From an uncultured Bacilli bacterium (GTDB taxonomy: Bacteria > Bacillota_I > Bacilli_A > RF39 > UBA660): a stretch of 36,482 nt of DNA. Of the stretch, positions 1-36,482 are shown in pieces (within the stretch, counting starts at the first letter, position 1; every line of letters begins with the position of its first letter). The DNA is taken from the NCBI GenBank assembly GCA_947630105.1, contig CANRGD010000005.1, positions 1 to 36,482 of the forward strand. The letters run 5' to 3'. Below the pieces are notes generated by a model. It searched no databases. It had not been told where the DNA came from and saw nothing but the letters and a program-made list of their open reading frames with translations. Made by a program: the position numbers and the translations under genes.

Positions 1-70
1 CTTATGGAATTATTATACTATAACTACCCCCCCCCGTGTCAATGTTAAGTCTTATTATTTCCCACGGAAT
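1..70 (-). repeat. Copy 1 of a ~70-bp direct repeat containing a sigma70 promoter with a poly-G spacer; it drives a gene beyond the left window edge
   Basis: Aligns to 905-975 with 7 mismatches and 1 indel. Minus strand: TTGACA (42-37), 19-bp spacer containing G9 (35-27), TATAAT (17-12). Confidence 0.9.
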
Positions 71-95
71 GGAAGTATATTTTATCTTCTATATT

Positions 96-863
96 TTAAT
101 CCTGAGTACTATATTCTAATGTTATATCGCCTATTTTTACACTATAAGAGCCATCAACAGCTCCAGCATCTGTTGCTCCTTCTACTACACCTATACTAAT
201 ATAAATTTCTTGATATTTATATGTTTTTCCATCATATTTACCCAACTTAGTGTTAGTAATATTAGAATATGTACCATTTTGACTATTGAAAGGCACCTCA
301 TCCCCATGTGTTATATTATCTACTGTAACTGCAATGCCCTTACGATTAGGCGTCCCACCAATATAAATAATAGTTCGCACACGAACTTCTAAACTTTTAC
401 AAGCTTTATCTACTAATTCTTTAGACGTTCCATTGCCTGGTATACAGACTATTGGTTTATCATAACCTGTAACATTGGCAATTTTTATACTTTTAAAATA
501 TGCATCAAATTCTCCATCATTTATAGCAAAAACAGAATATGTTAAACGACCATTATTATCTAAAGAAGTAAAATTTGCTCCTAAATTTGTAATTTTAGGA
601 TTTGCTCCACTATTATCTATATGGGCATCTACTGCTGTTCCTGCTGCACCTGGAGTAAAAACTGGTTTAATATCACTTGTATCCATCACTGTTACTGATT
701 TAGAAAATTTGACACTAAAGTTAGCTTCATTTGCTTTTACTGTAGCACTAATATTTTGAATATTTAAGCTTTTAGAAAATACGGCATAAGCAATTGTTAA
801 AAAGACAACGGCTATTAACATTGAAGTTACAGCTATTATTCTTCCTTTTCTGTCTCTTTCCAT
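96..863 (-). CDS. Secreted/surface protein, TasA/camelysin-like, with a SipW-type-like signal peptide (255 aa)
   Basis: ATG at 863 follows GGGAGGT RBS (better than the ORF-track start at 890). Basic N-terminus, hydrophobic stretch, then AYAVFS..LNI. Beta-rich body with an N-D-G-x-x-D-A-Y motif, two Cys and a C-terminal I-x-L-x-Y strand. Family call is by pattern only. Confidence 0.6.
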   Translation of the reverse strand: MERDRKGRIIAVTSMLIAVVFLTIAYAVFSKSLNIQNISATVKANEANFSVKFSKSVTVMDTSDIKPVFTPGAAGTAVDAHIDNSGANPKITNLGANFTSLDNNGRLTYSVFAINDGEFDAYFKSIKIANVTGYDKPIVCIPGNGTSKELVDKACKSLEVRVRTIIYIGGTPNRKGIAVTVDNITHGDEVPFNSQNGTYSNITNTKLGKYDGKTYKYQEIYISIGVVEGATDAGAVDGSYSVKIGDITLEYSTQD

Positions 864-904
864 TATAGTACCTCCCATAAAAAAATACACAAAACTTCTA
901 TTTT

Positions 905-975
905 CTTATGAAGCAATTATACTATAGCTACCCCCCCCCAGTGTCAATATTAAGTCTTATTATTTTCCACGGAAT
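905..975 (-). promoter_or_regulatory. Copy 2 of the direct repeat: sigma70 promoter with G9 tract in the spacer, upstream of 96-863
   Basis: Minus strand: TTGACA (947-942), 20-bp spacer containing G9 (939-931), TATAAT (921-916). Confidence 0.9.
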
Positions 976-999
976 TCCTAAATTTTAAGTAAAATAAAC

Positions 1000-1033
1000 C
1001 AAGGTCAACCTACTAAACTTTTCGTAAACCTTG
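1000..1033 (-). terminator. Stem-loop after tex, probable terminator
   Basis: Minus strand CAAGGTT...GACCTTG followed by GTTTATTTT; large interrupted loop. Confidence 0.45.
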
Positions 1034-1055
1034 TATTATAATTTTTTAAAAATTA

Positions 1056-3209
1056 TTATTTTTCTGTTAATCTTAGATTAACTTTTTCCTTTTCTAAAGA
1101 AATACTATCTACATAACAATCCACTATATCTCCTACACTTACAACTTCACTAGGATGTTTAATATATTTATCTGTAAGCTTAGAAATATGAGCAAGTCCA
1201 TCATTATGTAATCCAATATCAATAAAAGCTCCAAAATCAACCACATTTCTAACCGTTCCTTGTAATTTCATCCCAACTGTTAAATCTTTTATCTCTAAAA
1301 TATCACTTTTTAATAGTGGTTGAGGCATTTCCTCTCTAGGATCCAAATTAGGTTTCTTTAAGGAAGCAATAACATCCTCCAAAGTATAAATATCAGTTCC
1401 TAGTTTTTTGGCAACTTCTTCTTGCTTTATATTATCTAATTTTTCTCCTAAATTTTTACTCCCAATATCTTTAATATTACATCCTATTTCTTTAAGTAAA
1501 TTTAAAGCTATATTATAACTTTCTGGATGAATTGCCGTACTATCTAAAATGTTATCTCCTTCTGCAATACGTAAAAATCCAATTGCTTGTTCATAAGCTT
1601 TATCTGATAATAACTTCTTTTTAGCAATTTCTTCTCTTGATTTAATTTTACCTATTTGCTCACGATAATTTATAATTTTCTCAATTGCTTTTTTGGTAAT
1701 TCCTGAAACATATTTTAATAAAGAAGCAGAAGCTGTATTTATATTTACACCAACACTGTTTACGCATTTTTCTACTACAAAATCTAAAGAATTAGCTAAT
1801 TTTTTTTGAGATACATCATGTTGATATAACCCCACTCCAATACCATCAGGTGGAATTTTAACAAGTTCAGCTAATGGATCTTGTAATCTTCTTCCAATAC
1901 TAACAGCACTTCTTTTTTCAACTTCCAAAAATGGAAATTCTTCAATCGCAATAGGTGAGGCACTATATATTGATGCCCCAGCTTCAGAAACAATTACATA
2001 TTTGCAAGATAAATTATACTCATGAATCATCTCTGCACAAAATTTTTCTGATTCTCTTGAAGCTGTTCCATTCCCAATCGCAATAATATCTACATTATAT
2101 TTTTTTATTAAATCTACTACAGTTTCTTTAGCTTGTTTTACCAAACTAGCACTATTTCCTTTTAAAAAAGGCTTTATAACTGTTGAGTCTAAATATTTAC
2201 CATTTTTATCTATAACTGCCAATTTACACCCATTTACAAATCCTGGATCAAATGCTAAAACAATCTTTTCTTTTATTGGTGGCATTAATAATAAAGCTTC
2301 TAAGTTTTTACCAAAATTTTCAATTGCCGCTTCTTCGCCCTTTTCTGTTAATTCACTTCTAATTTCTCTCTCGATAGAAGGTGCAATAAGTCTTTTATAG
2401 GCATCTTCTATTGCCTCTATTACATATTTACAAACAAAACTTTTTTCATTTCTAATATTTTTTTGCTTTAAATAGGTAATTATTTCCTCACTTTCAACAT
2501 TTATAGATACACTAAGTATCTTTTCATCTTCTCCTCTATTAATTGCTAAAATTCTATGTGGTTTAATATATTTAACTGGCTCATTAAATGAATAATACAT
2601 TTCATAAACTTTCTTTTCATCAACAGCACCTTTTTTTAATTTTGTCTCAATTATTCCCGTTTTATAAAAATAACTCCGAATCCATTTTCTATAAAAAGCA
2701 TTATCACTTATCCACTCAGCAATTATATATTTAGCTCCCTCTATACATTTATCTAAATCTAACTCATCTTTTATAAATTTAGCTGCTAATTCCTCTATAC
2801 TACCTTTAATAGGAAAACTCATCATCATTTTAGCTAAAGGCTCAAGTCCTAATTTTATTGCTTCAGTAGCTTTTGTCTTTTTCTTTTCTTTATAAGGACG
2901 ATACAAATCTTCTACTTCTACTAGTTTTGTACAATTCAATATTTGCTTTTTCAACTCTTCTGTTAATAATCCCTTTTCCTCAATTAATCTAATGACATCC
3001 TCTTTACGTTTAAGCAAATTCTCTTGATATAAATAAACTTCATTGATAGCCTTAATTTGTTCTTCATTAAGAGCTCCTGTTGCCTCTTTTCTATATCTTG
3101 CTATAAAAGGAATAGTATTTCCCTCATTAAGTAAAGTTAACACAACATTTACTTGCTTAGTAGAAACTCCTAAATCTTTTGCTATTTCATTTATAATTAA
3201 TTCATTCAT
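1056..3209 (-). CDS. tex: Tex family RNA-binding transcription accessory protein
   Basis: GNTIPFIARYRKEATG, YqgF-like DPG..GCK, HhH region and C-terminal S1 domain (GTVRNVVDFGAFIDIG). Confidence 0.97.
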   Translation of the reverse strand: MNELIINEIAKDLGVSTKQVNVVLTLLNEGNTIPFIARYRKEATGALNEEQIKAINEVYLYQENLLKRKEDVIRLIEEKGLLTEELKKQILNCTKLVEVEDLYRPYKEKKKTKATEAIKLGLEPLAKMMMSFPIKGSIEELAAKFIKDELDLDKCIEGAKYIIAEWISDNAFYRKWIRSYFYKTGIIETKLKKGAVDEKKVYEMYYSFNEPVKYIKPHRILAINRGEDEKILSVSINVESEEIITYLKQKNIRNEKSFVCKYVIEAIEDAYKRLIAPSIEREIRSELTEKGEEAAIENFGKNLEALLLMPPIKEKIVLAFDPGFVNGCKLAVIDKNGKYLDSTVIKPFLKGNSASLVKQAKETVVDLIKKYNVDIIAIGNGTASRESEKFCAEMIHEYNLSCKYVIVSEAGASIYSASPIAIEEFPFLEVEKRSAVSIGRRLQDPLAELVKIPPDGIGVGLYQHDVSQKKLANSLDFVVEKCVNSVGVNINTASASLLKYVSGITKKAIEKIINYREQIGKIKSREEIAKKKLLSDKAYEQAIGFLRIAEGDNILDSTAIHPESYNIALNLLKEIGCNIKDIGSKNLGEKLDNIKQEEVAKKLGTDIYTLEDVIASLKKPNLDPREEMPQPLLKSDILEIKDLTVGMKLQGTVRNVVDFGAFIDIGLHNDGLAHISKLTDKYIKHPSEVVSVGDIVDCYVDSISLEKEKVNLRLTEK

Positions 3210-3238
3210 AAAATTACCTCACTTTCTTAATTTTAGGC

Positions 3239-3262
3239 AAAAAAAGAAGCTTAAAAGCTTCT
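3239..3262 (-). terminator. Rho-independent terminator
   Basis: AGAAGCTT/AAGCTTCT inverted repeat followed by a T-run on the minus strand. Confidence 0.7.
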
Positions 3263-3938
3263 AATAACCATACCTCACAACTTCAAATACTACATTGTAA
3301 TTTGTTCCAAATAATAAAGCTTCACTTTCCGCACTAAATAATAAATCAAATAAAAATCTCTTTTCCAATCCAATATTGCCACCTCTATCTAATACAATAG
3401 CATAAAAGGGCTCTCCTAATTTTGAATTTGTTACTCTAACAATTGTCCCATAAGGATATTTTTTATCTCCTGCAACAATCCTCACCTTTCCATAAGTAGC
3501 ATCAGTATAATAAATATTTCCCCCTCTTACATCATAGCCACTACCTACTTTTCCACTACAGCCAAAACAATCAGGTCCATAAGCAGACATTGCCCCAACT
3601 TGTGTTTCTAAAATATCACTACCAACAGGTTTGTTATTTTCTAGTGGCTTTTCTTCAACAGGATTTATAACATCTATACTTTTTTCTATATTAGCTTTTT
3701 TCTCTTCTACTGTTTTCTCTTGTTTTTCAATGTTTTCTTCATTTACAGTTTCTTCTTTTTCTTCAGTAGGCAAAATTTCTTTAAATGCCACAACTTCAAC
3801 ATTACTAATTACACTACTATTTAATTTTTTTGTTTTAACTTCTAGCTGACAAACTTTATTAGTAACTGGAAAAACAAATAAAACTGTAGGAATCATCAGA
3901 AATAAAAACAAATTTATAGCATATATAATATATTTCAT
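3261..3938 (-). CDS. 3D-domain (MltA-like) cell-wall protein with N-terminal membrane anchor/signal
   Basis: SAYGPDC, IVAGDKKYPYGT, VLDRGG and FDL supply the three Asp residues; Glu/Lys-rich linker. Confidence 0.85.
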   Translation of the reverse strand: MKYIIYAINLFLFLMIPTVLFVFPVTNKVCQLEVKTKKLNSSVISNVEVVAFKEILPTEEKEETVNEENIEKQEKTVEEKKANIEKSIDVINPVEEKPLENNKPVGSDILETQVGAMSAYGPDCFGCSGKVGSGYDVRGGNIYYTDATYGKVRIVAGDKKYPYGTIVRVTNSKLGEPFYAIVLDRGGNIGLEKRFLFDLLFSAESEALLFGTNYNVVFEVVRYGY

Positions 3939-3962
3939 AACATCCTCTTATTAATACTTCAA

Positions 3963-4793
3963 TTAACTTCTTCTTTCACAAGTATATCCACTTGCTTTCA
4001 TATTTTTTTCGATATAATCCATATCTTCATTATATTCAAATTCAGGATAAGTTCCACCAGCTTCACTATATGCACTAGTTACTTTTTCCAAATCAATATC
4101 ACTATAAGTAAATTTTTCTTTCTGGGTAATTGTATCATTTACATATTCACAAGCAACAGATACTCCATTTAATGTAGAAGTAACATTTTTTAAATTTTCA
4201 CATTTCATATTTTCAGTAACTAAAGTATCTTCATCTAATGTAATATCACCTCTTGTTGTTACTAAATAATCTAAATTAATTAATTTATTATCAGTAAATC
4301 CAAAAACAGCTTCATAAGATATATCTAATTGAGAAGTATTTTTACTTAAAGTACATACTAAATCTCCATTAACAATTTTTTCATTTAAAGCTGCATTTTT
4401 ATTAGCTTTATATTGTTCCACAAAACTATTTATTTCAGGTAAAAATATCACAAATCCAATCAAAAAAACAAAGAAGATTACTAACAAAAAAGTTTTAAAT
4501 TTACTTGGTGGTTTATAATTTATATTAACTTCTTTCATTGTTTCTTTAACAGACATAGGTGTATTTATTGATTGATTATTTCCATTATTATTAGTTTGAG
4601 TAATATTAGCAGAAGCTAAAGTATTTGTATTTACTGAAGCATTTACTTGAGAATTTCCTAAAGTAGTATTTTGTCCTTGAACTTGTGCCATAGTTTGAGC
4701 ACTATTTTGTATTTGTGGAGGATTTACTACTCCAGCTTGATTAACATTAGTTGAATTATTGTTTCCACCAGTTTGATTTTGATTAGGATTCAC
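3963..4793 (-). CDS. Hypothetical single-pass membrane protein with Asn/Gln-rich N-terminus
   Basis: Likely GTG start at 4793 after GGGAGTG; extended -10 TGTTATAAT at 4845-4837; one TM helix; Cys-containing C-terminal domain. Confidence 0.75.
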   Translation of the reverse strand: MNPNQNQTGGNNNSTNVNQAGVVNPPQIQNSAQTMAQVQGQNTTLGNSQVNASVNTNTLASANITQTNNNGNNQSINTPMSVKETMKEVNINYKPPSKFKTFLLVIFFVFLIGFVIFLPEINSFVEQYKANKNAALNEKIVNGDLVCTLSKNTSQLDISYEAVFGFTDNKLINLDYLVTTRGDITLDEDTLVTENMKCENLKNVTSTLNGVSVACEYVNDTITQKEKFTYSDIDLEKVTSAYSEAGGTYPEFEYNEDMDYIEKNMKASGYTCERRS

Positions 4794-4852
4794 ACTATCA
4801 CTCCCTATATTAAACAACTTATTCTTTATAAAATATATTATAACATAACAAT

Positions 4853-5479
4853 CTATCTTAAACTAGTAATTTTTTCTTGAAAATCATCGCTATTTGTAAT
4901 ATAACTTCCCGCAACTAATATATCAGCATCTGCACAAAGATTTTTTGTTTCCTCATTAATCCCACCATCTACACTTATAAGAGCTTTACTTTTATAAGAA
5001 TTTAACAAAGCCCGAACTTCTTTAATTTTATCCTTCGTCTCTTCAATAAATTCCTGTCCTCCCTTACCAGGAACTACACTCATTATTAAAATTACATCTA
5101 AATAAGGTAAATACGGAACTAATTCACTAACTTTAGTTTCTGGAGATATCGCTAGCCCTGCTTTTATTGAATATTTTTTAATTAATTCTAAATCTTTTAC
5201 AATATCTTCTAAAACTTCAACATGAAAAATTATATATTCAGTATTAAGTTCCGCATAAAGTGGAATATATTTAGAAGGTTTTTTTACCATTAAATGTACA
5301 TCTAATCTTTTTGATGTAAATTTATATATATTTCGCATTTCTCTAAATGGCATGGTCTTTAATTTAACAAATTTCCCATCTCCAATATCTACATGAATAT
5401 AATCAATATCTGTATCATTTAATTTTGAAATATCTCTAGGAATATTTTTACTAGACAAAAATGAACCACTAACTTTCAT
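4853..5479 (-). CDS. rpe: Ribulose-phosphate 3-epimerase
   Basis: HVD, DVHLM, MSVVPGKGGQ, VDGGIN motifs; follows rsgA. Confidence 0.96.
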   Translation of the reverse strand: MKVSGSFLSSKNIPRDISKLNDTDIDYIHVDIGDGKFVKLKTMPFREMRNIYKFTSKRLDVHLMVKKPSKYIPLYAELNTEYIIFHVEVLEDIVKDLELIKKYSIKAGLAISPETKVSELVPYLPYLDVILIMSVVPGKGGQEFIEETKDKIKEVRALLNSYKSKALISVDGGINEETKNLCADADILVAGSYITNSDDFQEKITSLR

Positions 5480-5480
5480 T

Positions 5481-6308
5481 TTACTCCTCCTTTATAAAAC
5501 TTAAATAATTTAAATATCTATCCTTTAATATATTATTAGCCAAAACATTCTTTTTAACAGCACATTCTACTTCTTTTGTATGTGTACAATCTTTATAAGG
5601 GCAAGGATATTTTTTAAATTCTACAAAAGCATCTTTTATTTTTAATTTATCTTCTTTAGTAAAATTTAAAGCTGAAAAGCCTGGTGTATCTATTACTTTT
5701 CCACTTCCAAAAACAAAAGCTTCTACTACTCTTGTAGTATGTTTACCTCTTCCTAAAGCCAAGGATATTTCTCCTGTTTGTAAATCCCACTTAGAATTAA
5801 TTTTATTTAAAAGGGTTGATTTACCAGCTCCTGTTTGTCCTGTAAATACACTTGTTTTATTACTTAATAATTTTTTTATTTTTGAAATATCTTTATTTGA
5901 TATTACCTCATAGCCTATATTTTCATAATATTTTAATATTTTTAAAATTTCTTTACTTTCATTTTTAGTTAAAAGATCTTCTTTGGTTATACAAATTATT
6001 GGTTTTACATTATTAATTTCCATAAGAACAAGTAATTTATCTAATAAATGTAAAGAAAAGTCAGGTTGCTTTAAACTAGTAATAATAAAACCTTGATCAA
6101 TATTACTAACTTTAGGTCTTTGAAAACAATTTTTTCGTGGTAAAATTTTTTCAATTATTTTTTTATCTTTATTGAAAAGAACATAATCTCCAACTACTGG
6201 AATAATATGTTCTTTTCTAAATATTCCTCGACATTTACATGGATATATTTCATCTTGATAACTAACATAATGTAAGTCACTAATTATTTTTATTATTTGC
6301 CCCTGCAT
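5481..6308 (-). CDS. rsgA: Ribosome small subunit-dependent GTPase A
   Basis: TKxD, GQTGAGKST, GRGKHTT, DTPG and C-terminal CxxxxCxHxxxxxC. Confidence 0.97.
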   Translation of the reverse strand: MQGQIIKIISDLHYVSYQDEIYPCKCRGIFRKEHIIPVVGDYVLFNKDKKIIEKILPRKNCFQRPKVSNIDQGFIITSLKQPDFSLHLLDKLLVLMEINNVKPIICITKEDLLTKNESKEILKILKYYENIGYEVISNKDISKIKKLLSNKTSVFTGQTGAGKSTLLNKINSKWDLQTGEISLALGRGKHTTRVVEAFVFGSGKVIDTPGFSALNFTKEDKLKIKDAFVEFKKYPCPYKDCTHTKEVECAVKKNVLANNILKDRYLNYLSFIKEE

Positions 6309-6318
6309 ATTTTATAAA

Positions 6319-8106
6319 TTACTCCTTTTCACTATCTTCTTCACTTGCTGTTGAACTAGCTTCTGGAGTTTCACTAGAAGAAGATGAAGCTTTTGGTTTT
6401 GGTTTCTTAGCAACAATTATTTTTAACGTCATCCCTTTAACTATTGGACTTCCCGCAGCCCGTGATTGAGAAATTATTTTTCCTTCTTCATAACTTGTTG
6501 TTTCTTCTTCACTTACTGAAATCTGTAAATCATACTTAGCACAAAAAGCTTCTGCATCTTCTACAGACCAACCTAATTCATTCATATCTGGGAATGTATC
6601 AGTAATATCAGGAATATACAATATTATTTGATCTCCTTTTTTTACTTCACTACCCTTTGCTAAAGATTGGCCAATAATTTGCTGTCCAGCATTTTCTAAA
6701 TCTAAATCAAAATCTTCAGGTGGTTCTTTTTTCTCAACTTTTACTTCTAAGCCATATTCAACTTCTAACAATGTTTGAATTTCTATATAATTTTTACCTG
6801 TATAATCTTCTAATTCAAATGTTTCTTCTCCAGTTGATTTATATATAGTTACTTTAGTACCATATTTAACACTACGTCCACTAGCTGGATCAGTTTTTAC
6901 AACCCTATTCTTTTTTACCGTATCTGATGCTACTTTTTTAATTTTTGTATTTACTTCAAATCCTGCTTCTTGTAATTTCTTTTCACAAGAACTTACTGTT
7001 AAATTTTTACACTTTGGTACACTAACTGCCTTTTTTGTAGTTAAAGCTGGTACAACAAAAAATATAATAATTAATATAGCCACTAATACTGCTAAAACAC
7101 AAGCTAAAATTATAATTATTTTTTTATTCTTTTTTTCTTCCTTATCTTCAATCTTAGTAACTATTTCTGAAGTTTCATCAACATTTTTTTGTCCTTCAAT
7201 TTCTTCTAATTTTTTAATTTGTTTAGTTGTATCACTTTCATTTTCCGGATATTTATATTGATAAGGCTCTTCATTTAATCTCTCATCATCCATACAACTT
7301 AATAAATCATCATGCATACTTTTAACATCATTATATCTATTTTTAGGATTCTTAGCAGTAGCCTTTAAAATAATATTCTCAATACTTTGTGGAATAGCTG
7401 GATTTTCTTCTCTTAAATTTGGTAGTGGATCTCGCATATGTTTAAGTGCTATTTCTACTGCATTATCACCTCTAAAAGGTAAACTTCCACTTAATAATTC
7501 ATAAAAAATAATACCCATTGAATATATATCACTTTTCGTTGTACACCCTTTACCACTAGCTTGTTCCGGTGGTAAATAATGTACAGACCCCATTACAGAA
7601 TTAGTCTGTGTAAGTTGTGTTGAATTTAAAGCCATTGCAATACCAAAATCAGTTATTTTAATTTGACCATCATCTTTAATCATAATATTTTGTGGTTTTA
7701 AATCACGATGAATTATATAAGAATCATGTGCATGTGCCATACCATCTGTTAATTGTAGCATTATATCTATTGCTTCTGATAAAGTCAAACTGCCTCGCTT
7801 CTTTAATAATTGCTTTAAAGTTTTTCCTTCAATATACTCCATAACAATATAGTATAACCCATCATCTTCGCCAACATCATATACTTCAACAATATTAGGA
7901 TGAGCTAATGATGATGCTGATAAAGCCTCACGTTGAAACCGTCTAACAAATTTTTCATCATTAGACAAATCTCCTCTTAATATTTTAATAGCCACATTTC
8001 TATCTAGAATAGTATCATATCCTAAATAAACATTAGCCATACCACCTTCACCAATAGAACGTATTATTTCATATCGTTCATTAATTTTTTGCCCCTTTGA
8101 AATCAT
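6319..8106 (-). CDS. prkC: PASTA-domain Ser/Thr kinase (PrkC/Stk1)
   Basis: GEGGMA, HRDLKPQN, DFG motifs; TM helix; about three PASTA repeats; Ser/Glu-rich tail. Confidence 0.97.
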   Translation of the reverse strand: MISKGQKINERYEIIRSIGEGGMANVYLGYDTILDRNVAIKILRGDLSNDEKFVRRFQREALSASSLAHPNIVEVYDVGEDDGLYYIVMEYIEGKTLKQLLKKRGSLTLSEAIDIMLQLTDGMAHAHDSYIIHRDLKPQNIMIKDDGQIKITDFGIAMALNSTQLTQTNSVMGSVHYLPPEQASGKGCTTKSDIYSMGIIFYELLSGSLPFRGDNAVEIALKHMRDPLPNLREENPAIPQSIENIILKATAKNPKNRYNDVKSMHDDLLSCMDDERLNEEPYQYKYPENESDTTKQIKKLEEIEGQKNVDETSEIVTKIEDKEEKKNKKIIIILACVLAVLVAILIIIFFVVPALTTKKAVSVPKCKNLTVSSCEKKLQEAGFEVNTKIKKVASDTVKKNRVVKTDPASGRSVKYGTKVTIYKSTGEETFELEDYTGKNYIEIQTLLEVEYGLEVKVEKKEPPEDFDLDLENAGQQIIGQSLAKGSEVKKGDQIILYIPDITDTFPDMNELGWSVEDAEAFCAKYDLQISVSEEETTSYEEGKIISQSRAAGSPIVKGMTLKIIVAKKPKPKASSSSSETPEASSTASEEDSEKE

Positions 8107-8849
8107 ATAACTTCACCTTCTTCGCTAAGTACCAAATAACAAACCGAAATATTATCTGTGCCACCCCTATTATTTGCTTTTTGAATTAATTTAATAACTT
8201 TATCTTCGACCTCGCCTTCACCTAATAGAACTTTTTCAATTTGGTCTTTTTCTACCATATTAGTAAGACCATCACTAGAAAGTAATATATCCGAAACATT
8301 CATATCACAATCAAATATATCCATATCTACTGTAGGAGCTGCTCCTAAAGCCTTCATCAAAACATTTTTTTTTGGATGAACACTTGCTTCCTCTTTTGTA
8401 AGTTCTCCAGCACTAACTAATAAATTAACTAACGTATGATCATAAGTTACTTTATGTAATTTTCCATCTTTCATTACAAAACCACTAGAATCTCCTACAT
8501 TACCAAATAACAAATAATCTTTCGTTAATATTGCCATTACTAAAGTTGTCCCCATCCCTTTACTCTCAGGATGTTCTTTCTCATGTTGAAAAATTAAAGT
8601 ATTTATTTCATCTGTAGCATCTCTCATCCAATTAACCGCATCCACTTTACTCATATTTAAAAAAGTCTCTTTAAAATGTTTTCCTAAATAAGAAATAGCA
8701 ATAGAACTAGCCACTTCTCCAGCGGAATGTCCTCCCATTCCATCAGCAATCGCTAATAAATACTCATCTTTTGTATTTTTAGTAATTATTACACTATCTT
8801 CATTATGATCTCTTACTTTGCCAGCATCTGTTAAATAAAAAGATTTCAT
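8103..8849 (-). CDS. prpC: PP2C-type Ser/Thr phosphatase (PrpC/Stp1)
   Basis: NED, ADGMGG, GMGTT, NVGDS, SDGL, GGTDN; overlaps the kinase start. Confidence 0.97.
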   Translation of the reverse strand: MKSFYLTDAGKVRDHNEDSVIITKNTKDEYLLAIADGMGGHSAGEVASSIAISYLGKHFKETFLNMSKVDAVNWMRDATDEINTLIFQHEKEHPESKGMGTTLVMAILTKDYLLFGNVGDSSGFVMKDGKLHKVTYDHTLVNLLVSAGELTKEEASVHPKKNVLMKALGAAPTVDMDIFDCDMNVSDILLSSDGLTNMVEKDQIEKVLLGEGEVEDKVIKLIQKANNRGGTDNISVCYLVLSEEGEVI

Positions 8850-9868
8850 TGTTCCTCCTTTTTACTTCTTAGTTGCCCACAAGCAGCACTTATCTTGCCA
8901 CCGAATTCCCGTCTTATAGTCACATTTATCTTATTTTTTTTAAGTATATCATAAAACCGCATAATTTGAATAGTACTACTTCTTTTAAAATTTAAATTAT
9001 TTGTTTCATTATAAGGAATCAAATTAATATAACAATTAATTCCTTTTACTAATTGAACTAATTCTAAAGCACATTCACAACTATCATTAATATCACTTAA
9101 TAAAATATATTCAAAAGTTATGCGACGATTAGTTATTTTTAAATAATCTTTTAGTGTTTCAATTAACTCCTTAAGAGGATATGCTTTATTAATAGGCATA
9201 ATCTTAGATCTTAATATATCATTAGGAGCATGTAAACTTATAGCTAAATTTATTTGTAATGGTAACAATGCAAATTCTTTTATTTTAGGAATTATTCCAC
9301 ATGTAGAAACAGTAATATGTCTGGCTCCTATAGCTAAACCTTTAGGTTGATTTATAATTTTTAAAAACTTTACTAAATTATCATAATTATCAAATGGTTC
9401 TCCAATTCCCATAACTACTACATGACTTATTCTTTCTCCTACTTCTTCTTCAATCATTAAAATTTGTAAAACCATTTCATATGTATCTAGATTTCTAACT
9501 TTTTTTCTTCTTCCCGACTCACAAAAAACACATCCCATGTTACACCCAACCTGACTTGATATACAGACACTGTTACCATAATCATGTTTCATTAATACTG
9601 CTTCAATATGCTCATTATCTTCAAGTTCAAATAAGTATTTACAAACATCAACATCTTTTTGAATATCAACAATTTTTAATTTATTAAGTGAAAAATCTTT
9701 CTTAATATCTTCTAAAAACTCTTTTTTTATATTCGTAATTTCCGTAAAAGAAGTAATTCTTTTTTCATATAACCAACTAAATAATTGTAATGCATGAAAC
9801 TTTTTAGCCTTTTTTGCTAAAAAATATTCTTCCATATCTTCTAAAGTTAAATTATAAATATTTTTCAT
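8846..9868 (-). CDS. rlmN: 23S rRNA m2A2503 / tRNA methyltransferase RlmN
   Basis: SSQVGCNMGCVFC, MGIGEP, SLHAP, AACGQL. Confidence 0.97.
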   Translation of the reverse strand: MKNIYNLTLEDMEEYFLAKKAKKFHALQLFSWLYEKRITSFTEITNIKKEFLEDIKKDFSLNKLKIVDIQKDVDVCKYLFELEDNEHIEAVLMKHDYGNSVCISSQVGCNMGCVFCESGRRKKVRNLDTYEMVLQILMIEEEVGERISHVVVMGIGEPFDNYDNLVKFLKIINQPKGLAIGARHITVSTCGIIPKIKEFALLPLQINLAISLHAPNDILRSKIMPINKAYPLKELIETLKDYLKITNRRITFEYILLSDINDSCECALELVQLVKGINCYINLIPYNETNNLNFKRSSTIQIMRFYDILKKNKINVTIRREFGGKISAACGQLRSKKEEQ

Positions 9869-9949
9869 TTTATCACCAAAACTTCACTTTATATTATAAC
9901 TAAAAAAAAAGACAATGTCTAATTTACACTGTCAAAATTAAATATTTTA

Positions 9950-10657
9950 CTAAATTGGACTGCTAATTTCTTCAATTTCTCCAAAATTATCATAATCTAA
10001 ATTAATTTCTAAAGAATTAAGACATTCTTTAGTATTTTTACAATAATCATTTAATATAAATTTTATATTATCAACATTCTTATCTTCATCCGTACTTACA
10101 ATAATCTCATTAGTATCATCTGCTATATCTAAATCTATTCCAATTGTTAATTTATATAAATTATTAGTTGATATTAAAAAATTATATGTTTGTTTCCCAC
10201 TTTCATAATCAGTCTTTGAAACAAAATATGCCTCATTTAAAATATCTCTAATTGTCATTATATTTAAAAATTGTTTAAATTTATATGGTGCTTCAGTTTT
10301 TATCCAAATATTTTGTTGTTGTTCAAAATAATCTTTATCATTTTTAAAATAAGTAACTTTATTAAATGTAAACAACTCTTTTTCCTTATATCTTGTTCCA
10401 TCATAAGTATAATGCGTACTATCCATAACAACATCATAGGTAAAACTATAATTATTATTAATTATTTTATTAATAGAATACCCATATTTACTATCCGAAT
10501 TTATTGAACTATCACTTAAATAGCTATCTCCTCTTTCACTTACTCTAAATATTATAATAAGAATAACAAAAAAGAAAAAATAAAAGCCAAAAAACAATAT
10601 TGCCTTTCCTCTAGGCGTAGCTTTTAATTCTTTAAAAATTTCTATCAGCTTTTTCAT
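9950..10657 (-). CDS. Hypothetical membrane-anchored protein
   Basis: Start overlaps the fmt stop; one N-terminal TM helix; no recognised family. Confidence 0.75.
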   Translation of the reverse strand: MKKLIEIFKELKATPRGKAILFFGFYFFFFVILIIIFRVSERGDSYLSDSSINSDSKYGYSINKIINNNYSFTYDVVMDSTHYTYDGTRYKEKELFTFNKVTYFKNDKDYFEQQQNIWIKTEAPYKFKQFLNIMTIRDILNEAYFVSKTDYESGKQTYNFLISTNNLYKLTIGIDLDIADDTNEIIVSTDEDKNVDNIKFILNDYCKNTKECLNSLEINLDYDNFGEIEEISSPI

Positions 10658-11583
10658 TTAAACACCTTACCAATTAATTTATCTTTTACACTACCATTAA
10701 TATATGCTTTAGCAGCCATTCTTTTTTTACCAAAAGGTTTAATATCAGTAATAACTATAGCTCCATCTTTTGTTTTTACAACAATTCCTTCTTTATTAAT
10801 ATCTACAATTTCTCCATATTCTCCCGAAAATTTTTCCCCTTCTAAAACATAACTTTTATATATTTTCATTTCTTTTTCATCAAGTATTGCATAACTTCCT
10901 GGAGAGGGACATAATCCTCTAATTAAATTAAATATTTCTAAGCTATTCTTACTAAAATCAATATGTTCTTCTTCTCGTTTAATATTATAAGCATAAGTAG
11001 CTTCTTTATTATTTTGTTTTATTCTTTTATTTGTTTTATTAAAAACACTTGGTAATGTTTCTAACAAAAGCTCTTTTCCTAAAACACTTAATTTATCATG
11101 AACACTTTCTAAATCATCACTATCTAAAATTTCTATTTCCTTTTGCGCAATTATATCTCCTGTATCCATAGAAACATCCATATACATTATAGTAATACCA
11201 GTTTTTTTATCTCCTTCTATAATTGCTTTATGAATAGGAGCTCCTCCTCTAAATCGAGGTAGTAAAGAAGCATGTACATTTATACAGCCATATTGTGGAT
11301 AATCTAATATTTTCTTAGGAATAATTTGTCCATAAGCACATGTTACTATAAGATCAGGCTTGGCTGCCAATATTTCAGTATATTCTTTTCTAATATTATT
11401 AGGTTGTAAAACTTTTATATTATGTTTAAGTGCCACTTCTTTTATAGGTGTATTAGTTAATATTTGGTGTCGTCCTACTTTTTTATCAGGTTGACTTACT
11501 ACTAAAACAACTTCATATTTATTAATTAATCCTTCTAACACTGGAACTGCAAACTCCGGAGTTCCCATAAAAACTATTTTCAT
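10654..11583 (-). CDS. fmt: Methionyl-tRNA formyltransferase
   Basis: MKIVFMGTPEFA, NVHASLLPRFRGGAPI. Confidence 0.98.
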   Translation of the reverse strand: MKIVFMGTPEFAVPVLEGLINKYEVVLVVSQPDKKVGRHQILTNTPIKEVALKHNIKVLQPNNIRKEYTEILAAKPDLIVTCAYGQIIPKKILDYPQYGCINVHASLLPRFRGGAPIHKAIIEGDKKTGITIMYMDVSMDTGDIIAQKEIEILDSDDLESVHDKLSVLGKELLLETLPSVFNKTNKRIKQNNKEATYAYNIKREEEHIDFSKNSLEIFNLIRGLCPSPGSYAILDEKEMKIYKSYVLEGEKFSGEYGEIVDINKEGIVVKTKDGAIVITDIKPFGKKRMAAKAYINGSVKDKLIGKVFK

Positions 11584-11586
11584 ACA

Positions 11587-12756
11587 TTACCCCCTTAAAA
11601 CCATAATTATAGTTATAATTACCCCTAATGAAACAAGCAATGCTCCAATAATTAAAAAAGTTGTTGCCTTTCCATAAACATTTTTAAATTCTCTTAAAAG
11701 CATTTCTCTATTTAATAACTTTTCTTCATCTTCTAATTGCTTTTTAGGTATTTCTTTTTTTACTAATGAAAATTCTAATAAGAAAACATCTTCAATACTT
11801 ACTTTATTTCTTAATACAATTTTATCATTTCTTGGTGTCATTACATAATTTACCTTATCATAAAAAGTTAATGTTTTATCATTAATAATATTATCTAAAT
11901 TAATATTATTATGATTTGCAACCTTTTCTCTCTTTATCAATAATACAGAAATTTTCTTTTCACACAAATGTAATAAATCCCATTCTTTTTTTACAATTTC
12001 TAAAATCTCTTTTTTATCCTCTTCAGAAATATTAAGTATTAAAAATAACTTTTTTAAGTTTTTAATACATCCATCATAATCATCTTTTAAATAAGCATCT
12101 TTTTTATACTTTAAATAAGAATATTCATTCTTAGCTAATAAATTAGAAAAATACATTGGTGCATTTATAGAATAATAACACCCCATTAAAAAGCTATCCG
12201 TTAAATAACTTTCTTTAGTAAAAAAATCTTTACCTAAAATATTATTTATTCCATATTTATTAAATATTTCATTAAGCTTTAAAAATTCACTATAATAATT
12301 TTGATAATTTTCCGGATCAAATCCCATCTTCTTTATATTTTCAGAATAATAGCTAGAATAGCCATGAAAATAAAAACCATTAATAATATATTTATCATAA
12401 ATATATTTTAATATTATATCTTGATTATTATTTTCCTCTATTTCTTTAATATTTAACTTCTTAGCTACAAATTTAACTATAAGTTTATTTATACCTAAAT
12501 TTATATCATTAAAATTATCAATTTTTTTAAATAATTTATCTATTTGATCAACAAATTCAGACAAAAACATTTCTTCTGCAACAATAACTTCATATTTAAA
12601 TAATCCTTCATATAAAAGAATTAATGCTTGTTCTTTATTACTTAATTCACAACAGACAGAAAAATCATCATTTTTTTTATTACTATATCTTTCATTTTCA
12701 ACTATTTCATTATATAGTTTGTTTACATCATTTCTTAGTAATATTTTATTTAGCAC
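11587..12756 (-). CDS. Hypothetical protein with ADP-ribosyltransferase-like motifs and C-terminal TM anchor
   Basis: FYFHG...NIKKMGFDP and YLTDS...CYYS resemble HYE-clade ART motifs; hydrophobic C-terminal helix. The ORF is solid, the function is tentative. Confidence 0.6.
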   Translation of the reverse strand: MLNKILLRNDVNKLYNEIVENERYSNKKNDDFSVCCELSNKEQALILLYEGLFKYEVIVAEEMFLSEFVDQIDKLFKKIDNFNDINLGINKLIVKFVAKKLNIKEIEENNNQDIILKYIYDKYIINGFYFHGYSSYYSENIKKMGFDPENYQNYYSEFLKLNEIFNKYGINNILGKDFFTKESYLTDSFLMGCYYSINAPMYFSNLLAKNEYSYLKYKKDAYLKDDYDGCIKNLKKLFLILNISEEDKKEILEIVKKEWDLLHLCEKKISVLLIKREKVANHNNINLDNIINDKTLTFYDKVNYVMTPRNDKIVLRNKVSIEDVFLLEFSLVKKEIPKKQLEDEEKLLNREMLLREFKNVYGKATTFLIIGALLVSLGVIITIIMVLRG

Positions 12757-12773
12757 TAAAGCTCACCACCAAC

Positions 12774-12983
12774 TCAAATTAAATCTAACCAAATAATAAA
12801 AGCCGCTAAGCACCCTAAAATTATTATAATCCCTAAAATTATTAATAATATTTTTACAATACTATTATTTTTATCATAAAAAAATTTATCTACATCTGTA
12901 CTTGATTCTTGCATTAAAGTATTAAAAGCTTCCGCATTTTTTTGATTTACTTCTAATTCATCCTTAGTTTCTTCATTATCCAT
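12774..12983 (-). CDS. Small acidic protein with C-terminal TM helix
   Basis: AGAGGTGA RBS before ATG at 12983; hydrophobic C-terminus. Confidence 0.75.
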   Translation of the reverse strand: MDNEETKDELEVNQKNAEAFNTLMQESSTDVDKFFYDKNNSIVKILLIILGIIIILGCLAAFIIWLDLI

Positions 12984-13021
12984 GCCAATCACCTCTATCT
13001 TTATAAAAAGAATAACATATT

Positions 13022-15196
13022 TTATAGCATTTGACTAGGATTAAAATTAATATCTATTTTTATTTTACTAACTGTTTTATAATGATCCAAAATTTTTTCT
13101 AAAATAATCCTCAAATTATCCTCTTTTTTATATTTTAACAATATATTATATCTATATATATTATTCATTTTAAAAATCATTGAAGTTGATGGGCCTAAAA
13201 TAATACAATTCAAAAGATTTCTTTGTAAAGATTTTTTTATTTTATTTGCTTCATTTAATATGTAAGTTGAATCTTTTCCACTTATTTTAATATTTACTAA
13301 GTAATAATATGGTGGATATTTAAGTTCTCGTCTTATTTGCATCTCTTTTTTATAAAAACCATCATAATCATGCATTTTAGTATATGAAATAGCATAATGA
13401 TCAGGATTAAATGTTTGAATAATAACTTCTCCTTTTTTACTTCTTCCACTTCTTCCTGCTACTTGTTCTAGTAAAGAAAAGGTATTTTCACTACTTCTAA
13501 AATCAGGAATGTTTAAACTTGTATCAGCATTTATTACTCCTACTAATGTTACATTTTCAAAATCTAATCCTTTAGCTACTATTTGTGTTCCGAGTAAAAT
13601 ATCATATTCCTGATTTTTAAAAGCCATAATCATTTTTTCATGCATTCCCTTACGACTTGTCGTATCATAATCCATTCTTAAAATACGTGTCTTAAAATTT
13701 TTTATTAATTCTTCTTCTACTTTTTGAGTCCCAACTCCTAAATTGTTAAGTGCTTCTTCCTGACATTTAGGACAAGTTGTATAAACCTTTTCCCCATATC
13801 CACAATAATGACATCTCAAAGTATTACTACTTTTATGATAAGTAAGAGTTATATCACAATTAGGACATTTAAAAGTATAGCCACAATTTTTACAAGTTAC
13901 AAAAGAAGCATATCCCCTTCTATTTAAAAGTAGTATAACTTGTTCTTTTCTATCTAAACACTTCTTTATAGCCTCTAATAAAGTATTAGAAAAATGTCCC
14001 TTACTATTTTTAATTTCTTTATTCATATCAACAATATGAACAGTAGGCAACTCTCTATCATTAATTCGTTTTTCTAATTTTAATAAATTATAATTTCCTT
14101 TTAAAGCTCGAGCATATGCCTCTAATGAAGGAGTAGCACTTCCAAATATGACTGGACATTTATGATATTTACTTCTATATATAGCAATATCCTTAGCATT
14201 ATATTTAGGATTCAAATCACTTTGTTTATAAGAATCACTATGTTCCTCATCAACAATAATCATCCCAATATTTTCTAAAGGAGCAAAAATAGCACTGCGA
14301 GCTCCAATAACTATAGTTGCTTCCTTGCGAACAATTCTCCTCCATTCATCATACTTTTCTCCTTCTGATAAAGCTGAATGAATAGCTGCTATCTTATCGC
14401 CAAAACGGGCCTGAAACCTTTCTACCATTTGAGGCGTCAAACTTATTTCTGGAACCAATACAATACTACTTTTTCCTTGTTTTAAAGCTTCTTCTATTAA
14501 TTCCATATAAACTTCTGTTTTTCCACTACCCGTAACCCCATATAATAAATGAATTAATTGCTCTTTATTAGCTAAAACTTCTTCAACAACCTGTTTTTGT
14601 TCCTTCGTAAGTTCTTTTTGTTGTAACTTAGAAGAATTATAATTTAATCTATATTTTTCTTTTTTTACTTCTAAAAGAATATTTTTCTTTATTAATGTTT
14701 TTAGTGCCCCCTCAGATATTTCTAATAGTTCTTTTCTACTAACTAGTCCTTCTTTTTGACATTTATCAATAATAAGTTGTTGCTTAGTAGTTATTTTTTG
14801 TAAATCATTTACTAAATCTTTATTTAATTGATAAAAAAGCTGAAACTTTTTATTAATAACACTTCCCTTTTTAGCTTTTAAAGCTTTAGGTAACATGGCT
14901 TGATAGCAGCTAATCAAAGTAGCTAAGGTATCAGTATGCATAACTTTCCCTAACTCTAATAATTCCTCATTTAAAACTATCTCTTCATCTTTTATATTAA
15001 TTATTTCTTTTAAATCACTATTATATTCACTACTTTTTTTTATTTCTAAAACAAATCCCTCTACTATTTGTTTGCCAAAAGGTACTAAAACTCTTATCCC
15101 GACTTTGATACTTTTTTGTAATTCAGCATTAACTTTATAATCAAAAATTTTATCTACATTTTTATTTGCTAATTCCACTAAAACACCAACAATCAT
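13022..15196 (-). CDS. priA: Primosomal protein N'
   Basis: GVTGSGKT, DEEH, four CxxC pairs, QVAGRSGR. Confidence 0.98.
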   Translation of the reverse strand: MIVGVLVELANKNVDKIFDYKVNAELQKSIKVGIRVLVPFGKQIVEGFVLEIKKSSEYNSDLKEIINIKDEEIVLNEELLELGKVMHTDTLATLISCYQAMLPKALKAKKGSVINKKFQLFYQLNKDLVNDLQKITTKQQLIIDKCQKEGLVSRKELLEISEGALKTLIKKNILLEVKKEKYRLNYNSSKLQQKELTKEQKQVVEEVLANKEQLIHLLYGVTGSGKTEVYMELIEEALKQGKSSIVLVPEISLTPQMVERFQARFGDKIAAIHSALSEGEKYDEWRRIVRKEATIVIGARSAIFAPLENIGMIIVDEEHSDSYKQSDLNPKYNAKDIAIYRSKYHKCPVIFGSATPSLEAYARALKGNYNLLKLEKRINDRELPTVHIVDMNKEIKNSKGHFSNTLLEAIKKCLDRKEQVILLLNRRGYASFVTCKNCGYTFKCPNCDITLTYHKSSNTLRCHYCGYGEKVYTTCPKCQEEALNNLGVGTQKVEEELIKNFKTRILRMDYDTTSRKGMHEKMIMAFKNQEYDILLGTQIVAKGLDFENVTLVGVINADTSLNIPDFRSSENTFSLLEQVAGRSGRSKKGEVIIQTFNPDHYAISYTKMHDYDGFYKKEMQIRRELKYPPYYYLVNIKISGKDSTYILNEANKIKKSLQRNLLNCIILGPSTSMIFKMNNIYRYNILLKYKKEDNLRIILEKILDHYKTVSKIKIDINFNPSQML

Positions 15197-15224
15197 AAAA
15201 GTACCTCCTCTTTTAAATTATACC

Positions 15225-15254
15225 AAAAAAAAGAAAGATATTTAAATCTTTCTT
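15225..15254 (-). terminator. Rho-independent terminator after rseP, abutting an extended -10 (TGGTATAAT) for priA
   Basis: AAGAAAGAT/ATCTTTCTT inverted repeat plus T-run. Confidence 0.7.
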
Positions 15255-16302
15255 AAAATAATCTTAATATATCATTAAAGGTAACTATAATCATTAATAA
15301 CATTAATAATATTAATCCTATTGTATGAATCTTATTTTCCAATTCTGGATCAACTGGTGAACCTTTAATTTTTTCAATAATTATAAATAATATATGTCCT
15401 CCATCAAAAGCTGGTAGTGGTAATAAATTTATAAATCCAACATTAATACTTAAAAAAGCAATTAAATATAAAATATTAGCTAGTCCACCTTTACTTTGTT
15501 CCCCAACTATAGAATAAATTCCTACAGGTCCCGATAACTGACTTATTTTAATTCCCCCAGTAATCAAATATCCAACTGTTATTCCCATTTGTTTAAAAAT
15601 TGAACCTGTTTTTTTGGCTGTATAAACTAATGCTCCTCCAAATCCCTTAGTTTTTTCTTGCTGCATCCCTATTCCATATAAGTAAGAAGTATCATCTCCT
15701 TCTTTAACTTTTTTGGGTTTTATTTTAAAGGTTAATTCTTCATTATTTCTTTCTATTACAAATGTTGATCCTTTTTTTGGATCTGCAACTGCTAAAAATA
15801 AAGAAATATCATCACTTGTTGAAATAGAATGATCATTAATTTTTAAAACTTTATCATTTGCTTTAAGACCTGCTGCCTCAGCAGGATAGCCTTTTTCAAT
15901 GGAAGTGATAATTGGATTCATTGTATTACCACCCCAAATTAAAGCAATAAAGAATAATATTAAAATTGCTGAAATAAAGTTATTCCCTGCTCCAAAAAAC
16001 ATAATTAAAAATCTTTGAAAAGCACTTTTATTTTGTAATCTCTTATCTTTAGGAATTTTCTTTAACTCATCATCCCCAACATCTTCTCCAGCCAACTGAC
16101 AAAATCCTCCAATAGGAATAGCTCTTAAACTATATTCAGTTTCTTTGCCTTTTTTGCTCCAAACTTTAGGCCCCATTCCAATAGCAAACTCATAAACATA
16201 TACCCCTGTAATTTTAGCCCATGTAAAATGACCAAATTCATGAACAAAGACAATTATACCTAAAATAAATACAAATAAAATCAAATTAATAATTATTGAC
16301 AT
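15253..16302 (-). CDS. rseP: RIP metalloprotease RseP/RasP
   Basis: HEFGH, PDZ domain, NLLPLPAFDGG. Confidence 0.96.
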   Translation of the reverse strand: MSIIINLILFVFILGIIVFVHEFGHFTWAKITGVYVYEFAIGMGPKVWSKKGKETEYSLRAIPIGGFCQLAGEDVGDDELKKIPKDKRLQNKSAFQRFLIMFFGAGNNFISAILILFFIALIWGGNTMNPIITSIEKGYPAEAAGLKANDKVLKINDHSISTSDDISLFLAVADPKKGSTFVIERNNEELTFKIKPKKVKEGDDTSYLYGIGMQQEKTKGFGGALVYTAKKTGSIFKQMGITVGYLITGGIKISQLSGPVGIYSIVGEQSKGGLANILYLIAFLSINVGFINLLPLPAFDGGHILFIIIEKIKGSPVDPELENKIHTIGLILLMLLMIIVTFNDILRLF

Positions 16303-16318
16303 TTGTAATCACTCTCCT

Positions 16319-17119
16319 TTAAATAATTCCTAATAATATTACAAAAGCTAATACTACAAATATTAAACTATCACATCTATCCAAAATACCACCATGTTCT
16401 GGAATTAAATCAGAAAAATCTTTTTTATTATAATATCTTTTTATTGAAGAAAAAACCAAATCCCCTAATTGTCCAACTGCTGATAATAAACAAGAAATTA
16501 ATATAACTAAAACTAATGATGCTGTAGGATTAATTATAGTTATATAAAATGCCGTAGCTGCAAAAGCTCCCATTAATAATCCACCAATACAACCTTCAAT
16601 AGTCTTTTTTGGAGAAATTAATGGAGCAATTTTATGTTCCCCTATCAACATTCCTGTAAATAGCGCAAAAGTATCTGTAATTGTTGTTATTAATAATATA
16701 TAAATAATATAATTTAAATCAAAATTTCTAATAATTGTTAATAAATTAAAACTAAGTCCTAAAAAAACAACTGCTCCCATCATATATAATGCATCATTTA
16801 AATTATATTTCTTATTATCATTAAAAAATACTATTGGTGCTAAAAATATAAATATAATTCCCGCAAATATTCTATAATCTAATTGCATTTGAAAATCAAT
16901 AGAATTAAAATTATTCATTGTAAATAAAGCAATAAGTATATAAGAAATAATTTTTATACTAAGAGGTACTTCTTTTTTAGTCTCTCTTACACTTATTAAT
17001 TCATATAAACTACCAATAGCTAATAATGTCATAAAAATAGCAAATGGCACTCCACCAATTATTAAAAAAGGTAAGACTATTGCAATCATTACAATAGCAC
17101 TTAAAATTCTTTTTTTCAT
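16319..17119 (-). CDS. cdsA: Phosphatidate cytidylyltransferase
   Basis: SPKKTIEG, GDLVFSSIKR, HGGILDR. Confidence 0.96.
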   Translation of the reverse strand: MKKRILSAIVMIAIVLPFLIIGGVPFAIFMTLLAIGSLYELISVRETKKEVPLSIKIISYILIALFTMNNFNSIDFQMQLDYRIFAGIIFIFLAPIVFFNDNKKYNLNDALYMMGAVVFLGLSFNLLTIIRNFDLNYIIYILLITTITDTFALFTGMLIGEHKIAPLISPKKTIEGCIGGLLMGAFAATAFYITIINPTASLVLVILISCLLSAVGQLGDLVFSSIKRYYNKKDFSDLIPEHGGILDRCDSLIFVVLAFVILLGII

Positions 17120-17122
17120 CTC

Positions 17123-17827
17123 TTATCCTCCAAAAGTTCTATTTCTTTTATTAAATGCTTCTAATGCTTTATCAAATTCTCTTTCATTAAAATCAGGAAA
17201 TAAAGTATCTGTAAAATAAAATTCTGCATAACTTGCTTGATACATCATAAAATTGCTAAGTCTAAGTTCACCACTTGTTCTAATAACTAAATCTAGAGGA
17301 GGTAAATCTTGATACAAATTTTTATTAATTAAAGTAACATCAATATCCTCTAATTCTATTACATTTTCTTTATATAAAGCACATATTTTCTTAGTCATAT
17401 CAACAATTTCACTTTGTCCACCATAATTAAGACATATATTTAAACAACACCCTGTATTATTCTTAGTAGCTTCTTTAATCTCATCCATTGCCACTAAGAC
17501 TTTTTTATTTAAGGGCTCTTTTCTCCCAGAAAATAAGACTTTAACATTATTATCCATTAACACATTAAATTCTTTTTTAAACATTGAAACAAATAGATTC
17601 ATTAAATAATCTACTTCTTTTTTTTCTCTTTTAAAATTTTCCGTAGAAAAAGCATATACCGATAAATATTTAACTCCTAATTTATTTAAATATAAACATA
17701 AACTTTTTAAATTATCCGCACCAGCTCTATGTCCCTCACTCCTTGTAAGTCCTCTTCTTGTTGCCCATCTACCATTACCATCCATTATAATACCAATATG
17801 TTGTGGTATTTTCATATTTTCATTCAT
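17123..17827 (-). CDS. uppS: Undecaprenyl diphosphate synthase
   Basis: HIGIIMDGNGRWA, AFSTEN, IRTSGELRLSNF. Confidence 0.97.
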   Translation of the reverse strand: MNENMKIPQHIGIIMDGNGRWATRRGLTRSEGHRAGADNLKSLCLYLNKLGVKYLSVYAFSTENFKREKKEVDYLMNLFVSMFKKEFNVLMDNNVKVLFSGRKEPLNKKVLVAMDEIKEATKNNTGCCLNICLNYGGQSEIVDMTKKICALYKENVIELEDIDVTLINKNLYQDLPPLDLVIRTSGELRLSNFMMYQASYAEFYFTDTLFPDFNEREFDKALEAFNKRNRTFGG

Positions 17828-17863
17828 CTTACTACCTCACAATAAATTATATTACAAATATAT

Positions 17864-17889
17864 AAAAAAAGAAAGTCTAAAAGACTTCT
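17864..17889 (-). terminator. Rho-independent terminator after rpsP-khpA
   Basis: AAGTCT/AGACTT stem followed by a T-run on the minus strand. Confidence 0.65.
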
Positions 17890-18136
17890 AAAATTTATCT
17901 ATGTCAATTTTAACATACTTATTTTCTTTTAATGCACTACTTGCTTGAACTAAAGTTCTTATAGCATTAGCACATTTTCCATTTTTACCTATAACTCTTC
18001 CCATATCATCAGAATCAACAATAACTTGAATAAGAATTACATTATCTTCATCAGTAGGAAATTCTTTTACACTAACCGCATCTTCATTAACTACTAATGA
18101 TTTTACTATTTCTTCAGTCAATTTAACTAAATCCAT
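17888..18136 (-). CDS. khpA: KH-domain RNA-binding protein KhpA (YlqC)
   Basis: DMGRVIGKNG motif; follows rpsP. Confidence 0.93.
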   Translation of the reverse strand: MDLVKLTEEIVKSLVVNEDAVSVKEFPTDEDNVILIQVIVDSDDMGRVIGKNGKCANAIRTLVQASSALKENKYVKIDIDKF

Positions 18137-18138
18137 AA

Positions 18139-18414
18139 TTAATCCTCTTTCTTAACTTTGCTATCTGCAAATTTTTTCATGATTCCAGCTTTACTAAATA
18201 AACTTCTTACAGTATCTGTAGGTATTGCTCCATTATTTAACCATTTCAAAGCAACTTCTTCATTAATTTTAACTTGACATTCTCCAACAGGCTGATATGT
18301 TCCAATTAATTCAAGATATTGTCCATCTCTAGGACGTCTAGAATCCGTTGCAACTATTCTATAAGTAGGTTTCTTCTTAGCACCCATTCTTGTTAATCTC
18401 AATTTAACTGCCAT
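18139..18414 (-). CDS. rpsP: 30S ribosomal protein S16
   Basis: [21 protein letters not shown]. Confidence 0.99.
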
Positions 18415-18444
18415 TAGTTTCCCTCCATTTCTTCACTGTTATAT

Positions 18445-18473
18445 AGTTTATTATATATTTTTAAAGATGTCAA
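18445..18473 (-). promoter_or_regulatory. sigma70 promoter of rpsP
   Basis: TTGACA-17 bp-TAAACT. Confidence 0.75.
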
Positions 18474-18499
18474 CCTTTTTTTGATAACACTTACTACAT

Positions 18500-18753
18500 T
18501 TTATCATCTTCAGAAATAGTGAAATCTCTTTCAAAGTAAAAAATATCCTAATCAGTATCAAAAATTATTTTGTACAAATTACACTACCTTTATCTTTAAG
18601 CAAGTTTTTCCTATTCCATACACAATTTTCAAAATGCATCATCACCTATTGCATCAATTATTATTTAAAGTAAATAATCACAATTATTTCTTTCTTCACT
18701 ATCTACATTAGTAGTAACTTGGTTTGCTCTTCCAATATCATTTTTAACCCCAT
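18500..18753 (-). pseudogene. Decayed paralog fragment of the adjacent DUF3419-like gene
   Basis: Broken minus-strand frames give KNLLKDKGSVICTK (neighbour: KKLLNSTGIVICSN) and YFERDF (neighbour: IFEKDF) in the same order, with stops and frameshifts. Confidence 0.6.
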
Positions 18754-18754
18754 T

Positions 18755-19570
18755 TTATTTTTTTGTATATGTATAAGCACTCGTAGTATAATCAGATTTT
18801 AAAGGATCATAAGAATAAATTGGTTCATACTTAAAATCTTTTTCAAATATATTTCTTTCTACCTCATTAACATCTAAAAATTCTTCTTTTGAAGCAAATA
18901 AATTTGAACAAATAACAATACCAGTAGAATTTAATAATTTCTTTAAATTTTCTCGACAACCCTTTAATTTATCTTCTTCAAAAGCAGCAGTTTGTAAAAT
19001 ATTTGACATATAAACAATATCGAAATTATTTTCCTTTTCTACATTATTGAATATATTAAATTTTTTAAAAACTAATTCATACTTTGCTAGTTCTTGCAAT
19101 AATTTTGTTATATCAAAATAATTTACTATCCATGGATTACAATAATTTTCATAGAATAAATTACTATTCATCATTTCTGTGTTAATAGAAAAATATCTAT
19201 TCCAAAAATCTTTTGCTTGTTGCTCTTTTTTAGAATTAGCTACTACAGTTTCTACTACTTTAAATAATTCTTCTTTTGAAAGAAAAAAAGGATAAAACTT
19301 TTTTCTTTTTTGAAGACACCATTTTCTTAAATAAAAATAATATTCTGTAAGTCCATTAATATCAAAAGTTTCTATTTTTTTAGTTCCATTATATAAAAAA
19401 TAAAAAATTTGATCAGCAGAAGCTAAAACAGATAAAACTTTTTTATCTCTTAAATCAAAATTATTAAATATAAAATTAAGTGGTTCATTACTACATTTAA
19501 AAATTTTTATATCATCATTATAAGGTTGAACATTTAGTGCTAATTTTAAGTCCTTATCAATTTTATCCAT
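18755..19570 (-). CDS. DUF3419/BtaA-like SAM-dependent transferase
   Basis: SNE, KKVLSVLASADQ, TFDIN, FDIVYMSNI, GIVIC: a Rossmann SAM-binding pattern. Confidence 0.65.
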   Translation of the reverse strand: MDKIDKDLKLALNVQPYNDDIKIFKCSNEPLNFIFNNFDLRDKKVLSVLASADQIFYFLYNGTKKIETFDINGLTEYYFYLRKWCLQKRKKFYPFFLSKEELFKVVETVVANSKKEQQAKDFWNRYFSINTEMMNSNLFYENYCNPWIVNYFDITKLLQELAKYELVFKKFNIFNNVEKENNFDIVYMSNILQTAAFEEDKLKGCRENLKKLLNSTGIVICSNLFASKEEFLDVNEVERNIFEKDFKYEPIYSYDPLKSDYTTSAYTYTKK

Positions 19571-19597
19571 AATAATAACACCCCTAAATTGAGTGTT

Positions 19598-19626
19598 ATT
19601 CTACTAAAATATTAAAATTTTGTCAA
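19598..19626 (-). promoter_or_regulatory. sigma70 promoter of the DUF3419-like gene
   Basis: TTGACA (19626-19621)-17 bp-TAGAAT (19603-19598), directly after the cotE stop. Confidence 0.8.
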
Positions 19627-20163
19627 TTATATTGTATCTTCAATAAAATTTTCTTTAACATTATCTATCTGTTCAACAACTTCTTCTGTCTTTGTTTCTT
19701 CTACTATTTCATCCCATGGATCTTCTTCTCCATTATCTTCAACTTTTAATTTAACATCATCAACTAATTCTATACCTAATTCTTTTTCTATTACATAATT
19801 AATATGATTTCCCTCAATATCAACTTTAACACAATTTGGTTGTTTTAAACTTCTTACAATAATTTCTTCATTATTAGATGTCTCATCTCTAGAATGCATA
19901 TTAATAACTTCACTATAATTATTAGTTTCTTTAACTACCTCCGTTTTTGTATCATTATCATAAGAATACCAAATATTTACATCATAACTACCATTAATAG
20001 TAACCTGATTCCCAGCTTTTATTCCACTAAAATTGTGATTAATTACCCAACAACCTAATATAGTTGATGGATTATTATTAACTACCACACTGGCTTCCGT
20101 TGTAAAATTCTTTTTCCCTTTAGCAATAACAGCTTTAGTAACTATTTCTTTATAATTAGCCAT
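19627..20163 (-). CDS. cotE: Outer spore coat morphogenetic protein CotE
   Basis: YKEIVTKAVIAKG, PSTILGCWVINH, YDVNIWYSYDNDTKTEV, QPNC; miaB-ymcA-cotE synteny as in Bacillus subtilis. Confidence 0.93.
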   Translation of the reverse strand: MANYKEIVTKAVIAKGKKNFTTEASVVVNNNPSTILGCWVINHNFSGIKAGNQVTINGSYDVNIWYSYDNDTKTEVVKETNNYSEVINMHSRDETSNNEEIIVRSLKQPNCVKVDIEGNHINYVIEKELGIELVDDVKLKVEDNGEEDPWDEIVEETKTEEVVEQIDNVKENFIEDTI

Positions 20164-20239
20164 GTTAATCCCTCCTAATTTAATCTATGCAATAAATTTA
20201 AAAAAAACACAAAAACATCTAGAAACTGTAAAAGAAAAC

Positions 20240-20268
20240 TTGAAATAAAATTTAATATAAAGTAAACT
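20240..20268 (+). promoter_or_regulatory. sigma70 promoter of the Zn-PLC-family gene
   Basis: TTGAAA-17 bp-TAAACT followed by AAGGAGG RBS. Confidence 0.65.
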
Positions 20269-20291
20269 TTAAAAGAGTAAAGGAGGAAAAA

Positions 20292-20915
20292 ATGGCATCA
20301 GCAGTAATCCATTTAGCAATTGCTAAAGAACTAGAAAAATATTTAAATATTCCCAATAAAAAAGATTATTATTTAGGATCAATTGCTCCCGATTTAGCTA
20401 AACATATAAACCTTAATAGAAATATATCTCATTTTTCTTATGACAATTTCCAAGGCATACCAAATATTAATCTTTTTATCAAAAAATATCCTAATTTTAA
20501 GCAAAATTCTTTTACCTTAGGTTATTTTATTCATCTTTATACAGATAAAATATGGATAGAAGATTTTATAAATGAATTAGAGTATAATAATTATATTAAA
20601 CTATTAGATGGAACCATAATAAAAACAACAAAAAAAGAAATAAACAATTTAATATACAATGATTATACAAATTTAAATATTCAATTAATTGATGAATATA
20701 ATATGGATTTAACTCTTTTTTATGAAGATTTTATTATACCTAATACTACTTTAAATGAAATACCTATATCTAAGTTAAATTTATTAATTGATAAAATGGG
20801 AATAATAATAGAAAATTCTAAAAAAGAAAAATCATATCTATTTGATTTAATTCCCATAAAAAATTTTATTGAAAAATCTAAAACTGAAATTTTAGAAAAA
20901 TTAAAAAATTACTAA
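20292..20915 (+). CDS. Zinc-dependent phospholipase C/P1-nuclease superfamily protein
   Basis: N-terminal H, LGSIAPD, SHF, GYFIHLYTD. Confidence 0.8.
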   Translation: MASAVIHLAIAKELEKYLNIPNKKDYYLGSIAPDLAKHINLNRNISHFSYDNFQGIPNINLFIKKYPNFKQNSFTLGYFIHLYTDKIWIEDFINELEYNNYIKLLDGTIIKTTKKEINNLIYNDYTNLNIQLIDEYNMDLTLFYEDFIIPNTTLNEIPISKLNLLIDKMGIIIENSKKEKSYLFDLIPIKNFIEKSKTEILEKLKNY

Positions 20916-20932
20916 TTCATTTTAGTAATTTT

Positions 20933-21247
20933 TTATTCATTTAATAACTTATAAAAATAATCGTTCAACTCATCTTTAACCAAATTAATCATATCATTTA
21001 CTTTATACAAATGCTGCATATAAATCGCATAAAGTGGTATTTCCATTAATTCTTTTTCTAAAGTTTCAAGTTTTAGTTTAATAGCTTCATCAGTTGATTT
21101 TATATATTCTTTTTGTAATTTTTTTATTTGTTCTACTCTTATTTTTATATCTTCATTTGTCTGCATTTTTTCTTTTAATTCGATACATTTTTTATAATCA
21201 TTACAATTAATTATACACTTAACAACATCATCTAATGCCTTATCCAA
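20933..21247 (-). CDS. YlbF/YmcA (Com_YlbF) family regulator
   Basis: Helical 104-aa protein overlapping the miaB end, at the ymcA position in B. subtilis. Confidence 0.7.
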   Translation of the reverse strand: MDKALDDVVKCIINCNDYKKCIELKEKMQTNEDIKIRVEQIKKLQKEYIKSTDEAIKLKLETLEKELMEIPLYAIYMQHLYKVNDMINLVKDELNDYFYKLLNE

Positions 21248-22655
21248 CTAATTCACCATCCAAACTCCATGTTTTAGCTGCATTAATTTTTACTTTAACA
21301 ATGTCTCCCGCCTGCAATTCCTTATTACTTACAAAATTTATTAATTTATTAGTATCACTATATCCATAATACATTTCTTTTTTTTCAGAAATACCTTCTA
21401 CTAAAACAGGTACTATCTTATTCTCTAATTTTTTATTATTTTCTAAAAAATATTTATTCACAACAGCATTTAATCTTTGTAATCTTTCTTCTTTTTCTTC
21501 TAAACTAACTTCATCAGTTAATTTACAAGCTGGTGTTCCTTGTCTTTTTGAAAAAATAAAAGTATAAGCATTATCATATTTACATTTTTCAACTAAATCT
21601 AAAGTCTCTAAAAAATCTTCTTCTTTTTCCCCAGGAAAACCAACTATAATATCTGTTGAAATTGCAACTCCTGGAACAGTTTCTTTTATTTTTTTAAATA
21701 ACTCTAAATAACTCTCTTTTGTATATCTTCTACCCATCAATTTTAAAATTCTATTTGACCCACTTTGAACAGGCAAATGAACACTTGGCATAATATTAGG
21801 ATATTTACCAATAACTTCAATCATATTATCAGTAAAATCCCATGGATGAGACGTCATAAATCTAATTCGTGGAATATTTTTTAGAGCAATTTCCTCCAAC
21901 AAATTACCTAAAGTATAATTCTCATACAAATCTTTACCATAAGCATTGACATTTTGTCCTAACAAAGTAACTTCCTTATAGCCACCCTTAATAAGTTCAT
22001 CAATTTCTTTTAAAATATCTTCTTTTCTTCTACTTCTTTCTCTACCCCTCGTATATGGTACTATACAATAAGTACAAAACTTATCACACCCATAAATTAT
22101 ATTAACATAGGCTTTAAAAGGTGTAGCTCTAACAACAGGTAATCCTTCTACTAAGTCCCCTTCTCTAGAAAAAACTTCAATTTGTTGTCTATTCTCTTCA
22201 ATAGCTTTATCAATAATATTTGGTAATTGATAAAGATTATGTGTACCAAATACAAAATCTACAAATTTATAATCTCGTCTTATCTGTTCAACTACTGAAC
22301 TTTCTTGAGCCATACAACCACAAAGCCCAATAAGTAAATCCTTCTTTTCGTTTTTTAAATGTTTTAATCTTCCTAACATTCCAAATGCTTTATTATGAGC
22401 ATTTTCCCTAATTGAACAAGTATTAAGCAACACTAAATCAGCATCTAAATAATCATCAACTTTTACAAATCCTAAACTACAAAGTAAAGCTTCAATATTT
22501 TCACTATCATGCTCATTCATTTGACAACCATAAGTTTTTAAATAAAACTTTTTATCAGCATATTTATTTTTAAAACTACTATTCATTTCAAACTTTAATG
22601 TTTTATAAGTCCTTTTATCTCTAGATCTTGCTTCTTTATAATCAGGTAAATGCAT
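21240..22655 (-). CDS. miaB: tRNA-2-methylthio-N6-dimethylallyladenosine synthase MiaB
   Basis: TYGCQMN, NTCSIRE, CDKFCTYC, TRAM domain. Start reassigned to ATG 22655 (GGAAGTGG RBS; TTGAAA-17-TATCAT promoter at 22706-22678). Confidence 0.97.
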   Translation of the reverse strand: MHLPDYKEARSRDKRTYKTLKFEMNSSFKNKYADKKFYLKTYGCQMNEHDSENIEALLCSLGFVKVDDYLDADLVLLNTCSIRENAHNKAFGMLGRLKHLKNEKKDLLIGLCGCMAQESSVVEQIRRDYKFVDFVFGTHNLYQLPNIIDKAIEENRQQIEVFSREGDLVEGLPVVRATPFKAYVNIIYGCDKFCTYCIVPYTRGRERSRRKEDILKEIDELIKGGYKEVTLLGQNVNAYGKDLYENYTLGNLLEEIALKNIPRIRFMTSHPWDFTDNMIEVIGKYPNIMPSVHLPVQSGSNRILKLMGRRYTKESYLELFKKIKETVPGVAISTDIIVGFPGEKEEDFLETLDLVEKCKYDNAYTFIFSKRQGTPACKLTDEVSLEEKEERLQRLNAVVNKYFLENNKKLENKIVPVLVEGISEKKEMYYGYSDTNKLINFVSNKELQAGDIVKVKINAAKTWSLDGELVG

Positions 22656-22718
22656 ACAACCACTTCCATTCCCATATATGATATCGTATTTAGCTATTTT
22701 TTTCAACATAAAAACTGC

Positions 22719-23405
22719 TTACGCAGTTTCTAATTCATTATATACAATTGATTCTAATATAGAAGATTTATTATTCATCAGTTCATTTTTTATTAAATCA
22801 ATATTAGCTGTTATTTCATCAACTATTTTTTTCAAACTAGGAACTAAATTCTTTTGTTCTAAACTTTCAATAATTATTTTTAAATTATTTAATTTTGAAT
22901 ATTTTCCATAATAACTATTTTTAATACAAACATTCAACAAATTTTTAAAAGAAACTAAAGTAATTGAATCAAATCTTTTATCTTCTAAAATTTTAAAAGC
23001 TGTACTTAAATAATTATTATTGATAGCTCTATCTAAGGCTGTTTCCCCTTTATTATTTTTTATATTAGGTAAATAATTTTTTTTATGAACTAACTCTTCA
23101 ACAATTTTCAAAGCCATAACACCATTATCACGAGCTAAAATATGTCCCAAAGTATTTCCTTCTAAATTTTGATGATTAACATCCCAGTTTCTTTTTTTCA
23201 TTAATTTTATAACTAATTGATACTGTTTAGCTTTTAATAATCTCATAACAATGTCATTACCAACACTATCAACCATATTAACATTAATTTTATTATTATC
23301 AATTAATTCTTCTACAACTTCAAATATTCCATTTTTAATTAAATTAAAAATCAGGGATGGTTCTTCCAAACAATCATTATAAAGTTGTTGTTTATCAACA
23401 TTCAT
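22719..23405 (-). CDS. Ankyrin-repeat protein
   Basis: NVNMVDSVGN, DVNHQNLEGNTLGH, PNIKNNKGETALD. Start reassigned to ATG 23405 after AGAGGTG. Confidence 0.88.
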   Translation of the reverse strand: MNVDKQQLYNDCLEEPSLIFNLIKNGIFEVVEELIDNNKINVNMVDSVGNDIVMRLLKAKQYQLVIKLMKKRNWDVNHQNLEGNTLGHILARDNGVMALKIVEELVHKKNYLPNIKNNKGETALDRAINNNYLSTAFKILEDKRFDSITLVSFKNLLNVCIKNSYYGKYSKLNNLKIIIESLEQKNLVPSLKKIVDEITANIDLIKNELMNNKSSILESIVYNELETA

Positions 23406-23439
23406 TATATTACACCTCTTTGTCCAGTGACAGTTAACT

Positions 23440-23468
23440 ATTCTACCAAAACTTTTATTTCTTGTCAA
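23440..23468 (-). promoter_or_regulatory. sigma70 promoter of the ankyrin gene
   Basis: TTGACA-17 bp-TAGAAT. Confidence 0.8.
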
Positions 23469-23563
23469 CTTCATCACCTCTTCAACTTCATTATGATTCT
23501 CTACTAAAAAAAATATACAATTTTTAAAAATAATGTTATAATAAGCAACCAGAGGTGATAATC

Positions 23564-24463
23564 TTGGCAATAACAAAAAAGAATCAACCTATTTTAAATA
23601 TTCTAAATGATATTGTAGATGTAACTATAGCATTACATAAAATTTTTACTAACCTTGGAAATAGTTTTGAAGAAGATGAAATAACTTATAAAAAAAATTT
23701 AGACTATCTCAAAATGACTTTAGAATATGAAAATAAACTATATAATCAATTAGAAGAATACAACGATTTTTCTCCTACTATTACTGCCAGTATATTTGAA
23801 AGAAAAAAAATACCCTTATCCCTATACAAAAATATTAAAAAAAGAATTAACTTTTATTTAAGTTTAAAAGAAGATAAATATCCCTTTTTTTACACCGAGT
23901 ATACTAGAGACTTAAATGAATTAAAGAATTTAATTTGTATACAGAAGTATTGTACTGAAGAATTTGTTTTTAACAAATTATATTATTATATAGAACAATT
24001 AAACAATACTACTGATAAAACAGAAAGAAAAATATTATATAAGCAATACTTAAATACATTATTTACTTATAAAATATATACTAACTGTATTTTCCAACCT
24101 ATAACCACAATTCATACTAATGGACGAAATAAATTAGCCTTATTTAATCATGATCCCCAAAATATAGAAAATATTTATAGAGAATTTATTTTACAAATCA
24201 TAAATTATTCAATTTCTTCATGTCAAGCTATTGAAATATCACATATAAAAAATAAACAAGCCTATTTTGATAATGAATTAGTTCAATTACGAAGTGCTCT
24301 TAGTCTTTTAACAGCTGACGAACAAGAAGATATTTATGATGGTTTTGTTAACAATGAAAATATTCTTGATTTTATTAAAACAACACCAAAAGCATATTCA
24401 TCAATCAAAGATACTATAGAACAATTTATCACTTTGCAAAACAAAAACTTAAGTAAAAAATAA
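23564..24463 (+). CDS. Hypothetical helical protein
   Basis: TTG start after AGAGGTGA; extended -10 TGTTATAAT at 23534-23542; no recognised motif. Confidence 0.75.
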   Translation: MAITKKNQPILNILNDIVDVTIALHKIFTNLGNSFEEDEITYKKNLDYLKMTLEYENKLYNQLEEYNDFSPTITASIFERKKIPLSLYKNIKKRINFYLSLKEDKYPFFYTEYTRDLNELKNLICIQKYCTEEFVFNKLYYYIEQLNNTTDKTERKILYKQYLNTLFTYKIYTNCIFQPITTIHTNGRNKLALFNHDPQNIENIYREFILQIINYSISSCQAIEISHIKNKQAYFDNELVQLRSALSLLTADEQEDIYDGFVNNENILDFIKTTPKAYSSIKDTIEQFITLQNKNLSKK

Positions 24464-24476
24464 AAAATAGAACTCA

Positions 24477-25277
24477 CTATTTTTTATTTTTTTCTATATT
24501 TTTTCCTAAATTTACTTCTAATTCTTTATTTATGAAAAAAGTCTTATTATCTATATATTCTCGATTAAATTGAATATTTTTTCTTTTATTAACAAAATGA
24601 AGCGTAAAAAATACTATAATAAATGTCCCTGCAATAGTAAAAATTAAAATATCTATCCACAAAAACTTTATTACTACTTTTCCATTATTTTCAATATTTA
24701 CTTCTACTTTATTATCAATATTATAAAACCCATCAATTATTTTTGTGTATATATCTAAACCTTTATAATAATCTTTTTTATCAATGTATTTTATAACATA
24801 CTCTAAAATTTGATTAATTCTCTCAGAAGAATAATATTTATTAATATTACCAGATGTTCCCATAAAAATTTGATTTTTTTCACCAACTAAAATTAAAAAT
24901 ATTATTCCATCCTTTTTAAAACTATTATAATCATAAAATTGATAAGCATAATCTTCAACAGAATAAAAATTTGTATCTCTAGTAGTTAAAAAAACCAAAT
25001 CTATATCTGTCTTATTTATAAATTCTAAAACATTACTTAACAATTTTTTTTCTTCATCTTTTGTTAAAATATTACCAAAATCATAAATTTTATCTCCCAC
25101 ATCAACAGCAGGAGTATCTAAAATAGCTTTTTTATTTTCATCAGTAACAACAACATTATCCGGAACTAATAAATTTTGTTCAGTTCTATCAAATGTTTTA
25201 ACATTTGCATATACATCCACTTGTTGAAAGAAAAAACATACCAGAATAACACATAATATATTTAAAATTTTTTTCAT
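24477..25277 (-). CDS. TPM-domain membrane protein
   Basis: Signal peptide, IYDFGNILTKDEE, DGIIFLI, DYYKG, C-terminal TM helix. Confidence 0.85.
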   Translation of the reverse strand: MKKILNILCVILVCFFFQQVDVYANVKTFDRTEQNLLVPDNVVVTDENKKAILDTPAVDVGDKIYDFGNILTKDEEKKLLSNVLEFINKTDIDLVFLTTRDTNFYSVEDYAYQFYDYNSFKKDGIIFLILVGEKNQIFMGTSGNINKYYSSERINQILEYVIKYIDKKDYYKGLDIYTKIIDGFYNIDNKVEVNIENNGKVVIKFLWIDILIFTIAGTFIIVFFTLHFVNKRKNIQFNREYIDNKTFFINKELEVNLGKNIEKNKK

Positions 25278-25346
25278 ACTACCATATTTTCAACCATAAA
25301 ATAATTAAATTGATTGATTCCTTTCATCTAAATATTACCACCAAAC

Positions 25347-26309
25347 TCATAATAAATAAGCTATTAAAAAAGATAAAATAAACAATAAGATAAATATAGC
25401 TATAGAATACAAAATAATTTTGCTTATTTTAATTTCTTTTTCTAAATAAATTTTACCAGTTTGCCCATTCATAAAAACTAAATTATTATCTACATTAAAA
25501 ATCCATATAGGAATATATATTAAATAATTATGAGACATTTTTATATTTAAAGAATTTTCACTAACACTTTTCTTTTGATGATCAATAAAATTTCTCATAT
25601 ATTTTACAATTTCATTATTTACTTTACTTTTTGCCTCTTCTTCTGCTAAATCCTCTACTATATTACTATTTTGAATATTATAATTTTCTTTTTTCTCATA
25701 CAAAAAATCTTGTACTTTAGTAAAATCATAAGGTTCTAAATAAGAAAATATTTCTTCATTTATTTTATTACTCCTAGAAACATAAACATTTTCTATATCA
25801 CCTGTTGCTTTAAAATTATTAGTATATTTATTAATTTCTTTATACTTATACTCTTTATCACTCCAACTTTTAGTATCCATTGCATTAAATAACACATTAC
25901 CCTCAACAGAAAAATCAAACGCAGTTATAGGTATATAATACCCACCCATATTATTTATTTTTTTTTGCATCTTATACTTTAAAGATAAGAAAGGATTAAA
26001 CATAACACATTTTTTATAGCTTTTTATAGCTTCATCCTTAGAAATCTCAAAAGGAATATATTTTTTAGCAAATATAAATTTATTTGTAGGAGTTAACTCA
26101 TTTCCACAATAAATACATTTTTTATTTTCTAAATCATCAAGTTGAAAATCTATATTACATCTTTGACAACTATAAAAAATAAGATTATCGTTTTGTATAG
26201 AATTATTAGAAAACACACTACCACAAACATGACATTTTAATGTATTATCCACTTCATTAACCTGCAACTCCCCACCACAATAACTACATTTTAAAACATC
26301 ATAGTCCAT
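25347..26309 (-). CDS. Double zinc-ribbon membrane protein (type usually found with TPM/SPFH genes)
   Basis: Four CxxC pairs, IPFEIS, YIP, PYDF, PIW, MNGQTGK, C-terminal TM. Start reassigned to ATG 26309. Confidence 0.8.
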   Translation of the reverse strand: MDYDVLKCSYCGGELQVNEVDNTLKCHVCGSVFSNNSIQNDNLIFYSCQRCNIDFQLDDLENKKCIYCGNELTPTNKFIFAKKYIPFEISKDEAIKSYKKCVMFNPFLSLKYKMQKKINNMGGYYIPITAFDFSVEGNVLFNAMDTKSWSDKEYKYKEINKYTNNFKATGDIENVYVSRSNKINEEIFSYLEPYDFTKVQDFLYEKKENYNIQNSNIVEDLAEEEAKSKVNNEIVKYMRNFIDHQKKSVSENSLNIKMSHNYLIYIPIWIFNVDNNLVFMNGQTGKIYLEKEIKISKIILYSIAIFILLFILSFLIAYLL

Positions 26310-26349
26310 AATAACACTTCCAATTCTTAAATAAATTATATCAATAATC

Positions 26350-26381
26350 AAAAAAAAAAGATAGAAAATTTATCAATCTTT
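26350..26381 (-). terminator. Probable terminator after the small ORF
   Basis: AAAGAT...ATCTTT imperfect stem followed by a long T-run. Confidence 0.55.
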
Positions 26382-26522
26382 CTCATTTCCATCTTTTATT
26401 GTAGAATGTTTTTTTACAACTTCTACTAACATTTTTCCTTCATTAGAATTAACATCTATATTAATATTATCCATATTATTTAATTTTTTTATAATATCAA
26501 TCATTTTTTTATCATCATTCAT
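26373..26522 (-). CDS. Unannotated 49-aa protein (MNDDKKMIDIIKKLNNMDNINIDVNSNEGKMLVEVVKKHSTIKDGNEKD)
   Basis: AAGGTGA RBS, ATG at 26522, TGA at 26375-26373; fills the gap; preceded by CATATAAT and followed by a terminator. Confidence 0.7.
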   Translation of the reverse strand: MNDDKKMIDIIKKLNNMDNINIDVNSNEGKMLVEVVKKHSTIKDGNEKD

Positions 26523-26553
26523 ATACATTCACCTTTTATATTATATGGAAAAA

Positions 26554-27066
26554 TTAAATATCTATACATTCTTTTTCTTTAATTAGCATCATTTTAAAAC
26601 AATTTATATGTACATTTTCATCTTCAATAATTCTTTCTAAAATTATTTTTATATTATAATCATTAATCATATCAATATGCTTTTTATAATTTTTAATCGC
26701 TATTTTTTCTGCCAATATATTTTTCTTTAATAATCTATTAATATTTAAATCATAATCAACATAACTACTATCCCAATTACAATAAGAATCCCTTTGATAT
26801 GTAATGTATCTAGGATTAAGTCCTAACAAAAATATAAGTTTACCAAGTATTTCTAAATGTCTCATTTCAACAATAGCAATATTTAATAAATGTTTAGCAA
26901 TATTAGGATATTTAGTAAATATCCCCATATTTTGATAAACATATAACGTTATAGCCGTAATCTCTCCATTAATACCTGCATAATCTTCTGCTAAAATTTT
27001 TGCATATTTTATATTTTTTTCTTTTACTTTTATTGGTGGATAATTTTTATTAGCCCTATAAACCAT
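26554..27066 (-). CDS. Ferritin-like / Mn-catalase-like (rubrerythrin/CotJC-related) protein
   Basis: GEITAITLYVYQ, EMRH, E..AI, DENVH dimetal motifs. Confidence 0.85.
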   Translation of the reverse strand: MVYRANKNYPPIKVKEKNIKYAKILAEDYAGINGEITAITLYVYQNMGIFTKYPNIAKHLLNIAIVEMRHLEILGKLIFLLGLNPRYITYQRDSYCNWDSSYVDYDLNINRLLKKNILAEKIAIKNYKKHIDMINDYNIKIILERIIEDENVHINCFKMMLIKEKECIDI

Positions 27067-27082
27067 TTAAATCACCTATTTA

Positions 27083-27111
27083 AAAATATGTAAAATAAAA
27101 AATATTTATGA
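27083..27111 (-). promoter_or_regulatory. sigma-E-like sporulation promoter
   Basis: TCATAAA-14 bp-CATATTTT immediately before the AGGTGA RBS. Confidence 0.6.
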
Positions 27112-27148
27112 AATTCCTTTAAACAAAAATTAAAATAACAAAAAATTA

Positions 27149-27676
27149 TTAAACACTAATCCAATATCTTTTTATTGGAAGTCCTGTTTCATCTTCAATT
27201 ACTATATTTTCTAACTCACCACCACATTTTTCCATAACTTTCCAAGAGCCAATATTCCCTGTATATGCCCCTAACAATACTTTAGTTATATTCTTAGCTT
27301 TAGCTTCTTCTAATGTCAATTTAAGCAATCGTGTGGCATAACCTTTCTTTCTTTCAGTTGGTCTTATACCATATCCAATATGACCCCACGTCTTTAATCC
27401 TTCTTCTGTTAAATAATGTCTTAGGTTTGATGCTCCTATTAATATATCCCTTTCATCATCATATAACCAATATGTAGTAGAAGAAGCATAGCCATCTAGA
27501 TTTTCTCCTTTTTCAACTTCTTCTACTCTTCTTATCATTTCATCAAAATATTTTGGAGTATGATATTTCATATGCAGTGGCCATGGAGCAATTCTAGAAC
27601 CTTCCATATTCCACTCATCCATCATATCTTTATATTGATTATAGTATTTTTTACAAGGTTTTATTAATTTTAGCAT
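27149..27676 (-). CDS. GNAT family N-acetyltransferase
   Basis: NLRHYL, GHIGYGIRPTERKKGYA, NIGSWKVMEKCGG. Start likely ATG 27676 after GGGAGA. Confidence 0.92.
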   Translation of the reverse strand: MLKLIKPCKKYYNQYKDMMDEWNMEGSRIAPWPLHMKYHTPKYFDEMIRRVEEVEKGENLDGYASSTTYWLYDDERDILIGASNLRHYLTEEGLKTWGHIGYGIRPTERKKGYATRLLKLTLEEAKAKNITKVLLGAYTGNIGSWKVMEKCGGELENIVIEDETGLPIKRYWISV

Positions 27677-27846
27677 TTTCTTATCTCCCAACTATTATTC
27701 ATTTTATCGCTTTCATTCAAATTATAAGTCTATAAATGAATGTTAAGCAAAAAAAGAAACATTATATTTCTTTTATTTGATTATATTAGCTTATTTATCA
27801 ATAACTAATTTGTGTATATTACTTTCATATGATAAAAAGTTATTGC

Positions 27847-29130
27847 TTATTTATTTTCTATCTTTTTCAATCCTCCCATGTATGGTTGTAGCACTTTTGG
27901 AATCAATATACTTCCATCCTCTTGATAATTATTTTCTACTAAAGCAATTAATCCTCTTGGAGATGCTACTACAGTATTATTTAAAGTATGTAAATAATAT
28001 GTTCCCTTATCCCCTTTTGTCCTAATTCCTAACCGTCTAGCTTGAGCATCTCCTAAATTTGAACAACTAGCAACTTCAAAATATTTTTGTTGTCTTGGAC
28101 TCCAAGCCTCAATATCACAAGATTTAACTTTTAAATCTGCTAAATCACCACTACAACACTCTAATTGTCTTACTGGAATGTCAAAGTTTCTAAATATTTC
28201 AACTGTTAATTTCCACATTTTATTATACCAATCCATTGACTCTTCAGGTTCACAGATAACTATCATTTCTTGTTTTTCAAATTGATGAACTCGATATAAT
28301 CCTCTTTCTTCAAGTCCATGAGAGCCTCCTTCTTTTCTAAAACAAGGAGAATAACTAGTCATATTTATTGGTAATTCTTCTTTTTTAATAATTTGATCTT
28401 TAAATTTACCAATCATTGAATGTTCTGAAGTTCCAATTAAATATAAATCTTCTCCCTCAATTTTATACATCATAGCTTCCATTTCCGGAAATGACATAAC
28501 TCCAGTTACAACATCACCATGAATCATAAAAGGTGGTATTGCATAAGTAAATCCATGTTCAATCATAAAATCTCTAGCATAAGCAATCATTGCTTCATGA
28601 AGTCTAGCAATATCTCCAATTAAATAGTAAAATCCTTCACCACTAGTACGTCCAGCAGCTTCCTTATCCATCCCACTAACTCTACTAATAATATCTGCGT
28701 GATATGGTATTTCATATTTAGGAACAACAGCTTCTCCAAATCTTTCAACTTCTACATTTTCACTATCATCTTTACCAATAGGAACAGATGAATCCATAAT
28801 ATTAGGTATTACCATCATTATTTCTTTAATTCTTTTATTTGTCTCTTCTTGAATTTTTTCTAATTCTGTTATTTCATCAGCCATTTCTTTTATTTTTGCT
28901 TTAATATTGTTTGCTTCATCAATCTTCTTTTCTTGCATCAACTTTCCAATTTCACTGCTCATTTTATTTTTATCGGCTTTTAAACCATCCGCTTTAGTTT
29001 GTGCATTTCTTACTTTTATATCTAATTCATACACCTCATCCACCAAAGGTAATTTTTCATCTTGAAATTTCTTTTTTATATTTTCCTTCACCAAATCTCT
29101 ATTTTCTCTAATTAATTTAATGTCTATCAT
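27847..29130 (-). CDS. serS: Serine--tRNA ligase
   Basis: N-terminal coiled coil, GTSE, CFRKE, RVHQFEK, EVASCSN, HTLN. Confidence 0.98.
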   Translation of the reverse strand: MIDIKLIRENRDLVKENIKKKFQDEKLPLVDEVYELDIKVRNAQTKADGLKADKNKMSSEIGKLMQEKKIDEANNIKAKIKEMADEITELEKIQEETNKRIKEIMMVIPNIMDSSVPIGKDDSENVEVERFGEAVVPKYEIPYHADIISRVSGMDKEAAGRTSGEGFYYLIGDIARLHEAMIAYARDFMIEHGFTYAIPPFMIHGDVVTGVMSFPEMEAMMYKIEGEDLYLIGTSEHSMIGKFKDQIIKKEELPINMTSYSPCFRKEGGSHGLEERGLYRVHQFEKQEMIVICEPEESMDWYNKMWKLTVEIFRNFDIPVRQLECCSGDLADLKVKSCDIEAWSPRQQKYFEVASCSNLGDAQARRLGIRTKGDKGTYYLHTLNNTVVASPRGLIALVENNYQEDGSILIPKVLQPYMGGLKKIENK

Positions 29131-30065
29131 ATTTCTTCCTCCTTAAATAATTTTTCATAAACATTTTTATATAAAATTTTTTCAACTTCAACTTCATCAA
29201 AGCTTGTACTTAATAATTTAGTTAACTCTTCATTTAAATTTCTATAATCAAATAATTGTGGCTTAATTTCGCAATTAAATAAAATACTATTAAATGTCAT
29301 ATCATTTGATGCAATACCTACATGCTCAATTCCTAACAACTCAACAACATGCTTTACATGCCTCAAAAAAATATCCTTCATATTTATAGTTAAATCATTA
29401 TTATCCGCAACAAATCCCGTATATAAATTAATTCCTATTATTGGATCAAATTCTTTTAAAGCAAGTAATTGTTCATCATCTAAATTTCTATAGTGAGCAT
29501 ACACCTTATAACAATTAGAATGGCTTGCTATTACTTTAATTTTTTTACCTAATTTTTTCTGTATTTTTAATAATTCTATAACATCATAAAATGTAGCTTT
29601 ATTCATATGTGAAACATCTATTATAATACCCAAATCAATAGCTTTTATTAAAAATCTTTTTCCCTCATCAGTTAATCCATATTCTCCCAAATTACCAGAA
29701 GCATATTTATTAGGATTATTCCAAACTAAAAGTAAACTTCTAAGTCCTAAATTATATAACTCCTCTAATTCATTTTCATCCTTTATATAGTCACATCCTT
29801 CAATACTATATAACACATTATTATAAGGAAAATATTTTTTACATATATCCACAGTTTTTTTAAAAATATCAACTACATCAATACTATCATAATTATTTCC
29901 TAATTCTTCTTTCATTTTTTCTTTATCTAAAAAATATAAATTAGCTATGAGTCCCGAGACATTATCCCTATTATAATTATTTAACCAATCAAAAACAAAA
30001 GAATAATCTATTCTTAAATAAGCTTGATAAATAATAGATAATAAATCAAAATGCATATCAATCAT
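29127..30065 (-). CDS. Membrane dipeptidase (M19) family amidohydrolase
   Basis: DMHFD, SIEG, IDVSH, ASHSN, RNLDD; stop overlaps the serS start. Confidence 0.9.
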   Translation of the reverse strand: MIDMHFDLLSIIYQAYLRIDYSFVFDWLNNYNRDNVSGLIANLYFLDKEKMKEELGNNYDSIDVVDIFKKTVDICKKYFPYNNVLYSIEGCDYIKDENELEELYNLGLRSLLLVWNNPNKYASGNLGEYGLTDEGKRFLIKAIDLGIIIDVSHMNKATFYDVIELLKIQKKLGKKIKVIASHSNCYKVYAHYRNLDDEQLLALKEFDPIIGINLYTGFVADNNDLTINMKDIFLRHVKHVVELLGIEHVGIASNDMTFNSILFNCEIKPQLFDYRNLNEELTKLLSTSFDEVEVEKILYKNVYEKLFKEEEI

Positions 30066-30162
30066 AATAAATTTTCACCAAAATCAAATTTTATAAATAA
30101 TTATCTTTATAAGATTGATTGTCCTTTCTATAGTTTCACATTTCTAGTATAAACATCTTAAA

Positions 30163-30352
30163 AATAAAAAAAAGAATAATACCTCAAGGAGTGCAATTTG
30201 CACGGTACCATCCTTACTTTTTCTTAATTTAATAACGGCTATCAACCGGAAAAATATCTTCTATAGAGTAGATAAATAAGCAACTAACATCGTTTCCACC
30301 TACCACGAATTCTCTAAACTTAATTTACTTATTATTAGTTCTAATAATCGAA
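30163..30352 (-). ncRNA. T-box leader, probably serine-specific
   Basis: AGAGA box, GGTGGAA loop, CCGTTA element, T-box AAGGATGGTACCGTG (30215-30201) pairing with CACTCCTT; candidate TCT specifier at 30272-30270. Confidence 0.9.
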
Positions 30353-30361
30353 TTTAAACTT

Positions 30362-30390
30362 ATTATAGTATATTCAATAATATTTGACAA
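30362..30390 (-). promoter_or_regulatory. sigma70 promoter of the T-box leader
   Basis: TTGTCA-17 bp-TATAAT. Confidence 0.8.
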
Positions 30391-30397
30391 TACTTTT

Positions 30398-31570
30398 TTA
30401 AAAATGAATAATACACTTTTTATTTTCATCAATATTAATATTTCCAGTTTTCAAAAAAGACTTAGTAGTTATTTCATTATCTAAAACATTAGAAAAACCA
30501 ATTTCACCATCACTAAAAGAAACATAATACAAATATGTATCAACATTTTTTATAACCATAATATTTATCATAAATTTATCACTATTTACAAGTTTTAAAT
30601 CAAAATCATCACTTATATAATGAGAATAAAAATTATAAATTTCCCCTTCTTTAATTTTATCACCAGTATTACAACTATAATTACCAGATTCAATCGCCTT
30701 TTTTACTTTTGTTACTACTTCATTTGATAAGTTAATATAACTATATTTTTTCACCTCATCAAAACCATTAATTACTAATGAAAAATTACTATATATTGTT
30801 ACAAACAAACTTATAATAAATACAAAAACAATTACTATACCAAGTACATGAAACATTTTATATTCTTTTTCCAAAGCATCTTTTTCATTATCACTAACGT
30901 AATTGACTCCCTTAAATGAATTACCTGTAAAAGCAATTATAGGTATATATATTAAAAATAAAATTGCACATAACAAACCACTATACCCAAAACTTTTTCC
31001 TAACTTATAAAAAACAATAAACAGAAAAATTATATTTATAATAGGAATTAGAAAAAGTAAGGCATACCACTTTGAATTCATTGTAATTTCAGTTAATATT
31101 GCAAAATTATAAATAGGAATTAACGCTTTCCACCACATCTTATTAGTTTTCATAAAAATTATTTCAAAAGAAACAACATACAAATAAATCAACACACCTA
31201 TCATTAAAAAAAATGGATAGGTTGAATTTATAATTTTAGTTAAATCAGTACCATATTTTAAACTAGTAATTAATAAACCACCTAAAACAAGACCTAAAAG
31301 TATTAAAAGATTAAATAAGAAGAAAATTTTTTTATTTCCTGTTGATAAAGACACATTAATTGATCCTTTATTATTATTATTATTTTGAATTAAACTTCCT
31401 GAACCAATTTCATATTTAGTTTGTTGAATATCATTTTCTTTAGCAAACTGTTGCATTTTTTTATTATCAGGATGATTATAATTTAAATAACCACAATGCA
31501 TACAATAGCGAGCATTAATTTTCATTTCAGCACCACATTTAGGACAAAAAGTTTTTAAATCATCATTCAT
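30398..31570 (-). CDS. Zinc-ribbon plus DUF5684-like multi-pass membrane protein
   Basis: CPKCG...CMHCG, WWKALIPIYN, IPIIN, KLGKSFG; C-terminal extracellular domain. Confidence 0.75.
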   Translation of the reverse strand: MNDDLKTFCPKCGAEMKINARYCMHCGYLNYNHPDNKKMQQFAKENDIQQTKYEIGSGSLIQNNNNNKGSINVSLSTGNKKIFFLFNLLILLGLVLGGLLITSLKYGTDLTKIINSTYPFFLMIGVLIYLYVVSFEIIFMKTNKMWWKALIPIYNFAILTEITMNSKWYALLFLIPIINIIFLFIVFYKLGKSFGYSGLLCAILFLIYIPIIAFTGNSFKGVNYVSDNEKDALEKEYKMFHVLGIVIVFVFIISLFVTIYSNFSLVINGFDEVKKYSYINLSNEVVTKVKKAIESGNYSCNTGDKIKEGEIYNFYSHYISDDFDLKLVNSDKFMINIMVIKNVDTYLYYVSFSDGEIGFSNVLDNEITTKSFLKTGNINIDENKKCIIHF

Positions 31571-31630
31571 TTTCTATTCTCCTTATAATAAATTGTAACA
31601 TAAATAAAAAAAAAACACCATACATGATGT

Positions 31631-31891
31631 TTAATTAGCTTCCACTATAAGCTTAATAGCCGTTCTTTCCTCCCCATCAATAACAATATCTTGAAAAGCA
31701 GGTATACATACCAAATTTTTACCAGCTGGAGCAACAAATCCTCTTGCTATTGCGATTGCTTTAATTGCCTGATTCAAAGCTCCAGCTCCAACAGCTTGAA
31801 TTTCTACACTACCCTTTTCTCGAAAAACATTAGCTAATGCTCCAGCTACACTATTGGGATTAGATTTACTACTAACTTTTAATATTTCCAT
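31631..31891 (-). CDS. spoVS: Stage V sporulation protein S
   Basis: MEILKVSSKSNPNSVAGALA...GAGALNQAIKAIAIARGF. Confidence 0.97.
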   Translation of the reverse strand: MEILKVSSKSNPNSVAGALANVFREKGSVEIQAVGAGALNQAIKAIAIARGFVAPAGKNLVCIPAFQDIVIDGEERTAIKLIVEAN

Positions 31892-31949
31892 ATTTAATTC
31901 CTCTCTTTCTACTTAATAGTATGAAAAAGAAAATAAAATAGAACTAAAT

Positions 31950-32945
31950 TTAATCATCTAAATACTCTTTAAGTTTATCAGTAATAATTTTATAACCCTC
32001 ATCAGAAATATGAAGTCCCTCCATAGTATAATCAAGCTTTAATTCATCATCTTCATCAACTAAAACCTTATACAAATCAATATATGTTATTTTTTCATCT
32101 TTAGCCAGTTGTTCTAAATCTTTATTAATAGCTTTAATATCCTCATTTTTTCTATTTTTTACCATATCTAAATCAACTTTATCATCATCACTATCATTAA
32201 TTGGATAAATGGACTCCAAATATATTTTACAATAAACTCTATTTTCCTTTATACCATGAATAATACGCTTAATATTATCCACTGTTTCTTCATGCGGTAT
32301 ATCATCTATTAAATCATTAACTCCAATTAATATAAATACTTTAGAAGGATTATATATATATACTCTATCATGAATATCTTTTAAAATATCTTCAGTTGTA
32401 TCGCCATTATTACCACTATTCACAACAGGTAACTCCCCAAAATATTTATCTAAATCATAAAAATCAGTAATAGAATCACCCAAAAATAAATAATTATCAT
32501 CAATAAGCCTTACTTCTTTAATTATTTTTTCCTGTTTTTCAGTCCTATTTTTATTATCAATTTTAAAAATATAATCAAAATTTTCAAAAATTAAAACCAC
32601 AACCCCAAAAACTAAACCAATCAAAACTAAAAAAATTATTCCACTAAAAAAACGTTTTAACCCACTAGATTTATCTTTATATCTCCTTATTGATTCTTTT
32701 TCTGCTAACATTTTATCTTTTTTCTTTTTTAAAGAACTTCTCTTCATACTAGTATTTTTATCCAAAAAACTAGTATCTAAAGTTGTAGTATCATTTAATC
32801 TATCTTTATCAACTCTAATTTTTGTTGTAGCCTCTAAATTATTACTAGTTCTTTTCTTATTATCACTAACTCGTCTCTTATTATCACTAGTTTTTTTCTT
32901 ATTAGTATTATATTTTTCTTTTGTATTTTCACTTTTTCTAACCAT
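31950..32945 (-). CDS. Membrane-anchored SGNH/GDSL hydrolase
   Basis: FLGDSIT, NSG, IGVND, EGLH; basic N-terminus and one TM helix. Confidence 0.9.
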   Translation of the reverse strand: MVRKSENTKEKYNTNKKKTSDNKRRVSDNKKRTSNNLEATTKIRVDKDRLNDTTTLDTSFLDKNTSMKRSSLKKKKDKMLAEKESIRRYKDKSSGLKRFFSGIIFLVLIGLVFGVVVLIFENFDYIFKIDNKNRTEKQEKIIKEVRLIDDNYLFLGDSITDFYDLDKYFGELPVVNSGNNGDTTEDILKDIHDRVYIYNPSKVFILIGVNDLIDDIPHEETVDNIKRIIHGIKENRVYCKIYLESIYPINDSDDDKVDLDMVKNRKNEDIKAINKDLEQLAKDEKITYIDLYKVLVDEDDELKLDYTMEGLHISDEGYKIITDKLKEYLDD

Positions 32946-33069
32946 TCAACTACCTCTTCTCTTAAAAATTATATCAAATTATTTTTTTTTTAAAAAGACA
33001 TAACTTATTAATTACAAAAAAATTGCTAAGAATTAAAAAATATGATATTTTATACTAAGGTGATATTTT

Positions 33070-34290
33070 ATGAAAGATTATATACATTTTTTCAAAAACA
33101 ATGATGCTTTAGTATGTCACATATTTGACAGTAAATCTCATAAAACAAGAGTTATTACAAATCCTAAAAATATAAACTTATTATTATCCATTTTAAAAAA
33201 TTATGGTTATCAAAATATTAAAGGGAATTATTATATTACTAAAGATGTTAAAGAAATTTATGCAAAATATTTAAAAACAATTAAAAAAAATAAAAATACT
33301 CTAAAAATTTATAATATTCTAAAACATCCATTTAGTTTGAAAAAAGTAAATAAAAATACTAAAAAAATTATATTAAGAATTTTTTTAGCTTCTACTGTTA
33401 TCATTTATATATTAAGCACTAAAAAAGAGCCAACATTTGATGAGGGTACAATAGAAACTGAAATTACAATTGATGATAATAATTTTGATGACTATATAGT
33501 AGAAACTGAAATAGTAATTGATGAGGGTAGTTTTGATGATAATATGGAAGTTTCAACCCCAGAAACAACTAAACCATTTACTATTCGATATGAAACTTCA
33601 GCTCTAGATGATACTTATAATGAAACTAATGAAAGTTCTTCTTCTGAAAACCAAAAATTCAAATTTTCTTTTGAAGATAGAACTGAATCTGAAGCATACG
33701 AAAATGTAAAAAAATATGAAAGTATATTTAAAAAATATGGTGAAATGTATGGTATAGACTATCACATAATTATGGCTATTGCTGCTCAAGAAAGTAATGG
33801 GGATCATTACAATAATCTTTACAATGGCCCAGCTGAAGGTATAATGCAAATAGAAAAATCTGTACATTTAAATAACACATTAACTGCCTATAATTTTCTT
33901 AATAAAAGTGAAGAATCAATAGTAGTTACAAAAGAAGCTTTAGATGATTTAGAAACTAATATAAAAATTGGAACTATGATTTTACAAAATGTTTTAACTC
34001 AACAGAATTACAATATACCCCTAGCAATTCAAACATATAATTTTGGTCCTGGAAATATTCAAAAAGTTCTTAATACTTGTAGTTCAATTGAAGGTATAGA
34101 TACTACTTCACTTCTTAATGATAATTATGAATGGATGAATTATCGTGAATTTTTAAATATAGGTGACCCTTTATATGTTGAACATATTCTAAGCTATATT
34201 CCTAGTAAAACTATTACTGTAACAACTACTGCCGGAGAAACAAGAAAACTCGAATTATCTAATGAATATTCCAAAACAGCCTCATTATAA
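33070..34290 (+). CDS. Membrane-anchored SLT-type lytic transglycosylase
   Basis: AIAAQES, GIMQI, NIKIG, YNFGPG; TM helix and acidic linker. Confidence 0.88.
   Translation: MKDYIHFFKNNDALVCHIFDSKSHKTRVITNPKNINLLLSILKNYGYQNIKGNYYITKDVKEIYAKYLKTIKKNKNTLKIYNILKHPFSLKKVNKNTKKIILRIFLASTVIIYILSTKKEPTFDEGTIETEITIDDNNFDDYIVETEIVIDEGSFDDNMEVSTPETTKPFTIRYETSALDDTYNETNESSSSENQKFKFSFEDRTESEAYENVKKYESIFKKYGEMYGIDYHIIMAIAAQESNGDHYNNLYNGPAEGIMQIEKSVHLNNTLTAYNFLNKSEESIVVTKEALDDLETNIKIGTMILQNVLTQQNYNIPLAIQTYNFGPGNIQKVLNTCSSIEGIDTTSLLNDNYEWMNYREFLNIGDPLYVEHILSYIPSKTITVTTTAGETRKLELSNEYSKTASL
33436..33549 (+). repeat. Imperfect 48-bp (16-aa) intragenic tandem repeat
   Basis: ETEITIDDNNFDDYIV / ETEIVIDEGSFDDNME; GAAACTGAAAT at 33454 and 33502. 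Confidence 0.75.
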
Positions 34291-34319
34291 AAAAATCTCG
34301 TTTTATACGAGATTAAAAA
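34289..34319. terminator. Terminator hairpin between convergent genes
   Basis: AATCTCGT/ACGAGATT inverted repeat; T-run on the minus strand. Confidence 0.75.
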
Positions 34320-35467
34320 TTACCGCTAACCACATCTTTAATTCCTCTAAAATATAATTGCAAAAAATTTAATGATTTTACATTTTCATTTACAATTAAT
34401 TCTCCTGTAGCTATAACTTTTCCATTATTTAAGACATTAATTTTACCTACATTAGTGCCTTTTTTTAATGGCAATTTAATATCTTCAATCTTACTTTCAA
34501 ACTTATAATTACCTTTACTACCTATATTTTCTACAACCCCTAAATCATCTTTTAATGCTATATTAACAATTTTTTTATTTGCTTTATCTATTTTAACCTT
34601 TTTTATAATTTCTCCTTTATTTTTTAAAACATTCATTTTTACTGTATTAAACCCATAATCTAAAAGTTCCATTGCCTCAGTATTTCTAATTTTACTATCA
34701 TTTTCTCCTAAAACTATTCCAATTAGCCTTAAATTATTTCTTTTTGCTGTAACTGCTAAACAATATCCTGCCGCATCAGTATGACCAGTTTTTAATCCAT
34801 CTGCCCCATCATAAAAATGTACTAATTTATTTGTATTTACAAGCCAGAATTTATCTTTAGTATTTTCCCTTAAATAATCTTCATAAAGTGATGAAAATCT
34901 CAATATTTCTGAATGATTAACAACTAAATCTCTAGCAATCATTGCCATATCATAAGCACTAGAATAATGATTTTCTTGATCAAGACCTGTACAATTTGTA
35001 AAATGTGTATGTTTAAGTCCTAATTCACTAACTTTTTTATTCATTCTTGTTACAAATTTATCTTCACTCCCACTTATTATCTCTGCCATTTGTACAGTGG
35101 CATCATTTCCACTAGCCATACTAATACCTTTCATCAAATCTTCTATTGTAATTTTTTCACCTTCTTGAATATATATCTGTGACCCACCCATATCTGCTGC
35201 ATTTTTACTTACTGTAACTACTTGATCCCATTTAATATTCCCTTTTTCTATTTCCTCTAAAATAATAATTTGGGCAACCATCTTTGTCATAGAAGCAACT
35301 GCTACTTCTTTATCTTTATCTTTTTCAAAAATTATTTTTCCACTAGAAGCATCAATTAATATTCCACTAACAGCACCACTAATTAATTTATCTTGTGTAT
35401 CACTAACAGCTAATACATTAAATGGTATTAAAACAATAATTAATAATAATATACCTATTTTTTTCAT
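34313..35467 (-). CDS. dacF: D-Ala-D-Ala carboxypeptidase, S11 family (DacF-like)
   Basis: SMTK, SGN, KTG motifs; DMGGSQIY and FWLVNTNKLV resemble DacF. Start ATG 35467 after AGGAGG. Confidence 0.8.
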   Translation of the reverse strand: MKKIGILLLIIVLIPFNVLAVSDTQDKLISGAVSGILIDASSGKIIFEKDKDKEVAVASMTKMVAQIIILEEIEKGNIKWDQVVTVSKNAADMGGSQIYIQEGEKITIEDLMKGISMASGNDATVQMAEIISGSEDKFVTRMNKKVSELGLKHTHFTNCTGLDQENHYSSAYDMAMIARDLVVNHSEILRFSSLYEDYLRENTKDKFWLVNTNKLVHFYDGADGLKTGHTDAAGYCLAVTAKRNNLRLIGIVLGENDSKIRNTEAMELLDYGFNTVKMNVLKNKGEIIKKVKIDKANKKIVNIALKDDLGVVENIGSKGNYKFESKIEDIKLPLKKGTNVGKINVLNNGKVIATGELIVNENVKSLNFLQLYFRGIKDVVSGNF

Positions 35468-35555
35468 CTTAATCCTCCTATAATTTTTTATGAAAAAATA
35501 TACAAAAATATACATTTTTTAAAATTTAATGATTATTATATAAATAGGTGAAAAT

Positions 35556-36416
35556 ATGTTTACAGATAAAAATAATTTAAAAACAACTTTAACTTTTTTT
35601 ATAACTTTAATATTAGTAATAAGTTCCTTAATATTAGGAATTACTTTTTTTAAAGAACCTAAAATATCTTCAAAAAATAAAAAATTAAAAGAACTAAATA
35701 ATATTGATAAAAAAATAACTTACTTCAATTATAATTATCTAAATCGTTATCTAAAATATAAAAATAATAACCCTCAACTATCTATAAAACAAGTCATTTT
35801 GGATGTTAATATGAATATAGATTTACCTTATTATACAAATACAAAAGAAGTTAAAAATTTAAATACTATCACTATGTTAGTAAATAAATATAATTATTTA
35901 CCAAATAATTATATTCCCAATAATTTAGAAAAATTAGATTTATCTTATTCAAAAGAAGGGATGTTTTTAGTTAAAGAAGCAAAAGTCGCTTTTGAAAAAA
36001 TGCACAATGATGCTTTATTAAAAAATTATAATATTATTGTTATGTCTAGCTATCGCAGTTATAAATATCAAGAAAATTTATATAATCAATATACAAAAAA
36101 AGATGGACAAAAAATTGCTGATACTTATTCATCTCGACCAGGTCACTCTGAACATCAAACTGGGCTTGCTATTGATATATATAATGGAGAAGTTGATTAT
36201 ACTAATTTTGAAAATACTAAAGAATTTTCCTGGATGCAAAAAAATGCCCATAAATATGGCTTTATTCTACGGTTTCCTAAAAATAAAGTAAAAGAAACTG
36301 GATATATGTATGAGTCATGGCATTATCGCTATGTAGGTAAAGAAATAGCAAAATATATTTATAAACATAATATCTCATTTGAAGAATATTATGCAAAATT
36401 TCTTGAAATCGAGTAG
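35556..36416 (+). CDS. M15B family Zn carboxypeptidase (VanY/LdcB-like)
   Basis: LVNK, SYRS..YQ, PGHSEHQTGLAID, ESWHYRYVG; N-terminal TM. Confidence 0.92.
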   Translation: MFTDKNNLKTTLTFFITLILVISSLILGITFFKEPKISSKNKKLKELNNIDKKITYFNYNYLNRYLKYKNNNPQLSIKQVILDVNMNIDLPYYTNTKEVKNLNTITMLVNKYNYLPNNYIPNNLEKLDLSYSKEGMFLVKEAKVAFEKMHNDALLKNYNIIVMSSYRSYKYQENLYNQYTKKDGQKIADTYSSRPGHSEHQTGLAIDIYNGEVDYTNFENTKEFSWMQKNAHKYGFILRFPKNKVKETGYMYESWHYRYVGKEIAKYIYKHNISFEEYYAKFLEIE

Positions 36417-36482
36417 AGAAAATTTATAAACTATTATAAATTTGTCCCTCTCACACCACCGTACGTACCCGGTATACGGCGG
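36408..36482 (-). mobile_element. 3' end (domains V and VI) of a group IIC intron, truncated by the window edge
   Basis: Minus strand CCGCCGTATACCGGGTACGTACGGTGGTGTGAGAGGGAC...CTCTACTCGAT matches the class C DV (CGC triad) and DVI with terminal AT. Confidence 0.9.

Follow-up and report, generated by a model that had tools for sequence, protein, structure and literature searches.

Poly-G promoter spacers ahead of a secreted-protein family in uncultured gut Bacilli: a candidate multi-locus phase-variation system

Why should a genome of 25.4% GC place two runs of nine guanines inside promoters that flank a single secreted-protein gene? The genome is that of an uncultured rabbit-gut bacterium (1.1 Mb, 87% complete), and the runs lie in a contig stretch of 36.5 kb (36,482 nt), which was analysed whole and is referred to here as the window. 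A sequence-only reading had seen no comparable G/C run elsewhere in it, and indeed the two G9 tracts are the sole G/C runs of six or more in the window. We consider it probable, at roughly two chances in three, that about half the genes of a large secreted surface-protein family in this organism are headed by a poly-G cassette and that each such promoter undergoes phase variation by slipped-strand mispairing.

The repeats that carry the tracts, described previously as about 70 bp long, are real: positions 1-70 and 905-975 of the window are identical in 63 of 71 columns with one 1-nt indel, and the similarity ends at 70 and 975. All the features reported from the letters alone are present, but they belong to the minus strand. 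Both repeats represent one cassette, consisting of an upstream motif, a -35 hexamer, a poly-G spacer, a -10 region, a leader and signal-peptide codons. Promoter A (916..947, minus strand), of the poly-G type, was recognized from the sequence, a pattern match and a consensus scan, and is conserved in eight copies (alignment A3). Its -35 hexamer TTGACA (947..942) is followed by C941 and T940, then by the G9 homopolymer at 939..931 (C9 on the plus strand), which lies inside the spacer and is the presumed slippage site, and then by TAGCTATAG; three overlapping -10 candidates come next on the same strand, TATAGT at 926..921, TAGTAT at 924..919 and TATAAT at 921..916. About 16 nt upstream of the -35 lies the conserved motif CCGTGGAAAA (963..972, minus strand), which occurs in five of the eight type-1 copies of alignment A3. 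Downstream, a conserved 5' leader (864..915, minus strand; alignment A3) contains a ribosome-binding site, GGGAGG (876..871), 8 nt upstream of the ATG at 863 that opens the gene for a 255-aa family member (96..863, minus strand, stop codon 98..96), which is driven by promoter A. A leader-RNA reading was considered and set aside; positions 1-1100 of the window gave no Rfam match at E ≤ 1.

Promoter B, the second copy of the cassette (12..42, minus strand), was recognized by the same three means and alignment A3. It has TTGACA at 42..37, C36, a G9 homopolymer at 35..27, then TAGTTATAG and the -10 candidates TAGTAT (20..15) and TATAAT (17..12), and its upstream motif CCGTGGGAAA is located at 58..67 on the minus strand (sequence, alignment A3). 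The contig stops 11 nt past promoter B, and the gene that it drives is outside the window. The earlier proposal gave spacers of 19 or 20 nt and called both genes low or OFF. These lengths are correct as the distance from TTGACA to TATAAT, 20 nt in promoter A and 19 nt in promoter B, the latter being 1 nt shorter because the T before the G run is absent in B; however, they are valid as spacers only if TATAAT is the working -10. The consensus scan points to TTGACA-17-TAGTAT (947..919) in promoter A and TTGACA-16-TAGTAT (42..15) in promoter B, each matching at 10 of 12 positions, and TATAGT lies at 15 and 14 nt from TTGACA in A and B, respectively. With three overlapping candidates at spacers of 15, 17 and 20 nt, the low/OFF call is unsafe, and for the same reason the tract length that would turn promoter A ON cannot be named.

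Beyond the window, G/C runs of at least nine are over-represented in this genome by hundreds-fold, with 13 seen against fewer than 0.1 expected: ten are of length nine (0.015-0.09 expected) and three of length ten (0.002-0.015 expected). Shorter runs are at or below expectation (eight of length six, where 7-19 are expected, one of length seven and none of length eight). Nine of the 13 runs lie in promoter spacers and, together with one interrupted copy (G4AG6), make ten poly-G promoters, of which seven stand ahead of full family genes and two ahead of N-terminal fragments at contig ends; the remaining one runs off its contig, and all nine with visible downstream DNA precede family members. The idea of a multigene family of secreted proteins, in which individual promoters carry the tract, is thus borne out. 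Between paralogous copies, the tract changes in single-base steps: T plus G9 in five copies, and G10, G9 without the T, and G4AG6 in one copy each. The remaining four lie within genes: one divides a gene into ORFs of 355 and 121 aa beside an intact 451-aa paralogue, for which a Pfam search gave no match, and another sits at the start of a glycosyltransferase-like ORF. Intragenic and promoter runs in one genome are the pattern of a multi-locus phasome, and switching as such is a candidate property of these loci, judged from sequence.

We propose that the G9 or G10 run would gain or lose a G by slipped-strand mispairing during replication, and that the altered distance between the -35 and the -10 would render transcription strong, weak or off for each gene independently. 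With ten such promoters, a population could contain many surface combinations.

Homopolymers next to contig ends might instead be products of sequencing or assembly, through two-colour poly-G calls or collapsed repeats. Several copies do lie near contig ends (C5:12, C29:134, C46:83), as do many G9 matches in other genomes, at contig positions 1-10, although contig ends at poly-G sites are expected because the cassette is repeated. Moreover, other runs are found deep inside contigs (C3:25765, C37:8456, C35:8801), conserved promoter sequence flanks the runs on both sides, and the runs recur in independent assemblies from several sources. An artefactual origin is hardly credible on these grounds. 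On the practical side, poly-G loci of this kind cause assemblies to break and, in metagenomes, can lead strain-level variant calls astray.

The protein family comprises about twenty copies, 18 of them full paralogues, and is mostly dispersed, on at least 13 contigs. The array of switched genes that had been predicted is therefore only partly what the data show: in this genome, the window itself holds one gene and a second promoter that reaches the contig end, whereas a relative has true tandem arrays with their own G9 promoters. Half of the full paralogues (9/18) are behind ordinary promoters without a G run. The window protein has no Pfam match except a chance one to YrhC (E 0.15), no relevant NCBIfam match was found among the 18 paralogues, and a word-index homologue search returned 12 proteins, none of them named, with the window protein's own cluster having a single member and so offering no second strain. 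Related clusters number 2286 at E ≤ 0.001, forming large secreted-protein families that are named in no database.

The 255-aa protein starts with a charged stretch and a hydrophobic helix (residues 5-32), followed by a conserved AYAVFS / LNIQ..SATV segment at residues 25-45 and a beta-sandwich at residues 50-255, which includes a hypervariable part (residues ~161-235) and a conserved C-terminal strand. Conservation among paralogues is high in residues 28-55 (0.65) and 236-255 (0.71) and low in residues 161-235 (0.34). The family has two invariant cysteines, and a lipobox cysteine after the N-terminal hydrophobic stretch is absent in all 18 paralogues (alignment A1).

This layout brings up a second explanation, in which variation arises mainly by recombination or gene conversion among paralogues with a common promoter-leader-signal cassette and a common 3' end, and the duplicated cassette carries the G run along as a passenger. 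Identity between paralogues is mosaic: for example, the paralogues on C37 and C42 are 100% and 90% identical in their first two 60-nt windows, 34-41% identical in the second half and 68% identical over the 3' end, a pattern also seen in other pairs, and the promoter cassette is 86-93% identical between the two copies in the window. However, duplication of a cassette leaves unexplained why runs of G8-G11 occur in unrelated promoter backgrounds of other genera, and why there are intragenic runs. In addition, recombination and slippage are compatible, since both promoter switching and size variation are shown for vlp of Mycoplasma hyorhinis (PMC10502178). As the main source of variation to the exclusion of slippage, we judge recombination quite unlikely.

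The design recurs ahead of homologues in six or more further genomes of uncultured gut Bacilli, with G8-G11 in the spacers; by locus, the runs are G8 in L032, four of G9 in L033, three of G9 in L034 and one G9 in L035. Both L033 and L034 are tandem arrays, in which four of seven and three of three units, respectively, have their own G9 promoter, and a reverse-oriented TTTTCCAC lies upstream of the promoters at a distance similar to that of the motif in the window. The G9 promoters of L033 read TTGAC[CT]-17-TATTAT and their G-free sisters TTGACC-17-TAT[TC]AT, with equal 17-nt spacing. Because the run recurs in the spacers of homologues and because spacing within this array is equal with and without it, slipped-strand phase variation is the best explanation. 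Among genomes of the same genus, G201, G205 and G206 have G10-G11 in 7 of 30 loci, and in G188 (L029) a G10 occupies a TTGACA/TATACT spacer ahead of an ORF for a different secreted protein, not a homologue. In G011, 21 of 25 examined G9 runs share one promoter context upstream of secreted proteins, some of which have the same IGFAAV N-terminal motif; the genes behind these runs are remoter relatives and members of another family, and the A1 profile at E ≤ 1e-8 had no match in the poly-G-rich genomes G008, G099, G085, G097 and G011. A G9 run occurs at least once in 47 of 100 other genera of the taxonomic family and is absent from 53; six or more pattern matches are present in 25, and overlapping pattern matches across the family extend the tracts to about G13-14.

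The exact cassette had no match in 200 other genomes of the taxonomic family, one of the same genus included, and its pattern had none in JGI metagenome contigs, where the protein profile found only two distant loci. Downstream of tex, which flanks the locus on the promoter A side, seven same-genus and five other relatives carry no G/C run of seven or more, which indicates that the locus next to tex is particular to this species.

The same comparison bears on a third explanation, that the G run is a functional promoter element of fixed length, either a regulator contact or a stiff G/C block, which is selected and has no useful switching. Tract length is nearly uniform within genomes, with G9 in 25 of 25 runs in G011, G9 in seven of seven in L033/L034 and G10 in five of five in G201; the family possesses mismatch repair genes; and no insertion or deletion was listed for either window tract in the Logan contigs of four sequencing runs, a type of data that drops rare variants and is silent on heterogeneity. 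We read uniformity of this kind as a population consensus that may sit at the mutational mode. Position, however, is not fixed: the run adjoins the -35 in this genome and in L033 but abuts the -10 in L032, L035, L029 and G201, which argues for a spacer filler and not a binding site. Sister promoters in the same array keep these hexamers and the 17-nt spacing without any G run, so that a G-specific contact is not needed. Furthermore, a fixed element accounts poorly for copies that differ by one-base steps, for tracts of 9 to ~14 across the family, and for intragenic runs of equal length in the same genome, one of which breaks a reading frame. We therefore regard a fixed element as unlikely, and retain slipped-strand variation of spacer length as the preferred reading.

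Loss of mismatch repair was considered as a driver of slippage and rejected. The mutS gene is present in this genome, followed by nusB, xseA and spoIVB; a search of the 87%-complete assembly did not reveal mutL, but 98 of 100 relatives have it, the poly-G-rich ones included, which argues against a repair defect that raises slippage. Campylobacter jejuni is not known to possess mismatch repair, a lack that has no counterpart here.

Promoter homopolymers whose length sets promoter strength are established for porA (poly-G) and opc (poly-C) of Neisseria meningitidis and for Bordetella fim (poly-C). As in those cases, a G/C homopolymer here separates or adjoins the core promoter elements of a gene for a surface protein; by contrast, they are single genes of Gram-negative pathogens, whereas here ten promoters of one paralogue family are involved, in an uncultured, commensal-type Gram-positive lineage with runs across many genera. 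The Mycoplasma vlp genes are likewise a surface multigene family in a small AT-rich genome, with conserved 5' parts, variable remainders and a homopolymer in each gene's promoter, and each vlp gene has its own transcript and is switched on and off independently by homopolymer indels. The vlp tracts, however, are poly-A and their products lipoproteins, whereas the tracts here are poly-G and the products lack an N-terminal lipoprotein cysteine and are predicted to be beta-sandwich fibre subunits. Further, vlp switching is demonstrated, whereas here it is a prediction from sequence, and the host belongs to a group of gut Bacilli with sporulation genes. In C. jejuni, poly-G/C tracts have a modal length of nine (PMC3401435), and its poly-G/C phasome is also the subject of PMC4965091 and PMC8437040. 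The present genome resembles it in having many G/C runs of modal length nine against an AT-rich background, and in the type of gene affected, as runs in C. jejuni affect surface structures and glycosyltransferase-type genes and one intragenic run here is in a glycosyltransferase-like ORF. Most C. jejuni tracts are inside reading frames, in contrast to the 9 of 13 that occupy promoter spacers in this genome.

Phase variation driven by repeats at many loci is mostly seen as a property of pathogens, and a 2025 review asks whether this picture stems from database bias and calls for the distribution of loci to be charted over wider phylogenies (PMC11868660). The sequence-only reading knew of no such system in this lineage, and our literature search for the lineage likewise found no report. 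Here, an uncultured gut lineage with small genomes has the full sequence signature, namely over-represented runs tied to large secreted-protein families. If switching is confirmed, contingency loci would extend to commensal gut Bacilli, there would be a handle on how uncultured gut organisms meet host antibody and phage pressure, and structural work would gain a sizeable family of probable fibre subunits that so far lacks annotation.

What, then, would be switched? The proteins are probably secreted or surface-located, since their models have an N-terminal hydrophobic helix followed by a beta-sandwich (AlphaFold pLDDT 85.4 and 92.8). The earlier label "TasA-like" is supported in part, by the jelly-roll model, a predicted N-terminal donor-strand contact and SipW-type peptidases, but not by sequence: Pfam and NCBIfam searches gave no PF12389 or TasA match, and a PDB sequence search with a 114-sequence profile gave only a chance match (E 0.2). 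Among named language-model clusters, camelysin/PF12389 comes closest (score 0.92). The two top structural neighbours are fibres, 7pnb at Z 7.8 (rmsd 7.3-7.5, 167-168 residues aligned) and 7ueg at Z 6.8-6.9, and the TasA fibre 8aur ranks 15th at Z 5.5-5.6, all below the tool's noise guide of Z 8; Foldseek returned generic beta-sandwich sugar-binding modules only. A homotrimer model scored 0.46, against 0.00 for the best of three controls; of proteins with solved structures, 20 of 30 one-chain pairs and 1 of 23 single chains attain the mark used for it, a calibration from which the homotrimer job departs in using three copies and its own alignment. Contacts are shared between the model runs to at least 81%, with partner pLDDT at least 78. 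Residues 28-42 of one copy, a segment of low confidence in the monomer models, contact residues 49-53, 88-95, 113-124 and 243-253 of the next.

Donation of an N-terminal strand to the next subunit, once the signal peptide has been removed, is described for the TasA fibres of Bacillus subtilis, for the bundling pili AbpA of the archaeon Pyrobaculum (7ueg) and for the 0406 threads of Sulfolobus (7pnb) (PMC9674648, PMC9245690). The family members are modelled, like these, as secreted jelly-roll subunits of ~200-260 aa, with strand donation here predicted by the model. It differs from TasA in that about twenty divergent paralogues with two invariant cysteines take the place of one matrix protein, in that no tapA-sipW-tasA-like operon surrounds the family genes, and in that sequence-level membership in TasA/PF12389 is absent and the Z-scores are in the noise range. 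According to the models, the proteins may be exported and lose the N-terminal helix, and they may then polymerise head to tail, with the conserved N-terminal strand (residues ~28-42) inserted beside the first and last strands of the neighbour and the hypervariable middle (residues ~161-235) exposed on the fibre. Since the donor strand and its groove are conserved, paralogues could mix or replace each other in one fibre.

Tentatively, we extend this to a phasome shared across the family of gut Bacilli, a reading that we hold doubtful. In it, the main targets of the poly-G runs would be interchangeable donor-strand-exchange fibre subunits, each cell would express its own subset of about ten to twenty paralogues by random slippage, and the outcome would be a polymer that varies combinatorially in its antigenic or adhesive properties. 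If so, a lineage of non-pathogens would vary a polymer to an extent associated until now with pathogens.

The genome was also searched for sipW, as the earlier reading had suggested, and contains three SipW-type (TIGR02228) peptidase genes above the cut-off. These lie on contigs C7 and C1, away from the family genes, and adjoin other small secreted proteins, which have no Pfam match.

Both poly-G promoters of the window lie on the minus strand, promoter A (window 947..916) reading TTGACA-CT-G9-TAGCTATAG-TATAAT and promoter B (window 42..12) TTGACA-C-G9-TAGTTATAG-TATAAT, and no other G/C run in the window reaches 6 nt. An alignment of the two 70-nt cassette stretches that hold these promoters has 63 identical columns among 71 and a single 1-nt indel; the similarity stops at window 70/975. 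Between them lies the gene for a 255-aa secreted protein (ATG at 863, stop at 98..96, minus strand), with GGGAGG ahead of its start. The sequence therefore confirms the repeats, G9 spacers and intervening gene described in the sequence-only reading. The contig ends only 11 nt past promoter B. A CCGTGG(A/G)AAA motif, which may be a regulator site, precedes the -35 by ~16 nt in five of eight cassette copies (963-972 and 58-67 in the window, minus strand); a reverse-oriented TTTTCCAC is found at similar distance in poly-G promoters of another genome (loci L033 and L034). Elsewhere in the window, two 48-nt tandem units (33436-33531, 75% identical) lie within a 406-aa ORF (33070..34290, plus strand).

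Throughout the genome (1.106 Mb, 60 contigs, 25.4% GC, completeness rating 87%), G/C runs of 6, 7 and 8 number 8, 1 and 0, at or under expectation, while runs of 9 were seen 10 times vs. 0.015-0.09 expected, and runs of 10 three times vs. 0.002-0.015. This distribution is bimodal, and therefore something other than base composition maintains the long runs. The genome search for further copies gave 10 poly-G promoters, including the pair in the window. Seven runs lie within the window-type cassette (C3:25757, two on C5, the contig of the window, C10:1147, C29:134, C37:8441, and C46:83), an eighth cassette copy (C39:5176) has an interrupted run, G4AG6, and a second promoter type holds two runs (C3:24828 and C35:8801; TTGATA-18-TATACT and TTGACA-17-TATACT). 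These promoters precede seven full genes of the family of the window protein and two N-terminal fragments truncated by contig ends; the DNA downstream of the tenth, promoter B, is off the contig.

The locus has the anatomy of promoter-spacer homopolymer phase variation, with the switching itself putative. The closest parallel as a whole system is the vlp family of Mycoplasma hyorhinis, whose genes each carry a homopolymer in their own promoter and are switched independently of one another (PMC10502178). The near-uniform tract length within one genome counts against high mutability. [quoted passage not shown] In the rabbit-gut and gut metagenome runs that contain this DNA, available as contigs, the variants listed include no tract indel. 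There is no obvious loss of mismatch repair: a search of this 87%-complete genome did not find mutL, and nusB, xseA, and spoIVB lie downstream of mutS, but 98 of 100 relatives have mutL, so its absence here is probably an assembly gap.

The distance from the -35 to the perfect TATAAT is indeed 20 nt (A) and 19 nt (B), as originally noted, but the -10 called by the promoter scan is TAGTAT (10/12 positions), at 17 and 16 nt, and a further candidate, TATAGT, lies at 15 and 14 nt. In the alignment of cassette copies, the interrupted C39 copy and a G-free paralogue promoter with the same -10 region (C10:8620) share one register; relative to it, T+G9 and G10 copies are 1 nt shorter and promoter B 2 nt shorter. 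Given the competing -10 candidates and this register, the ON/OFF state of promoters A and B is not callable, and the proposal that both are OFF is not established, since each hexamer yields a different spacer.

The remaining four runs are intragenic, two of them in frame. A G9 run at C2:60941-60949 (minus strand) breaks a gene into ORFs of 355 aa and 121 aa (C2:60905-61972 and C2:60618-60983, minus strand), adjoining an intact 451-aa paralogue (C2:59191-60546); neither has a Pfam match. The split gene is a candidate for intragenic phase variation that happens to be in its OFF frame in this assembly. Three other G9/G10 runs in reading frames (C17:23683-23692, C58:281-290, and C47:514-522) lie in a glycosyltransferase-like ORF next to a contig end, with the run at its 5' end, in a 300-aa ORF and in a 437-aa ORF; the 300-aa ORF adjoins a 513-aa membrane acyltransferase-like ORF.

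The paralogous secreted family that had been predicted is present: tblastn identified 18 full paralogues in this genome, with 29-65% identity to the window protein. Seven have poly-G promoters, two start at contig starts within the conserved leader, and nine have ordinary promoters, such as TTGACA-17-TATAAT (C45), TTGCAA-17-TATTAT (C52) and TTGCAC-18-TATAAT (C11), or sit in operon-like tandems. At C10:14000-18700, three family genes that follow one another closely (gaps of 52 and 17 nt) and lack G runs form an operon-like, apparently non-switching branch; the ORF ahead of them has a similar motif at its C-terminus. The N-terminal 55 and last 20 residues are highly conserved and residues 161-235 the least, and paralogue pairs are mosaic (e.g., the C37 and C42 copies, with 100% identity in the first 60 nt but <41% in the second half). 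All 18 paralogues share the cysteines at positions 140 and 155 of the window protein, and all 114 aligned homologous sequences have C155, a pattern that points to a conserved disulfide or metal site, here in an anaerobe's extracellular protein. Neither Pfam nor NCBIfam has a model that matches the family. A profile search recovered 2286 representative clusters at E <= 0.001 (462 at E <= 1e-30), in some of which the family is the N-terminal module of 300-650-aa proteins.

The exact cassette was absent from all 200 other genomes of the taxonomic family, but the poly-G promoter design recurs in relatives. Among nine homologue loci from public MAGs titled "Bacilli bacterium" (one "Clostridia bacterium"), four carry a G8-G9 run ~45 nt before the start codon, whereas the other five lack one. 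One locus (L034) carries G9 promoters on all three of its tandem family genes, another (L033) on four of seven. In the latter, the sequence of the two G-free sister promoters is TTGACC-17-TAT[TC]AT and that of the G9 promoters TTGAC[CT]-C-G9-7 nt-TATTAT, likewise spaced by 17 nt; this equal spacing is the best evidence that the hexamers are what works and that the run only fills the spacer. In same-genus genomes, G10-G11 abuts a -10-like hexamer in 7 of 30 loci with N-terminal homologues (spacers ~19); genome G188 has one G10 promoter case (L029). In G011, from another genus, all 25 examined runs are G9, 21 of them sharing one conserved promoter context, upstream of two secreted-protein families, one with the same IGFAAV-type N-terminus. 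The second (L050-L069; 184-661 aa) begins MNMKKVIL...LCNAKDIEY...DALNDLY, and a similar protein lies downstream of the G10 promoter in G188. Across 100 other genera of the taxonomic family, 47 have at least one G9 run and 53 none; at least six G9 matches occur in 25, and overlapping matches indicate tracts up to about G13-14.

In the literature searched, nothing relevant turned up on RF39 phase variation or homopolymeric tracts, nor any report of poly-G promoter phase variation in metagenome-assembled genomes; for gut commensals and slipped-strand variation, none of the matches listed concerned this lineage, judged by title and the opening of the abstract. The type of switch is already known; less expected are the protein family and how widely the runs occur across the taxonomic family.

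Structure models of the window protein (pLDDT 85.4 full length, 92.8 for residues 28-255) combine a helix at the N-terminus with a beta-sandwich, and have low confidence at residues 33-44. Against PDB representatives, the Sulfolobus 0406 thread ranked first (Z 7.8) and the Pyrobaculum bundling pilus next (Z 6.8-6.9) in both runs, with the TasA fibre at Z 5.5-5.6, all under the noise guide of Z 8; Foldseek returned only generic sugar-binding beta-sandwiches. The nearest named language-model cluster was camelysin/PF12389 (score 0.92, 186 shared features), a kind of row that often arises by chance. A three-copy model scored 0.46 (best of three controls, 0.00), a level attained by 20 of the 30 proteins with solved one-chain pairs and by 1 of the 23 with solved single chains, in a calibration that differs from this run in copy number and alignment. 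With at least 81% contact agreement between runs and partner pLDDT of at least 78, residues 28-42 of one copy are placed against 49-53 and 243-253 of the next. This modelled contact would resemble the donor-strand arrangement of TasA, described for its residues 28-38 (PMC9674648), and of AbpA (PMC9245690). "TasA-like" can thus serve as a reasonable working model of the protein's mode of action but does not assign it to that family. The suggested search for sipW gave three genes for SipW-type signal peptidases that score above the cut-off (C7:29789-34341 and C1:32992-34883), whose neighbors are other small secreted proteins without Pfam matches; the N-termini of these flanking proteins end in motifs like GGTYARYVSE and SYARYV.
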